Below are positions 1-54,789 of a stretch of 54,789 nucleotides of DNA, one piece after another. Source of the DNA: Promethearchaeota archaeon (GTDB lineage Archaea; Asgardarchaeota; Lokiarchaeia; Sigyniarchaeales; SOKP01); the NCBI GenBank assembly GCA_016840545.1, contig JAEOSD010000001.1:1-54789 (forward strand), read 5' to 3'. The translations under genes were made by a program, and so were the position numbers. The notes below the pieces were generated by a model. The model worked only from the letters and a program-made list of their open reading frames with translations. It was not told the origin of the DNA and made no database searches. Each line of letters opens with the position of its first letter. Positions within the stretch are counted from its first letter, which is position 1.

Positions 1-201
1 TTTTTGATTAATCATTTCTATATATTTATTGTAAATTTTTATTTGATACTGAAATGAATAACTTTTATGAAAATCATATATATAGAATATATAGATATTA
101 TTTTAAATTGATCAAATATTTATTTTATATAACTAAACTAACTCAATATTGACATTTAAAATTCTATATAGATATAATATTAAAAAGTTAGAGGATTAAA
201 A

Positions 202-1209
202 ATGGAATATAATATTGATACAAGGCGGGTTCAGCAAACAGGCGGTTCTTCTTATATTATCAGTCTTCCAAAGGAATGGATTGAAAAACATGGCATTGAA
301 GCAAAAGATACTGTCGGTGTCCTATCTCAACCTGATGGTAATTTATTAATTACTCCCTATATAAGCTCTCAAGAATATATAAAAGAGAAATTAATCGATG
401 TAGATGATATAAATAACACTAATTTCTTATTTCGATTGCTAATTGGAGCTTATATTATGGGCTATACTATAATAAAAATTAAAACGAGCAAGCCTAAGTT
501 TGAATCAAAAATAAGAGAATGCATAGAAAGTTTTATCAACATTGCTGTGGGCCCAGAAATCATCGAGGAAACAAATCAGTATGTCTTTATTAAAGATTTA
601 GTTAATCCTAAAGAGATGCCTTTCGAAAAAACCATCAAACGTATGTATATATTAGCTCAATCTATGCATGAGGATGCGGTTAAGGCGTTAGAAACAGGAG
701 ATAGAGAATTAGCAAATAAAGTTATCTATAGAGATGACCAAATAGATAGACTTAATTGGTTGGTTGAACGACAATCCCATATAGTCCTTAGGGATATAAT
801 TTTGTGCCAGAAAATGAATATTACGCTAGAAGATGCGAGTAATTTTCAATTAATAAGTAAATACTTAGAGCGAATTGGTGACCACGCAGTTAAAATAGCG
901 AAAAATGTTTTAAAAATAGATTATAAAATCTTTGACAAAAAATTATTTAAAAGCATTACAAATGCAAGCAAAATTTCATTAGAATTACTTAACATTAGTT
1001 TAGATGCATGGCTTCAAAAAGATTTAAGGCTTGCCGATGAAAATATTGAATCGATAAAAAACTTAACAGATGCTTGTGAAAAAATTAGATTTAATTCAGA
1101 GAACAGTTCCCAATTTGCTGTTGAATTGGGATATATAATTGAAAGTATAAGAAGAACAGGGGAATATTCTTCAGATATTTCTGAAATTATAATAAATAAT
1201 CTTATCTAA
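202..1209 (+). CDS. PhoU-family phosphate-uptake regulator with N-terminal AbrB/SpoVT-type domain (archaeal architecture)
   Basis: 335-aa ORF. N-terminus RRVQQTGGSSYIISLPKEW matches the SpoVT/AbrB signature. The rest is helical PhoU-like repeats including YLERIGDHAVKIA. GAGGA lies about 6 nt upstream of the ATG. Confidence 0.8.
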   Translation: MEYNIDTRRVQQTGGSSYIISLPKEWIEKHGIEAKDTVGVLSQPDGNLLITPYISSQEYIKEKLIDVDDINNTNFLFRLLIGAYIMGYTIIKIKTSKPKFESKIRECIESFINIAVGPEIIEETNQYVFIKDLVNPKEMPFEKTIKRMYILAQSMHEDAVKALETGDRELANKVIYRDDQIDRLNWLVERQSHIVLRDIILCQKMNITLEDASNFQLISKYLERIGDHAVKIAKNVLKIDYKIFDKKLFKSITNASKISLELLNISLDAWLQKDLRLADENIESIKNLTDACEKIRFNSENSSQFAVELGYIIESIRRTGEYSSDISEIIINNLI

Positions 1210-1217
1210 TTTTTTAA

Positions 1218-1523
1218 TTAAAGCTTAAAATTTTTTCTTATACTAATTAAAGTTGTTGTTGTCTCTATCCACTTTTTTAAATCATTATCAGTTCTACAAA
1301 ATGAAATAATTTTATCTAAATCTTCTAAATTACTGAAAATACATTCTATTAATAAATCCCATCCACCATAAGTAGGAGTAGCATAAGAGATTTTCCAATT
1401 TTCATCAGAGCTGTTTAAATTAAATTCTTTTAACTTTTTAACAATATCCCATTGAGTATCAATAATCCTAAGCCGAATCAAAATATATCCACGATAATAA
1501 ATTAATTTAACACCTGAATCCAT
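1218..1523 (-). CDS. small Lrp/AsnC ligand-binding (RAM) domain-like protein
   Basis: 101-aa ORF. The pattern YILIRL...YGGWDLLIE...LEDLDKII...TTTTLISI resembles the stand-alone AsnC-type beta-alpha-beta-beta-alpha-beta domain. No HTH is present. Confidence 0.45.
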   Translation of the reverse strand: MDSGVKLIYYRGYILIRLRIIDTQWDIVKKLKEFNLNSSDENWKISYATPTYGGWDLLIECIFSNLEDLDKIISFCRTDNDLKKWIETTTTLISIRKNFKL

Positions 1524-1740
1524 TAGTTTTACTTATTTTCTTTGCCAAATCTCTAAGCATTTATAAAATTTATTAAGTTTTTTAATATTTTTCAAGCTTT
1601 CTATTAAGATAGAAATAATTAATTTTAGAATAAGATTAATTTTAAGATAAAAAATCTTGCATAATTTTTTTATATAAGTTTATAAAAATATGATTAAACA
1701 AGTTATCTTTTTAATTTCTTTAGCAAAAAGGGAAAATTGT

Positions 1741-2700
1741 ATGAATAAAAATGAAATTTTATCTAAAAAATTGTTCCTATTCATCGTTATTATAGCAGTG
1801 ATTACTTTTTTTGTTGGTCTAATTTTAATATTACTAGGATATAATATCACCATTTGTGAATTTTTCTACAATAATGATATAACCTATACGATTTTCACTG
1901 CAATAAGCTATCTAGGAGACACTACTTTTTTAATAGTAGTAATAGTAATAGTATGGTATGTCTACGATGTTGCCTTTGCGAAAAATTTAGCATTAAGCCT
2001 TTTAGGTTCATATTTTGTTAATTCAATTGCAAAAGATATTGGACAGGATCCAAGACCATGGACAAATATAAAGGCAAATGTAGAAGGGCCTGGTTTTCCT
2101 TCAGGACATTCTCAACAGGGGGTAGCGGGATATGGATATATAGGTTATGAGGCTTATCAAAAGAATAATAAGGTAGTTTCATGGATTTTCATAATTCTTG
2201 TATATTTAATAGCGATTTCAAGAGTAATAATAGGGGCTCATGATCTTCAAGATATTTGGGGAGGATTATTATTTGGAATGATATGGTTAACAATTTTCAT
2301 AGTATTAGAACCAAAACTTTCAGAAATTATAACCAAGTTTAGTTTAATGATCAAGATATTATTATCAATAATCATTCCTATTGTATTATTCATTATAGCT
2401 ATTTTAATCTTCCCATACACTGAACTTGATTACGGGTTAATGTGTGGTGGTATGATGGGTTTATCTTTAGGATACATTATAGGAAATGAGAAAATTGGAT
2501 ATGATCCAAAAGAAATTAGTACAATGCAAAAATTAATTAACTTTGCAATAGGGATTGTAATTACGTTAGGTCTTTATTTAGGTTTAGGATTCATTCCTTT
2601 AGATGATTTAGGTCAAATTTGGGATTTTATACAGTATTTCATCTTAGCAATATTATTAACTACTTTAGTGCCTTGGTTATTCACAAAGATTCAACGATAG
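1741..2700 (+). CDS. PAP2-family membrane phosphatase (lipid/undecaprenyl-type phosphate phosphatase)
   Basis: All three PAP2 motifs are present: KDIGQDPRPW (KxxxxxxRP), PSGHS and SRVIIGAHDLQD (SRxxxxxHxxxD). There are many TM helices. The ORF opens at 1690, but the ATG at 1741 follows a GGGAAA purine patch. Confidence 0.8.
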   Translation: MNKNEILSKKLFLFIVIIAVITFFVGLILILLGYNITICEFFYNNDITYTIFTAISYLGDTTFLIVVIVIVWYVYDVAFAKNLALSLLGSYFVNSIAKDIGQDPRPWTNIKANVEGPGFPSGHSQQGVAGYGYIGYEAYQKNNKVVSWIFIILVYLIAISRVIIGAHDLQDIWGGLLFGMIWLTIFIVLEPKLSEIITKFSLMIKILLSIIIPIVLFIIAILIFPYTELDYGLMCGGMMGLSLGYIIGNEKIGYDPKEISTMQKLINFAIGIVITLGLYLGLGFIPLDDLGQIWDFIQYFILAILLTTLVPWLFTKIQR

Positions 2701-2739
2701 AGAAGTATTTTTTAATTTTAAAAATCAATTTTTTTTATT

Positions 2740-5700
2740 TTACCAATAAATTTCTTTTAACGATTGATGATATTCATTAAGAGATTTTATCTCAACCTTT
2801 TTCTTCCGGAATTTTTCAATAGCATTTATAATAGCTTCAGCTAATTGCAAGTTAATTATAACAGGTATATTAAAATCAATAGCCATCCTTCTAATCTTAT
2901 ATTCATCTTCCATAATAGTATTAAATTTTTCTTCTACAGTTGTGGGAAGAGGTATATTAATAACCATATCGATGCGACCGTTTTGTAAACAACTCATAAT
3001 ATTAGGTTCCATTCCCTGTTCATGAACTTTATAAAGCCGTACAGCTTCAATTCCATTATTGTTTAGAGCTCTTTTTGTGTCTTCCGTTGCAAAAATAGTA
3101 AATCCTAACTCCTTTATTTTTTTAGCTAAAGGTATAACCTGCTTTTTTAATTTTTCTCCACCTACTGAGATTAAAATATTCCCCCCTTCAATAGGTATTT
3201 CCTGTTCTGTCGCTTCTAAAGCTTTAATTAGTGCTTCGGGGAAGTCCTTACCCATACAGGCTATCTCTCCTGTGGAAGCCATCTCAACCCCCAAAATAGG
3301 ATCTGCTTTGTCTAATCTCATAAAAGAGAACATTGGAGCTTTAATAGATACAAAATTTCCATAGGGGAGGTTTTTCAATTTATTAGGAATCAACTTTCCC
3401 ATAATAATCTCAGCTGCTAGTTTCATGAGATTAATTCCTCTAGTTTTGGAAACATAAGGCATACTTCGACTAGATCTTAAATTACATTCAATTACATATG
3501 CTTCTCCGTTTTTAACTAAGTATTGAACGTTGAATGGCCCCTGAATTTTAAGAGCAAGTGCAATCTTATTTGTATACTCTTCAATTTTTTTTATTATATT
3601 CTCTGAAATAGTTTGAGGGGGGATTGCCATATTTGCATCACCAGAATGAACACCTGCGTTCTCAATATGCTCAACTATTGCTCCAATAAATACGGTTTCA
3701 CCATCACAGACCCCATCGCATTCAATTTCCCTCGCATTTGTAAAGAATTTTGTTATTACAACGGGATATTCTTTTGATACTGAAGCAGCAAGATCGAGAG
3801 TATCTTGTAAAGTTTTTTCATCATAAGAAACTCTCATAGCAGCTCCACTTAATACATAAGAAGGTCTTACTAAAATAGGGTATCCTACTATCTTGGCAAA
3901 CTTTAGAGCATCTTCCTTTGTTGTTAATGCTTTCCATTTTGGTTGCCTTATTTCTAATTGATCTAATAATGCACTGAATTTACTTCTATCTTCTGCCATA
4001 TCTATTCGTGTGCCATGAGTGCCAAGAATCTTTAAATTTGTTTTCCGAAAGAATTCTGAATATTTTGCAAATTTAGCTGCTAAATTGTTGGCAATTTGAC
4101 CTCCTGCTGAAACAACAATACCCATGGCTTTTTCTAATTCACAAATATCAAGAACTCTCTCTCCAGATAATTCTTCAAAATATAATTTATCTGAAACATC
4201 ATAATCAGTAGAAACCGTCTCTGGATTATAGTTTATCATAATTGCTTGATCAATTCCTAATTTCTTCAAACCCCATAGACAATTTACTGATCCCCAGTCA
4301 AATTCTACTGAAGCCCCAATACGATATGTTCCAGAGCCTAAAACTATTACTTTTTTAAGATTAGATTTATATTCTTGCTCAAAATCGATGTCATGTTCTG
4401 AAGCACTATAAGTAAGATAAAGATAATTTGTTTTTGCAGGCCATTCGGCTGCTAAAGTATCAATTCTCTTTACAAAAGGATGGATATTTAATTTTCTACG
4501 CATTTGTCTTATAAAAATAGTATCTACTCCCATTATTTTAGCAATTTGACCATCTGAGAAGCCAAATCTTTTAGCCCTTTCTAACCAATATTTTTTTTCA
4601 GCATCGCTAGATTTTAATAAACCAATATCTTGTATTTGGCGTTCAATATCAATTATATTTTTTAATTTGTAAAGAAACCATTTATCAACTCTGGCCAAAC
4701 GATATATTTCTTCTATTGAAATACCCCTTTTTATAGCCTCTCCAATTCTAAAAAGTCTTAAATCAGTAGGATTTTTTAGTGCATATTTTAATTCATTAAT
4801 ATCTTCAATAGGCTCCAGTTCATTCGCTACAAATCCTTTCATTCCAATATCTAACATTCTTATAGCCTTCTGGATAACTTCTTCGAAGGTTCTACCTATC
4901 GCCATTACTTCACCAACGCTTTTCATCTGAGATCCAATTCTACGATCAACCTTCTGGAATTTTGTCATATCCCATCTAGGGATTTTTAGTACCAAATAAT
5001 CCAATGCTGGTTCAAAGCAGGCTGTTGTAATACCCGTTATTTTGTTTTTTAATTCTGGTAAGGTATAACCAATAGCTAACTTCGCTGCTATGTATGCCAA
5101 TGGATATCCTGTGGCTTTTGAAGCCAGTGCTGAGGATCTAGAAAGACGGGCATTTACTTCGATCACCCGAAATTCTTTAGAGAAAGGATCTAAAGCATAT
5201 TGAATATTACACTCTCCAATTATTCCTAAACTTCTTATTACACGTATAGAAGCTGAACGAAGCATATGGTACTCTTCATTTGTTAATGTTTGAGAGGGAG
5301 CGATTACAATACTCTCTCCAGTATGAATACCTACTGGGTCAAAATTTTCCATATTGCAATTGATAAAACAATTATCTAATGAATCCCTCACTACTTCATA
5401 CTCAATTTCCTTCCAACCCCAAACAGATTCTTCAATAAGGATCTGGTTAATTCTTGATTGAGCTAATCCCCTTCTTGCCATTCTTTCAAAATCTTTCATG
5501 TTTTCAACAATTCCTGATCCTCTCCCTCCCAATGTATAAGCAACTCTAATCATGAGAGGGAAACCAAATACTTTAGCCGCTTTTATAGCTTCTTTATAAG
5601 AGGTAACCGCTACGCTTCTGCAAACTTTAGCGTTTGCCCTATTCATTGCCTGTACAAATAAATCTCGATCTTCAGTGGCCTCAATTGCTTCAATAGGGGT

Positions 5701-6051
5701 TCCCAAGACTCTAATATTATATTTTTCTAAAATACCAAGTTCTTTTAATTCAACACCAACATTAAGAGCTGTTTGCCCACCGAATGCTAATAATATACCA
5801 TCAGGTCTTTCTTTTTTGATTACTTCTTCTACATAAGTTACATTGATAGGAAGTAAATATACACGATCTGATAATTGCGGGTCAGTTTGAATGGTTGCTA
5901 TATTAGGATTAATTAAAATAGTCTCAATTCCTTCTTCTTTAAGCGCTTTTAATACTTGGCTGCCAGAGTAATCAAATTCTCCTGCTTGACCAATACGTAT
6001 ACCTCCAGAACCAAGAATCAATGCTTTTTTTATTGTTCTATCTAAGGGCAT
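2740..6051 (-). CDS. carB: carbamoyl-phosphate synthase large subunit
   Basis: 1103 aa with a duplicated ATP-grasp architecture: ILGSGGIRIGQAGEFDYSGSQ in the first half, VLGSGTYRIGASVEFDWGSV in the second. It ends in an MGS-like tail and sits 2 nt downstream of carA. Confidence 0.97.
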   Translation of the reverse strand: MPLDRTIKKALILGSGGIRIGQAGEFDYSGSQVLKALKEEGIETILINPNIATIQTDPQLSDRVYLLPINVTYVEEVIKKERPDGILLAFGGQTALNVGVELKELGILEKYNIRVLGTPIEAIEATEDRDLFVQAMNRANAKVCRSVAVTSYKEAIKAAKVFGFPLMIRVAYTLGGRGSGIVENMKDFERMARRGLAQSRINQILIEESVWGWKEIEYEVVRDSLDNCFINCNMENFDPVGIHTGESIVIAPSQTLTNEEYHMLRSASIRVIRSLGIIGECNIQYALDPFSKEFRVIEVNARLSRSSALASKATGYPLAYIAAKLAIGYTLPELKNKITGITTACFEPALDYLVLKIPRWDMTKFQKVDRRIGSQMKSVGEVMAIGRTFEEVIQKAIRMLDIGMKGFVANELEPIEDINELKYALKNPTDLRLFRIGEAIKRGISIEEIYRLARVDKWFLYKLKNIIDIERQIQDIGLLKSSDAEKKYWLERAKRFGFSDGQIAKIMGVDTIFIRQMRRKLNIHPFVKRIDTLAAEWPAKTNYLYLTYSASEHDIDFEQEYKSNLKKVIVLGSGTYRIGASVEFDWGSVNCLWGLKKLGIDQAIMINYNPETVSTDYDVSDKLYFEELSGERVLDICELEKAMGIVVSAGGQIANNLAAKFAKYSEFFRKTNLKILGTHGTRIDMAEDRSKFSALLDQLEIRQPKWKALTTKEDALKFAKIVGYPILVRPSYVLSGAAMRVSYDEKTLQDTLDLAASVSKEYPVVITKFFTNAREIECDGVCDGETVFIGAIVEHIENAGVHSGDANMAIPPQTISENIIKKIEEYTNKIALALKIQGPFNVQYLVKNGEAYVIECNLRSSRSMPYVSKTRGINLMKLAAEIIMGKLIPNKLKNLPYGNFVSIKAPMFSFMRLDKADPILGVEMASTGEIACMGKDFPEALIKALEATEQEIPIEGGNILISVGGEKLKKQVIPLAKKIKELGFTIFATEDTKRALNNNGIEAVRLYKVHEQGMEPNIMSCLQNGRIDMVINIPLPTTVEEKFNTIMEDEYKIRRMAIDFNIPVIINLQLAEAIINAIEKFRKKKVEIKSLNEYHQSLKEIYW

Positions 6052-6053
6052 TT

Positions 6054-7187
6054 TTATAAACCCAAAAGTTCAATAAATTTATCAAATAAATATAGAGAAT
6101 CTAAAGGTCCTGGTGAAGCTTCTGGATGGAATTGGACTGCAAAAATAGGTTTATCTTCAGAAATTAAACCTTCATTCGAATTATCATCGATATTCTCAAG
6201 AAATCCGTTAAAACCACCTTTTTCAAAATCTCTAATACAAAACCCATGATTTTGTGAAGTTATATAACATTGTTTTGTATTAGGATTAATAACGGTTTTA
6301 TTACCACCCCGATGTCCATATTTTAGTTTATAAGAAGATCCACCTGCAGCTAAACCAATAATCTGATTACCTAGGCATATACCCATAGTGGGAATTGCAT
6401 TTTTAATGAGTTTTTGAGCGACTTCAATCGCATTTCTATATATGGCTGGATCTCCGGGACCATTTGAAATTAATACTCCATCTGGGTTAAATTCCATAAT
6501 GCTCTCAAAGGAGTAGTTATATGGAACTAGAATTACATTTATTCTCCTTTTTACAAGATTTCTGAGTATATTATTTTTTACTCCTAGATCTAATACTATT
6601 ACTTTTCCTTTCGGATTAGATGGAGTAAAATATTTTATTTCTTTCGTTGAAACTTCACTTGCTAAGTGCCTAAGGTTAGGATCTTTTACTTTTTTAACAT
6701 CTTCTTTTAATTCTTCAATATTTGGGATTTCACCTGGATTAAAAACAGCAAGTAAACCAAGTTGTACTCCTTCTTCTCTTAAAATTTTAGTAATTGCTCT
6801 TGTATCAACCCATTCTATTCCAGGAATATCTTCTTCCAGAAGAAATTCATTAAGAGTTTTACTACTTTCATAATGGCTTGGATTTTTACAACATTCATTT
6901 ACTACAAAGCCACTTACTTTAATTGAATCTGACTCAAAATATTTATGAATGCTATATATATCTTTTTCCCAAGCAGGAACTCCATAATTACCAACTAAAG
7001 GGTGTGTCATTACAACTATTTGACCCTTGTATGATGGATCTGTAAGAGTTTCATTATAACCAGCTCCCGTAATTGTAGTAAAAACAATTTCTCCTCCTAC
7101 TTTTTTTGTTGCTCCAAAGCTGACACCTTCAAAATACCGCCCATCTTGAAGCATCAAAATAGCTGGTCTTTCTTTTTTATAAAGCAT
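6054..7187 (-). CDS. carA: carbamoyl-phosphate synthase small (glutaminase) subunit
   Basis: 377 aa with a class-I GATase triad context: GICLGNQ (Cys nucleophile) and FAVQFHPEASPGP. It lies immediately upstream of carB. Confidence 0.95.
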   Translation of the reverse strand: MLYKKERPAILMLQDGRYFEGVSFGATKKVGGEIVFTTITGAGYNETLTDPSYKGQIVVMTHPLVGNYGVPAWEKDIYSIHKYFESDSIKVSGFVVNECCKNPSHYESSKTLNEFLLEEDIPGIEWVDTRAITKILREEGVQLGLLAVFNPGEIPNIEELKEDVKKVKDPNLRHLASEVSTKEIKYFTPSNPKGKVIVLDLGVKNNILRNLVKRRINVILVPYNYSFESIMEFNPDGVLISNGPGDPAIYRNAIEVAQKLIKNAIPTMGICLGNQIIGLAAGGSSYKLKYGHRGGNKTVINPNTKQCYITSQNHGFCIRDFEKGGFNGFLENIDDNSNEGLISEDKPIFAVQFHPEASPGPLDSLYLFDKFIELLGL

Positions 7188-7402
7188 TGACTCTTTTGTA
7201 AGGTTCTTCTTTATTCTCTCTCTTATTTAAAATAAAGATAGCTAATCCTTTTTTTTAAGATTATTTATTAACTAGTTAAATAAAGTGTATTATAGATAGA
7301 GCTATTTTATAATTTGATGTATATTTGCCATAGTTTTAAAAAATTCATATTTGGTGTTTCCTATAGCTTGAATAAGAAACTATGAAAAAATTTTACTAAA
7401 AT

Positions 7403-7440
7403 AAAAAAAAAAGAGCTTAAGGTTTTAATTAATAAAAACC
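7403..7440 (-). terminator. putative transcription terminator of the hbd-NMO-dmsAB-like unit
   Basis: On the minus strand, directly after the TAG stop (7441-7443), there is a short hairpin: GGTTTT/AAAACC arms at 7421-7426 and 7435-7440. It is followed by a T10 run (plus-strand A10 at 7403-7412). Oligo-T tracts are the known archaeal termination signal. Confidence 0.4.
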
Positions 7441-7998
7441 CTATCTATTTTTTGACTTAAAAACAATGGCAGGTTTAGTTCTCTGAGAATAAGTGAAGTT
7501 GTCGGCATTTTTAATAGTTCCATATTTTGATTCTAACTCTTTTAGTATGCCCGAATCTAACGCTCTTGTGCGACAAGTTTCAATACATACAGGTAACTTG
7601 CCTTCTAAATGTCTGTCCAAACAAAAATTGCATTTTCGCATTTTTGCTCCTTTTTCAGGTCCAAATTGAGGGGCATCATAGGGGCATGCTTTTAAACACT
7701 TTGAATCACATTCTTCATTACCTAAGCATTTATCACTATCAACAAGAACAATTCCATCTTCTTCTCTTTTAGTGATTGCATTCACAGGACATACTGATAT
7801 ACAAACTGGATCTTCACAATGATAACAAGGGCTAATAAGATAGCTTACAAATACGTTAGGAAATTTTCCTTTCTCATTATAAAGAATTCTCATCCATTTT
7901 TCTGGACCCGCTGGAATGTCATGCCAATCTTTACAAGCTATAACGCATGCAGAACATCCAATGCATCTAGTTTGATCAAAATAAAAACCAAATTGCAT
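7441..7998 (-). CDS. 4Fe-4S electron-transfer subunit of a DMSO-reductase-family enzyme (DmsB-like)
   Basis: Cys clusters CIGCSACVIAC, CYHCEDPVCISVCP, CLGNEECDSKCLKACP and CNFCLDR...CIETC, collinear with E. coli DmsB. The start is placed at the ATG at 7998 (MQFGFYFDQTRC) because AGGAGG lies 8 nt upstream. The ORF track's start at 8031 would overlap the upstream gene. Confidence 0.85.
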   Translation of the reverse strand: MQFGFYFDQTRCIGCSACVIACKDWHDIPAGPEKWMRILYNEKGKFPNVFVSYLISPCYHCEDPVCISVCPVNAITKREEDGIVLVDSDKCLGNEECDSKCLKACPYDAPQFGPEKGAKMRKCNFCLDRHLEGKLPVCIETCRTRALDSGILKELESKYGTIKNADNFTYSQRTKPAIVFKSKNR

Positions 7999-8002
7999 AC
8001 TA

Positions 8003-10240
8003 TTAGCCTCCTTTAAATTTTTTAAATTCAACTAAACATGAGTTTAAAGCAGATGCACCACCGGGAGAATATGCATCTTTTGTTAAAGTATTAACACATC
8101 CACCTCTATCAATACCATTTTCATCCGGATCGTACCATGATCCTTCAAAAATACTAATTACTCCAGGAATTATTCTTTCTGTTAACCATGCTTTAATTGT
8201 GAGTTTTCCTCTATCATTGAATATAAATATTTCATCCCCATCTTTTACTCCTCTTGCCTCAGCATCAATAGGATTAATCCATGCTACATGATCTTCAACT
8301 TCTTTAAGCCATTGAACTAAATATAATTCTGAATGAACCCTATTTTTAGGATGTGGTGATATTAATTGTATTGGGTACTTTTCACTTAAAGGATCATATC
8401 GTCCTTCCCATCGTTCCATGTATTTTGGAATTGGAGGATTTTCAGGATCATTTAAATCTGCAATTCTTTGAGAAAAAATCTCAATCTTACCAGAAGGGGT
8501 ACTAAATGGTTTATTTTCAATATCTTCAATCTGTTCCTTAAATGCAACATAAGGTTCTTCGAGTTTAAGACGATATATTCCATCCTGCCTAAAACTACTT
8601 ATATTTCGTATGTTTTTTCTGGTATCTTCTCGTAATTTTATTAAAAATCTTAAAGCTTTTTTCTCATCTGGATATTTTTCAAATTCTTCTAATCCAAGTT
8701 TATCTGCTAATTCTTCAGCGATTCTTAAATCAGACTTACATTCTCCAATAGGGTCAATTACTTGGTTCGCACATAGAAAATATGGGCCAGAGGGCCAAGG
8801 TCTTACTAAATCACTTTTCTCAGCTATGCTAGTAACAGGAAGAATTATATCAGCATATCTTGCTGTTGGTGTAAGCCATAAATCAGCTAGGACCATGTAA
8901 TCAAGCCTTTTCAAGGCTTCTGCAGATTTATTAGTGTTTCCCAGTTGGTTTAAAAAGTTATTATTCACAAACCATGCAAATTTGGCATCAAAAGGATATC
9001 CTCCCTTTTTACCTTTTAATATAGCGTCAAATATTTTATTTGTATGGCATCTTGCCTGAAATCTAAGTTTTAAATCTAAAGAACCTCGAACTGATTTTAA
9101 TCCTGTCTCAACTGGATTTCTGTAAGGAGGAGGTATCCTAGAAGCAAAAAACATATGACCATAAGGAATTCCCATTAATCCCCCTGCTGCATTTCCTCCA
9201 TGTTTACCTACATTTCCAGTCATTGCAGTTAAAGTCATAGCACATCTATTATATAATTCTCCTACAGCACTTCGCGCAGGACCTTGGCAATCCATCAATG
9301 CAGCAGGTTTAGTTCTAGCATACTCACGAGCAAGATTAGTAATTGTTTCTGCCGACACAGAAGTAATTTTCTCTGCCCATTCAGGAGTTTTAGGTATTCC
9401 ATCTTTGTTGCCCATAAGATAATCTTTGAATTTCTCAAATCCTACGGTATATTTATCTAAAAATTCTTGATCATGAAGGTTTTCTTTGATCATAACATAA
9501 GCAATAGCAACCATCATCGCTGTATCTGTACCAGGTATAATCGGGATCCATTGATCTGCTAAAACCACGGCAGAATCACTATATCTTGGATCAATACATA
9601 TGATTTTTATTCCCTTCTCTTTAGCCTTAATTAAGTTAAATATTGTATCTGTACCAGAGATCATTCTTGCCGGATCCCACCCCCACATGATAATTAGCTT
9701 AGAATTTAGTAAATCTGTACGACTGTGTCCAACAAAGGGAGAAATATACTGAGTCTGTGTTGCATAGACTGCTCCTTCAGAAGACACATTACCATAATGA
9801 GTTGAATATCCCCCAAATTGAGTTAAAAGCCTTATCATCGCGAACATCCCATCATGATATGCACCTTGATAACCACCACCCATAGCTAAGAATATACTTG
9901 AATTTCCATACTTTTCTTTAACTTCTTTAAGTTTTTCGGCAATCTCAGTTAATGCATCATCCCATGAAATACGTTTGAATTTACCAAGTCCTTTTGGACC
10001 ATCTCTCTTTAAAGGATATTTTAAACGTTCTGGATGATATACATATTGTCTAAAGGCCCTACATCTTAAACAAGTTCTAAGTTGTTCATCTTTTTCTTCA
10101 TAATCATCTCCTTCTACTCTAATAATCTTACCTTCTTTAATATGGATTTTAAGAGGACACCTTCCTCCACAATCGAACGTGGATGCTGTACGGACAATCT
10201 TAATATCTTCTTCATTTATATTTTTTTCTTGATTTTCCAC
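8003..10240 (-). CDS. molybdopterin (bis-MGD) oxidoreductase catalytic subunit, DmsA/YnfE-like, no Tat leader
   Basis: 745 aa, collinear with E. coli DmsA: FDCGGRCPLK (FS0 region), RTCLRCRAFRQYVYHPERLKYPLKR, HYGNVSSEG (Ser Mo-ligand region). The N-terminus MENQEKNINEEDIK has no twin-arginine motif. Confidence 0.85.
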   Translation of the reverse strand: MENQEKNINEEDIKIVRTASTFDCGGRCPLKIHIKEGKIIRVEGDDYEEKDEQLRTCLRCRAFRQYVYHPERLKYPLKRDGPKGLGKFKRISWDDALTEIAEKLKEVKEKYGNSSIFLAMGGGYQGAYHDGMFAMIRLLTQFGGYSTHYGNVSSEGAVYATQTQYISPFVGHSRTDLLNSKLIIMWGWDPARMISGTDTIFNLIKAKEKGIKIICIDPRYSDSAVVLADQWIPIIPGTDTAMMVAIAYVMIKENLHDQEFLDKYTVGFEKFKDYLMGNKDGIPKTPEWAEKITSVSAETITNLAREYARTKPAALMDCQGPARSAVGELYNRCAMTLTAMTGNVGKHGGNAAGGLMGIPYGHMFFASRIPPPYRNPVETGLKSVRGSLDLKLRFQARCHTNKIFDAILKGKKGGYPFDAKFAWFVNNNFLNQLGNTNKSAEALKRLDYMVLADLWLTPTARYADIILPVTSIAEKSDLVRPWPSGPYFLCANQVIDPIGECKSDLRIAEELADKLGLEEFEKYPDEKKALRFLIKLREDTRKNIRNISSFRQDGIYRLKLEEPYVAFKEQIEDIENKPFSTPSGKIEIFSQRIADLNDPENPPIPKYMERWEGRYDPLSEKYPIQLISPHPKNRVHSELYLVQWLKEVEDHVAWINPIDAEARGVKDGDEIFIFNDRGKLTIKAWLTERIIPGVISIFEGSWYDPDENGIDRGGCVNTLTKDAYSPGGASALNSCLVEFKKFKGG

Positions 10241-10346
10241 TAAATTATCTCTCTAAAAATTAGTAATTCTTTTTTTAATTACCTTTATTTATTGTTTCTG
10301 TTAACAGATTTCATAAATCTTCAGGGAATCAAAGATAAATTTTTTG

Positions 10347-11387
10347 TTATTTTAGCATCGAATAATTGTTTCGAATTGCAGTTTCTGCTTCTTTCATTAT
10401 TCTTTCAAAAATATCTTTAACATCGTCTATACTATCGATAATTCCAATAGATTGTCCAAGTAATACTGCACCATTTTTAGTATCTCCATTATAAACTCTA
10501 TCATAAGCTCCTAAATCACGTACTCTTTGCTCATCAGTTATAGATTGTTCATAAGCTATCATTTCCTCTTTAGAACTTGGCGCTGGATGTGATAACGCAT
10601 ATTCATTTTTATATAAACGAATAGGTCCAAATGCCCCTGTGAAAAGATCTGTATCTTGTGGTGTTCCTGGTGGAATTAATGATTTATACTTTTCATGAAA
10701 CTCGCTTTGTTTTGATGCAATAAATCGTGAGCCCATGGCTATTGCTCCTGCGCCTAAGGAAAGTGCCGCTGCCAATGCCTCTCCCGTAGCAAATCCTCCG
10801 CATGCTATCTTGGGTAAATTAGGGAAGGCTTTATTAATTTGTTGCAGCAAAACGAGCGTTGTAACTCGTTCATAGGATTGATGACCTCCTCCTTCAGTAC
10901 CAGTGATCACTATCCCATCTACACCAGCATCCACGCATTTCTGTGCAAGCCATATAGCAGGTGCTACATGAAAATGTTTAACTTCCGAATTTTCCCTTAA
11001 TTCTTGGAATGATTTAGACTTAGGCAGAATTTGTGAAGAACCTGCAGAAGTTAGCCAATATTTACATTGCTCTCTCATTTTTGGATTATCCATTACTATT
11101 TTAGGTAATTTTCTTACCATGTCTTGGACTCCTAGATTATTACGAGAAGTAAGAATATTGAGACCAAAGGGTTTATCTGTGTTTTCGATCATATATTCCA
11201 AACTTGAAATATGTTCCTCAACGGGATCTGTTCCCACTATGTTAACATTTGATAAAACTCCTAAACCACCAGCTTCACATACCGCAAGAGCTAAATCTCG
11301 TGTAAAAAAAGGTCCCATAGGGGCACTAAATATAGGATATTTTATCCCAAACATTTTAGTTATATTTGTTTCTATCATTTTTTTCAT
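10347..11387 (-). CDS. nitronate monooxygenase / FabK-like FMN-dependent enoyl reductase family protein
   Basis: 346 aa. The N-terminal FGIKYPIFSAPMG and GGLGVLS motifs, plus the TIM-barrel Gly-rich segments (GTEGGGH, GGFATGE), are typical of the NMO (2-nitropropane dioxygenase) family. Confidence 0.75.
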   Translation of the reverse strand: MKKMIETNITKMFGIKYPIFSAPMGPFFTRDLALAVCEAGGLGVLSNVNIVGTDPVEEHISSLEYMIENTDKPFGLNILTSRNNLGVQDMVRKLPKIVMDNPKMREQCKYWLTSAGSSQILPKSKSFQELRENSEVKHFHVAPAIWLAQKCVDAGVDGIVITGTEGGGHQSYERVTTLVLLQQINKAFPNLPKIACGGFATGEALAAALSLGAGAIAMGSRFIASKQSEFHEKYKSLIPPGTPQDTDLFTGAFGPIRLYKNEYALSHPAPSSKEEMIAYEQSITDEQRVRDLGAYDRVYNGDTKNGAVLLGQSIGIIDSIDDVKDIFERIMKEAETAIRNNYSMLK

Positions 11388-11449
11388 CTTTTTAAATTTT
11401 TAAAACTATATTTGATCTAAAATATTTAAAAAAATATTTAAGATTTAGA

Positions 11450-12625
11450 TTAAATCATTTCTACAAATTTGCCAGATTTAAATAAATCACAAGGTTTTAA
11501 ATAAGGTTTGCTTAATTTTTCAGCAGTTTCTTCTAAGAGCTTAGCCAATCGTTTGTAATTCTTAGTAGCATATTCCATTGGTCCTGGAAAATTCATGCCT
11601 GCTAAGATTGCTTCATCGATTTTTTTCCAGCTTGTTACGACTCCTTCTTCTAGGATCCTACATCCTTCATTAGCATTAATCGCGTTAAAAATATCCTGAT
11701 TAACAAGTCCTGCCTTTTTAGAGAGATCAGGTTGAGGCCTTCCCTTTGACCAATCGTAGAATCCTTGTCCAGTTTTTTTCCCTAAAGTTCCCTTTTCTAT
11801 TTGCATGGTTAAAACTTTCCCAGGTTTATAATCTGATGAAAGTTTTACGCTATAGTAAAGTTGACCATGATACGATATATCACGCCCTGTAAAATCTGAT
11901 AACGTTAATAAAGACATTGGACTATTTGGTCCAGTTAGATCTGCATCTACTTGTTCCCAAGGAATACCCTTCTCATAAGCTAAATCAATAATGTAATTAA
12001 AATAAATACTACGTGGTGAAAGTACACGATTAACAATAAAACCTGGACGATCCTTTAGTACACGAGCAACATATCTTTCTCCTCTCAAGCATGGTAGTGA
12101 TTTCGAAACTTCAACTCCTATATCCATAGATTCATCAGAGCTTTTATCACCCTTAATTACTTCAATGAGACGCATTAATGGAGCTGGGTTAAAAAAATGC
12201 ATTCCTATTACATTTTCAGGCTTACTACATTTCTCAGCGATCTCAGTAATACTCATTGTAGAAGTGTTCGAAGCAAAAATACAATGATCAGGAGAATTTT
12301 CAATAACATCTTTACAAAGATTTTGTTTTATATCTAATTTTTCTACAACTGCTTCAATTACTAAATCTGCATCCTTAACAGCTTCAATGATATCTTTAGA
12401 TGTTTTTAGTTTTGCTAAATAATCTGTCGCACTTGAATCTTCAGGCAACTTGCCTTTTGATTCCATCTTCTCAAATCCAGTTTTTATGTAATCCAAACCT
12501 TTTTCAATAATTTCATCACTTATATCAACTGCTGTCACATTGTAACCTGCCATTAAACAAACTTGGGCAATCCCCTTACCCATATCGCCAAAACCAAGCA
12601 TAACAATATGCTTAACATTCACCAT
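11450..12625 (-). CDS. 3-hydroxyacyl-CoA dehydrogenase (NAD-binding plus C-terminal domains, extended C-terminus)
   Basis: 391 aa with Rossmann VMLGFGDMGKGIA, NTSTMSI and HFFNPAP motifs of the 3HCDH family. An additional C-terminal helical half-domain is present. Confidence 0.85.
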   Translation of the reverse strand: MVNVKHIVMLGFGDMGKGIAQVCLMAGYNVTAVDISDEIIEKGLDYIKTGFEKMESKGKLPEDSSATDYLAKLKTSKDIIEAVKDADLVIEAVVEKLDIKQNLCKDVIENSPDHCIFASNTSTMSITEIAEKCSKPENVIGMHFFNPAPLMRLIEVIKGDKSSDESMDIGVEVSKSLPCLRGERYVARVLKDRPGFIVNRVLSPRSIYFNYIIDLAYEKGIPWEQVDADLTGPNSPMSLLTLSDFTGRDISYHGQLYYSVKLSSDYKPGKVLTMQIEKGTLGKKTGQGFYDWSKGRPQPDLSKKAGLVNQDIFNAINANEGCRILEEGVVTSWKKIDEAILAGMNFPGPMEYATKNYKRLAKLLEETAEKLSKPYLKPCDLFKSGKFVEMI

Positions 12626-12691
12626 TTATTTCGACTTCAGTTTTTTCTGTTAATATAAGTTATAAATATACACTACACATTAAATAATCTT

Positions 12692-12719
12692 TTAAACCTC
12701 AATTCTACTTGAGGTTTAA
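12692..12719. promoter_or_regulatory. perfect 11-bp inverted repeat (candidate operator) in a divergent promoter region
   Basis: TTAAACCTCAA (12692-12702), then TTCTAC, then TTGAGGTTTAA (12709-12719). It lies between the minus-strand hbd start (12625) and the plus-strand crotonase start (12838). Confidence 0.3.
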
Positions 12720-12837
12720 TTTAGGGGAAATTAAATAGGATATATGCTTAAATTTTTCTTAAATATTTTTATTTAAAAAATTAATAAATAGCTAAAGATT
12801 GTACAATTTAAATCAAAATAGAAGGTGAATATAAAAA

Positions 12838-13665
12838 ATGTCTAAAGAGAGAAAATTAGAACATATTAATGTAGATAAAATAGCCGATGAAAATTATGGT
12901 GTAATAGAAATAAACCGGCCTGAAAAGTTGAATGCTCTCCAAAACCAAACACTAAGAGAGATTACTGAAGCATTAGAAGTTATGGAGGTTGATCAAAGTA
13001 TCCGATGTGTAGTACTACGTGGAACTAAAAAGTATTCAAAGAAACCTGCTTTCTCTGCTGGTGCTGACCTCTCAGATAGAGGAAGTGCTGATCTTGATCC
13101 AGATAATTTAAGGCATCAAAGTCATGCAATGTATAGAAGACATAAATATTATAATTTAATTGAGGCATTTCCAAAACCAATCATAGCTGCTATTGATGGA
13201 TATGCTTTGGGCGGAGGTTTTGAATTAGTCTTAGTCTGTGATATATCTATTGCTTCTAAACGCTCAATATTTGGGTTTCCTGAAATTCAACGCGGTATTT
13301 TTCCTGCTAATGGCGGAACTCAACGATTAATAAGAAATCTTGGTAAAATGAGAGTAAAGAGAATGATGTTTTTTGGTGAACATTATACTGCTGAACAAAT
13401 GTTTGAATGGGGAGTTATCTCTTTCGTGGTGGATGAAGATAAATTTGAAGATTTCGTTCATGAGAGGGCATCTTGGTTAGGAAATGCGGCCACAAACAGT
13501 TTATTTTTAATTAAGAAGAGTATTGACTATGGAACTCAAACACCACTAAATATTGGTTTACAGTTTGAACAAATGGGTTATGCAATTAACTCTCGAAGTA
13601 AGGATGTAGCTGAAGGTGTCAATGCATTTTTACAAAAGAGAAAACCAACATTTCAAGGCAAATAA
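12838..13665 (+). CDS. enoyl-CoA hydratase/isomerase (crotonase family)
   Basis: 275 aa with oxyanion-hole segments FSAGADL and GYALGGGFELVLVCD. GGTGA lies 9 nt upstream of the ATG. Confidence 0.85.
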   Translation: MSKERKLEHINVDKIADENYGVIEINRPEKLNALQNQTLREITEALEVMEVDQSIRCVVLRGTKKYSKKPAFSAGADLSDRGSADLDPDNLRHQSHAMYRRHKYYNLIEAFPKPIIAAIDGYALGGGFELVLVCDISIASKRSIFGFPEIQRGIFPANGGTQRLIRNLGKMRVKRMMFFGEHYTAEQMFEWGVISFVVDEDKFEDFVHERASWLGNAATNSLFLIKKSIDYGTQTPLNIGLQFEQMGYAINSRSKDVAEGVNAFLQKRKPTFQGK

Positions 13666-13678
13666 ATCATAAATTCAA

Positions 13679-13687
13679 TTTTTTTTT
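13679..13687 (+). terminator. oligo-T tract downstream of crotonase gene
   Basis: T9 run beginning 14 nt after the TAA stop at 13663-13665. This is an archaeal-type termination signal. The call is weak because the genome is AT-rich. Confidence 0.3.
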
Positions 13688-13822
13688 ATATTAGGAGATT
13701 CATTATTTGATGGATTAATTCCATTCTCTTATTTAAGATAGTTTAATGACCTCTTCAATAAATTTTATAATAAATGAAATTTTCTACAATAAAAAATATT
13801 ATAAAAAAAGAGTGAAAATAGA

Positions 13823-15103
13823 ATGAATTTAAAAGAAGTCTGGTTAATTGATTACGCTCGAACAGCTTTTTCACGCTCCAGGCCAGAACAACCTAAAAGA
13901 GATGTTTTTGGTGATATTCGTGGAGATGAATTACTTGCTGATTTATTAATAAAATTTTTTGATGGAAAATTAGCTGATAAGGGTATAACTAAAAAAGATA
14001 TTGAAGAAGCATCGATAGGGATTGCCTCTGGAGTACTAGAAAATTGGACTTATGGCGGAAAAATTCCTCTCTTTTTATCAGGATTTCCAAATGAAGTGTC
14101 TTCATTTATGATTGATAAACAATGTGGTTCAGCTGGCGCTGGGATGCATGCATTGATAATGCATATTATGACAGGTAATAGTAAAAGGGTATTAGCGACT
14201 GGTTTTGAACATATGACAAGAGTTCGAAGAATCGGTATTAACCCTGAGTGGGAACGATTTACCGACAAGAATAGCAAGTTTTATAATCCCGATATTGATA
14301 TAATGAATTCGATAAATATGTTACAAACTGCTCAAAGATTATATGAAGAAGAAGTGCCACGGTTTACAAAAGAAGATTTAGATAAATTTGGAGTAAGGAG
14401 TCATAATTTAACAGTTAAAAACCAAGAAGCTGGATGGTTTAAAGACGAGATAATTCCGATGAAAGGTCATGCTGAAGGAAATGATAGTGAGCCAATGATA
14501 ATTGATAAAGATATGGCAGCAAGAAAATCTACTTTAGAGGGAGTTGCAGGATTGCGTAGAATATCTATACCGTTTTATTTAGAAAAAAATGGTGGAAAAA
14601 AGGGATACATTGAAAGAGAAGGAACTGAGGAAGGTGTAATTACTGCGGGAAATTCATCTCCTTTAAATGCAGGTGCTACAGCAGCAATTTTTATGGAAGC
14701 AGAAGAGGCAAAAAAAAGAGGATTAGAACCAATGGCGAGAATTGTTTCAATTGGGTGGGCAGCAGTAGATCCAAGAGTTATGGGGCGAGGACCAGTTCCT
14801 GCAACTCGAAAAGCATTAGAATATGCGGGATTAAAGGCAGATGATATAGATTACTGGGAAATAAACGAGGCTTTTTGTATAGTTGCGTTAAATTGTATGG
14901 ATAAATTCAATATTCCAGAAGATAAGGTCAATGTTATGGGAGGCTCTACCGCGATTGGACATCCTCTAGGATCGACAGTGATTCGTCTTACTGGGACATT
15001 AGCACGTATATTAAAAGATAAAAATGCAAAATATGGTGTAGCTAATGCTTGTGTGGGAGGAGGACAAGGAATAGCAACTGTAATTGAAAATCTAGATGCG
15101 TAA
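13823..15103 (+). CDS. acetyl-CoA C-acyltransferase (thiolase)
   Basis: 426 aa with the active-site Cys context DKQCGSAG, plus NEAFC, GHPLGSTV and the C-terminal CVGGGQG. Confidence 0.9.
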   Translation: MNLKEVWLIDYARTAFSRSRPEQPKRDVFGDIRGDELLADLLIKFFDGKLADKGITKKDIEEASIGIASGVLENWTYGGKIPLFLSGFPNEVSSFMIDKQCGSAGAGMHALIMHIMTGNSKRVLATGFEHMTRVRRIGINPEWERFTDKNSKFYNPDIDIMNSINMLQTAQRLYEEEVPRFTKEDLDKFGVRSHNLTVKNQEAGWFKDEIIPMKGHAEGNDSEPMIIDKDMAARKSTLEGVAGLRRISIPFYLEKNGGKKGYIEREGTEEGVITAGNSSPLNAGATAAIFMEAEEAKKRGLEPMARIVSIGWAAVDPRVMGRGPVPATRKALEYAGLKADDIDYWEINEAFCIVALNCMDKFNIPEDKVNVMGGSTAIGHPLGSTVIRLTGTLARILKDKNAKYGVANACVGGGQGIATVIENLDA

Positions 15104-15256
15104 TTTCAGCTTTATATTACACTTTTTTTATCTATTTCATTTTAAAAATTTATTTAGGAAAATCTAAGAAAAGGTAATTTTCAAAGAAAATTATTATTTT
15201 ACAGTATATATTCAAAATAAAAGAAAATAAATTATTTAGTTAAAGTTGATAAAATA

Positions 15257-16096
15257 TTGTCAGAATTAAATCTTGATGTTATAGGAAAAAAATTTCCTGA
15301 GGTTACTTTTAAATATAATTGGAAAGATGTAGTACTTTATGCTTTAGGGATTGGGGCTCAGGTAGACGAGTTACAATTTTTATATGAAGAATTTTCTGGA
15401 GGATTAAAAGTCTTCCCTAGTTATGCCTGCATAATTGGTGGAGCGAGCCTCCAACTTCAGAGGCTTGGTAAAATCGCTTTTTCACACTTTGTTCATGGCG
15501 AGCAGTCAATTAAGCTTTACAAATCTTTTTCTTCATCAGATGAAATAATTTGTCAAGCAGAAGTTGAAAATATTTTTGATAAAGGAAAAGCTGCTGTTAT
15601 ACATATGAAAGTATCAGGGTACAAGATTGGAGGTGAAGCTGTATTTGATACTAAATGGGTATTTTTTTACCTCAAGGGGGGTGGCTTTGGTGGGGATCCG
15701 GGTCCTAAAACTGAACCATTAAATCCTCCTGAAGGAGTAGATCCAGATTTTAATATCTCCTATAAAACTAACGAAAATCAAGCTGCTTTGTATAGGCTTA
15801 ATGGTGATTTAAACCCTTTACATATAGATCCTGAATTTGCCAGTAAAAGTGGGCAATTTAAGGGCCCAATTCTCCATGGTCTATGTACGTATGGATTCGC
15901 AACACGTGCTATAATTTATGGTGCCTGTAATGGAAAGGTGGAGCGCTTAAAAGAATTCAAAGCGCGATTTACAAGTGAAGTATATCCTGGAGAAACTTTA
16001 AATACAGAAGGTTGGAAAGATAATGAACGCTATATAATTCAAGTAAAAACAGAAAGAGCAGTAGTTCTTGGAAATGCCTATGCTTTAGTAGAATAA
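15257..16096 (+). CDS. MaoC-like (R)-specific enoyl-CoA hydratase, double hot-dog (hydratase-2 type)
   Basis: 279 aa with the hydratase-2 motif YRLNGDLNPLHIDPEFA in the C-terminal half and a degenerate N-terminal hot-dog. It has a TTG start. Confidence 0.85.
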   Translation: MSELNLDVIGKKFPEVTFKYNWKDVVLYALGIGAQVDELQFLYEEFSGGLKVFPSYACIIGGASLQLQRLGKIAFSHFVHGEQSIKLYKSFSSSDEIICQAEVENIFDKGKAAVIHMKVSGYKIGGEAVFDTKWVFFYLKGGGFGGDPGPKTEPLNPPEGVDPDFNISYKTNENQAALYRLNGDLNPLHIDPEFASKSGQFKGPILHGLCTYGFATRAIIYGACNGKVERLKEFKARFTSEVYPGETLNTEGWKDNERYIIQVKTERAVVLGNAYALVE

Positions 16097-16151
16097 TATC
16101 AAATAAACATTTGTAGATTAATTTTAAAATAAAAAGAAAAAAGTAATTTTT

Positions 16152-17288
16152 TTATTTTATTTTTGGAGGGAGCATTCTTACTATTCTTGGACTTTCAATA
16201 AGAGATATCGCATTTTCGGGGCAGAAATATGCACAAACACCACATCCGACACAAAATTCTTCAAATCTTTCTGCTTTATTATCATCATTTAATTCAATTG
16301 CTTTGTTATAACATTTCTCAACACATGTGCCACATCCTATGCATAAATTATGATCTATACTGGCTAGGTAATTGGTTGCATTAGCTGTGGGAAAAATTAA
16401 GCCCTCTCTAGCATTTAAACAACAACAACTACAACAATTACAAATTGCTACTTCCTCTTTTTTAGTATCGCTATGTAAATGATATGCTTTATGAACTAAT
16501 CCAGCTTCTTCACACTTCTTCAATATTTTTAATGCCTCCTCCTTGGATATTAAAGTTGAGAAGCCATGATTTGAAGTATGTCTAGCAGACTTGCCTAGAG
16601 TAAAACAACTCGGCGTAAGTTCAATTTGTTTGCACGGTTTACCTAAAAACTCATTATGTTGCCTGCAATAACAATAACCTACTGCTATGTCATCATATTT
16701 TTCAATTAACTCTTTAATTCTTTGAGTAGGTAATAGTTTTTCTATAGGAACATCTAATTCTTTATTTACAATAATTTCAAGTTCTTCACCTGTTTCTTGG
16801 TTCTCCAAGATTGGGACAGTTCTATCTGTAGGTGGTAAACCATTTATTGTCGATTTAAATCTCTCGTAATTTGACTGAACAAGATCTCTTAATTCTTCAT
16901 TAAAATTATGAAATAATTTTGCATACTGATTATTTTCTCCTGTTTTATCAAGTTTTTTCATGAAAGTATATTCAAATTGTCTTGCAATTGGTAGTAATCG
17001 ATAAACCATAATGCCTTTACTACTCGGTTGATTGAATAACACACCTTTCTTTGCAAGAGCATCAGCCTTTTTTAAAATTTCTTCCTCAGATAATCCACTG
17101 CTTTCTTTAAGTTGTTCCATTGTCTGTGAAATATTATCCTTGAATGCCATCACGAGATCCAAGTTTTCTTCTTTTATATTGAACTTCAAAATATTAAGCA
17201 TTGTTTTTGTAATTGGATAAGGAAAGCCTCCTGCTTTTTTTATTATATTAGCGGCTTTCAGGTATTCTTCTTTAAAATCATTTGCCAT
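16152..17288 (-). CDS. uncharacterised Cys-rich Fe-S protein with C-terminal 2x[4Fe-4S] ferredoxin domain
   Basis: 378 aa with CIGCGTCVEKC and CVGCGVCAYFCP ferredoxin motifs. Extra Cys clusters YCYCRQH...PCKQ...SCF and CNCCSCCC are present. The N-terminal ~100 aa look wHTH-like (GLSEEEILKKADALAKKGVLF). It lies downstream of abfD on the same strand. Confidence 0.6.
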   Translation of the reverse strand: MANDFKEEYLKAANIIKKAGGFPYPITKTMLNILKFNIKEENLDLVMAFKDNISQTMEQLKESSGLSEEEILKKADALAKKGVLFNQPSSKGIMVYRLLPIARQFEYTFMKKLDKTGENNQYAKLFHNFNEELRDLVQSNYERFKSTINGLPPTDRTVPILENQETGEELEIIVNKELDVPIEKLLPTQRIKELIEKYDDIAVGYCYCRQHNEFLGKPCKQIELTPSCFTLGKSARHTSNHGFSTLISKEEALKILKKCEEAGLVHKAYHLHSDTKKEEVAICNCCSCCCLNAREGLIFPTANATNYLASIDHNLCIGCGTCVEKCYNKAIELNDDNKAERFEEFCVGCGVCAYFCPENAISLIESPRIVRMLPPKIK

Positions 17289-17302
17289 ATTTAAAACCTG
17301 GA

Positions 17303-17320
17303 TTTTTTTTTTTTTTTTTT
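17303..17320. repeat. T18 homopolymer (A18 on the coding strand of the flanking genes)
   Basis: 18 consecutive T, counted directly. It begins 15 nt upstream of the Fe-S protein start (17288), in the abfD/Fe-S intergenic spacer. Confidence 0.9.
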
Positions 17321-17463
17321 GTTTATATCTTGAATATAATAATTTTAATTTGTTATAGTGGTTAATAAGTATTTTATTCCAAAATTAGTAAAAATTAATT
17401 TCAATAAATATCCATCTAATAGAAGTTGATGAAAGATTATAAAATAAATGCTTTAAATAAAAT

Positions 17464-18909
17464 TCATTCAATTTCAAGTATCTTTTTTACTAGCTTCTTT
17501 TTCTCTTCTAAATTCGCTTGTCTAGATATCATAATTCTTTGAGCTTGAGGTGAGCCCGCACCATGCATTGATTCTGTTCTATAACTCACAGATGCAACAC
17601 CCATAGTTAAGTTCTCAATAAAACGTAATACTTTATATCTATCTTCAGCACAAATTCCCTCACATGTAGTCAAATACTTTTCAATTAATGGTCCTATCTC
17701 TTGAGATTTAATATCTGCTTCTGAGGGCATAGTACAAATGATTCCTCCTGCTAGATCTTCAGCGAGCCTTCCTATTTCGTAAGGAAATCGTGTAACATTT
17801 TGTTTACAGACATTTGCCAATAACATATCCATTTCATAATTCCCGGCTTCTCTTTGAAATCCTAATGAGCTACAAGCTATACCACAGCTGTATAAGGTTT
17901 CATTTAAATGTGTCATTTCAACAAGTTTGTCTCTAACATGGGATGCTTTCTCAGTCCCATTGTATTCCGAAATCAGAGCTGTAGCTCCTATAAGCACATC
18001 TCCAACTCCCACTTTACATCCTCCATAAGATTGTCGATGAAATCCAGCAAAACGATTTACTAATTCTCCGGAAAATTCGATTTCACCCTTCATAAAGATG
18101 TTCTCTTTAGGCACAAAGACATTATCAAACACTACAAAAATTTCTTGTCCGCCATACTTAAAATTCCCAATATCTAATTTACCTTCTTCCATTTTTCGAG
18201 TATCACAGGATTGCCTTCCATATATTAGCGTAATTCCCTTTTGGTTTGTATCAATTCCAAAACTAACAGCATATTCCTCTTCACCGCTCCTTAATGAGAG
18301 AGTGGGCATAATTATCGCCCGATGAGAATTAAGAAATCCTGTCTGATGAACTTTTGCACCCCGTACTATAATACCATCATCATTCTCGTCAACAATATGC
18401 AGATATGCATCAGAGTCTGGTTGATCTTTAGGTCTCTTACTTCTGTCTCCCTTTGTGTCTGTCATTGCTCCATCTACCATAAGATCTTGCCGTTGAACTT
18501 CGATCCAATATTTTTTAAATCGTTCATGGTAATTATTACCATACTTTTTATCCATTTCATAAGTTACACTGTATAGAGCATTTGCCGTATCAAAACCAAC
18601 ACATCGTTGGAAACAACAGGCCGTATGTTGCCCCAATAATCTTTGCATCTTAACTTTCTTAATCAAATCCTCTGTGGATTGGTGAATATGGGTGAACCGA
18701 TTAATTATCTCACCTGTTAAATGTGATTTTACCGTCATTAAATCTTTATATTCTTCCATTTGAGCTAATTCATAAATTTTCATTACAGTATTAATTGAGG
18801 GTTTTATAATAGGATGATTCCAAAATTCCTCAACTTTTTCGCCAAACAAATATAAGTTTACTGGACGTTTTATACTTTCTAAATACTCTTCAGGGGTTTT
18901 TAATGTCAT
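17464..18909 (-). CDS. abfD: 4-hydroxybutyryl-CoA dehydratase / vinylacetyl-CoA isomerase
   Basis: 481 aa. The [4Fe-4S] ligand pattern of AbfD is present: CCFQRCVG (C-x3-C) and FHRQSYGGCK (H-x6-C). The fold is HpaB/AbfD-like throughout. Confidence 0.85.
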   Translation of the reverse strand: MTLKTPEEYLESIKRPVNLYLFGEKVEEFWNHPIIKPSINTVMKIYELAQMEEYKDLMTVKSHLTGEIINRFTHIHQSTEDLIKKVKMQRLLGQHTACCFQRCVGFDTANALYSVTYEMDKKYGNNYHERFKKYWIEVQRQDLMVDGAMTDTKGDRSKRPKDQPDSDAYLHIVDENDDGIIVRGAKVHQTGFLNSHRAIIMPTLSLRSGEEEYAVSFGIDTNQKGITLIYGRQSCDTRKMEEGKLDIGNFKYGGQEIFVVFDNVFVPKENIFMKGEIEFSGELVNRFAGFHRQSYGGCKVGVGDVLIGATALISEYNGTEKASHVRDKLVEMTHLNETLYSCGIACSSLGFQREAGNYEMDMLLANVCKQNVTRFPYEIGRLAEDLAGGIICTMPSEADIKSQEIGPLIEKYLTTCEGICAEDRYKVLRFIENLTMGVASVSYRTESMHGAGSPQAQRIMISRQANLEEKKKLVKKILEIE

Positions 18910-19032
18910 TTTTATTCTAAATTTTTGATTTTTAACTATTTAATAAAAAATCGTTTAGTTATTAAAAATAATTCTAATAATTGTAAATTATTTCCTCATT
19001 GCTTATTAATATCTCTCTGACACTTTCTAAAT

Positions 19033-20715
19033 TTACTTATTATTCGTTCTTATAGCAATACATGCCTTTATAAAATCAGTATAAATGGGAGAAGGATTAT
19101 ATGGACGCGATTTAAACTCTGGGTGAAATTGTGTACCTACCATCCAATGATCTTTCCGATTTAACTCAATACTATTAATTATTTTTCCTGTTTCATCTCT
19201 ACTTGAAACAACCATCCCTTTTTGCTTAGCTTCATCCGTAATAAACCTCTCTTTTATATGAAATCTATGTCTGAATCGTTCAAATATCTCTTTTTTTTGA
19301 TAGGTATTAAAAAGTCTAGTATCAGGTTCTATGATAATTTTTTGAGCCCCTAATCTCATACTTCCTCCTTTTTCACTCACTTCCTTTTGACTTTCTAGCA
19401 AATCTACTACTGGAAAAGGTGTATTCGGATCTATTTCAGTTGAATGTGCTCCTTTTAATCCTAAATATTTTCTACAAAAAGCAATATAAAACAACTGAGC
19501 TCCAAAGCATATTCCGAGAAAAGGTACTTTCTTTTCCATGGCATATTCAGCAGAATGAATCATTCCTTCCACTGCCCTTTCTCCAAAACCAGGAGTTAGT
19601 AAAATACCATCACAATCACTCAATTCCTTTTCAATATCAGTTTCTTCTGTTATATTTATCATTTTTAATTCAGGTTTGTATCCTTGATGAGCTGCAGCAT
19701 GTTCTAACGCATTGTTTATAGATATGTAAGAATCAGAAATGTTGAAATATTTCCCGGGCATTCCTATTTTTATTGTTTTAGTAGCATTCTTATACATCTC
19801 AACCATTTTTACCCATTCAGAGTAATTTGTTACTTCACTATAAGAGACTAGTTTTGCTTTCAAATCAATTAATTCACATATAATATCTCCTAATCCTTGT
19901 TCTTCAAATAAAAGAGGCAATTCATAGATAATTTCTAGATCAGGATTAGAAATTACTGCATTTTCAGGAACATTAGAATACAATGATATTTTTCTTCTGA
20001 TGTCATCATCAAGCGGTTTCTCACTCCTACCAATAATAATATCCGGTTGTAGTCCCATGCTTTGAAGCATTTTAACGGAATGTTGAGTAGGTTTTGATTT
20101 TTGTTGTCCAACGGCTCTCGAATAAGGTACGAGAGTTACATGAATAAATGCTGTATGTTTAGGATATTCTAATTTAAGCTGCCTAAATGCTTCCAAAAAG
20201 ATACTTGATTCTAAATCACCGACTGTACCTCCACATTCAATCAATAATACGTCTAATTCTTCACTTTCAGCAATTTCCATCAATCTTTCTTTAATTATGT
20301 CTGTTACATGAGGAATTAATTGAACTGTTTTTCCTAAAAATTTACCCTTTCTTTCTCCAAGAATAGTAGAAAGGTAAATTTGACCAGATGTTATATTATG
20401 AGAAGGATGCATTTCTATACCAAGAATTCTAGAATAGGTTCCAAAATCTTGATCTATCTCAGAAATCCTATAACTTCTTTCATCTGATTCGAATACTGGT
20501 TTAAAATTCCACACATCTTCCGTAATAAAGCATTCTCCGTGCTCAATTGGATTTAATGTTCCTGGATCTACATTTAGATAGGGATCTATTTTAACAACAG
20601 AGACTTTAAATCCACGAAATTGAAGAACCTTACCGATGCTGGCAGTTACTACACCTTTCCCAATTCCTGACATAACACCTCCGGTGCAAAAGCAAAATTT
20701 ACAATTATTACTCAT
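19033..20715 (-). CDS. pyrG: CTP synthase
   Basis: 560 aa with the N-terminal synthetase motif GGVMSGIGKG and a C-terminal GATase with LGICFGAQ and GTQFHPEF. Confidence 0.95.
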   Translation of the reverse strand: MSNNCKFCFCTGGVMSGIGKGVVTASIGKVLQFRGFKVSVVKIDPYLNVDPGTLNPIEHGECFITEDVWNFKPVFESDERSYRISEIDQDFGTYSRILGIEMHPSHNITSGQIYLSTILGERKGKFLGKTVQLIPHVTDIIKERLMEIAESEELDVLLIECGGTVGDLESSIFLEAFRQLKLEYPKHTAFIHVTLVPYSRAVGQQKSKPTQHSVKMLQSMGLQPDIIIGRSEKPLDDDIRRKISLYSNVPENAVISNPDLEIIYELPLLFEEQGLGDIICELIDLKAKLVSYSEVTNYSEWVKMVEMYKNATKTIKIGMPGKYFNISDSYISINNALEHAAAHQGYKPELKMINITEETDIEKELSDCDGILLTPGFGERAVEGMIHSAEYAMEKKVPFLGICFGAQLFYIAFCRKYLGLKGAHSTEIDPNTPFPVVDLLESQKEVSEKGGSMRLGAQKIIIEPDTRLFNTYQKKEIFERFRHRFHIKERFITDEAKQKGMVVSSRDETGKIINSIELNRKDHWMVGTQFHPEFKSRPYNPSPIYTDFIKACIAIRTNNK

Positions 20716-20847
20716 TATCTAAACCTTTAATGCTCTTAAATACCTATTATTCAATTTTTTAAAATAAAAATATTAAATATCAAACACATTTAATAAGGGT
20801 TTCGAGATATTAAAAAATTGTATTATTAATTTTATATTAAAATATAG

Positions 20848-21663
20848 TTATTTGCCTTTAAAAATTGGATCTCTCTTTTGACCTAAGGCTTTTAATGATT
20901 CTCGAAAATCATGGGTTTTTAAGAGATTTCTAAGACCCTTATTTTCTAAATCTAAAGTATTTGATAAGATTTCTTTAAAATAATTATGCATTGTTTTTTT
21001 CATTAATTTAATTGATAAACTTGGACCGCTTGGAGGGGCTAATTTTAATGCCTGTTCTCTAGCAAATGGGATCAGTTCATCTTTTGGGAGGATTTTATTG
21101 ATAATTCCAAGATCTAAAGCTTCCTGAGCCGTAATTTTTTTACCAAAGTAAAGCAAATCTTTTGTTTTTTGAAAGCCTATATAGAATGGTAAGATAAAAT
21201 GAGCTGCAAACTCTGCCATAACAGCTCGCCTTGAAAAATAAAAACCAATATATGCATCCTCTGCCATATAAATCAAATCCGCACCAGCTAAAGGCATTGT
21301 GAAGCCAGCGCCTACGGCTAAACCATTAATGGCAGCTATAACTGGCTTTGAAAAATTCCAGAATCTCATACATAATTTTTTTTGAGCAATATCTTGCAAA
21401 TCTATATCTTTTATGATCTCCTGAGAAACTTTCGTAAGTAAATTCATATTAAAATACCCCCCAGAAGAAAAGGAATCACCTGTCCCAGTTATTATTAATA
21501 CTCTAGCATTTTTGTCTGCTTCCATATCTTCGAGTATTGTCACTAATTCCAAAAAAGTGACAAAGGACATCGCATTTTTTCTTTCTGGAATATTCAATGT
21601 TGCCATACATATTCCATTATCTTGTTTTTGATATATAATATCTTGAATATCCTCAACATTCAT
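20848..21663 (-). CDS. enoyl-CoA hydratase/isomerase (crotonase family)
   Basis: 271 aa with a crotonase fold and the motifs GDSFSSGGYF and NGLAVGAGFTMPLAGAD. Confidence 0.8.
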   Translation of the reverse strand: MNVEDIQDIIYQKQDNGICMATLNIPERKNAMSFVTFLELVTILEDMEADKNARVLIITGTGDSFSSGGYFNMNLLTKVSQEIIKDIDLQDIAQKKLCMRFWNFSKPVIAAINGLAVGAGFTMPLAGADLIYMAEDAYIGFYFSRRAVMAEFAAHFILPFYIGFQKTKDLLYFGKKITAQEALDLGIINKILPKDELIPFAREQALKLAPPSGPSLSIKLMKKTMHNYFKEILSNTLDLENKGLRNLLKTHDFRESLKALGQKRDPIFKGK

Positions 21664-21959
21664 TTTTATGACATTTTATTTATATTTATCAATATCTATT
21701 CCATATTTTAAAAAGTGCCTTCTAGTATTTTCTTCATTATTTTTATTGAGATTTTTCAGAAATTCTTCAAACTGTGGTTGGTTCCTTTTAAGGTTAGGGC
21801 TCTTAATATCGCTTTACTATCATAGATATAGAGCTGATTATTTTTAAGAATAATATATAGAGTTTAATTTTTTCATATATAATCCTTTCTAATCAATTAA
21901 AAGATGCTATTGTTTATTAAAAGTAAAAAAAAAAGTAAAAATTAGAAAGTTAAGTATAA

Positions 21960-23240
21960 TTATATTAGTTTAAATAATGCTCGCATGCTATAACTCATTA
22001 TATATTGCTGGATTTGGCGTGTACCTCCACCAATTTCCTGAATCCTAGTTATTCCCAATAAATCTTGCATTAAAGTATTATCACATACCCCAGCACCCCC
22101 CATAAGGTTAGCACATTCATAAGCGGCTCTTTCACACAACTTGGCACTAACAGATTTTAATTGAGCTGCTGTCACTCCAAGTGCTAAATTAAATTCTTTA
22201 GGAAGCGTACCTCGTTCTTTCATTTTATTATCTATCATCTGAGTAATATTTAAAGTTGCCAGAGTCAAACTCATGGTTTCAGCCCATAAATCTACTAACG
22301 GAAATCCCACTCCTTGATACTTTAAGACTACTTGGTCAAATTGCTTTCTCATATTAGCATAGATAAAGGCGTGAGTAATTGCGTTCCAAGCTTCTGCAAC
22401 ATTAAGACAAACAATACCTAATCGTTCTAGATTTAAGCCTTCAAATAAATGAGATCTTCCATCACCAGGTTTACCTAAAACACAATCAGCAGGTATTCTT
22501 AAATTTGTAAAGGTTTCTTTTCCAATATGTATCCTAGGGGTCCATGGAATATTTACTCTCTTTGCGTTCCAACCTTCCCAAGTCGTATCAACAAGGAACT
22601 GTGCCATAGTATTTCCATTATTTTTTTCAGTTACTGCATACATTACCGCCCAATCTGCCTTAGAACCATTAGTTTGATAAATTTTTTCACCATTTACTAA
22701 ATAACTTCCATCATCCTGCTTATCACATGTAGTAAGCATATGAACTGCATCTGAACCTCTTTCTGGTTCTGTGATGCATATACATCCGATTTTTTCTCCA
22801 GTAACTAATTCTTTTAAAGCTTTTAGACGGATGTCAATATTTTCATGGTGGAGCATTAAAGGATTAATCGCTAAAACACTTGCTCCCATACCCATAGTAA
22901 GTTGAGGGTCAAAAAAGTCAGTAGCAAATGCTCTCATAAATTCCGCTGTTAAACCATAAGGCTCATAATTTAGGCCAAGATTCTCAAAATTATTTACTCG
23001 AGTAACCAATCCCTCTTTTCCAATTTCAGGAATCCATTCATAAATATCTTCATTATGAGTAATATTATGCTTTTTTTCAAACCCCATAAAGAATTTTTCA
23101 GCTTTTTTGAGGAAATCAAAATTTTCTTTTTTCAAATACGTCATTAGGTTATAGTTCAAAAATTTATATCTATTCTTTAATGAGAGTTTTTCTAAAATTT
23201 CGTCATTAATGCATTGAACTTCTCCTTTTTTATTTTCCAA
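21960..23240 (-). CDS. acyl-CoA dehydrogenase
   Basis: 426 aa with CITEPERGSD (middle beta-domain motif) and the C-terminal IQEIGGGT catalytic-Glu context. It has a TTG start and an N-terminal extension of about 50 aa. Confidence 0.85.
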   Translation of the reverse strand: MENKKGEVQCINDEILEKLSLKNRYKFLNYNLMTYLKKENFDFLKKAEKFFMGFEKKHNITHNEDIYEWIPEIGKEGLVTRVNNFENLGLNYEPYGLTAEFMRAFATDFFDPQLTMGMGASVLAINPLMLHHENIDIRLKALKELVTGEKIGCICITEPERGSDAVHMLTTCDKQDDGSYLVNGEKIYQTNGSKADWAVMYAVTEKNNGNTMAQFLVDTTWEGWNAKRVNIPWTPRIHIGKETFTNLRIPADCVLGKPGDGRSHLFEGLNLERLGIVCLNVAEAWNAITHAFIYANMRKQFDQVVLKYQGVGFPLVDLWAETMSLTLATLNITQMIDNKMKERGTLPKEFNLALGVTAAQLKSVSAKLCERAAYECANLMGGAGVCDNTLMQDLLGITRIQEIGGGTRQIQQYIMSYSMRALFKLI

Positions 23241-23380
23241 TTAATTCAACTCCTTTCTTTTAATAACTAAATTCTTATGGATATAGTATACAATAGATTT
23301 CTTAATATAGTTTTTTAAATCTTAATTTTTAAAAAAAAAGAAATAAAATATAAGTAAAAATAAAATTAATTTTATTTGTT

Positions 23381-25108
23381 TTATTCTTCTCTAAGTGCTC
23401 GTTTTAAAACTTTTCCTACAGTAGTTAAGGGTAAATTTTCTCTAAATTCCCAAATCCTAGGATTTTCATACTTTGAAAGATGGTCTGCTGAGTATTTTTT
23501 CAATTTATCTTTCACAGAATCTGTAGGTTGAACTCCTTCTTTAAGTTGAACTATAGCTTTAACAATTTCACTTCCGGGGCGATTAGGGTCTTTTAGTCCT
23601 ATAATAGCAACCATCTCGATATCTGGATGTTTCGTTAAGACATCCTCGACGTGAACGCTATAAACTTTATAACCAGACACAATTAGCATGTCTTTTGTTC
23701 TATCTACAATAGTAATATAGCCATCCTCATCCATTACTCCTACGTCTCCAGTATGTAACCATCCATCAATTATTGTTTGTGCGTTAGCCTCTGGTTTTTT
23801 GTAATATCCTCTAGTAACATGAGGTCCCTTGCAAATTATTTCACCAGGTTTGCCGAGTTCTACTTGTTCCCCAGTTTCAACATCCACTATACGGATTTCG
23901 GTATCAGGTACTGGGAGACCGACGGTTCCAATTTTCTTTTTTCCATAATACGGATTCCCAGTAAGGATAGGCGACGTCTCTGTCATTCCATATACTTCCA
24001 TAACTTTGTTTTCTGCTTTCATAGTATTTTCAAAATCTCTGATTGCTTCAGCAGGAAATGGTGCCGCTCCAGATATGTAGACATCAAGTCGATCTAAAGC
24101 AGTATCTGGAACTTTATTGATCAAAGGGTCGTTTTTAAGCGATAAGTATAGAGTAGGTACATTTACCATCAATTTGGGTCTTTTATCAATTACTTCTTCT
24201 ATTATATGTTTTGTATCTCGTGGATTAGCAATTAAAATTTGAGGGGCAGATATGTAAAGTGTAGTCATACTCATTTGTAAACCAGCAAGATGGAACATGG
24301 GGAACGCGCTTAGATTTATTTCTCCCTCTTTTGCTACTTTTGTATCAATCCAGGTAACAATTTGGGTCATATTTGAAATAATATTTTTATGAGTTAATTC
24401 TGTACCTTTAGGTAATCCTGTAGTTCCGCCAGTGTATTGGAGTAGAGCTAAATCATTTTCAATATCTATATTCACTTCTTTAACATCTGGTGCTGTTTTC
24501 ATTACCTCTTGAAAATCTAGAACTAATTTTCCTGGAAAAGGTATAACCTTACCTTTTGGGATCTTTCCAATTAATTTACCAAGGAAGATAATTGGTTTTC
24601 CGAGGCCCATATAGTCAGAAACATTGGTAGTAATAACACAATTTAAATTAGGAACTTTTTCCAGGATTTTAATTAAAACCTTGGCATAAACCGCATCAAG
24701 AGTGACAAAAAATTTAGATTCACTGTCATTAATTTGGTAAGCTAGCTCAGTAGGACTTAGAAGTGGAGAACATCCTGATGCTACTCCTCCAGCCAATAGA
24801 GTTCCAAAATGGGCTACCATATATTGAGGACAATTTGGTAAATTAATAGCGACTCTATCTCCTTTTTCTAACCCATTTTCTTGTAAAAATGTAGCGAATC
24901 TATGTACATAATCCCTAAGCTCTTCAAATGAAATTTCTTTTTTCATAAAATAACAAGCAGCTCTATCCGGGAATCTACTCATTGCTTTATCGAATAACTT
25001 TCCAAGACTCTCCTTGGGATACTCTAAAGTAGGAGGAACATGCTTATCATATGATTTTAGCCATATTTTAGCATCATAGGAGCTTTTTTGAGTTTGTATA
25101 TAAATCAC
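23381..25108 (-). CDS. long/medium-chain fatty-acid--CoA ligase (AMP-forming)
   Basis: 575 aa with AMP-binding motifs LQYTGGTTGLPKG, YGMTE and TGDVG. It has a GTG start. Confidence 0.9.
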   Translation of the reverse strand: MIYIQTQKSSYDAKIWLKSYDKHVPPTLEYPKESLGKLFDKAMSRFPDRAACYFMKKEISFEELRDYVHRFATFLQENGLEKGDRVAINLPNCPQYMVAHFGTLLAGGVASGCSPLLSPTELAYQINDSESKFFVTLDAVYAKVLIKILEKVPNLNCVITTNVSDYMGLGKPIIFLGKLIGKIPKGKVIPFPGKLVLDFQEVMKTAPDVKEVNIDIENDLALLQYTGGTTGLPKGTELTHKNIISNMTQIVTWIDTKVAKEGEINLSAFPMFHLAGLQMSMTTLYISAPQILIANPRDTKHIIEEVIDKRPKLMVNVPTLYLSLKNDPLINKVPDTALDRLDVYISGAAPFPAEAIRDFENTMKAENKVMEVYGMTETSPILTGNPYYGKKKIGTVGLPVPDTEIRIVDVETGEQVELGKPGEIICKGPHVTRGYYKKPEANAQTIIDGWLHTGDVGVMDEDGYITIVDRTKDMLIVSGYKVYSVHVEDVLTKHPDIEMVAIIGLKDPNRPGSEIVKAIVQLKEGVQPTDSVKDKLKKYSADHLSKYENPRIWEFRENLPLTTVGKVLKRALREE

Positions 25109-25733
25109 CTTTTATTCAATAATTTAAAATCAATTATTTACAAAATTAGTAAATAACATTAGTATTAATAGGAGAATTTATAAATATTTTTAAAAATTTT
25201 TAAGAAATCCTACAAAAAAGATATGATTTTATTTACCATTTCGATCAAATACGTGTAAAAAAGAATAATTAAAAAAGAATTTAAGTTAGAGATCAATCAA
25301 TTTCCACTTGAATCTTAATATCGTCATGCAAACCGCTAGATAATTTACTAAAGGCTTCAGGTTCTCTGATACGATTGCTTCTGGAGTGGGTAAATCCTTC
25401 ATTCTTTTATACTTTCTCTTATAATAGTAAGTAGACTAACACAATATTAACTTTCTTATTTATATAATTTAATTAAATGATTTATAAAAATAGGAATAAA
25501 TCTTTAAAAAATTTTTAAAATTATTTCGATATAAAAACATGTTGAAAAAAATTTAATATTTTCATAGATTCATATTATTATGTTTTAGAAGCCAAATTTA
25601 AACTGAACATTATTAGGTTATTCTAAGATATTATTAAATAAAATACAGAAGTGGCTCAGCAATATTATCTCAATATTAACAATTTATATAAGGTAATTTC
25701 TATTATTTTAATCACCATTTAATACAAAATTAA

Positions 25734-26180
25734 ATGTATCTAGTTGAGAAAAAAATGAGCGAAAGTAAAAAAGATTCTAATGAGTTATTGAACATTTTAA
25801 TGATAATCATTGGAGCCCTTTTTCTCTTGATGGGTGTAATCAATCTCTTAGCATGGGGCGGGATAAGTTTAGGGATTGATCTATCAGATCCTGCTGTAGT
25901 GGCGGCACTTAGTATTCTTGGACCTTCAGGTTTAGTTTCTGCTATTCTTGGATTTTGGTGCATAGTCTCAGGTATCGGTATGTTTGGAGAAGAAGAATGG
26001 GCAATGGGACAAGCTCTTGTAGTCCTGAGCATCATGGCTGTTCAAACTCTTTCGATAATGCTATCATGGTTTAATACTGAATGGTTTACAAATTGGGTTA
26101 ACTATATTTATCTAGTGGCATTTATATTAGGAGCAGTTGGCTTTTTCTGGTTACTATTCACAAGAAAGAGATATCATTAG
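25734..26180 (+). CDS. small integral membrane protein (4 predicted TM helices), unknown function
   Basis: 148-aa ORF with four hydrophobic stretches. An alternative ATG lies at 25755 (MSESKKD). The overlapping minus-strand ORF (25730-26035) is non-membrane, Pro/Arg-rich and less plausible. Confidence 0.5.
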   Translation: MYLVEKKMSESKKDSNELLNILMIIIGALFLLMGVINLLAWGGISLGIDLSDPAVVAALSILGPSGLVSAILGFWCIVSGIGMFGEEEWAMGQALVVLSIMAVQTLSIMLSWFNTEWFTNWVNYIYLVAFILGAVGFFWLLFTRKRYH

Positions 26181-26346
26181 ACCCAATAAGGAATTCAAAA
26201 TTTAATTATATTATTTTTTTATTTTTTTTCTAACTCTATAATTAAATAAATAACTTCTAAAACAAATGTTAAAGAAATTAGGAGTCTTATTTATTAATTG
26301 AAAAAAATTATCCCTATTATAACTAATAAATTAAAAGGATTGTAAA

Positions 26347-27888
26347 ATGAGAACTTATGAAGATTATGTCCAAAGATTATATAAAATGAAACCAAATGTC
26401 TATATCGGTGAGGAAAAAGTTAGTCGAGACGATCCTCGCATAAAAGGGGGAATGAGAATTATAAAAGAAACTTTTGATAAAGCTCATGAACCAGAGTGGG
26501 AAGATATCTGTACTGCTACGAGTCATTTAACGGGTAAGAAGATTAATCGATTTTGTCATATTCATCAGAGTGAAGATGATTTATTAAAAAAACAGTTAAT
26601 GACAAGGCAACTTTGTCATCGCTGTGGGGGTTGTATTCAAAGATGCATGGGAATTGATTCACTCAATGCACTTTCAGTAATTACTTATGAAATGGACCAA
26701 GCACTTGGAACAGATCACTACATAAGATTTAATAAATACATGGAATATTTTCAAGAAAATGATCTTGTAGCTAGTTGTGCCCAAACTGATGCTAAAGGAG
26801 ATCGATTAAAAAGGCCACATGAACAAGAGGATCCTGATCAGTACTTGAGAGTAATCGAAACAAGAGAGCATGGTATCGTGGTTAGAGGATGCAAGGTTAA
26901 TATTACAAATACAGCTTATGCCGATGAGATGATAATTGTTCCATGCAGATATATGGGGCCCGAAGATAAAGATTATGCTGTAGCTTTCGCCTTACCAACA
27001 GATTGGGATGGTGTAAAATTACTTACTCGCCCTGCAAATTTCAGAAAAAGTAAATATGCTGAAGCTCCTGGTCTAGAGATTGGAGATTGTGAAACTTTTA
27101 TCATTTTTGATGATGTATTTGTTCCAAATGATCGCGTTTTCTTGAATGGTCATGGTGATCCAAGGCAAACTCCTTATGCGGGTTTCTTAGCCCTCATGTT
27201 TGCGCATTATCATCGCCATAGCTATACTGGTTGCAAACCAGCAGTATCTGAGGTAATTGCAAGTGCTGCTGCATTAGTGGCGGAATATAATGGCATTGAA
27301 AAGACTTCTCACGCGAGAGATAAAATATCTCATATTATAGGTACAGCTGAACTCGTGTTTGCTGCTGGAGAATCAAGCGCAAAGCATTCTGAAAAAGCAC
27401 CCTCAGGTACCCAAGTGCCAGATGAGATTCTTACAAATGCTGGAAGAAGACTTGCGGGGGAAATGATTTATGAGGAGTATAAAATACTAGCGGATCTTTC
27501 TGGTGGATTAATTGCAACATTACCTTTCGAGGAAACTTTTTATAGCGAAGAAGTTGGTGAGCTTGCTATGAAATACTTGCAACGAAATCCTCGTGTCAAG
27601 CCAGAGAATATATTGAGGTGTTTTAAAGGAATTGAAGGAATGGTTGTATCAGATCTCGCAGGGGTAATGCAGGTAGCGGGCTTACACGGAGGAGGATCAC
27701 CACAAATGGAAACAATAACAATGATGATGCGTTATGACACAGAAAAACTAAAAGATATAGCGAAATATCTATTTGGAATAAAGAAAAAGCTAAAACGGTA
27801 TGAACGCCCTACAGTGACCCCTAGAAAACAACTTGAAAAATTTAGAGAAGCAATGTTGAGAAAGAAAAATCAAGAACCAAACTGTTAA
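26347..27888 (+). CDS. 4-hydroxybutyryl-CoA dehydratase-family protein, divergent second paralogue
   Basis: 513 aa. The cluster ligands are retained (GGCIQRCMG and YHRHSYTGCK). It has a basic C-terminal tail of about 35 aa that is absent from the first paralogue. Confidence 0.8.
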   Translation: MRTYEDYVQRLYKMKPNVYIGEEKVSRDDPRIKGGMRIIKETFDKAHEPEWEDICTATSHLTGKKINRFCHIHQSEDDLLKKQLMTRQLCHRCGGCIQRCMGIDSLNALSVITYEMDQALGTDHYIRFNKYMEYFQENDLVASCAQTDAKGDRLKRPHEQEDPDQYLRVIETREHGIVVRGCKVNITNTAYADEMIIVPCRYMGPEDKDYAVAFALPTDWDGVKLLTRPANFRKSKYAEAPGLEIGDCETFIIFDDVFVPNDRVFLNGHGDPRQTPYAGFLALMFAHYHRHSYTGCKPAVSEVIASAAALVAEYNGIEKTSHARDKISHIIGTAELVFAAGESSAKHSEKAPSGTQVPDEILTNAGRRLAGEMIYEEYKILADLSGGLIATLPFEETFYSEEVGELAMKYLQRNPRVKPENILRCFKGIEGMVVSDLAGVMQVAGLHGGGSPQMETITMMMRYDTEKLKDIAKYLFGIKKKLKRYERPTVTPRKQLEKFREAMLRKKNQEPNC

Positions 27889-27937
27889 TTTAAATTAGAT
27901 TTTTATATTCTTTTTTTTATTTTAATTAACCAATTTT

Positions 27938-28900
27938 TTATAAAAGACACAAAACAAAGTATTGCTTTTCATTAATTGGTTCAATACCTAAATCCTTATT
28001 TTCATTTATGAAGTTATTAACTGCTACCCCTTTTTCATACAATTCGTTAAATTTTTCATGAAAAATCTTGTAAATACTACTATTCCTTGAGATATATGCC
28101 CCAATTAGTTTATTTGTTGGATCAAAACTAGGTTGAACTAATTCATCATCAGTAAGACAAAAGTTACTAAAATCATCATTAGTAACGTGAACATCAATAC
28201 TTTTAAATTCTAAATTATATTGATTAAGATGGTTAGTTAAAAATTTGAAATCTTCGCTTATTAATAGATCTTTGACTAATTCTGCATTAAAAATGACTTT
28301 AATGTCTAAATTTTTTACATTATCTTTAATTTTGATCATTCCATTCTTCATCGTATCCTTTAAATCTTCAGGCACGTGAGTCGGTCCTTGTTGTTTTACA
28401 ATAGTCATTAATTCATTGTCATATCTTATACCAATTGCAATTCTACATTCATTTCTAGCTGTAAAGGCATAATAAGTTTCATAAAGGTTATTCAAATCAT
28501 ATTTTATGAATTCTACAAATTCTTGGCTAATTTGATCGGTAAGTTGATACGATTTTAAAAAATCATCTAATGCAAATTCCGCTTTTTCCTTTTTTTCTTG
28601 AAATTCTTGCGATAATTCTTCTATTCGATTATTAATAATTTTTTGCCATATTGGAATTACAGGTGTAGCCAAGTGAATTTTCATTGGGCGATCATATATT
28701 TGGACAAGCTCTAAATCATTTAATACTGAGCAAATTTTATAACCTCTTTTTAAGGTGAGACCAAATTGAGAAGATACATCTTTTAAATTATCGATTCTAA
28801 CATTTTTTAATAAATAATGATATATTTTCTCGATGCCTTTTTCGATAACACCAATCGCATCAAATAAAGAACTGAGAGGTAAAAGTTCGCTGTCTTCCAT
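27938..28900 (-). CDS. TrmB-like protein: N-terminal winged-helix, coiled-coil linker, C-terminal effector-type domain
   Basis: 320 aa. The wHTH-like segment is IYHYLLKN...VSSQFGLTLKRGYKICSVLNDLELVQIYDRPMKIHL, followed by the Glu/Lys-rich helix IEELSQEFQEKKEKAE, as in TrmB-family regulators. Its ATG is 4 nt after the GTPase stop. The SD AGGTGA overlaps that stop. Confidence 0.5.
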   Translation of the reverse strand: MEDSELLPLSSLFDAIGVIEKGIEKIYHYLLKNVRIDNLKDVSSQFGLTLKRGYKICSVLNDLELVQIYDRPMKIHLATPVIPIWQKIINNRIEELSQEFQEKKEKAEFALDDFLKSYQLTDQISQEFVEFIKYDLNNLYETYYAFTARNECRIAIGIRYDNELMTIVKQQGPTHVPEDLKDTMKNGMIKIKDNVKNLDIKVIFNAELVKDLLISEDFKFLTNHLNQYNLEFKSIDVHVTNDDFSNFCLTDDELVQPSFDPTNKLIGAYISRNSSIYKIFHEKFNELYEKGVAVNNFINENKDLGIEPINEKQYFVLCLL

Positions 28901-28904
28901 AAGA

Positions 28905-29432
28905 TCACCTATTTTCCATCTTTTCTAACGTCAATTCTGTAAGTACTTCAAATGTTTTATTGACATTTTGTCCGGTTTTATTTGAGATTTCTCCAAATCC
29001 AGAGAAATTATTTCTTTCAGATATTTGAATACCAAAATCTCTTGTTATGTTACGTTGAGTATTTAAATCTATTTTTGATCCAACAAGTACTATAGGAATT
29101 CCGCCAGCTTTTTGTCTAACTATACTTACCCACTCGGGTATATTGTCTAAAGTCGGAGGGCGAGTGATATCATAGAGAAGAAAAGCAGCATTTGCTCCTA
29201 AACAGTATGTGGGAAGTAAAAATCTAAATCTTTCCTCTCCACCGACATCCCATATCTGCAATTTAATTTTTTTTCCATGGAGTTCTATAGTTTTAACATG
29301 AAAATCAACTCCAATTGTTAATCGCTCTGAGGGGTTGAAAATATTATAACAATATCTTTTAGTAAAAGAAGTTTTCCCTACAGATGCGTCTCCCAATAAA
29401 AGAATTTTAAATGTATAATCATATGTTGGAAT
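28905..29432 (-). CDS. Rab-like small GTPase (Ras superfamily)
   Basis: G1 GDASVGKTS, switch I TIGVDF, G3 WDVGGEERF, G4 VGSKID, G5 EISNK. RabF-like motifs are present: IGVDF, KLQIWD, RFRFLL, LLYDIT. The ORF track starts at TTG 29396, but the in-frame upstream sequence encodes PTYDYTFKILL (beta-1). The start is proposed at ATT 29430-29432, which has AGGTG 7 nt upstream. Confidence 0.9.
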   Translation of the reverse strand: MPTYDYTFKILLLGDASVGKTSFTKRYCYNIFNPSERLTIGVDFHVKTIELHGKKIKLQIWDVGGEERFRFLLPTYCLGANAAFLLYDITRPPTLDNIPEWVSIVRQKAGGIPIVLVGSKIDLNTQRNITRDFGIQISERNNFSGFGEISNKTGQNVNKTFEVLTELTLEKMENR

Positions 29433-29679
29433 ATTATAACACCTTTTTAAAAATGATTTATATCCTCAACCAAATTAATTTTTTGATTTTAGTGCTTTAT
29501 TCTTCATTTCTGCTCTGTCGCTGAAATAGTGCTTAATATATCTATTGATAGTTCTTTGATATTAGCTTATTATTATAATTAAAATTGTCTTTTTTAATTC
29601 TTTACTTTTCATAATAAGTTAGCGATAGTCTTAACTACTAAAAAATAAACCTTTCCAGTTGAATAAATTAGAAGAAAGA

Positions 29680-30219
29680 TTATTCTCCCAAAAAAATTTC
29701 CCTTAAGTTTTTATAAATAATTGGATTTAGCTCTTTATCTAAATGATTTTTTAATTCATTCAAAATAATAGGATTATCTCTAAAATTGGCGAGATACCTT
29801 ATTATACTCCAACGAACTGAATCATCTGGATCTTCCAATAGGGGTAATAAAAACTTAATATATTTAATATCATCATTTTCTTTAATTTTCATAACGGCAC
29901 GAGCACGTATAATAAAATCCGGATTATACAATTGAGGTAATAGATGATACTCAATAATTCCATTTTTTGTAAAATTTAATATGAATTGAAATAATTCCTT
30001 TTTAAAATTATGGGTTTGGTCCAATTCTTTTATGATACTTTCAATTGTATATTCAGGGATTTTATTTCCTAATTTTAGTAGACTTTCAAAGGAAATGAAA
30101 AAATTTTCCGAAATATCATACTTAAGATAATTTAAAAGCTTTTTAATAATTTTGTCGTTAACCTTTGAGACTTCTATTAAATCCCAGTTATCATCTTCCG
30201 TGTAATTTTTATTATCCAT
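29680..30219 (-). CDS. HEAT/PBS-lyase-type repeat protein
   Basis: 179 aa, all-helical. The C-terminal half has HEAT-like repeats: NPDFIIRARAVMKI and LLEDPDDSVRWSIIRYLANFRDNP. Confidence 0.55.
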   Translation of the reverse strand: MDNKNYTEDDNWDLIEVSKVNDKIIKKLLNYLKYDISENFFISFESLLKLGNKIPEYTIESIIKELDQTHNFKKELFQFILNFTKNGIIEYHLLPQLYNPDFIIRARAVMKIKENDDIKYIKFLLPLLEDPDDSVRWSIIRYLANFRDNPIILNELKNHLDKELNPIIYKNLREIFLGE

Positions 30220-30463
30220 TAATTAATCTACTGTATCTTTAATTAAAATTTTTAACTTGATTATAATAAAATTTACGTGATCTTATTTAATTAATTTATT
30301 ATTAAAATGAAAATAATTAACTAGTTTACAAAAAATTTTAATTTGTAAATTTTTTGAATTTCTAAACTTAATAATATAATAACTTATAAGAAAAATTAGA
30401 GTAAGAAACGGTTAATTTTAAAAAAATTCAAGGAGGATCATGATAATCTAGATTTAAAAAATC

Positions 30464-31330
30464 TTAGTGTCCAAATAATGAAAAAGCATTATTATAAAAA
30501 ATATCTTGTTTTTCTTCATCATTGATTGGTAAGCATAAAATTTTAGAAATCTCAAGTTGTAATGGATTCGTTACAGGAGCATCAGAGCCAAAAAGAATTC
30601 TTTTACTCCCAACATTTCTAATTAGATTTAGAATCCCATATGGGATTGAACAAGAAGTCTCAAATAAAATATTTTTATATTTTTTCAAGCTTAATGATAA
30701 ATCAACAGCTAATTCCATTGCTAAAGCTGCATGTCCGACAATGATTTTAAGATTTGGATATTTTGATGCAAGTTTTGCTATATCATTACTACTAATTCCG
30801 TTAAAAATGGCGAACTTTGGAGTGAAATGGATAAATAGGGGAAAGTTTTGATTATAATTCTGCATAAAATCCACTAATTTTAATATGTCCCTAGGAATTT
30901 TTATTAGATGAATGCCGGAGTGAATTTTTACTCCACAGAAGCCTTTTTTAAAATGAGTTTCTAAAATTTTATAACTCTTATCTTCCTCTTCGGGAGGCAT
31001 ATTAGGATTAAACCAGAAGAATTTATAGAATCTTTTCGGGGCTTTTTTTGCAATATCTATAACATCTTGATGATCTAATTGATCTTTTGACATAGTATTT
31101 TTCATACGTTCAAATGCTTTTGACAATTTATTATCTTCATTATTCGTTCTACTCGCCTCTTTATTTTCATTAGAATAGATTTTAGAACTTACTGCTCTGT
31201 TTATTGTTGTCAAAACAGCTTTTTCAACATGATATTTATCCATATAACTAATTAAATCCTCGTTCTTATCTAAAAATGTCCCAAAAGTATGTATATGAGC
31301 ATCAAAAATCTTAAACTTTAACCCTTTTAT
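30464..31330 (-). CDS. metal-dependent amidohydrolase (Amidohydro_2/TIM-barrel) family protein
   Basis: Contains VGHAAL and the C-terminal FGSDAPV motif. The first ATG (31243) would remove the HxH metal motif, which is encoded in frame upstream (KIFDAHIHTFG at 31283-31312). The start is proposed at ATA 31328-31330, with GGTG 7 nt upstream. Confidence 0.7.
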   Translation of the reverse strand: MKGLKFKIFDAHIHTFGTFLDKNEDLISYMDKYHVEKAVLTTINRAVSSKIYSNENKEASRTNNEDNKLSKAFERMKNTMSKDQLDHQDVIDIAKKAPKRFYKFFWFNPNMPPEEEDKSYKILETHFKKGFCGVKIHSGIHLIKIPRDILKLVDFMQNYNQNFPLFIHFTPKFAIFNGISSNDIAKLASKYPNLKIIVGHAALAMELAVDLSLSLKKYKNILFETSCSIPYGILNLIRNVGSKRILFGSDAPVTNPLQLEISKILCLPINDEEKQDIFYNNAFSLFGH

Positions 31331-31392
31331 TTTAATACACCGAATTTTTTAACTGATAATAAAACACTATTTAAAATAGTTTAAGAAAATTA

Positions 31393-32304
31393 CTACTGGT
31401 ATTCATTAGCCATTGGATTTTTATCCATACAAGGAACATCAAACTGGCAAAAAGCACAACCAACAGGATAAACTTCAGGTCGTAATTTTCCATTTACTCT
31501 TCTTTTGTGAGGTTTTAAGATTGGTCCAATTCTTTGAATCATTTTTCTTGCTATTTTTTGACCATATTCATAACACTTTATCTTATCATGTCCATCCTTA
31601 TTTATAGCTTGACCTGGACATCTATTTTCACACTCTCTACAAATTCCTTTAGCATAAAATAGACAATTTTTATATGGATCATCCGTCTTTCTACTACTTA
31701 CCTTAAAAGGAGCATTTGTTATAATTGAAGCAAGTCGGATATTGCAGCCAAGATCGGTTATCAATGCTTCATGTAAACTAAAGGTTCCCAATCCAGCGGC
31801 AAACGCTATATGTCGCTCAGACCATGTTGAATGAAAGCCCCCTTTTGCAATTATACTAAATGATTCACTTAACATTCCAGCAACCACTTTATATCCCATT
31901 TTTATAAGAAATTTAATTGTTTGTCTTAATGTTTCAGCTTTAAAAGCATTCGCATAATTTCGACCAAGCGAATAAATTTCAGCAGGTAATTTTATTCGTG
32001 ATAGTTGTATAGCATTTCTACTTCCTTTTCGAATTTCATCACTAAATGGAAAAACTATAGAAACTATTCGCAAATTTGATGGTGATATACTATCTTGTCC
32101 ACAAGCTAACCACATTTCAATCGGAGTTAAATGTTCAGGACCAACTACCTCTTTAAATTTTTCGAAAATTGGATCATTTCCACTGGCAACTCCTATTATT
32201 GGAGATAAAAAAATTCTTCCACCTCCATATGTTTCATGGAGTTTATTTAAATTACTGTTAGAAAAAAATTTCTCCAAAAACTCTAATAATTCTTTATTGA
32301 GCAT
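31393..32304 (-). CDS. Fe-S protein of the epoxyqueuosine-reductase / reductive-dehalogenase-like class (tentative)
   Basis: 303 aa. The C-terminal Cys motifs CRECENRCPGQAI and CAFCQFDVPC resemble the two-cluster region of QueG/RdhA-like proteins. The N-terminal part could not be assigned by eye. Confidence 0.4.
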   Translation of the reverse strand: MLNKELLEFLEKFFSNSNLNKLHETYGGGRIFLSPIIGVASGNDPIFEKFKEVVGPEHLTPIEMWLACGQDSISPSNLRIVSIVFPFSDEIRKGSRNAIQLSRIKLPAEIYSLGRNYANAFKAETLRQTIKFLIKMGYKVVAGMLSESFSIIAKGGFHSTWSERHIAFAAGLGTFSLHEALITDLGCNIRLASIITNAPFKVSSRKTDDPYKNCLFYAKGICRECENRCPGQAINKDGHDKIKCYEYGQKIARKMIQRIGPILKPHKRRVNGKLRPEVYPVGCAFCQFDVPCMDKNPMANEYQ

Positions 32305-32437
32305 TATTAAATGAATTTAATTGTAATTAATATTTAGTTCAATCAGATAAAAAGATTTATTATATCATTGGAAAATAAAGTATAAAAGAAAATGTTATTT
32401 AACATAATCCAATTGTTTTTAAGAAAAAAAGGTTAAA

Positions 32438-33838
32438 ATGATAATGGAAAAATTTGAAGAAATTGAACAAAAAGTAGTAGATCTAATGGGAGAATTTAAA
32501 ATTCCCGGACTTTCTATTGGAATTGTTGAGCAGGGAAAACCCATATATGCTAAAGGATTTGGAGCAAGAAACATAGAAAAGAATCTTCCATTTACAGAAA
32601 ACACTTTATTTGGAATTGGTTCTATATCGAAATCATTTACAGCTCTGGCTTTATTACAACTTGTACAAGAAGGGAAAATTAACCTTCAAGATCCTGTGAA
32701 TAAATATCTTAATTTTAAATTAGGATATAATAAAAATCCAATAAAAGTTTGTCATTTATTATCACATTCCTCAGGTATTCCCGAATTAAGCGCTAATGTG
32801 GTGGCACTAGTACGCCAACTTGGAAATTTTAATGTCTCTATTCCTATGAGTAGCTGGAATGATTTTTTTCTCCATATAAATAATGCAATTACAGAAATTT
32901 TTAATGTACCTGATAAAAATTTCTTCTATAATAATGATATGTTTACTTGTGTTGGTCTTATTATTGAAAAATTAACGAACATGAAATTTGAAGCATATAT
33001 TAAAAAAAAAATACTTGAACCTCTAAACATGGATAGATCTTTTTATTTAAAGGAGGATTTTGAAAAAGATAATGATGTGTTAACAGGTTATATTCCTTCT
33101 GAAAAAAAAGAACTATATAAAGAAACTTCTCATCCATTTGATAAAATTGTTTATGCTCCTGGAGGATTAGTAAGCTCAGCAAGAGAAATGCAAAATTATA
33201 TAATTACATTGATTAATGGGGGTGTGTTTAATAATTCGAAGATTATTCAACAATCACTATTAGAGCAAATGTGGACTCCTTATATAAAAATCCCAGAAGA
33301 AACTCTTGGTGGTAAAGATGCATGGTATGGTTTTGGTTGGATGATAGAAAAGGACTTTTTCGGACATAGATTAATTCATCATGGAGGAGATGTAGGATCT
33401 TCTACTTCATTTTTAGCACTAATTCCAGAAAAAAAAATGGGAGTTATAATTGGCGCGAATTGTAATGCATCAATTGTATTAAGCTCTTTAGCTCATTTAT
33501 TTCTTGGATTTCTATTAGGAATAGAAATCAATAAAACAACTCCAGCTCTAGAGATATATAAAAAATTGAAGTCATTAACAGGGAAGTACTCAACTTATAA
33601 AAACCTTGAGAACATAAACATTTCATTCGAAAATGACATTCTCTATGCTGAAATTAAAGAATCTTTGGACTTCTTTATACCCATGAAATTACCACTTGTT
33701 CCTGAAGATATTGATGAATTAAAATTTTATGTACCTATTGCTTATCCAAATAGAAAATTAAAAGTTCAATTTTTTATGGATGAACAAACAGAAAAAGTTT
33801 ATTTTATTTTTGATAGATATTATTTTCATAAAAAATAG
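32438..33838 (+). CDS. serine hydrolase, beta-lactamase/transpeptidase-like (class C / EstB-type) family
   Basis: 466 aa with the SxxK motif GSISKSFTA, a YxN motif (YNND) and HHGG in place of KTG. A C-terminal lipocalin-like extension is present. Confidence 0.85.
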   Translation: MIMEKFEEIEQKVVDLMGEFKIPGLSIGIVEQGKPIYAKGFGARNIEKNLPFTENTLFGIGSISKSFTALALLQLVQEGKINLQDPVNKYLNFKLGYNKNPIKVCHLLSHSSGIPELSANVVALVRQLGNFNVSIPMSSWNDFFLHINNAITEIFNVPDKNFFYNNDMFTCVGLIIEKLTNMKFEAYIKKKILEPLNMDRSFYLKEDFEKDNDVLTGYIPSEKKELYKETSHPFDKIVYAPGGLVSSAREMQNYIITLINGGVFNNSKIIQQSLLEQMWTPYIKIPEETLGGKDAWYGFGWMIEKDFFGHRLIHHGGDVGSSTSFLALIPEKKMGVIIGANCNASIVLSSLAHLFLGFLLGIEINKTTPALEIYKKLKSLTGKYSTYKNLENINISFENDILYAEIKESLDFFIPMKLPLVPEDIDELKFYVPIAYPNRKLKVQFFMDEQTEKVYFIFDRYYFHKK

Positions 33839-33868
33839 ATTTAATGAAATTTTTATTATCAATACCTT

Positions 33869-35791
33869 ATGTCGCTTAGAATTAAAAAGGAATGGTTTAT
33901 TGATGAAAAAGGACGATCTGTGCTTTTAAGAGGAGTAAATTTGGGTGGGAGCTCAAAAGTTCCATTTACACCAAATGGAGCAACTCACATTAAAACTAAT
34001 TTAACTGATCATCGGAATGTTTCATTTGTTAGTCGTCCGTTTCCAATAGAAGAAGCTAATGAACATTTTAAAAGATTGAAACATTGGGGATTCAATTGCT
34101 TACGATTTTTAATTACATGGGAGGCAATTGAACATAAAGGTCCAAAAGAGTATGATAAAAAGTACCTTGATTACATAGAAGAAGTTTTAAATATTGCTAC
34201 TGAATTTGATTTTTACACTTTTATTGATCCCCATCAAGATGTTTGGAGCCGCATGTCTGGTGGAGATGGTGCCCCAGGCTGGATTTTTGAAAAAATTGGG
34301 CTAGATTTTACAAAATTTGACGCCTCTGAGGCTGCGTTTGTAATGCAGTATAGATATGATTCTAATAATCCTAATACATATCCTCCAATGCACTGGTCCA
34401 GTAATGCTATGAGATTTGCGAATGGAACTATGTGGACTTTGTTTTTTGGAGGAAAAGATTTTGCCCCGTCATGTATTATTGATGGAATAAATGCTCAAGA
34501 TTATTTACAACAACATTACATTAATGCGATTAAACAAGTAGCATTAAGAGTTAAAGGTAATCCTTATGTGCTTGGATTTGATACCCTAAATGAACCAGAA
34601 CAGGGCTGGATTGAAAAAAGGGTTGATGGTGTTGGAGCTGAGAATTTAAGTGAAGAGTTAGGTTATAATTTTACACCTTTTGATGCAATGCTAACTGGCT
34701 CAGGTTATCCGAGAACAATTGGATTTAAGGAGATTAAACGATTTGGTATTAAAGAAACAAGAAGAGATGAATTAAATAAAGGAAAAGTTTCATGTTGGCT
34801 CGAGGGTGCTGAAGATATTTGGAGAAAAGAAGGTATATGGGAATTAGATGGAAATGGAGAACCACAAATTTTAAATAATGACTATTTTGTGGTTAAAGAT
34901 CATAAAAAGGTCGACTTTTATCGAGATTATTTATCACCATTTATAGAAAAGTATACTAAAAATATTAGAGAAATTATATCTGATTCTATAATATTTTTTG
35001 AAAGTCATCCAATAAGAATGCTAAAAGGAGAAAAATTAACTTTTAAAGTACCAGAAAATGTGGTACATGCAGGGCATTGGTATGATGGAGCCACACTGGG
35101 TACAAAACGCCCTATGATAAAAGCAAATTATGATCTTTCAGAGGAAAAAATAGTTATGGGAAAAGGAAATGTTCAAGAGATGTTTATTCGGCAACTTAGT
35201 AATATTAAAAATATTGCAAAATCAATCCATCGCGGAATTCCAACTTTAATAGGGGAATTTGGCCTACCATTTGATCTCAATAATAAAGAAGCTTATCAAA
35301 AATTTAAAACAGACCCAGATATAGCTTGGAAAAAGCATATCAAACTGTTAACAATGTACTATAATGCCTTGGATGCAAGTCTATTACACTCAACCCAATG
35401 GAATTATACTGCAGATAATACAAATGATTGGGGAGACCAGTGGAATTTAGAAGATCTTTCAATTTTCAGTAGAAGCCAACAACTTAATACCGAAGACATA
35501 AATAGCGGTGGTAGAGCAATTAAGGGATTTTGTCGCCCGAGAGTTGTTCGATGTGGAGGTACCCCAATAAAAATGGAATTTGATATTAAGGAAGGCAATT
35601 TCTATTTTGAATTCGATGGTGATTCTTCAATCAGAGCTCCTACGATTTTATACATTCCAAAAATACAATATCCAAGAGGCTATGAAATAAAAGTATCTGA
35701 AGGAGAAATTGAAAAAAGAGCAGAAGAACAATTAATTTCGATACAAATAAAAGAAGATGGAGTTCATATATTAAAGATAATGAGAATTTAA
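33869..35791 (+). CDS. glycoside hydrolase family 5, endoglycoceramidase/glucosylceramidase-like
   Basis: 640 aa with N-terminal RPFPIEEANEHFKRLKHWGFNCLRFLITWEAIEH. The acid/base is FDTLNEPE and the nucleophile LIGEFGLPF. A long C-terminal beta domain is present. No signal peptide is evident. Confidence 0.8.
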   Translation: MSLRIKKEWFIDEKGRSVLLRGVNLGGSSKVPFTPNGATHIKTNLTDHRNVSFVSRPFPIEEANEHFKRLKHWGFNCLRFLITWEAIEHKGPKEYDKKYLDYIEEVLNIATEFDFYTFIDPHQDVWSRMSGGDGAPGWIFEKIGLDFTKFDASEAAFVMQYRYDSNNPNTYPPMHWSSNAMRFANGTMWTLFFGGKDFAPSCIIDGINAQDYLQQHYINAIKQVALRVKGNPYVLGFDTLNEPEQGWIEKRVDGVGAENLSEELGYNFTPFDAMLTGSGYPRTIGFKEIKRFGIKETRRDELNKGKVSCWLEGAEDIWRKEGIWELDGNGEPQILNNDYFVVKDHKKVDFYRDYLSPFIEKYTKNIREIISDSIIFFESHPIRMLKGEKLTFKVPENVVHAGHWYDGATLGTKRPMIKANYDLSEEKIVMGKGNVQEMFIRQLSNIKNIAKSIHRGIPTLIGEFGLPFDLNNKEAYQKFKTDPDIAWKKHIKLLTMYYNALDASLLHSTQWNYTADNTNDWGDQWNLEDLSIFSRSQQLNTEDINSGGRAIKGFCRPRVVRCGGTPIKMEFDIKEGNFYFEFDGDSSIRAPTILYIPKIQYPRGYEIKVSEGEIEKRAEEQLISIQIKEDGVHILKIMRI

Positions 35792-35822
35792 AGAATATTA
35801 AAAATTATAATAATGAGCTAAA

Positions 35823-36959
35823 TCATAGTTCCCATTTGATATGCTCATAATTTTTTTTCACTACTTTATCTAATCCTTCTAAAATACTCCTTGTACCTAT
35901 TGTATTGTAAATTTTCATTAAATCATCCATTGTAGCAAAATCTCCTTTTTTAGCCGAAAGATAAGAAAGAAGTACTATAGCAACTCCTTGTTTGGCTTGC
36001 TCAGGAGTGAACTCAGGAGTTTTATCTTCTAATATACATTCAGCAAAATAAGCATCTTCATAGCCCATAGATATTTTGTAATATTTAGGAAATGGTCCAT
36101 GTTCAATTGTAGGACTATAGAATTCTCCTTTGACCTCCGCATCTAAATGTGAAGAAAAAATCTGAACTGGTTTTTCCCAAGAATGATCTTCAAGAATTGT
36201 ACCTTTGGTACCGTGTAACTCTGTTCTATTGGTTAAAGGATGGATTGTTAAAGATGAAATATCAACTGTAATCATTGCCCCACTTCTGTATCGTAAAAGT
36301 ACAATTGCTGTATCCTCTCCTTTATTAGGGGGTGAATTTATAGCTTTTCCTAGCCAAGATTGTGCAGAATAAACCTCACCCAAAAGCCAATTCAAAAAAG
36401 TAAATTTATGAACTCCCTGATCTGCAACAACCCCGCCTCCACCTTTATCATAGGTAAAATTCCATTTATTGGGATCAAGAAATTGATCAGCGGTAACAAA
36501 TGCTCCCTCATAAGACCGTCCGAAAAAAACATCTCCGATAAGACCACGATCTATAATGTCTTTTATATATTGATGAGCTGGAAGAAAGCGGTGATTTTCT
36601 GCAATCATGAATTTAATTCCTGCTTTCTTAGTCGCCGTAATCATATCATCACACTCTTCAAGTGTGGTTGCCATTGGTTTTTCACAAATAACATGCTTTC
36701 CAGCTTCAGCTGCCGCAACAACGATATCTTTATGAAGATAATGAGGTACCATGACGAGAACAGCATCAATATCACTTTTAAAAAAATCATCTAATTTTGA
36801 ATAAGTTTTCAGCTTAGAAAATTTTGCTGCTCTATTTAAGTTTCTCTCATTGGTGTCATATGCTGAAATAAACTTTATTTTTGGATTATTCTTAGCACCA
36901 AGCCGGTGATAGCCCCATACAGCACCAGTTCCAATTATGCCAAATTTTACAAAATCCAT
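35823..36959 (-). CDS. Gfo/Idh/MocA-family NAD(P)-dependent (sugar) oxidoreductase
   Basis: 378 aa with Rossmann FGIIGTGAVWG and the family EKP motif ICEKPMA. Confidence 0.85.
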   Translation of the reverse strand: MDFVKFGIIGTGAVWGYHRLGAKNNPKIKFISAYDTNERNLNRAAKFSKLKTYSKLDDFFKSDIDAVLVMVPHYLHKDIVVAAAEAGKHVICEKPMATTLEECDDMITATKKAGIKFMIAENHRFLPAHQYIKDIIDRGLIGDVFFGRSYEGAFVTADQFLDPNKWNFTYDKGGGGVVADQGVHKFTFLNWLLGEVYSAQSWLGKAINSPPNKGEDTAIVLLRYRSGAMITVDISSLTIHPLTNRTELHGTKGTILEDHSWEKPVQIFSSHLDAEVKGEFYSPTIEHGPFPKYYKISMGYEDAYFAECILEDKTPEFTPEQAKQGVAIVLLSYLSAKKGDFATMDDLMKIYNTIGTRSILEGLDKVVKKNYEHIKWEL

Positions 36960-37025
36960 AATGCTATACCTTTTAGATATTATTTTTTCATTATTAATAA
37001 ATATCCGGAAAAAGAATTATTTTCT

Positions 37026-38150
37026 CTATTTTACGAAAATGTTTTTATCTAAACTGGAAAGTCTTTCACAACCAGATTTAGTAATCCTATAGCAATCTTC
37101 TATACCTATCAACCCTTGATTCTTGAAATTCTGCCAAACTTCAATATCAAATACCATATTCATTTCAAATAACCTCTCAAGTTTTTTCATTGGACTGAAT
37201 AAATGGATTTCCTCAACTTCTAACCCAATACTATGCCCAGTGATAAAGCATCTCCCTCGTTTAGTTAAGGATCTATGAAAATTATTCGCATTAGTATATA
37301 CTTCTTTCATATTCACTCCTGGTTGAATATTATTGGCACAAAATTCTTGAACTTTAATCATTCGGTCCATGGTTTCCTCAGCACCTTCAGGTATTTGTCC
37401 AATTACCATTTCCCTACTAACATCAGAAACATATCCTTTCCAAATTGTTCCGATATCAAATCTATTAAGATCTCCTGATTTCATGGAAATCCCAATTCCT
37501 GGAGCCTCGGGATCAGAAGGCCCAAGATTCATAGTAAGGTGATCCCATCCTTCTGCTCCCTCATCAACTATTGTTCTTCGGGCTATTTGCAATAACTCAT
37601 TATCAGTTAACCCTTCTCGAGCTACGTCTATCATTGCTTTTATTGCCTTTTCGGAAATTTCTGTAGATTTCTTTATACGTCTTACTTCTTCTTCTGATTT
37701 AATCAATCGCATGTCTAATAATGCTTGATCTCCATTAATAAAATTTGCATTAGGAAATTTTTTCCTTAAGAATTCAGATTGATAGGAGGGCATTAAAGAT
37801 TCATATGCAATTTTTTTTTCTGATAAACCCCATTTTTCAATTCTATCCGAAACTTCTACCATTGCTGCCTTAGGAGAGCCAATTCCACTAACATCTTTAA
37901 CCCATGAAAATTTATCTACGCTATTGTATGTAATCCAAGTAATTAAACTTTCTTCACCATTCCTTTTTACCAAAGAGAGGCTAGGGAACTGATTAGATAA
38001 CACATATAGAATAGGATTAGGTGCCACGTGTAATGTAGGCAAACCTGTAGTATAAAATACATTAATAGGACTGGACACAACTAAAACATCAATATCGTGC
38101 TTTTCTAAAATATCCTGTGCCTTTTGTTTACTAAAACCAATTGGTTCCAT
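37026..38150 (-). CDS. M24-family Xaa-Pro peptidase / creatinase-like hydrolase
   Basis: 374 aa with an N-terminal creatinase/prolidase domain. The pita-bread metal ligand contexts are DIGTIWKGYVSDVSRE, GHSIGLEVEE and IGIEDC. Confidence 0.8.
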   Translation of the reverse strand: MEPIGFSKQKAQDILEKHDIDVLVVSSPINVFYTTGLPTLHVAPNPILYVLSNQFPSLSLVKRNGEESLITWITYNSVDKFSWVKDVSGIGSPKAAMVEVSDRIEKWGLSEKKIAYESLMPSYQSEFLRKKFPNANFINGDQALLDMRLIKSEEEVRRIKKSTEISEKAIKAMIDVAREGLTDNELLQIARRTIVDEGAEGWDHLTMNLGPSDPEAPGIGISMKSGDLNRFDIGTIWKGYVSDVSREMVIGQIPEGAEETMDRMIKVQEFCANNIQPGVNMKEVYTNANNFHRSLTKRGRCFITGHSIGLEVEEIHLFSPMKKLERLFEMNMVFDIEVWQNFKNQGLIGIEDCYRITKSGCERLSSLDKNIFVK

Positions 38151-38189
38151 TTTTTATCATATTCTTTCTCTAAATAATTTATTTTAAAG

Positions 38190-38540
38190 CTAATCAATGT
38201 CCATAAAGATTTCTAATCTTTGCAATGCATTCATATCCCCTTTAGTTTTAAGTTCCCCTTCCATGAATGCTTCCATAGGATCAATTTCTCCAGTAGCAAT
38301 GCCCACAAAAATGTCAGATGTAGTTTCTAAACCCATTTCAGCATTTTCATCGAATCCTTCTTCTATTTTAGCTGTTTTATTCTTAAAAATCATTTTTAAT
38401 TTGAAATCAATATCAGCAAATACAAATTGCATTGTCTTATTGAAACCTTCAAATTCTTCTGCAATCTCTGGATCATCCAATGCTTTAGCCCATTTATTCA
38501 GAGCCTCTTTAACTTCCTCAATTGTTGCCATTAAATACAC
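38190..38540 (-). CDS. SCP2 (sterol carrier protein 2) domain protein
   Basis: 116 aa. The C-terminal signature GEIDPMEAFMEGELKTKGDMNAL is typical of SCP2 lipid-binding domains. Confidence 0.75.
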   Translation of the reverse strand: MYLMATIEEVKEALNKWAKALDDPEIAEEFEGFNKTMQFVFADIDFKLKMIFKNKTAKIEEGFDENAEMGLETTSDIFVGIATGEIDPMEAFMEGELKTKGDMNALQRLEIFMDID

Positions 38541-38626
38541 CTTTTACATTATTTTAATTTACTTTTGTATTTTTCTAATTCAGATTTAGTTATAAAGTTA
38601 ATAAAATTATAAAAATATTTAATCTT

Positions 38627-39439
38627 TCAAATATGACTCTTTTTTTTAATTGTTTTTTTCTTTTTCAGTTCTTTCAATATATATTCTGGATACTGGGCTT
38701 TAAACCATGGCCAACAAGAAAACCAATGGCTTAAAATCTTTATTATAAATGACGGTTTGTTTTTCTTTAAATTTCTTTCCTTAAAATAAACCATTCGATA
38801 TTTTTCAGCATATTTCCATTCCCTTAGTTTTAATCCATTTAACCTTGTTGAAAATTTATAAATTCTCATTAATCTATTAATTAACCAATATTGAGTCTTA
38901 TGACAAGAAAGTAAAGTTCTAATTAATACAAAATCTTTTCTTCTAAATCCAAAGAAGTAATTCGGATTTAAAGATCCATAGAAATATAATTTAGGGGTAA
39001 AATCAATTAGTTTCTTATAAATTATATAAAAAATTGCTTTACTGGGATTGATATGATCCATATGATAATACCATGTATAGATTGCTTCAGGGGCAAAAAT
39101 AATATCTGGTCTTTCTTCCTTTAAATAATCCACAATTTTCATTATAATTTCCCTGTTAAATTCTACAAATCCATCTATGTAACCAAAAAAGTGAATATCT
39201 TTGGGATTAATTCCATGGGTAGATAAAGCAGCATATAGTTCTTTTGTTCTTATTTTTGCTAAAAAATCACCCTTAAACTTATCATATTTAAATCCTGGAA
39301 GTCCGAATTCTCCTTTAGTAATTGAAGCTATTTTAATGATATTTTTTTTTTGACTCTTAGTCGCAAGATAATGAATCAAATGCCCGCATTTTAATTCTAA
39401 ATCATCTGGGTGAGGTTGAAAGAATATTACTTTCACCAT
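38627..39439 (-). CDS. PIG-L/LmbE-family N-acetylglucosaminyl deacetylase
   Basis: 270 aa with zinc-site motifs FFQPHPDDLEL and HMDHIN. It carries a basic C-terminal extension of about 100 aa. Confidence 0.8.
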   Translation of the reverse strand: MVKVIFFQPHPDDLELKCGHLIHYLATKSQKKNIIKIASITKGEFGLPGFKYDKFKGDFLAKIRTKELYAALSTHGINPKDIHFFGYIDGFVEFNREIIMKIVDYLKEERPDIIFAPEAIYTWYYHMDHINPSKAIFYIIYKKLIDFTPKLYFYGSLNPNYFFGFRRKDFVLIRTLLSCHKTQYWLINRLMRIYKFSTRLNGLKLREWKYAEKYRMVYFKERNLKKNKPSFIIKILSHWFSCWPWFKAQYPEYILKELKKKKTIKKKSHI

Positions 39440-39497
39440 TATTATCCCATCTCTTTAAATCTTAGAATATTATATAATTTACTAGACAACCTGATAC

Positions 39498-40394
39498 TTA
39501 CTTTATACTTTCTATTTGAGTCTGTCTCTTTCCAAGTAAAAACGAACTTATGATAACTAGGCTAATACCTATAATTAGAAATAATAGAGAAAATCCACCA
39601 GGAATGGGAAGAAAATAAACAACAAGGAAATAAAAGGGTGGTGCGATTTGAATTGGGATTTGCTGAATTGGAATTAAATTACTTGCCTGACCTACTCTGA
39701 ATGATTTTTGAATTGTTATTATACCAAATATAGTAGTAAATGCCAAAACTATTAATGAAAATATAAAAATTAGAATTTCAGTTAAAAGTGCTGTACCTCC
39801 AAATACATGAGAAAGCACTCCCATTAGAGGGCTTATCCAAAAGTTTGATAATGCAAACATAAATCCAGAGAAGATTGCCAACGATATTCCTTTATTAATC
39901 CCTTTAATTTGTAATAAATGGAAAATTCCTGCTAAAATAAACAAAACTATCGTAAAAATCATTATTCTTAATATCAGCCCCCATTCTAAAAAATTCTGTG
40001 CTTCTACATCTATTGCCATATTACTCAATCCAATAAATGCGATTGCAATAACCATTAGAAGAATTCCTACAATTTCTGGAGATTCTAATTGCTCTCCTAT
40101 GATTTTGATGGATCCTATTGCCAATACTATTAATCCAGCACCCATAAGGCCTGGAATTAAAGTTGGGCCTATATAAAATTGAGCCATAAAATAAAGGAGA
40201 CCGCCAATAACGTTTTGTAATATTAATCCTATTAACCATAACGGCTTCTTAACAATTGTTCTCATAAATTTCGAATCATCTTTGAATTTATTAACAACTT
40301 TCTTTTGTAAGACGGTTCCATAATTATTTGAAATACCAGATAATATTGCCATCAACATTCCTAACCAATAAAATTCTAAACTCATAAGAACCAA
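39498..40394 (-). CDS. DMT-superfamily membrane transporter, NIPA-like (putative Mg2+ transporter family)
   Basis: About 9 TM helices. The N-terminal GISNNYGTVLQKK resembles the NIPA/DUF803 GxxFxLQKKG motif. TTG is at 40394, with an alternative ATG at 40385. Confidence 0.55.
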   Translation of the reverse strand: MVLMSLEFYWLGMLMAILSGISNNYGTVLQKKVVNKFKDDSKFMRTIVKKPLWLIGLILQNVIGGLLYFMAQFYIGPTLIPGLMGAGLIVLAIGSIKIIGEQLESPEIVGILLMVIAIAFIGLSNMAIDVEAQNFLEWGLILRIMIFTIVLFILAGIFHLLQIKGINKGISLAIFSGFMFALSNFWISPLMGVLSHVFGGTALLTEILIFIFSLIVLAFTTIFGIITIQKSFRVGQASNLIPIQQIPIQIAPPFYFLVVYFLPIPGGFSLLFLIIGISLVIISSFLLGKRQTQIESIK

Positions 40395-40606
40395 TTTTTA
40401 TATTATAATTCATATGTACTATCTTTTGCTCTTTAATAATATAAAGATTAATAATAATCCTTTTTTAAGAACTCTTAAACCGATTGTGACTTGTTTATTA
40501 GGTGAATTTCACATTTTTTTATGTTTCAATGTTATTAGTATTCGATTATAACCATGTTTATCATAATTTTAAAGCTAGTAAAAAAATAATATTTATCTTG
40601 TGAGTT

Positions 40607-41011
40607 TTAATCTCCTTGAATTTGTACAAGCACTTTTCTATTTCTTGGACCATCATATTCAGCAAACATTAATCCTTGCCAAGTTCCTAAAACTAACCTT
40701 CCATTATGTATTATTACGTCCAGAGAAGGTCCTGTTAAACTCGATTTTATGTGAGCATCTGAATTTCCTTCCATATGGGAGAATCTTGCACTTTGTGGAA
40801 TCAAACTCCCTAAATAATTTATAATATCTTTCATTACTGCAGGATCTGCATTTTCATTAATGGTAATTCCTGCCGTCGTATGAGGTATAAAGATTCGACA
40901 AACGCCTTCCTTTGCACCAGAATCACGTACTATTTTGCTCACTTCACTTGTTATGTTTATCAATACTTCCCTTTTTGGAGTTTTTAGGCTTATTTCTTCA
41001 AATAATATCAT
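40607..41011 (-). CDS. YjbQ/UPF0047 family protein (secondary thiamine-phosphate synthase)
   Basis: 134 aa with the conserved core IPHTTAGITINENADP and ...HIKSSL. Confidence 0.85.
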   Translation of the reverse strand: MILFEEISLKTPKREVLINITSEVSKIVRDSGAKEGVCRIFIPHTTAGITINENADPAVMKDIINYLGSLIPQSARFSHMEGNSDAHIKSSLTGPSLDVIIHNGRLVLGTWQGLMFAEYDGPRNRKVLVQIQGD

Positions 41012-41332
41012 ATGTTTCTATAGGATTAGATCCTATTTTAACTTTAAATTATAGATCAATTCCCTTGAAATTATGCTAATATATTCGAAAGATAGGTAAA
41101 GATTAATAAAATTGAATCATTTATATACTTATAAACGAAATCAAATGAAAAGACTCTTGGTGTTTAAATATTTCAGAAAAAAATAGGAAAGTAAAGTTTT
41201 TTATTTTTTGTTTTCTACTATTTCCAACATTCATGCTTATGAACTATAATTCCCTCGGATTTCGTCTTATTAACTCAAGCCAAGAAATCGGTCAATGGAA
41301 AACCGATAGGTTTATTCTGGGGAATAGATAAT

Positions 41333-42025
41333 ATGGCTTTTACCCAAGTTAATGCCTCTCAGTATGGACAATTAATTTTTGTAAGCTGTAATAACCTTAC
41401 GCTTTCAAATATTCATATTACTGATCCTTCTAGTATTGGAATTCAATTATATTCTCTTAGCATTGAACAACAAACGATTTATTTAAGTAATGTCGTAGTT
41501 GAAAATCAAAAACTAGGTATGTATATTACTGGGCGTAATATAATTGGAGATAATCTAAATATTAAAAACAGTAGTGCTGGATTCTATTTTGAACATATTT
41601 ACCATAGTAAATTTACAAAAATTATGATAGATAATACTTATATACCTCTTTATATAACAACACCGATTAACGATGTTACTTTTCAAATTGAACGATTTAC
41701 TAAATTTTATTTAGTTGATGATATGGCTTTATATGGGGATAAGCTACATGTTGAGTCGTTAGATACATCATATAATGTATCAATGTCTTATATTCCAGAA
41801 TTAGGAATGCGAGGTTATGCTACTCAATTTAATGATAATAATATCTATCAACTTAGCCTTATTTGGTCATATGAAGTTCGAGCTAATTTTACAATCATCT
41901 CAGGCTCACCTTATACAAATCCGGATAGAGAAATCCCAGGATATCATCTATTTTGGCTCTGGAGTATAATACTAATAAGCTTTTTAGTACTGATTGAATT
42001 TAGGCGGAAGTTGTATCAAAAATAA
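41333..42025 (+). CDS. parallel beta-helix repeat protein with C-terminal TM anchor (possibly 5'-disrupted)
   Basis: 230 aa with repeats of the NosD/pectate-lyase type: CNNLTLSNIHITD, IGIQLYS, LSNVVVEN, GMYITG, LNIKNS, GFYFE. The C-terminus is PGYHLFWLWSIILISFLVLIEFRRK. A signal-peptide-like ORF lies upstream in another frame (see findings). Confidence 0.5.
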   Translation: MAFTQVNASQYGQLIFVSCNNLTLSNIHITDPSSIGIQLYSLSIEQQTIYLSNVVVENQKLGMYITGRNIIGDNLNIKNSSAGFYFEHIYHSKFTKIMIDNTYIPLYITTPINDVTFQIERFTKFYLVDDMALYGDKLHVESLDTSYNVSMSYIPELGMRGYATQFNDNNIYQLSLIWSYEVRANFTIISGSPYTNPDREIPGYHLFWLWSIILISFLVLIEFRRKLYQK

Positions 42026-42279
42026 GATTTAAACATTTTTTTTAACTTTAATTAAATTTTTCAAATTAATAAGAAAATTCTTAAATCTTTCATTTTAATT
42101 TTAAATAATAGATAAATGTTTATATCTTCATAGAATAGTCAAAGTTTTATAAACTTCAATCATATATATCTTATATGATTTTATTTTCATTATATAAGTT
42201 ATAATCAAAATCGAATCAAAATATGTCACCTTACTCTTTCAAACATTCACATCACTGAATATAAACTACAAATAAAACT

Positions 42280-42894
42280 ATGAATCCTGCTGAGTTATAT
42301 AAGGAATACATGCAAAAAGTAGGGGATAGAAGTGAGTTATTTGAACTTCTGGGAAAAAATTTTGATATTGAAAGTGCCTTATATCCAGGGAGCTATATTG
42401 ACATTACACCCTCTTTTTTTTTTCACAAAACTGTGTACATCGATAATTTTAAGAAAACAGAGAAATTCTTTGCTCAACGCAATTTAATGAACCTAATACT
42501 TAGAGATAAAAAATATGATGGAGAACCGATCTTAAAGTTTTATTTCAGAGATTATACGAAAAATTTTGAAGAATTGGACAAAGATTTTGATTTGCTAATT
42601 TCTCTCTATGCTGGTTTTGTATCGAAATATTGTAAAAAATATTTAAAAAAAGAAGGGTTGTTGTTGGTCAACAATTCCCATGGTGATGCAAGTATGGCAG
42701 ATCTAGATAAAGAGTTCAGTTTATATGCGGTAATATATCGGTCTAATAGGAAATTATATCTTAGTCAGAAAAATTTAGAAAAATATTTTGTACCAAAGAA
42801 GGAAATGGAAATTAGTATAGAATATTTAGAAAAGAAGATGAAAGGTATTGGCTATAAGAAAACGGCCAGTTTCTATTTGTTTAAAAAGGTTTGA
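42280..42894 (+). CDS. hypothetical protein (possibly Rossmann/methyltransferase-like fold)
   Basis: 204-aa ORF. ALYPGSYIDITPS and DLLISLYAG weakly resemble motif I and post-I of class I SAM-dependent methyltransferases. No firm assignment is possible. Confidence 0.35.
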   Translation: MNPAELYKEYMQKVGDRSELFELLGKNFDIESALYPGSYIDITPSFFFHKTVYIDNFKKTEKFFAQRNLMNLILRDKKYDGEPILKFYFRDYTKNFEELDKDFDLLISLYAGFVSKYCKKYLKKEGLLLVNNSHGDASMADLDKEFSLYAVIYRSNRKLYLSQKNLEKYFVPKKEMEISIEYLEKKMKGIGYKKTASFYLFKKV

Positions 42895-42905
42895 TAATTT
42901 TATTG

Positions 42906-43667
42906 TTAAAATTTGCCATGTTTGCCCTTCCCTTGAGTGAAATCCCTACTCCCTTGAACAAACTCACCACTTTCTAATGTTTTTAGGCCGAATTCAAATT
43001 CTTTTTTCATTGCTTCTTTTAAATTCATACCAAATTGTTCATAAGTGGATAACCTATCATTTTGCATACAAATTTGGGGAAATGATGCAATCTTGCTAGC
43101 TAATTTTTCAGCTTCTTCTCTCGCAGTTCCATCTTTTACAAATCTATTTGCTAAACCCCAATCTAATGCTTCCTGAGCCGTTACTGGACGACCAGTTAAA
43201 ATCATATCTAAAGCTCGACTTAAACCAATTAATCTTGGGAGTCTTACCGTTCCTCCATCAATTAAAGGAACGCCAAATCTTCGACAAAAAACACCAAAAA
43301 TAGCACTTTCTTCGACCACCCGTAAATCGCACCATAAGGCAAGTTCCAGACCACCGGCAACGGCATAACCTGCTACAGCAGCAATTATGGGTTTAGAAAG
43401 CATCATCCTTGTGGGTCCCATTGGACCATCTCCCCCTTTTCTTATTCTATTGGGTCTTCCTTCAGTAATTGCTTTAAGGTTTGCGCCCGCACAAAAAACT
43501 CCATTTGCACCCCACAGAACAGCAATAAGCGCTTTATTATCTTGTTCGAATTTTCTAAATGCATTAGCAAGCTCTAATGCTGTAGGACCATCTACAGCAT
43601 TTTTCACATCAGGATTATTAATAATTATAGTGTAAACAGGATAATTAACTTCTATTTGTATTGGCAT
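42906..43667 (-). CDS. enoyl-CoA hydratase/isomerase (crotonase family)
   Basis: 253 aa with FCAGANL and GYAVAGGLELALWCD. It is visibly richer in G/C codons than its neighbours. Confidence 0.85.
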   Translation of the reverse strand: MPIQIEVNYPVYTIIINNPDVKNAVDGPTALELANAFRKFEQDNKALIAVLWGANGVFCAGANLKAITEGRPNRIRKGGDGPMGPTRMMLSKPIIAAVAGYAVAGGLELALWCDLRVVEESAIFGVFCRRFGVPLIDGGTVRLPRLIGLSRALDMILTGRPVTAQEALDWGLANRFVKDGTAREEAEKLASKIASFPQICMQNDRLSTYEQFGMNLKEAMKKEFEFGLKTLESGEFVQGSRDFTQGKGKHGKF

Positions 43668-43764
43668 AAAAAAAGTAGATTTACAAAAAAAATAAAAGTA
43701 TGTTTAAAATAAAAGAAAGAAATAGATTTTTTTAGAATTCCTAAATTAAAAAAATAGGTAAAAA

Positions 43765-44853
43765 TTATTTTTGGTTTGCTAAATATTCATTCATTTCAAC
43801 AAAACTACTTGTTCTTATTAAAGCTGCTTTGAGAAATTGGAATCCAATATCATATGTGGAACCATCTCCTCCAATATGAATGATCCAAGGTATTTCTCTA
43901 TCATATAAACCCTTTGCTTTCATTATTTTTTTGGCTGTAATTATTCCATCAGCGACAGTGGCACCTGATTCGAATAAATGATGAACCCAAGGCACATTCC
44001 AAGATGTCACATTGTCTTTTGAAGTTGAGACTTCAGAGCAACTTGTATTATTGATATAAATAATATTGTATCCCGAAACAGCTTGAGCTGCGGTGGCGAG
44101 TTGATTAAGGACCATACCTGCACCACAACCCGGGCAAAGTCCATGACCTGGCTGAAGATGTTTTTGAGGTTCTAGGCTTTTACGATTCACTCGATAGAAA
44201 TCTATTGGTTTTTCTGCCCCAAATTGTTCAATAAGCCCTTTAATTTTTTTATTCCTTTGTTCCGTTAAATAGATAATTTCATCAATTTCTTTTTCCATAA
44301 ACTTAGGTTTGAATAGATGTCTAAACCTTCCCATAGATTTCAAATATTCAATAAATTTTTCTTTATCAATATCCAATCCTCGATAATAGGTAAATATAGG
44401 AATACCATCCTCTACTCTTATGGTGTATAAAGGCCAATAACCACAGTCCGTAGCTAATTTTGATATTTCCAGAGCTGCTGAAGCTTCATGCCTCCAACCT
44501 CTCATACAATCTGAATATGCTTGAATAAAAGCAGAACCATTTGACTTTAAAGCATCTGCAACTTTTCCCATGAAATCTGCTGGATAAGCAGGATTAACTG
44601 TTGCTAGGAAAAGTTTTTTTGTTCCATAAAAAGCAAATGGAGTAACTAGATCTTGTTTCACTCCAATTTTTCCAGGTATTTTTTCTCCCGCAGGTCCAGT
44701 GGTGGTAGAAGCATATGGTGGAGTTCCTCCGCTTTCTTGAATTCCAGTGTTCATAAAAGCTTCATTATCATAATTGAAAAATAACACATTAGATTTTTCT
44801 TCTCTACTTAGTATATCTTCAAAATTAATCACGTTTCTTTCTGGTTTTGACAT
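43765..44853 (-). CDS. porB: 2-oxoacid:ferredoxin oxidoreductase beta (ThDP-binding) subunit, circularly permuted
   Basis: 362 aa. Motif order here:
- YDNEAFMNTGIQ (aa 28-39)
- SDCMRGW (114-120)
- GYWPL (138-142)
- GRFRHL (175-180)
- GHGLCPGCG (236-244)
- TSCSE (270-274)
- IGGDGSTYDIG (328-338), then stop.
The canonical order begins with CxxC...GDG. The start is 4 nt after the porA stop. Confidence 0.85.
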   Translation of the reverse strand: MSKPERNVINFEDILSREEKSNVLFFNYDNEAFMNTGIQESGGTPPYASTTTGPAGEKIPGKIGVKQDLVTPFAFYGTKKLFLATVNPAYPADFMGKVADALKSNGSAFIQAYSDCMRGWRHEASAALEISKLATDCGYWPLYTIRVEDGIPIFTYYRGLDIDKEKFIEYLKSMGRFRHLFKPKFMEKEIDEIIYLTEQRNKKIKGLIEQFGAEKPIDFYRVNRKSLEPQKHLQPGHGLCPGCGAGMVLNQLATAAQAVSGYNIIYINNTSCSEVSTSKDNVTSWNVPWVHHLFESGATVADGIITAKKIMKAKGLYDREIPWIIHIGGDGSTYDIGFQFLKAALIRTSSFVEMNEYLANQK

Positions 44854-44856
44854 CTC

Positions 44857-46083
44857 TTAATCCACTCCATAAATTTTTTGTTTAGTTTCTCTAACACCTA
44901 AATATTGATAAAGCTCTCCTTTCATATCTGTGACTGAAACAATTTTCTTTTTAGCAATATCAAATTCATCTCTAGTCACATCTCTTCCACCTAAACCCAC
45001 AATAAAACTTCTAAAAAGAGTTCCGAGAGGGTATAAAGCTGATGCAATAGACATTGAAAATGGTGGAAGCATAGCATTTAATGAATCTGACTTCTCTAGT
45101 ATGATCAATTTTTCAATATTATGCTCTTCAATAATTTTTCTTAACTCTTCGTAAGGAAATGGTCGATACGCCCGAACTTTAATAAGCCCAATATCTTTGT
45201 TTTTTGTCATCCAACTAATAATATTTCCACACATTGAACCCATTGTACAAAAGGCTATTTTTGAAGAATTATCTAGGTTATATGTTTCGATCAAGTTATA
45301 ATCTCTTCCTGTTTCCTTCCTAAATGTTTTAAAAACTTCCCTCATTTGACTTAAAACTGGTTTTTTAGCTTCATCTAAATTCTTTCTCCCTTCCATAAAA
45401 TAAGAAGGTGTAACGATTCCGCCCCATGTGCCTGGATTTGATGGATCAATTGTATCTCTTGGCTTTTTTGGAGTCATTTTTAAAACAGTTTCATCTGGAA
45501 TAAGAGTTAATTTTTGAACTGAATGTGAAATAATAAAACCATCATGGACGAACATCGTTGGGAATAAAGAATCTTCAGAAATCATCACTGAGAGAATTGC
45601 AGCATCATAAGTCTCTTGAACATTTTCAGATACGATACAATTCCATCCCATTTCTGAATTTGTTTCAGTAAACTCCCACGCATTCCAAATGCTTAAATTC
45701 GGGCTATTAAAGGCTCTTGCGCTAATCATCATAGTTAATGGCAAACGCCATCCTACTGCCATAGGTAATCCTTCAGTCATTAGTAAATATCCTTGACTCG
45801 CTGTTGCGGTAAATGATCTTGCACCTGCCGCACAAGAAGCCGTTGAAAAACTGATAGCAGCTAATTCAGATTCTACATTGACAAAAGCAGCCTTTAATCT
45901 TCCTTGGTGGACAACATCAGATAACCCCTCAACAGATTGAGTCTGTGGCGTTATAGGAAATGCACAAATTACATCAGGATCTGTCTGAGTTACCCCCCCT
46001 GCAACCGCATAATTTCCAATCATCGTAGTCGTTACTGGTTCTTTTATCTCTTTAAAAAATATTTTCATAGGTTCTATTGACAT
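44857..46083 (-). CDS. porA: 2-oxoacid:ferredoxin oxidoreductase alpha subunit
   Basis: 408 aa with AFPITPQT, FTATASQG and the C-terminal GLGGRDV. It is collinear with archaeal PorA/VorA. Confidence 0.9.
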   Translation of the reverse strand: MSIEPMKIFFKEIKEPVTTTMIGNYAVAGGVTQTDPDVICAFPITPQTQSVEGLSDVVHQGRLKAAFVNVESELAAISFSTASCAAGARSFTATASQGYLLMTEGLPMAVGWRLPLTMMISARAFNSPNLSIWNAWEFTETNSEMGWNCIVSENVQETYDAAILSVMISEDSLFPTMFVHDGFIISHSVQKLTLIPDETVLKMTPKKPRDTIDPSNPGTWGGIVTPSYFMEGRKNLDEAKKPVLSQMREVFKTFRKETGRDYNLIETYNLDNSSKIAFCTMGSMCGNIISWMTKNKDIGLIKVRAYRPFPYEELRKIIEEHNIEKLIILEKSDSLNAMLPPFSMSIASALYPLGTLFRSFIVGLGGRDVTRDEFDIAKKKIVSVTDMKGELYQYLGVRETKQKIYGVD

Positions 46084-46097
46084 TTTTTACTCCTCCT

Positions 46098-47084
46098 TTA
46101 ATTCTCTGGTGCGGCACATGATGCCGGACCTTGTTTTAATTTTTTACTAATAGCCTCTACTGGGCAAACTTCAAGACAATTCTGACAAGATTTACAATGA
46201 AATTGATCAATACCTTTCATATGCCAAAGTCCATCTTCTCCCTTCTCTCTAATAATAGCAAAATCAGGACAAATGTACCAACATTGGGCACAATCCGTAC
46301 ATTTTTCTTCATCCCAGATCATATCATATTCTCCCCAAGAACCAGTATTAACCAATCCACTTCCCATTTCTATAACATCTTCATCACAGTACCAAACTCC
46401 CGCTTTATCAACTTCCTTATATCCTGGCAATCCAGGGAATACTTGTTGCCAAGGCACTTTTGTATCAACGGTAAAATCGGGATCCTTACCAATATCATAA
46501 ACACATGTTTCTTCAATCGCTTGTTTTATGGCAGCAATATTTTTAGCAGCCACTTCTCCTTTAAAACGTCTCATTATAGCATCTCCTAAAGCTTCTATTG
46601 AAAATATAGGCATAACACGGATAATGCCACCTAAAATAATGGTATTGGTTATATTTCTACCCAACACATCTAAAGCTATTCTAGTTGCATCAATTGTACC
46701 AATATTAATATCTTTTCTACCAACAACATCTTGAATTTCTACTTGATTTAAAACTGTATTAACAATCAACCAACCTCCCTTGGCTAATCCGGCAGTTACA
46801 TCGATTTCTCCTAAAAGAGAAGGATCTAATACAGCTACAACATGAGGAGCATATACTTGTTCATTTGTTCTAACTAAATCGTCATTAGCACTCAGTCTTA
46901 CATAACTTTCCGTAGGTGAACCCATACGCTCAGCCCCAAACATAGGTTGACAAACACCATAGCCATAAAAGGCTTCTACACATAAATTTGAAGCTGTTAC
47001 TCCGCCTTGTCCACCTCTCGCATGAAATCGAAGATTTATAACATTCTCTTTTAAAACTTCTTTTAATTGTTCAGCAGTTAACAT
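46098..47084 (-). CDS. 2-oxoacid:ferredoxin oxidoreductase gamma subunit fused to delta (2x[4Fe-4S]) subunit
   Basis: 328 aa. The N-terminal FHARGGQGGVTA is the gamma signature. The C-terminal CTDCAQCWYICP and CKSCQNCLEVCP are the delta ferredoxin. Confidence 0.9.
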   Translation of the reverse strand: MLTAEQLKEVLKENVINLRFHARGGQGGVTASNLCVEAFYGYGVCQPMFGAERMGSPTESYVRLSANDDLVRTNEQVYAPHVVAVLDPSLLGEIDVTAGLAKGGWLIVNTVLNQVEIQDVVGRKDINIGTIDATRIALDVLGRNITNTIILGGIIRVMPIFSIEALGDAIMRRFKGEVAAKNIAAIKQAIEETCVYDIGKDPDFTVDTKVPWQQVFPGLPGYKEVDKAGVWYCDEDVIEMGSGLVNTGSWGEYDMIWDEEKCTDCAQCWYICPDFAIIREKGEDGLWHMKGIDQFHCKSCQNCLEVCPVEAISKKLKQGPASCAAPEN

Positions 47085-47291
47085 TTTTTTTCGAATCTTT
47101 AATATTTTTTTTCTAATTTTTTTTGCTATAAAATAAACACTAAGAAGAATATTCTTAAAAAATTAAGCTTTATCCATTTATTCCATAAATTTTAATTCTG
47201 AAATGAAAGAAACTCGTTTAAGTAATGTTAATATCAGAAATCTATAACTAATTCCAATTATAATAAATTCAATCAATCCATATTATTAATT

Positions 47292-47777
47292 ATGAATTCT
47301 CAAGAAAAATCAGGCATTCATAAATCAGAGATCAATGAAGATGCCATTTTTAAATCACTGAGTCATGAAATACGTCGAGATATTATTAGATATATTGGAA
47401 TGAAGAAAACTTCGACCTTCACCGACATTAAAAAGAATATTATTACAATTGACAGTCCAACTTTATCATATCACCTAAAAAGTTTAAGCTCTCTTATAAT
47501 CCAAAAAGGAAGTAAATACCTTTTATCAGAAATAGGGAAGGCTTCTTTTAACTTACTTGAAAAAATAGATCAATCTGAAAGAATTCAAAAGGGTAAGAAA
47601 AGGTTTTTAGATGCGTACTTTACAACTGTAATTTGCTGGATATCTGCTAGCATTATTATTCCCCTGGTATATTTATACGCGCCTCTGGATTTCCTAATTC
47701 CAATAGTTCAAATTGTCATTACAATCATTTCTTCGATAAATTATGTAATTATATGGAAATTAAGAAAATTGTTTTAA
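47292..47777 (+). CDS. ArsR-type wHTH protein with C-terminal transmembrane segments
   Basis: 161 aa. The ArsR/SmtB-like start is IFKSLSHEIRRDIIRYIG...FTDIKK...LSYHLKSL. Two hydrophobic helices occupy the last ~50 aa. Confidence 0.6.
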   Translation: MNSQEKSGIHKSEINEDAIFKSLSHEIRRDIIRYIGMKKTSTFTDIKKNIITIDSPTLSYHLKSLSSLIIQKGSKYLLSEIGKASFNLLEKIDQSERIQKGKKRFLDAYFTTVICWISASIIIPLVYLYAPLDFLIPIVQIVITIISSINYVIIWKLRKLF

Positions 47778-47864
47778 GAAAATTGATTAAATTTTTTTGA
47801 CTTATTTCTTTTCTCAAAATATTAAAGTTTAATCAGTTAATAAGAAAGATTTTTTATGTTTTAA

Positions 47865-49178
47865 ATGTCGAAGACAAATAAATCTGAAACAAGTGAAGAA
47901 AAGGTAACTCCTGATTTTAATCCCATGATTAAGATCATATTTTGGAATAGTCTAGGATTTTTCTTTTTTTCATTTTTAGTACCTCACATAGTTAAGCAAT
48001 TTTTAGGGTTTTCAGCAATAGAATTGGGGTTTGCTTATGCAAGTCAGTTATTTGGTGCATTAATTAGCACTGCTTTTGTAGGATATTTAACAGATAAAGT
48101 ATCAAAGAAGTTATTAGTATTAATTGGAAGTTTTGGCAGAGGAGCTGGTTATTTTGTAATGTATTTCGCTATAATATTCTATTCATTTTATATCTTCGCT
48201 GTTGGATTATTTATATTGGGATTTTTTGTAGGAATATTTTGGAGCCCTTTAGACACTTTAATTTCTGAAAAATCACATAAAAAAAACCGCTCTTATGCAT
48301 TTGGAAAAAGAGGAGGAATGATTGGTATAGGTAATTTAGTTGGAACAATCATTAGTTTTTTAATCTTTGGATTAACAAATTACTTTATTCCCGGGAACAT
48401 TTATTTAGTCTACAGCCCCTTAATTTTATTTGGTGCCTCCAATTTATATGCGGGGATAGTTTTTAATCGTGATGTTGATGAAAGACTAACATTTGATGAT
48501 CATATTACTACTTTCGGAATAATAAGAGAAGATTCTTTTAGTATACCTCAAATAAATGACTCTAATTCAGAAACTAAATTAAAATCAAAAATGAGCTACA
48601 TCTTTGTTTTGGGATTTACAGTCTTAATGTTTGCATTTTTAACAACTAATATGAATCAAATGTTAGCTCAACCTTACCTGCAACCTTATTTAAATGATGA
48701 TTTAGAAGTTGTTGATCCTACTATAGTTATGCTAATCCTCTTTCCAAGTCAGGTTATAGCATTATTAATAGCACCAAAATTGGGAAGATTAGCCGATAAA
48801 ATTAATCCAATCTTAGGAATTACTGTTATTAGTAGCCTTGGTTCCTTAGTTACGTGGTTAATTATAAATTCAACAACTGGATGGATATTTGGCTTAATTT
48901 TAATTTTAGATTCCACTTTTGCGTGGGGAGGAATGTTAATCTTACAAAATGTGTTAAGTCGTATATCTAAAAGTCATCGAGGAAAGATTTTTGGTGTCTC
49001 ACAATGGATAAGTATTCTTGGAGCAATAATAGGGCCTATTTTAGGAGGATTTGTTTATGTTATGTTTGGGTCCTTTGCACCTTTCTTTATTTCGATATTT
49101 ATCGAATTATCAATAATTCCTTTCTATATTATAGCTATTCGCTTATTAAAGCCATATATGGCTGAAAAAATAGAATAA
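47865..49178 (+). CDS. MFS transporter
   Basis: 437 aa, about 12 TM helices, with MFS motif A-like GYLTDKVSKKLLVLIG between TM2 and TM3. Confidence 0.8.
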   Translation: MSKTNKSETSEEKVTPDFNPMIKIIFWNSLGFFFFSFLVPHIVKQFLGFSAIELGFAYASQLFGALISTAFVGYLTDKVSKKLLVLIGSFGRGAGYFVMYFAIIFYSFYIFAVGLFILGFFVGIFWSPLDTLISEKSHKKNRSYAFGKRGGMIGIGNLVGTIISFLIFGLTNYFIPGNIYLVYSPLILFGASNLYAGIVFNRDVDERLTFDDHITTFGIIREDSFSIPQINDSNSETKLKSKMSYIFVLGFTVLMFAFLTTNMNQMLAQPYLQPYLNDDLEVVDPTIVMLILFPSQVIALLIAPKLGRLADKINPILGITVISSLGSLVTWLIINSTTGWIFGLILILDSTFAWGGMLILQNVLSRISKSHRGKIFGVSQWISILGAIIGPILGGFVYVMFGSFAPFFISIFIELSIIPFYIIAIRLLKPYMAEKIE

Positions 49179-50153
49179 TTAGGAAAAATATCTCTTAAAA
49201 GTCCTACAAATTAAATAGCTTATCCAGAGTTTATAATCTTTAACTTTTGCACCTTTTAATAATTTTAAATTCCAATTACCATCATCTTCCTGCTTTGATT
49301 TGAACCATTCAATAGCCTTTTCTATATTTGGATGTTCTTTTGTAAATCCAATAAAATAAAGCGAGTCTAAGGAAGAAAGGAGGTCATTAAACCAAAAAGG
49401 AAAGGTAAATTTTGTCCAATAACTCTTATCACGTCTATCAGGATACTTATCATTTTCAAAAAATCTAGATAATAATAATTCGCCTGCTAATTTGATTTCA
49501 GGGCTCTTTTGATATGTAGGATGGATTGCAAATGCTCTTAAAACCACTCCAGTAATCATGTAAGAGAAAATTTTTACTCTATTTGGTTGAAGAGGTTCTT
49601 TGGAATTCATTACTTCTTGCCATTTTGCATTATTTGTTCTTATTGGAACGGCCCAACCCCCATCATCTTGCCGAACAGATAAAAGCCATTCGAGACCTTT
49701 TTCAATATGAATATCATTCTGATAACCTGCCTTAATTAAGAGTTCAAGAATGCCTGCAGTATAATTAGGTGAGTATTGATTTCTATAAATACCTCGAAAA
49801 TCGCCCTCATCAGTTTGAAAAGAAAAGAGAAATTTAGCAGCATTTTTTATGGCAGAATGAGTATTCTTAAAACCATATATTTCTACTAAAAATCCCAGTT
49901 GTCTATAAGTTTCTAATTGATCATAGTTTTCTTGAGAGTATATATCTTTTTTTCCTCCAGGATATTTCCAGGAGCCATCCCTCTGTTGTTTTTTTAGTAT
50001 TTTTTGGGCTCCATCTAATTCCCATAACTGTTTTATGGAGCCAACATCCTCTTCTAAAAGATCATACCGAATAAAATACAATAATGCCTTACTTTTTGTT
50101 AAAATAAGAGGAGGTATGGGATCAAATTTAAACTGCTTTTTCCATTCACCCAA
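49179..50153 (-). CDS. prenyltransferase/squalene-oxidase-repeat (alpha/alpha-toroid) protein
   Basis: 324 aa with four repeats ending in D-G-[SGDN]-[WF]: QQRDGSWKYPGG, QTDEGDFRG, RQDDGGWAVP, QEDDGNWN. It has a TTG start. Its stop codon abuts the stop of the convergent MFS gene with no spacer. Confidence 0.6.
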   Translation of the reverse strand: MGEWKKQFKFDPIPPLILTKSKALLYFIRYDLLEEDVGSIKQLWELDGAQKILKKQQRDGSWKYPGGKKDIYSQENYDQLETYRQLGFLVEIYGFKNTHSAIKNAAKFLFSFQTDEGDFRGIYRNQYSPNYTAGILELLIKAGYQNDIHIEKGLEWLLSVRQDDGGWAVPIRTNNAKWQEVMNSKEPLQPNRVKIFSYMITGVVLRAFAIHPTYQKSPEIKLAGELLLSRFFENDKYPDRRDKSYWTKFTFPFWFNDLLSSLDSLYFIGFTKEHPNIEKAIEWFKSKQEDDGNWNLKLLKGAKVKDYKLWISYLICRTFKRYFS

Positions 50154-50167
50154 ACAATTTCCACCTT

Positions 50168-51094
50168 TTATAATTTAATAAATTTTTCAAACCAATCTAT
50201 GGGGAATTTATTTTTAACTTTTTCAATAAATTCTTTAATCGTTAGTATTCCCAAATCTGAAATTACTCCATCAATATATTCTGGAAGAGTTTTATCAAAA
50301 TAATAGTTATGTACTTTAAGCAATTCCTGCTTGATTTTTTTATTATATACTTCCTTTATAGGTTTTTCTTCAATTTTAACTTCATATCCATAATGGCTTA
50401 ATAAATTATATTTAAAAGAATCACATATAGCATAGACTTGCGCATTTATGGATTTTGCTAGCACAGTTAGAGGATAAGTACCGATCTTATTAATAATAGA
50501 ACCATCTTCTAATACACTATCAACACCAATAAAAACAAAATCAATTCTATCCAGAAATTTTCCCATTGCAGCATCAATTATGAGATGCGTTTCATATTTT
50601 TTTGATAATAATTCAGCAACGCGATAACCTTCGAAAAGTGGACGAGATTCTAATATATATATAATAAGATTAGTTTTTTCATATTTATCTAATAGATCGA
50701 TAATTGTAGAACTGTATGATATCAACATAAGTCTTAATGGGTCCTTTTGTAAGCTATTAAGAAATGAGAGGAAATTTAAAGCTAAATTGGAAAATGATAT
50801 TTCTCTTTCTTTTTTCAATTTACTAATTTTAAAAAGAAGTGATTCTTTACTTATAATTTCCAAGTCATGAATTAAAAAACCAATTGTATGAATTAATGGT
50901 GCCATGTTAGGTCTTGAAAATATGATTTCTTTTGATAATTCCAAAAAAGGAAGAGTTATATCTTCATTTTGATCTTCGATATAATTTAGTTGAGAGGTAA
51001 TTATTTTTAGAGCTTTATCTATGAATTCATTAGCACCAGATTTATTATCCTTTTTTAATTTATCAATTTCCTTAAATGTTTTCTTATTAATCAA
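50168..51094 (-). CDS. eIF-2B alpha/beta/delta-family protein (ribose-1,5-bisphosphate / MTR-1-P isomerase-like)
   Basis: 308 aa with the family core ILESRPLFEGYRVA and GVDSVLEDGSIINKIGTY. It has a TTG start. Confidence 0.75.
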   Translation of the reverse strand: MINKKTFKEIDKLKKDNKSGANEFIDKALKIITSQLNYIEDQNEDITLPFLELSKEIIFSRPNMAPLIHTIGFLIHDLEIISKESLLFKISKLKKEREISFSNLALNFLSFLNSLQKDPLRLMLISYSSTIIDLLDKYEKTNLIIYILESRPLFEGYRVAELLSKKYETHLIIDAAMGKFLDRIDFVFIGVDSVLEDGSIINKIGTYPLTVLAKSINAQVYAICDSFKYNLLSHYGYEVKIEEKPIKEVYNKKIKQELLKVHNYYFDKTLPEYIDGVISDLGILTIKEFIEKVKNKFPIDWFEKFIKL

Positions 51095-51157
51095 TTTAGA
51101 ATCAAATTCTATTATTAAAAATATTTAATTGATTATGAAATTAAAAGTAGCTAGAAA

Positions 51158-51658
51158 TTATTTTTCTTTTACTTTATCAGCATTTTTCACGTAATCTGGT
51201 ATAAACGTTGTTTTAAAGAGATTAGAATTTCCAGTAGAGATTAAATTTCCATTTAAATCATAAATTTCGGCGATGGCATGGATAATATTTCGACCTTCGC
51301 GGATTATCTTACCAATAACTTTTACTTTTTCACCAACTTTTACTTTCCCTAAGTAATCAACATGAAAATCTATCGAAATAGGAAAACCTTCATATCCTAA
51401 TGTTGTTGTTGTCATTCCTATAGTATCATCCATTAATCCACATTGCATTCCTCCATGTAATAACCCCGTTGGGTTTGCCATTTCAGGTCTTACTTCAAAT
51501 TCTATTTCTATTTGTCCGTATTCAGCTTTAATAACCCTACCGTTTAACCATTTTGAAAAGGGAGGTACGGGAAAAGCTTTTAACTCTTGGTTTTTGAATG
51601 CATTAAATAATTTTATCATTCTTTCTGACCGTTCTTTTATTTTATCCATCTCAGTCAT
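51158..51658 (-). CDS. PaaI-type hot-dog thioesterase
   Basis: 166 aa with the motif LHGGMQCGLMDD, characteristic of PaaI/4HBT-class acyl-CoA thioesterases. Confidence 0.8.
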   Translation of the reverse strand: MTEMDKIKERSERMIKLFNAFKNQELKAFPVPPFSKWLNGRVIKAEYGQIEIEFEVRPEMANPTGLLHGGMQCGLMDDTIGMTTTTLGYEGFPISIDFHVDYLGKVKVGEKVKVIGKIIREGRNIIHAIAEIYDLNGNLISTGNSNLFKTTFIPDYVKNADKVKEK

Positions 51659-51767
51659 AATTCATTTCAATTTAAATTATGCAATAAATTAATTTTATAA
51701 GATTTTAGAATTTATATAATTATTTTTTTTATAAAGTATTAAGGTTAAGTGTAATCAATTTGTTTTC

Positions 51768-52076
51768 TTAAATTTTTCTCTGAGATATTTTACCTAAAAC
51801 CTGAGTTAATTTTTTTCTATATTCAGTAAAAGCATTTCGCCCTTTCTCTGATAAATGGAGCAATGTTTGAGGTTTCTTACCTTTAAATCGTTTCTCAACA
51901 TTTACATAACCAGCTTCTTCAAGTTTACTGATATGTGAAGATAGATTTCCCCATGTTAACTCTGTTTGATTTTTTAAAAATACCATGTCTGCGCTTTCTA
52001 CTACGTATAAATAAGCCATAATGCTAAGACGAGCAGGTTCATGAATTAATTTATCAATATCTGAAATCGAAGTTAT
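51768..52076 (-). CDS. winged-helix transcriptional regulator (HTH_45/ArsR-MarR-like small wHTH)
   Basis: GNLSSHISKLEEAGYVNVEKRFKGKKPQT forms the recognition helix and wing. The first ATG (52019) would delete helix 1, and the in-frame upstream sequence encodes DKLIHEPARLSI. The frame is open to 52112 with no ATG/GTG/TTG. The start is tentatively placed at ATA 52074-52076. Confidence 0.65.
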   Translation of the reverse strand: MTSISDIDKLIHEPARLSIMAYLYVVESADMVFLKNQTELTWGNLSSHISKLEEAGYVNVEKRFKGKKPQTLLHLSEKGRNAFTEYRKKLTQVLGKISQRKI

Positions 52077-52129
52077 TTTATCTTTATTATTTTTTTCTTT
52101 GCTCGTCTTAAATCAACCTTTTGGATTTT

Positions 52130-52780
52130 TTAATCTTTTTTTGGTTTAGGATACTTACGTAAGAATTTAATGAAAAATATTAACCCAACCACCACTATAA
52201 TTCCTCCAGGGACTCCAAATCCAATTATGCTATCTAATGGACTTCCTAGAATAGAATAAATAATATCCGATATGAAAAAGGTGAAACCCCCCATAAGAGC
52301 ATAAATATAAAGCCGATTAAAGTCCAAGAAGTAGGCAACAATTGTAAATGGAAAGGTATATGAAATCAAACCAATAAGCAAAGGAGTTAATGATCCTGCT
52401 AAAGCAAGAAATTCTAATAATCCAAAAAATGTTAGAATAAAGACAATACAACCAAATAAAACATTAATTAAGAGGAATATTTTTAATTTTTTTTGCCGAG
52501 CTTTTCTTTTTTGTCCGAATTTAACAGTTCCAATTCGAGGAAGAGTTATAAATTTCTTTCCCAGATAATATATTAAAAAGGTTATTGTGGTCCAGATAAT
52601 TGAAATTATCAATATGTACAATGGTTCCATTATATCAAAAATTATTCGAGTCCAACCCAAACCGAAACCAAGCAATAACATACCAATAAAAATATCCCAA
52701 AAACCATCTTCAAAAAAAGATCGATACACTTTTTTTTCTATTGATTTTAAGTCCAATACCTCTTTATCAATATCTACCAT
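52130..52780 (-). CDS. multi-pass membrane protein, paralogue B
   Basis: The start is placed at the internal ATG (MVDIDKEV...), which parallels the paralogue's N-terminus. There are about 6 TM helices. The C-terminus is FIKFLRKYPKPKKD. Confidence 0.55.
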   Translation of the reverse strand: MVDIDKEVLDLKSIEKKVYRSFFEDGFWDIFIGMLLLGFGLGWTRIIFDIMEPLYILIISIIWTTITFLIYYLGKKFITLPRIGTVKFGQKRKARQKKLKIFLLINVLFGCIVFILTFFGLLEFLALAGSLTPLLIGLISYTFPFTIVAYFLDFNRLYIYALMGGFTFFISDIIYSILGSPLDSIIGFGVPGGIIVVVGLIFFIKFLRKYPKPKKD

Positions 52781-53423
52781 TTGAAATATCCTCCTTTTTT
52801 GGTAATGGATACTTTTTAAGGAATCGAACAAAAATTATAATTCCCATAGAAAGAATTATAATTCCAATGATTCCAAACGAGAAAAGCCATTTAATTCTGT
52901 AATCTATTGACCGGTTTAATGTTTCATTAATGATAATACCCATCCAAACAAGTACTCCAATTGCATAACACCTTGGATATTTTAATAAATAAGCTATAAT
53001 CGTGAAAGGGGGTATGATAAAAACCAAGCCAATAATCAATATAAAAAGAATACCCTCTACTTTTACTCCAGATGTTATTCCAATGAAAGGCAAAAGAAAG
53101 ATTGTTAATGTGAATATAACTTGGATTAGTATAATAATAATTATTTTTTTTCCAGCAGATTTTAGTTTTGGTCCAGGTTTTACAAATCCCATTCTAGGTC
53201 TAATGACGTATATAGTAACGATAAATATTACTACAAAAACTACACACAAAAGAATTAGTGGCCATAAAAAATATCTATAAGGTTCAGGTAAAGCCTCACG
53301 AAAAATGGGACCAAATGCCATTCCTGTATAAATAAAACCGATTGACATGTCGAAAAGCCCATGTTGATGAGCAGTTTTTATAATCTTCTTTTGTATAGCT
53401 TCTAAATCAATATCTTCAACCAT
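52767..53423 (-). CDS. multi-pass membrane protein, paralogue A
   Basis: 218 aa. It begins MVEDIDLEAIQKKI and ends FVRFLKKYPLPKKED, with the same topology as paralogue B. It overlaps B by 14 nt. Confidence 0.55.
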   Translation of the reverse strand: MVEDIDLEAIQKKIIKTAHQHGLFDMSIGFIYTGMAFGPIFREALPEPYRYFLWPLILLCVVFVVIFIVTIYVIRPRMGFVKPGPKLKSAGKKIIIIILIQVIFTLTIFLLPFIGITSGVKVEGILFILIIGLVFIIPPFTIIAYLLKYPRCYAIGVLVWMGIIINETLNRSIDYRIKWLFSFGIIGIIILSMGIIIFVRFLKKYPLPKKEDISNGRY

Positions 53424-53543
53424 GTAATAAACTAAATCCTCTTTTTATTACTTATAATGTATATCTTTTTTCCTCCTTTCATAAACTTTTTTTATTTTTT
53501 AATTAATAATTGAAAAAATTTTGATTTTAATTAACTGTTAAAC

Positions 53544-53960
53544 TTATTCTATTCTATTTCCACAGTTTGGACAAAAAATTGCATCGGAACTTGTATTGCT
53601 GCCACAATAAGGGCAATACATTTCATGTGATCTTTTAGAGTCTTTTTGGGGTTTTACTTGATATTCATAATCTTGGGATTGTATTTCATGTTCATGGCTA
53701 TATGTTTTTATTGTTTCTTGACGCGTATTTTTGCTCTTCATCAATATAATCAAAAAAATAGTAAACACTCCAAAAATAATTAAAGCAACGATTATTGTAA
53801 ACAATATTCGAATTGAGCCAAGTTGAAAATGCTCTGAAGAATAAAAGAAAGCTAACATCATAATTAACATTCCAACTAACACTAATAAACCTAACATTAT
53901 GCTAACTCCTTTTCTCTTATTATCATCCCCCGCTGAGATAATTGGAATCACCCATGCCAA
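53544..53960 (-). CDS. membrane protein with C-terminal zinc-ribbon
   Basis: 138 aa with two TM helices followed by CPYCGSNTSSDAIFCPNCG (CxxC-x11-CxxC). TTG is at 53960. Alternative starts are GTG at 53951 and ATG at 53899. Confidence 0.55.
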   Translation of the reverse strand: MAWVIPIISAGDDNKRKGVSIMLGLLVLVGMLIMMLAFFYSSEHFQLGSIRILFTIIVALIIFGVFTIFLIILMKSKNTRQETIKTYSHEHEIQSQDYEYQVKPQKDSKRSHEMYCPYCGSNTSSDAIFCPNCGNRIE

Positions 53961-53989
53961 CTTTATTCTACCTCATGCTTTTTTTTATT

Positions 53990-54688
53990 TTATTCTATTT
54001 TATTTAATTTTTTCATCCCAATATATAGTAGTATTGTTCCTACTACAATATTGAAAGCAAAAACGGGGGTTAACATTACAATCCTCATCATTATTACTGT
54101 CTTTGGATTGAAAAATATTAACAAGAAGATGGGCATCATAATCGCTGGCTGCATTATAAGCATAGAAATCATAGAATTAGATTTCATATTTGAATCTTTT
54201 TCTCCAAAAGCGGGATTCAAACATTGTAAACCTATTGATTGAAGCATAGAAATTGGAATATTTGCTAGAAATAAAGAAAAGAATATAATTGCATCAAGAA
54301 GTCCAATTTTAGCGAATAGTGAGTGTAGAATAGTTATAAATAATGATATAAATAAACCTATTACTAGCATATTCATTATATAAGAATAAACCAATCCCTT
54401 AATCCCTCTTGGAGATTTCTTATAAGCCCATATAATGTCTTTTGAATTGATGAATATAAGATGACCTAACATTATACTTGACACTAATCCTCCTAACACT
54501 ATTAATATCGAGGAACTAAGTATTAGTCCTACATAGTTATCCATTGTTGAAGATGTAAACCATGCCATAAATCCAACTAATCCTAATACATAGGCTATTC
54601 TTGCGAGATTAGCTTTTTTCCTTAGAAATAATTTCATTTGAACTATCAATAATCCTCCGAATTTGCGTCCAGCAACTTTATATAACAT
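53990..54688 (-). CDS. multi-pass membrane protein (ABC-2/exporter-permease-like), possibly truncated by window edge
   Basis: 232 aa from the ATG at 54688, with about 6 TM helices. The same frame stays open with no stop up to the window end (54789). The true start may therefore lie outside the window. Confidence 0.5.
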   Translation of the reverse strand: MLYKVAGRKFGGLLIVQMKLFLRKKANLARIAYVLGLVGFMAWFTSSTMDNYVGLILSSSILIVLGGLVSSIMLGHLIFINSKDIIWAYKKSPRGIKGLVYSYIMNMLVIGLFISLFITILHSLFAKIGLLDAIIFFSLFLANIPISMLQSIGLQCLNPAFGEKDSNMKSNSMISMLIMQPAIMMPIFLLIFFNPKTVIMMRIVMLTPVFAFNIVVGTILLYIGMKKLNKIE

Positions 54689-54789
54689 TGAATAGAAATA
54701 GTTTTCTTTTTTAGCTATCGAAGTGCTTTTTACACTTACTCCTTCTAAAGAGTAAAAAACATGCGCTTTTTTATATGAAAAATATAAAA

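Follow-up and report, generated by a model that had tools for sequence, protein, structure and literature searches.

Small GTPases of eukaryotic type number in the dozens in Asgard genomes, and gene order rarely reveals their partners or functions (PMC10933270; 10.1101/2020.10.19.343400). The GTPases of MK-D1 generally do not share operons with genes for roadblock, longin or TRAPPC3 proteins, and regulation by transcription factors has been suggested as possible for them (Tran et al. 2024, PMC10933270). Described Asgard Rab-like proteins such as Thor-Rab (PMC10933270) and the Rab-likes of Lokiarchaeum (PMC4915359) have a Rab G domain with the RabF1, F2 and F5 motifs and a short C-terminus without a prenylatable cysteine. 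A link from a prokaryotic small GTPase to transcription has been proposed for bacterial group-3 MglA, which neighbours a receiver+wHTH protein (Wuichet & Sogaard-Andersen 2014, PMC4316618). The MglA-MglB operons of bacteria and archaea join a small Ras-superfamily GTPase to a roadblock GAP, a dedicated partner whose fold differs from that of the GTPase. The multi-component conservons CvnA-D of Streptomyces likewise link a small GTPase genetically to a putative wHTH DNA-binding protein. Finally, the archaeal wHTH regulators TrmBL2 and TrmB (PDB 5bpd, 5box, 2f5t) consist of an N-terminal winged helix, a long helix and a PLD-like domain without catalytic residues.

The locus described here lies in a 54.8-kb window, the whole stretch of DNA analysed, from a Promethearchaeota archaeon (Lokiarchaeia), in which genes for a HEAT-repeat protein, a GTPase and a third protein, referred to as the partner, are all read on the minus strand:

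29680..30219, minus strand: HEAT-repeat protein gene, 179 aa (Pfam HEAT_2, E=1.8e-8)
29555..29611, minus strand: promoter/operator-like non-coding block, a candidate element (MAFFT conservation)
29430..29448, minus strand: translation start region of the GTPase, with Shine-Dalgarno sequence AAAAAGGTG (29448-29440), a 7-nt spacer and ATT (29432-29430)
28905..29432, minus strand: Rab-like small GTPase gene, 175 codons plus stop; proposed start ATT 29432-29430, stop TGA 28907-28905
28898..28910, minus strand: GTPase/partner junction, AGGTGA-TCTT-ATG (direct sequence reading)
27938..28900, minus strand: partner gene, 320 aa (AF2 model, Foldseek and family alignment)

Different from MglA-MglB, the partner is wHTH/PLD-like rather than roadblock/LC7 and the GTPase is Rab-like rather than MglA-like. 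The group-3 MglA loci are bacterial and join an MglA-type GTPase to a receiver+wHTH protein, whereas here a Rab-like GTPase is joined to a TrmB-fold protein in Asgard archaea; and from the conservons the locus differs in being an Asgard two-gene pair with a TrmB-fold partner. The pairing is not described in the literature searched.

The GTPase and its start codon

By sequence the GTPase is clearly Rab-like (Pfam Ras, E=3e-43), as an earlier note on this DNA had proposed. Its best matches among solved structures are Rab30, Rab8A, Sec4, Rab3 and Rab11 (E~1e-36 to 1e-38); the top 60 PDB matches are Rabs/Sec4/Ypt only (E 1e-33 to 1e-38), and MglA is absent among the best. The nucleotide-binding motifs G1 (GDASVGKT), G2 (the T of RLTIGVDF), G3 (DVGG) and G5 (SNK/SSK/SAK) are present, as are RabF motifs F1 (IGVDF), F2 (KLQIWD) and F5 (LLYDIT), with partial matches to F3 (RFRFLL) and F4 (TYCLGA). 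The motifs quoted in the earlier note (YDYTFKILLLGD, TIGVDF, KLQIWD, RFRFLL and LLYDIT) are each found in the protein, which also shows the features by which Asgard Rab-likes are recognised in PMC4915359 and PMC10933270, namely Rab-type motifs, a short C-terminus, no cysteine and Asgard origin. The protein ends ...LEKMENR about 10 residues past the G domain, with neither a cysteine nor a hypervariable tail, and a C-terminal cysteine occurs in 0 of 41 orthologues. This absence had been listed as unusual; it is real but usual for archaeal Rab-likes, in which the cysteine is missing as a rule (PMC4915359, PMC10933270).

Compared with eukaryotic Rabs the GTPase thus lacks the prenylatable cysteine and, in addition, the switch II glutamine and the G4 asparagine. 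Switch II reads WDVGGEERFRFLLPTY, with DVGGEE in place of DTAGQE and hence Glu at the catalytic Gln position, and G4 reads SKID instead of NKxD. The printed Rab alignments pair wdvGGEerfr with wdtAGQerfr and vGSKIDl with vGNKiDl, so neither substitution is the alignment error that the earlier note had allowed for. The switch II Glu (GGE) is invariant family-wide, in all relatives examined, and the sequence after it, RFRFLLP(T/N)Y, is specific to the family; other Asgard Rab-likes carry RFRSIT..YYRGA there. The whole stretch GGE-x-RFRFLLP is unchanged even in relatives at 48-54% identity, an invariance that implies a conserved binding surface. Ser or Ala at G4, a further difference from other Asgard Rab-likes, is confined to the close (main) clade, and distant relatives have N or T. 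The Glu is residue 66 and the Ser residue 119; as Ras Q61E is reported to hydrolyse GTP fast by itself (cited in PMC2987813), the Glu might do the same here, and the Ser might reduce affinity for the nucleotide. The orthologous GTPases of the 41 loci are 69-97% identical at the protein level, which together with synonymous changes in the N-terminal codons rules out a pseudogene.

Upstream of the β1 strand the GTPase has no ATG, GTG or TTG start. From the upstream stop to the P-loop the only such codon in frame is a TTG within β1, inside LLLGD at 29396, where the mechanical open reading frame begins. The likely start, judged from sequence, is ATT 29432-29430 behind AAAAAGGTG, since at this very codon, preceded by an identical AAAGGTG, orthologues have ATG, ATA or ATT, and in four loci (L003-L006) the frame is closed by a stop 1-2 codons before it. 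Among 115 loci the codon is ATG in 60, ATT in 31, ATA in 14, TTG in 5 and GTG in 1; a non-AUG start in about 40% of loci is another respect in which the family departs from other Asgard Rab-likes. Three other candidates were discarded: an out-of-frame ATG (29425-29423) runs into a stop after 14 codons, the β1 TTG is missing from L003-L006, L009 and L018, and an in-frame GTG is confined to the L010-L017 group and belongs there to the Shine-Dalgarno sequence. The Rfam scan of the whole window matched zero families, so that the long 5' region of the GTPase contains neither a riboswitch nor a leader of known type.

In bacteria, infC-type initiation uses a conserved AUU that follows a good Shine-Dalgarno sequence, a combination which implies that initiation is weak on purpose or regulated. 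The GTPase shares this arrangement, yet it is archaeal, also uses AUA, and its start site is predicted from sequence. Non-canonical starts are reportedly discriminated against by archaeal aIF1 (PMC6237735). A conserved AUU/AUA start means that automated annotation will truncate or miss the GTPase, and this loss may explain why the pairing went undescribed.

The partner protein and its pairing with the GTPase

The AF2 model of the partner is confident (pLDDT 89.9) and consists of a wHTH (~20-78) with recognition helix LKRGYKICSVLN and wing YDRPMK, a 37-residue helix (81-117) and a PLD-like α/β domain (129-320). Its top Foldseek match is TrmBL2, over the full length (~296 columns, E 3.5e-12), followed by the PLD-fold proteins Zucchini/NucT/Nuc (E~1e-4) and then the TrmB sugar domain 2f5t (E 5.7e-3). 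The model and the fold search show a TrmB-like overall architecture, and weak sub-threshold TrmB matches within the family agree with it. The earlier note had described a TrmB-type wHTH, a coiled-coil linker and a C-terminal domain of about 200 aa, and the fold bears this out; the profile searches that it called for gave sub-threshold matches. The window protein has no TrmB or wHTH Pfam match at E<0.1, and TrmB (PF01978) is found below threshold in 13 of 23 family members (best 9.3e-5), while the C-terminal domain (~190 aa) is identified by the model as PLD-like. Neither TrmB nor TrmBL2 was retrieved when the family profile was run against PDB sequences, although some JGI records call homologues "sugar-specific transcriptional regulator TrmB". 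Different from the TrmB family, then, the partner shows no significant sequence match to it and belongs to a separate, small family (1.84 billion proteins yield 47 clusters at 50% identity), whose members always lie downstream of a Rab-like GTPase instead of beside sugar-transport or glycolytic genes.

Of the partner's invariant residues, K51, R52, Y54 and K55 belong to the recognition helix, and R71, P72, M73 and K74 to the wing. The C-terminal domain conserves LxQPSFDPxNxLxG, with Q256, P261 and G267 invariant and S258 nearly so. This motif stands at the stretch that corresponds to the HKD motif (HxKx4D) of PLD superfamily enzymes, which is absent from the domain, and the family has no invariant His. 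The partner has no Pfam or fold match to roadblock/LC7 or longin and is in this respect, as anticipated, unlike the roadblock/longin/MglB partners; nor was a known GAP or GEF fold detected by Pfam, PDB profile or Foldseek. Two further leads were dropped. A sub-threshold Ras_bdg_2 match (189-256, E=0.0017; 3 of 23 members) sits in the PLD-like α/β domain and not in a ubiquitin-like fold. Kinship with E2F/DP likewise appears below threshold only (E2F_TDP in 12 of 23 members, best 2.3e-4; E2F8 E=0.42), in place of a marked box the C-terminus carries a PLD-like domain, and the Foldseek list is without E2F/DP.

At the junction of the two genes, the GTPase stop TGA (28907-28905) lies within AGGTGA (28910-28905), the Shine-Dalgarno sequence of the partner (AGGTGATC), and the partner ATG (28900-28898) follows after the 4-nt spacer TCTT. 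Direct reading confirms this layout, and AGGTGA-N4-ATG or TAGGTGA-N-ATG is found in most of the 41 loci and in most metagenome loci. The conclusion that the genes are "almost certainly co-translated" was overstated, as a stop overlapping the next Shine-Dalgarno sequence is a common operon arrangement (PMC2784483). The junction supports co-transcription and permits translational coupling, nothing more.

The pair is dedicated, as the earlier note had surmised, and conserved well beyond this genome. The GTPase gene lies directly upstream of the partner gene on the same strand in 41 of 41 genome loci, and the same order is found for all five distant partner homologues looked up, including that of Ca. 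Harpocratesius repetitus; in those aligned, the partners are ~28-34% identical and the flanking genes differ. GTPase-anchored metagenome loci contain the partner in 58 of 80 cases, the remainder being short-flank cases or paralogues, and among the partner homologues found none lacks the GTPase. The partner is the only gene strictly co-conserved with the GTPase. Having a fixed operon partner also distinguishes this GTPase from those reported for MK-D1 (PMC10933270). The close clade is also syntenic for the HEAT gene, an amidohydrolase and an HpaB-family gene, and adjacency there is thus weak evidence on its own. Named members of the partner family come from Lokiarchaeia/Promethearchaeota MAGs; labels of Odin-, Hod-, Hermod- and Thorarchaeota and of one "Nanopelagicaceae" MAG were set aside as unreliable, the proteins being 58-94% identical to Promethearchaeota records. 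On these gene orders, a partner-type gene always follows this one Rab-type GTPase gene in Lokiarchaeia.

The upstream block and possible roles of the pair

When the upstream regions of 23 loci are aligned with MAFFT, a single block stands out as strongly conserved; on the minus strand it reads AAAGTAAAG-AATTAAAA-aagacaa-TTTTAATT-ATAATAATAA. It contains a perfect 8-bp inverted repeat with a 7-nt spacer (29577-29599), 144-167 nt upstream of the GTPase ATT and followed by a TATA-like run at ~29565, from which a transcript would be expected to begin some 25 nt further downstream. The palindrome has one exact match in the 54.8-kb window, and at ≤1 mismatch the 788 kb of loci contain it 45 times, in 44 cases at this promoter position. 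The spacer is more variable than the arms, a comparison subject to selection bias. At ≤2 mismatches the window holds 5 matches against 1.9 expected, a number reached by 5 of 100 shuffles and not significant. The palindrome is recognisable solely in the main clade (partner ≥~62% identical), and clades at <60% partner identity, in which the recognition helix is still conserved, yielded no shared palindrome upstream of the GTPase. From centre to centre the half-sites are separated by 15 bp, an unusual distance for the operator of a simple wHTH dimer. In a genome this AT-rich, moreover, palindromes rich in A and T are commonplace.

Why would a winged-helix protein be tied to a single Rab-like GTPase? 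We tentatively prefer, while giving it somewhat less than even weight, the reading that a GTPase switch is coupled to a TrmB-fold DNA-binding regulator that autoregulates its own operon; contact between the proteins, DNA binding, its dependence on the nucleotide state and autoregulation are all steps that we infer. The conserved upstream palindrome is the best sequence-level support for a role in transcription. The reading also draws on the conserved pair with its tight junction, the invariant switch II surface, the full-length match to TrmBL2, the invariant residues of recognition helix and wing, and the published suggestions for MK-D1 and group-3 MglA (PMC10933270, PMC4316618). Against it weigh the lack of a significant Pfam wHTH match in the window partner, the family profile that retrieved neither TrmB nor TrmBL2, the limits of the palindrome given above and the wider synteny of the close clade. 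That the GTPase gates the DNA-binding protein directly, replacing the sugar ligand of TrmB, and that the weak AUU/AUA start sets the GTPase:regulator ratio, is a possible but doubtful form of such a switch. The module would then be a conserved, co-transcribed two-gene signalling unit of Lokiarchaeia, in which the first gene would encode a soluble, non-prenylated Rab-like GTPase and the second a protein whose winged-helix head binds DNA, whose long helix is of the dimerisation type and whose PLD-like domain, catalytically dead, acts as a sensor. A dimer of the partner would bind AATTAAAA-N7-TTTTAATT, abutting the TATA-like element of the module's own promoter. Standing in for the sugar of classical TrmB, the GTPase would dock on the partner in one nucleotide state and alter its DNA binding, and the GTP/GDP state would thereby be turned directly into transcription, with no intermediates. 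The weak start, as opposed to the strong Shine-Dalgarno sequence and AUG of the partner, might keep the GTPase sub-stoichiometric or separately controllable.

The partner could instead be a dedicated regulator or effector of the GTPase (GAP, GEF, GDI-like or scaffold), its wHTH and dead PLD domain offering surfaces for protein contacts and taking no part in transcription. In favour of this, winged-helix domains act as protein-binding modules in trafficking complexes of eukaryotes, ESCRT-II among them. The recognition helix, the wing and the QPSFDP loop are invariant across clades that share no upstream DNA motif, and since the helix is conserved where the palindrome is absent, a protein-binding role of the wHTH fits equally well. 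Moreover, switch II of the GTPase is equally invariant, a GTPase with Glu for Gln may need a non-canonical catalytic partner, and TrmBL2, the best structural match, is by its PDB title not a classical ligand-controlled regulator. However, a wHTH followed by a dimerisation helix and a PLD-like domain is the architecture of DNA-binding TrmB-family proteins, the conserved basic residues fall exactly on the canonical DNA-contact elements, the promoter region of the operon carries the conserved palindrome, and the partner shows no detectable GAP or GEF fold. We consider this explanation rather unlikely.

It is likewise improbable that the partner is an ordinary small-molecule-sensing, TrmB-like autorepressor and the GTPase its regulated cargo, the two proteins never touching. 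The C-terminal region of TrmB is a sugar-binding ligand domain (2f5t), a metabolite could be bound by the conserved QPSFDP...G pocket that replaces HKD, prokaryotic regulators are frequently co-transcribed with their targets, and the promoter palindrome fits simple autoregulation. Yet mere cargo would hardly be paired strictly one to one down to ~28% partner identity while all other neighbours change, nor would the partner be expected to form a tiny family confined to the GTPase context, with no homologue found outside it; and the invariant switch II surface, specific to the family, speaks for a protein partner dedicated to the GTPase. That the adjacency is inherited synteny without functional link and the upstream block merely a strong promoter is very improbable, for although synteny in the close clade extends more widely, the pair persists where the neighbourhood does not and the 4-nt junction with its overlapping Shine-Dalgarno sequence and stop is maintained.

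Fixed GTPase/partner pairs of this kind are rare, and this one is found in the closest prokaryotic relatives of eukaryotes. As a one-to-one pair of two small soluble proteins, the module is expressible and directly testable. Should the partner be a DNA-binding effector, Lokiarchaeia would have at least one Rab-like GTPase that acts in gene regulation and not in membrane traffic, which would counsel caution against taking Asgard GTPase counts as a sign of endomembrane complexity. Direct gating, if true, would mean that the archaea most closely related to eukaryotes possess a switch leading from a GTPase to a gene.

The HEAT-repeat gene

The HEAT gene lies upstream of the GTPase on the same strand, as the earlier note had reported, at a distance of 247 nt from the ATT start; the 283 bp given there arises because the mechanical open reading frame starts at TTG 29396. 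This spacer carries the conserved promoter-like block, and the HEAT gene would be a separate transcription unit from the GTPase/partner pair. A HEAT homologue occurs in the upstream flank of about 33 of the 41 loci, and in two distant loci, L044 and L046, HEAT_2 proteins are encoded at a distance of 1-3 genes on the upstream side. The HEAT protein is a frequent neighbour and possibly a third component of the module.

Conservation of the gene pair

The Rab-like GTPase and the TrmB-fold protein form a dedicated, co-transcribed pair with a promoter block of its own, a conclusion that we regard as firmly supported. Every gene of the finding (GTPase, partner and HEAT-repeat gene) lies on the minus strand. 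The features in the window are:

30219-29680, minus: HEAT-repeat gene (Pfam HEAT_2, E 1.8e-8)
29577-29599, upstream of the GTPase: perfect 8-bp inverted repeat with 7-nt spacer, matched exactly nowhere else in the 54.8-kb window
29430-29448, minus: proposed GTPase translation start region, AAAGGTG-type Shine-Dalgarno (SD) sequence then ATT, from orthologue codon comparison
29432 (proposed start) to stop TGA 28907-28905, minus: Rab-like GTPase (Pfam Ras, 3e-43)
28900-27938, minus: partner gene, 320 codons, ATG start, TrmB-like fold by model
26347-27888, plus: HpaB_N/HpaB-family gene (Pfam, 1.3e-87)

When one genome per species was scanned, 41 loci were found to encode the partner, and the GTPase lies directly upstream on the same strand in 41 of 41 (identity 69-97% for the GTPase, 48-94% for the partner). 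A Ras-family GTPase likewise precedes five of five distant partner homologues looked up, which are about 28-34% identical in the loci aligned and include one from Ca. Harpocratesius repetitus FW102, whose genome is closed; the other neighbours differ in these loci. In the reverse test, 58 of 80 metagenome loci anchored on the GTPase have the partner downstream, the remainder being devoid of flanking sequence or holding paralogues 63-76% identical. The conservation of the pair, which the earlier note had proposed to check, holds beyond this genome. Informative source names of the pair loci point to Lokiarchaeia/Promethearchaeota, and the few MAG labels naming other phyla contradict the sequence identities. 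The MAGs concerned (L005, L006, L015, L021, L038 and L040), labelled Hermod-, Hod- or Odinarchaeota and once Nanopelagicaceae bacterium, carry a near-identical module with 64-100% partner identity to the window and appear to be bins with wrong labels or contigs from contamination.

At the junction the GTPase stop codon is embedded in AGGTGA and followed by four bases (TCTT) and the partner ATG, exactly as first read; most loci repeat this layout as AGGTGA-N4-ATG or TAGGTGA-N-ATG. Such stop/SD overlap is described as a common operon layout (PMC2784483). Each part belongs to a known kind, the GTPase to the Asgard Rab-likes and its partner to the TrmB-fold regulators; their combination is undescribed in the literature searched, and no description of the pair was found in full texts on Asgard GTPases with TrmB or winged helix. 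Asgard surveys place most ESP genes outside conserved neighbourhoods and draw attention to an operon of LAMTOR1-like, Rab-like and DENN genes and to the ESCRT neighbourhood (10.1101/2020.10.19.343400). In MK-D1, GTPase genes are reported as a rule not to share operons with those for roadblock, longin or TRAPPC3 proteins (PMC10933270). A conceptual precedent is bacterial group-3 MglA, which adjoins a receiver-winged helix protein (PMC4316618).

Motifs and translation start of the GTPase

The closest solved structures are Rab30, Rab8A, Sec4, Rab3 and Rab11 (E 1e-33 to 1e-38). In the printed alignments with these solved relatives WDVGGEERFR is aligned to Rab WDTAGQERFR and VGSKIDL to VGNKIDL, and therefore the substitutions reported earlier, Gln to Glu in switch II and Asn to Ser in G4, are real. 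The Glu of WDxGGE and the ensuing RFRFLLP(T/N)Y are invariant in the GTPases, the distant clade included, while the G4 residue is S or A in the main clade only (partner at least about 62% identical to that of the window) and N or T elsewhere. In Ras, substitution of the NKxD Asn lowers nucleotide affinity. The Q61E exchange in Ras is reportedly accompanied by increased intrinsic GTPase activity (PMC2987813). Because of these two effects, faster hydrolysis and weaker nucleotide binding, the main-clade GTPase could, speculatively, cycle fast and so sense the guanine-nucleotide pool. The protein ends in LEKMENR and indeed has no C-terminal Cys, as archaeal Rab-likes normally lack the prenylation Cys (PMC4915359, PMC10933270). 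Two orthologues carry switch I insertions, KVFEPVPK (L036) and FKAIPK (L030); in the latter locus the GTPase match comes in two pieces (L030:5302-5854), which points to a frameshift or a fault in the assembly.

Upstream of its P-loop, back to the preceding in-frame stop, the window GTPase has no ATG or GTG, and the sole TTG, at which the mechanical ORF begins, lies inside strand beta1 (LLLGD). The Pfam Ras match runs from FKILLLGD onward, so that beta1 must be translated. Three codons ahead of YDYTFK, orthologues have ATT in the window's clade and ATG or ATA in other species; in the window's wider clade, made up of the ATT, the ATA and part of the ATG loci, a conserved AAAGGTG stands 6-8 nt before this codon. 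No alternative start is left in L003-L006, where a stop in frame lies just one or two codons upstream, and the synonymous differences among orthologues in the codons that follow (CCA/CCT/CCG, TAT/TAC, GAT/GAC) show protein-level selection on these residues. We infer from these comparisons that the gene starts at ATT 29432-29430. Across 115 loci the position reads ATG in 60, ATT in 31, ATA in 14, TTG in 5 and GTG in 1, i.e. AUU or AUA in about 39%. With the ATT start the HEAT-to-GTPase spacer is 247 nt; the earlier note was right about a HEAT gene upstream on the same strand, and its distance of 283 bp came from the mechanical ORF starting in beta1. Gene callers would truncate such a non-AUG gene at the internal TTG or overlook the protein. 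Archaeal aIF1 discriminates against non-canonical starts (PMC6237735). The weak AUU/AUA start, as against the 8-nt SD (AGGTGATC) and AUG of the partner, suggests that less GTPase than partner is made.

The partner protein and the upstream palindrome

The partner family is small, with 520 sequences after clustering at 90% and just 47 clusters at 50% identity in a set of 1.84 billion proteins, and nearly all members have 313-353 aa. Profile searches for TrmB_N, which the earlier note had advised, gave nothing significant: the window partner has no winged-helix Pfam match at E<0.1, and a profile of 23 members finds nothing significant among PDB sequences. Scanned singly, these members give sub-threshold matches to TrmB (13/23), E2F_TDP (12/23) and DUF6879 (12/23). 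The predicted architecture of winged helix, coiled-coil linker and C-terminal domain of about 200 aa proved right at the level of fold, as judged by the confident AlphaFold model built on the 23-member alignment (pLDDT 89.9; winged helix at about residues 20-78, 37-residue helix 81-117, alpha/beta domain 129-320) and by Foldseek against the PDB, in which all eight TrmBL2 chains come first (E 3.5e-12 to 4e-11, about 296 columns). They are followed by the PLD-fold nucleases Zucchini, NucT and Nuc, matching the C-terminal domain, and then by the TrmB sugar-binding domain. By the model, the C-terminal domain is PLD-like; the family has no HKD motif and no invariant His in the alignment, its conserved stretch being LxQPSFDPxNxLxG. 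Residues that are invariant or nearly so are concentrated in the recognition helix (K51 R52 Y54 K55), the wing (R71 P72 M73 K74) and the QPSFDP loop. The helix LKRxYKIxxVLxxLxL (residues about 40-75) resembles the RRxYD helix of E2F/DP, and E2F8 aligns with the family through both of its winged-helix repeats at E=0.42; the LxQPSFDPxNxLxG stretch (residues about 250-285) weakly matches Legionella lpg1496 (E 0.077) and, in 12 of the 23 members, DUF6879.

When the 300 nt preceding the GTPase start codon in 23 loci are aligned, a single block of sharp conservation emerges from otherwise divergent sequence, AAAGTAAAG-AATTAAAA-N7-TTTTAATT-ATA(T/A)ATA(T/A)AA. With at most one mismatch the palindrome has 45 matches in 788 kb of collected loci, 44 of them in this one place, 117-167 nt ahead of the start of the GTPase. 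Its spacer is more variable than its arms, a contrast partly due to site selection. A protein bound at the palindrome would overlap the putative core promoter, since the TATA-like run comes straight after the right arm. In Rfam the upstream region has no matching family. The palindromic element is unrecognisable in clades with less than 60% partner identity; in the one clade that carries it, it is a candidate operator.

Our preferred reading, which we hold tentatively, is that the partner is a putative dimeric regulator that would bind DNA at the palindrome, and that the GTPase, in one nucleotide state, would play the role that sugars play for TrmB. Two alternatives are each rather unlikely. 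The partner may regulate the GTPase, or act as its effector, purely through protein contacts. Equally doubtful is that the partner autoregulates the operon as an ordinary ligand sensor, the GTPase being its cargo. Mere synteny, given a pairing kept where other neighbours differ, is highly improbable.

Neighbouring genes and GTPase paralogues

In comparison loci from other genomes and metagenomes the following genes were located:

L044:1836-2627 and L046:988-1800: HEAT_2 genes of distant clades
L042:68-697, L044:2639-3274 and L046:3538-4149, (-): mutually homologous genes for two-TM-like proteins of about 205 aa
L100:528-1907, L108:2438-3883, L113:161-1420, L114:1823-3091, L120:1-1329, L123:2450-3748 and L126:926-2002: partnerless GTPase paralogues

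The HEAT_2 gene adjoins the pair in the close clade; in more distant clades it lies further upstream, 1-3 genes or 2.5-5 kb away. The association is loose but recurrent, and the HEAT_2 protein may be a third component of the module. In about 30 of 41 loci the HpaB-family gene, of the 4-hydroxyphenylacetate hydroxylase/4-hydroxybutyryl-CoA dehydratase type, faces the partner gene tail-to-tail; it is absent in the distant clade. In that clade, Ca. Harpocratesius repetitus included, the protein of about 205 aa is encoded divergently, directly upstream of the GTPase, whereas the window has no homologue. Its hydrophobic N-terminal stretches look by eye like two TM helices, and the protein could serve the module as a membrane component.

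The close GTPase paralogues without a TrmB-fold partner are multidomain ORFs of 360-480 aa, with fused C-terminal extensions of 200-300 aa in which no Pfam match was found, or tandem GTPase arrays. Most of those checked have the GGE switch II, and the L126 paralogue gives a borderline Gelsolin-repeat match (E 2.4e-4; 21.3 bits, the cut-off being 21).

Follow-up and report, generated by a model that had tools for sequence, protein, structure and literature searches.

The stretch of DNA analysed here (the window, 54,789 nucleotides of contig JAEOSD010000001.1 from a Promethearchaeota archaeon) carries an operon for a 2-oxoacid:ferredoxin oxidoreductase (OFOR) on its minus strand, in the order gamma-delta, alpha, beta. 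The first gene (46098..47084) encodes a gamma-delta fusion with a POR domain and 2x Fer4 (two 4Fe-4S ferredoxin motifs), and the second (44857..46083) an alpha subunit with the domains POR_N and PFOR_II. Both are collinear with their families, as an earlier note on this DNA had stated.

The alpha gene ends 3 nt upstream of the start codon of the beta gene, an ORF at 43765..44853 (minus strand) that opens with ATG and encodes 362 aa followed by a stop. The earlier note gave these coordinates and this length correctly and left the strand unstated. Directly downstream of beta lies a gene for an enoyl-CoA hydratase (crotonase; 42906..43667, minus strand). Since crotonase is a neighbour in 22 of 80 orthologous loci, the association is loose.

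The beta subunit reads in swapped order

Alignments confirmed that the 362-aa ORF encodes a PorB-type OFOR beta subunit in circularly permuted form, as the earlier note had claimed. By homology, residues 18-216 (44206..44802) correspond to the C-terminal part of canonical PorB, about 60% of that protein, and residues 236-352 (43798..44148) to the N-terminal part of about 40%. Against PDB chain 9bt4_C (PFOR beta), phmmer aligned query residues 229-347 with chain residues 6-115 and query residues 22-194 with 118-283, and the same swapped two-stretch pattern was obtained with the oxalate oxidoreductase beta subunit (5c4i_C).

A profile HMM of 32 canonical PorB sequences likewise matched in swapped and not in canonical order (HMM positions 120-293 to aa 18-206, positions 9-127 to aa 225-353), and so did the NCBIfam PorB model (NF008819), which scored 211 bits and thereby stayed short of its cut-off of 405 bits. 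The permuted beta fell below the cut-offs of all remaining NCBIfam beta models as well, and Pfam TPP_enzyme_C gave a partial match only (profile positions 70-150, residues 18-111). Further, blastp against a self-joined canonical PorB (326-aa unit) returned a single HSP (query 18-352 to 128-460, 38% identity, E = 1e-62). The tandem sequences P0125x2, P0132x2 and P0131x2 yielded one HSP each (329-344 columns, E = 1e-59 to 1e-62), and the tandem HSPs ran unbroken across the junction of old C-terminus and old N-terminus.

The chain thus begins at the beta-strand with the Mg-ligand Asn (NYDNE), passes the former C-terminus, to which the former N-terminus is fused directly, continues via the CxxC...C cluster ligands and stops shortly past GDG and the next helix. 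In front of it stands a new N-terminal extension (aa 1-17, MSKPERNVINFEDILSR; 44803..44853; this and all following features on the minus strand), for which canonical PorB shows no detectable counterpart. The portion from aa 18 to 216 contains, in this order, the NYDNE strand, NTGIQ, C116, GYWPL, GRFRHL and the C-terminal helix. According to the family alignment, NYDNEAFMNTGIQ (aa 27-39; 44737..44775) is the second half of the ThDP-Mg motif, and the codon at 44506..44508 specifies Cys116, the fourth [4Fe-4S] ligand, which is matched in the alignment by the Cys in PFOR 'ayatCi'.

The fusion of the old termini was placed by the tandem-PorB alignment at aa 207-235 (LIEQFGAEKP followed by IDFYRVNRKSLEPQKHLQP; 44149..44235). 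It contains no added linker: the alignment to tandem PorB has two gaps, one of 5 aa at the old junction and another of 1 aa. The portion from aa 236 to 352 holds GHGLCPGCG, then the third Cys, and finally GGDG with its following helix. Here lie the first and second [4Fe-4S] ligands, Cys240-x-x-Cys243 (CPGC; 44125..44136), the third ligand Cys272 (44038..44040) and, near the new C-terminus, the first half of the ThDP-Mg motif, G329-D330-G331 (43861..43869). A tail of ten residues (aa 353-362, EMNEYLANQK) and the stop codon (43765..43797) complete the gene.

The permutation break falls between GDG (329-331) and NYDNE (27-31), in agreement with the earlier note, which had put it inside the GDG...N motif. 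Its motif positions hold for NVLFFNYDNEAFMNTGIQ (22-39), SDCMRGW (114-120), GYWPL (138-142), GRFRHL (175-180), QPGHGLCPGCGAG (234-246) and NNTSCSE (268-274); IGGDGSTYDIGFQ lies at 327-339 and not at 328-340.

Both halves of the cofactor site are retained

In an alignment of 44 family members, N27, Y28, D29, N30, E31, A32, N35, T36, G37 and Q39 are invariant. G329-D330-G331 is invariant as well and follows N27-Y-D-N30-E along the chain, the reverse of the usual order. C240, C243, C272 and C116, which match the canonical cluster cysteines, are likewise invariant. The retention of four cysteines and both motif halves, already claimed for the window copy, therefore applies to the family, in which all cofactor ligands are kept down to 53% identity.

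GDG-x(24-27)-N motifs have an established beta-alpha-beta architecture. With this architecture, the loop that joins the unit's helix to its second strand would hold the new chain ends. In the folded protein, Asp330 from the C-terminal and Asn30 from the N-terminal region would, by homology, converge around Mg-ThDP where beta contacts alpha.

An AlphaFold2 model of the permuted beta (pLDDT 79, pTM 0.84) showed high confidence at the fused junction and both termini. The extension of aa 1-17 was predicted, also with high confidence, as a short strand and a helix. The NTGIQ...TTTGP loop (residues 32-73), which in canonical enzymes is ordered in the complex only, was modelled with low confidence. 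A Foldseek search of the PDB with the model gave 24 matches with E <= 0.001, all of them PFOR or OOR beta subunits or domain VI, with TM values of just 0.35-0.5 because Foldseek aligns sequentially. The predicted fold is thus that of a PP domain.

We assume that the enzyme acts as an ordinary OFOR, in which beta would provide the ThDP-binding PP domain along with the proximal [4Fe-4S] cluster. A 2-oxoacid would be oxidatively decarboxylated in a CoA-dependent reaction, and the electrons would reach ferredoxin by way of three [4Fe-4S] clusters. The subunits are closest to archaeal pyruvate enzymes, a similarity that does not fix the substrate.

Comparison with known oxidoreductases

Both halves of the permuted beta are homologous (67 and 100 bits) to PorB of the archaeal four-subunit PFOR of Methanosarcina acetivorans (9bt4 chain C), and the structure match to this chain has about 33% identity. 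The two proteins share the ThDP motif residues, the four cluster cysteines, GYWPL, GRFxHL and their operon partners. What sets the permuted beta apart is the swapped order of its halves, with a break between GDG and N and a fusion of the old termini. Additionally, gamma and delta are fused in the window operon, unlike in the four-subunit enzyme.

In this last respect the operon resembles the oxalate oxidoreductase (OOR) of Moorella thermoacetica (5c4i/5exd/5exe), an enzyme of three polypeptides in which gamma and delta (domains III + V) are joined; this fused arrangement is found in its 'delta' subunit. Both halves of OOR beta have homology to the permuted beta (155 bits), but their order is canonical. 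The window proteins score far below the OOR equivalog cut-offs, and nothing points to oxalate as substrate. With domain VI of single-chain PFOR (1b0p, 6cin, 7plm) the permuted beta has the PP-domain fold and the cluster ligands in common, residues 19-144 corresponding to PFOR 981-1100, fourth Cys included. In this 1,200-aa chain domain VI is in canonical order, and the similarity is much weaker (about 34 bits).

How the permutation probably arose

Most likely, judging from the alignments, canonical porB was duplicated in tandem, after which copy 1 lost its 5' part and copy 2 its 3' part. That the old termini are joined directly, with no new linker, also fits this origin. Natural circular permutants such as swaposins and some DNA methyltransferases are thought to be products of duplication and trimming. 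Like these, the permuted beta aligns continuously to a tandem relative and shows a short segment at both ends; unlike in these, its new termini lie inside the cofactor-binding signature motif of a ThDP enzyme. The canonical-HMM and tandem-PorB alignments put the apparently duplicated end segment at 7-8 residues, and canonical ERGHDFL (HMM positions 120-127) is represented twice, as EEKSNVL at 18-24 and as IRTSSFV at 346-352.

The earlier note had likewise seen a footprint of duplication and trimming. Of this, the 7-8 residues at both ends stand, with weak support, and the detailed resemblances were not confirmed: EDILSREEKS, likened to the helix after GDG, and FVEMNEYLANQ, likened to YDNEAYMNTG, could not on their own be distinguished from shuffled controls (30 shuffles). 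For 44 members, the C-terminal tail (aa 348-362) and the N-terminal head (aa 1-17) were compared in isolation with the canonical PorB HMM; no signal appeared at the expected positions, and BLAST alignments ran through the C-terminal tail in a minority of orthologues only. The tail EMNEYLANQK may be what is left, in degenerate form, of the YDNEAYMN strand, a likeness that is not statistically demonstrable. No tandem or partly trimmed porB intermediates were seen among the homologue-search matches.

Alternatively, porB could have undergone fission at the GDG/N loop, with the pieces re-fused in swapped order. The shortness of the duplication remnant, which is not significant alone, would suit such a course, as would a known insertion site at this place in canonical PorB genes, where for instance P0216 carries an intein between GDG and S. 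We nevertheless regard fission as unlikely, because canonical positions 128-134 overlap at both termini, as predicted by duplication and not by fission, and because naturally split beta genes were not found. The candidates for such split genes that start at the breakpoint (P0207, P0211, P0232, P0235 and P0252) proved to be contig-truncated ORFs or gene calls from an internal Met, and P0216 is the C-terminal part of the intein-containing canonical PorB. We therefore favour duplication and trimming of porB, an event that would predate the divergence of the sampled Lokiarchaeia lineages.

Selection and gene order point to a working subunit

The permuted beta has an overall dN/dS of 0.049. Linker and new termini are constrained too, with values of 0.12 for the new N-terminus (aa 1-21), 0.09 for the linker (aa 195-228) and 0.05 for aa 348-362, which include the tail. 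Neither in-frame stops nor other signs of decay were present in the gene. In 71 of 75 loci alpha lies directly upstream of the permuted beta, and no canonical beta occurs in the operons or flanks of the permuted genes. Low dN/dS and the conserved operon with alpha argue for a functional gene, as had been suggested from the retained motifs. We conclude, with a probability of roughly 85%, that Lokiarchaeia possess a functional circularly permuted beta subunit as part of a three-gene (gamma-delta, alpha, beta) OFOR of the POR/VOR/OOR class.

The permuted gene could instead be a decaying or non-catalytic paralogue, either a pseudogene or a structural relic, with a canonical porB elsewhere supplying the true beta subunit. 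A second OFOR-type cluster does lie beside the permuted gene in two loci (L086 and L089), and in a few lineages (L001 and L087) the gene stands apart from alpha. We consider this very improbable in view of the strong constraint on the sequence and its cofactor ligands, the position as third cistron right after alpha in nearly all loci, and the absence of a canonical beta from operons and flanks. Moreover, removal of the candidate introns described below restores the exact conserved motif even in interrupted copies.

An 'un-permutation' at the RNA level, as for permuted tRNA genes, was rejected: the ORF starts with an ATG and ends in a stop of its own, and shows neither a conserved Met near residue 225 nor an in-frame stop near residue 210.

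Relatives across Lokiarchaeia

Independently assembled, species-representative genomes contain 128 candidate stretches that code for relatives of the functional permuted subunit proposed here. Of these, 80 were kept, nearly all labelled Promethearchaeota/Lokiarchaeia, and they include the closed 3.3-Mb chromosome CP070831.1. More than 100 full-length collinear homologues were found at 53-90% identity, and a collinear protein of 361-362 aa was found in more than 100 clusters (90% identity) from NCBI, JGI, ENA and Logan. The permuted pattern was present in 90 of 90 sequences (the window and 89 loci).

That the gene is a product of assembly or gene calling (for example through collapse of a tandem repeat, chimeric joining or the reading of two adjacent ORFs as one) has practically no likelihood left, for although the window is one metagenomic contig, the collinear protein recurs across several databases and genomes from different assemblers, a closed chromosome among them, without in-frame stops and with a linker that is conserved under purifying selection.

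Among proteins at large the arrangement is rare. Among the best 150 of 1347 matches in 1.84 billion representative proteins, only P0121, P0122 and five short fragments were collinear with the query, and all other 143 had the canonical order. We found no curated family for the permutation, and no description of a permuted OFOR or ThDP protein in literature whose coverage lacks most subscription journals. In every NCBI record seen, the protein is named 'hypothetical protein'; annotation pipelines leave it unnamed because the collinear family models fail on it (211 against 405 bits). Consistent with the earlier note, the permutation does not appear to have been described.

Short inserts in orthologous genes

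Orthologues in some lineages contain candidate bulge-helix-bulge (BHB) introns of 30-43 nt at five different sites, with up to two per gene; the window copy has none. The inserts display the hBHBh' motif (two 3-nt bulges, a 4-bp helix between them and flanking helices). At each of the five sites 3-4 of 4 central pairs can form, and at four sites 7-8 of 8 inner pairs, compared to a chance rate for the motif of 0.009 per random site. Predicted excision between the second and third bulge nucleotides, the cleavage rule taken from PMC2738675, brings back the conserved reading frame at each of the five sites, and at site C the nearly invariant E40 as well.

Two other interruptions are not introns: in L088 both alpha and beta are frameshifted, probably by an error-prone long-read assembly, and L091 has a scaffold gap of Ns. 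A scan of the whole window for BHB introns that would merge ORFs gave nothing convincing, with unspecific matches at many ordinary gene boundaries.

The inserts resemble the intron of crenarchaeal cbf5 pre-mRNA (PMC2738675), which is short, adopts the hBHBh' fold and has its exon borders between the second and third bulge nucleotides. The lineage has the hetero-oligomeric type of EndA, which matches this comparison. Unlike the cbf5 intron, these putative introns occur in Asgard archaea, in a metabolic gene and at five sites that differ between lineages. On BHB introns in Asgard protein genes, nothing relevant was found in the literature, again covered without most subscription journals. We consider it somewhat more likely than not that the permuted beta is no one-off rearrangement but the catalytic ThDP subunit of a main POR-class enzyme of Lokiarchaeia, and that its gene is split by EndA-type BHB introns in several lineages.

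Discussion

The gene family exposes candidate BHB-type mRNA introns in Asgard archaea. If the inserts are spliced in vivo, Asgard mRNAs would be processed by the tRNA-splicing endonuclease and ligase, at a splicing density unreported for any archaeal protein gene, and the family would offer a ready test case.

Since every NCBI name seen is 'hypothetical protein', automated metabolic reconstructions may score the OFOR in the closest archaeal relatives of eukaryotes as devoid of a catalytic subunit. The permutation itself is a clear shared derived character of a large Lokiarchaeial clade. In its members the beta-alpha-beta ThDP signature GDG-x24-27-N is interrupted by the chain termini, yet has stayed under strong selection over long evolutionary time, which makes the subunit a natural experiment for the evolution and engineering of ThDP enzymes.

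The two halves of the beta subunit are swapped

Four independent comparisons agreed on the permuted order of the OFOR beta subunit. Against a solved structure, the beta subunit of Methanosarcina PFOR (9bt4_C), residues 229-347 of the query aligned with 6-115 and residues 22-194 with 118-283, and the beta subunit of Moorella oxalate oxidoreductase (OOR) gave a similarly swapped pattern. Among family profiles, NCBIfam PorB matched in two stretches (211 bits in total versus a cut-off of 405 bits), and Pfam TPP_enzyme_C detected its second half alone, at the N-terminus of the protein. An HMM built from 32 canonical-order relatives matched residues 18-206 with positions 120-293 and residues 225-353 with positions 9-127. 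Finally, alignment to a canonical PorB joined to itself gave one continuous HSP (query 18-352 to 128-460 of a concatenate with a 326-aa unit, 38% identity, E = 1e-62), which continued through the old C|N junction, with gaps of 5 residues at the junction and 1 residue just past it.

The break lies between the helix following GDG and the strand bearing NYDNE, and thus inside the GDG-x(24-27)-N signature for ThDP binding. The circular permutation through the ThDP motif that an earlier note had read from the sequence is thereby borne out, both by the profile hit order and by the dot-plot-style comparison that the note had proposed, run here as the alignment to the PorB concatenate.

Gene organization

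The gene (43765-44853, minus strand; 362 aa, ATG start) is the third of a compact minus-strand cluster, starting 3 nt past the end of the alpha subunit gene (44857-46083, minus; POR_N and PFOR_II), with a gamma-delta fusion at 46098-47084 (minus; Pfam POR and two Fer4 motifs). All motifs quoted in the earlier note were found at the residues it gave, save IGGDG, which was offset by one residue. All three subunits scored best with archaeal pyruvate-type models, and every equivalog cut-off was missed. An enoyl-CoA hydratase gene comes next on the same strand; this crotonase neighbour was found in just 22 of 80 loci. G+C content of the window is 31%, and the beta gene is 97% identical to its counterpart in a Promethearchaeota MAG. 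Together with a Ras-family GTPase gene (below), these features identify the source as a Lokiarchaeial Asgard archaeon.

At some orthologous loci (L-numbers), the final 33-51 beta codons occur again 0.7-2 kb downstream as a partial second copy (L001, L002 and L003, 7505-7621; L038, 2082-2231; L019, 6123-6275; L022, 6150-6248). In L001-L003 and L038 this copy lies just past a 204-aa ORF without Pfam match, which has a homologue at 42280-42894 of the window; the window contains this ORF and lacks the partial copy. The arrangement looks like a cassette inserted at the 3' end of the beta gene, duplicating or replacing the gene end. In two lineages, a second OFOR-type gene set follows the permuted gene (L086, 1262-4060; L089, 3073-3894). 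That of L086 comprises separate gamma, delta and alpha genes, with NuoE/NuoF-like genes after them, and resembles NAD-linked clusters of the phenylglyoxylate dehydrogenase type; its alpha is 37% identical to that of the window. In L089, only a gamma gene and a truncated ORF precede the contig end. The beta gene of that set falls outside the DNA covered.

Elsewhere in the window, a Ras/Roc-family small GTPase is encoded at 28905-29396 (minus; Pfam Ras, E = 2e-41), immediately followed downstream by a 320-aa ORF without Pfam match. Asgard archaea typically encode such eukaryote-like signature proteins.

The permuted gene recurs in related genomes and is under constraint

Decay of the gene is excluded. 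Across an alignment of 44 sequences, the invariant residues included N27/Y28/D29/N30/E31, N35/T36/G37/Q39 and G329/D330/G331, along with the four cysteines C116, C240, C243 and C272. Across 83 orthologue pairs dN/dS was 0.049 (Nei-Gojobori), and the parts created by the permutation were constrained too (N-terminus 0.12, linker 0.09, C-tail 0.05). The alpha gene stood directly upstream in 71 of the 75 loci with room for it. These results fit the functional protein that the earlier note had expected: both halves of its Mg-ThDP motif and all four proximal-cluster ligands are kept, as are the partner subunits, alpha and gamma-delta.

An assembly error is likewise excluded as the source of the order, which recurs in related genomes: over 100 clusters of proteins 359-368 aa long, from NCBI, JGI, ENA and Logan assemblies, aligned collinearly with the query (53-90% identity), relatives were encoded by 128 candidate stretches of species-representative genomes (of the 80 stretches kept, almost all bear the label Promethearchaeota or Promethearchaeia, and one closed 3.3-Mb chromosome is among them), and a canonical PorB query gave the permuted two-HSP pattern in the window and in all 89 loci that it matched, and the canonical order in none.

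A search of 1.84 billion representative proteins returned 1347 matches. Among the 150 listed, two (P0121, labelled Helarchaeota, and P0122) shared the order of the query, five were short fragments and the remaining 143 had the canonical order; the closest canonical relatives among the matches listed, at about 43% identity, were labelled Bathyarchaeia. Other Asgard phylum labels (Hod-, Hermod-, Thor- and Odinarchaeota) stand on a few contigs, several of them with near-identical permuted genes, and one contig is labelled as an actinobacterial MAG; all encode proteins with 77-90% identity to that of the window. L043 (DATKTW010000155.1), which carries the Lokiarchaeial permuted gene at 84% identity, was deposited as 'Candidatus Nanopelagicaceae bacterium'. 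Such odd labels probably reflect mis-binning or inconsistent naming.

The C-terminal columns of the family alignment set apart a deeper subgroup (proteins P0092, P0094, P0095, P0097, P0099, P0104, P0105 and P0110) ending in QN(K/R)YC(K/S/T)D(N/T)Y(C/Y)(E/K), a conserved tail that usually holds two extra cysteines; the subgroup of the window ends in EMNEYLxxQK.

The NCBI name was 'hypothetical protein' in every case seen; JGI uses 2-oxoacid:ferredoxin oxidoreductase beta. A full-text literature search returned nothing relevant on circular permutation in ThDP, OFOR or Asgard proteins, and a conserved natural permutation through the cofactor motif of an ordinary enzyme family appears to be undescribed.

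Predicted fold and cofactor binding

An AlphaFold2 model based on the family alignment (pLDDT 79, pTM 0.84) had high confidence over the fused junction and both termini, and low confidence only in the loop 32-73; within the complex, the equivalent loop of canonical enzymes is ordered. Foldseek gave 24 matches with E ≤ 0.001, each of them a beta subunit of PFOR or OOR or else domain VI of PFOR. TM-scores were 0.35-0.5, the range to be expected from a sequential aligner, which can fit one half only. The modelled fold is consistent with that of OFOR beta subunits.

The ThDP motif has an established beta-alpha-beta structure, which would place the new termini in the loop that joins its helix to its second strand, with the first strand of the chain (residues 23-27) packed beside the last (323-328). 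Asp330 and Asn30 would together bind Mg-ThDP at the interface with the alpha Pyr domain, and catalysis would thereafter proceed as in any OFOR.

Origin of the permutation

The alignment to tandem PorB covers 333 positions of a 326-residue unit, and the seven canonical residues ERGHDFL have counterparts at both ends, EEKSNVL (18-24) and IRTSSFV (346-352). No new linker separates the old termini. At the sequence level, such an overlap and a linkerless fusion are what tandem duplication followed by trimming would predict. The further resemblances to remnants that the earlier note had described at both termini were statistically undetectable: isolated heads and tails matched the expected HMM region no better than shuffles did, and BLAST ran through '...SSFVEM---NEYLLN' against 'HDFLYVLYDNEAYMN' in just a subset of orthologues, with a marginal gain in score. 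Those further details were over-read.

The candidates for split-gene intermediates were either fragments or genes with inteins. One canonical-order PorB relative from the representative-protein search, P0216 (413 aa), carries an apparent intein with a LAGLIDADG-type endonuclease between GDG and S of the ThDP motif, and its gene call begins within the apparent intein.

Some orthologues carry putative mRNA introns

Interruption of the gene accounts for the shorter length (245-282 aa) of about a tenth of the protein clusters of the permuted subunit. Ten independent contigs from different Lokiarchaeial lineages carry inserts of 30-43 nt that bring in stop codons or shift the frame. The inserts occupy five distinct sites, in codons 34-46 and 113; the window gene has none. 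Site A lies within the Asn35 codon of FMNTG, between AA and T (L086, 46-75; L089, 1844-1873), site B within NTG-I-Q (L004, 5789-5818; L005 and L092, about 2233-2263), site C past GIQ (L001, L002 and L003, 5710-5740), site D past ESGGT (L087, 2843-2885; L090) and site E ahead of SDCM (L001, L002 and L003, 5962-5991).

Each insert was predicted to fold into an hBHBh' motif, the structural criteria for which were satisfied by 0.9% of random sites, and at site B the hairpin is retained by unrelated sequences in two lineages. Removal by the rule described for crenarchaeal cbf5, a cut between the second and third nucleotide of each 3-nt bulge (PMC2738675), restored the conserved reading frame at all five sites and, at site C, the nearly invariant Glu40 too. 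The splicing endonuclease reported for Asgard archaea is of the broad-specificity (alpha-beta)2 type (PMC5829648). The alpha and gamma-delta genes of the insert-bearing loci showed no inserts of this kind, and a literature search turned up no account of BHB introns in protein-coding genes of Asgard archaea. Based on sequence and predicted folding, the inserts are probably mRNA introns spliced by EndA; translational bypass or gene inactivation instead of splicing fit less well.

In the window, a 233-aa ORF (52130-52831) and a 218-aa ORF (52767-53423), both on the minus strand and without Pfam match, share 65 nt, and an unspecific scan gave a BHB-like candidate at 52781-52838 that would fuse them.

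Together, the apparent intein, the permutation break and the putative introns suggest that the ThDP-motif region of porB is a recurrent insertion target. The putative introns may matter more broadly than the permutation does.
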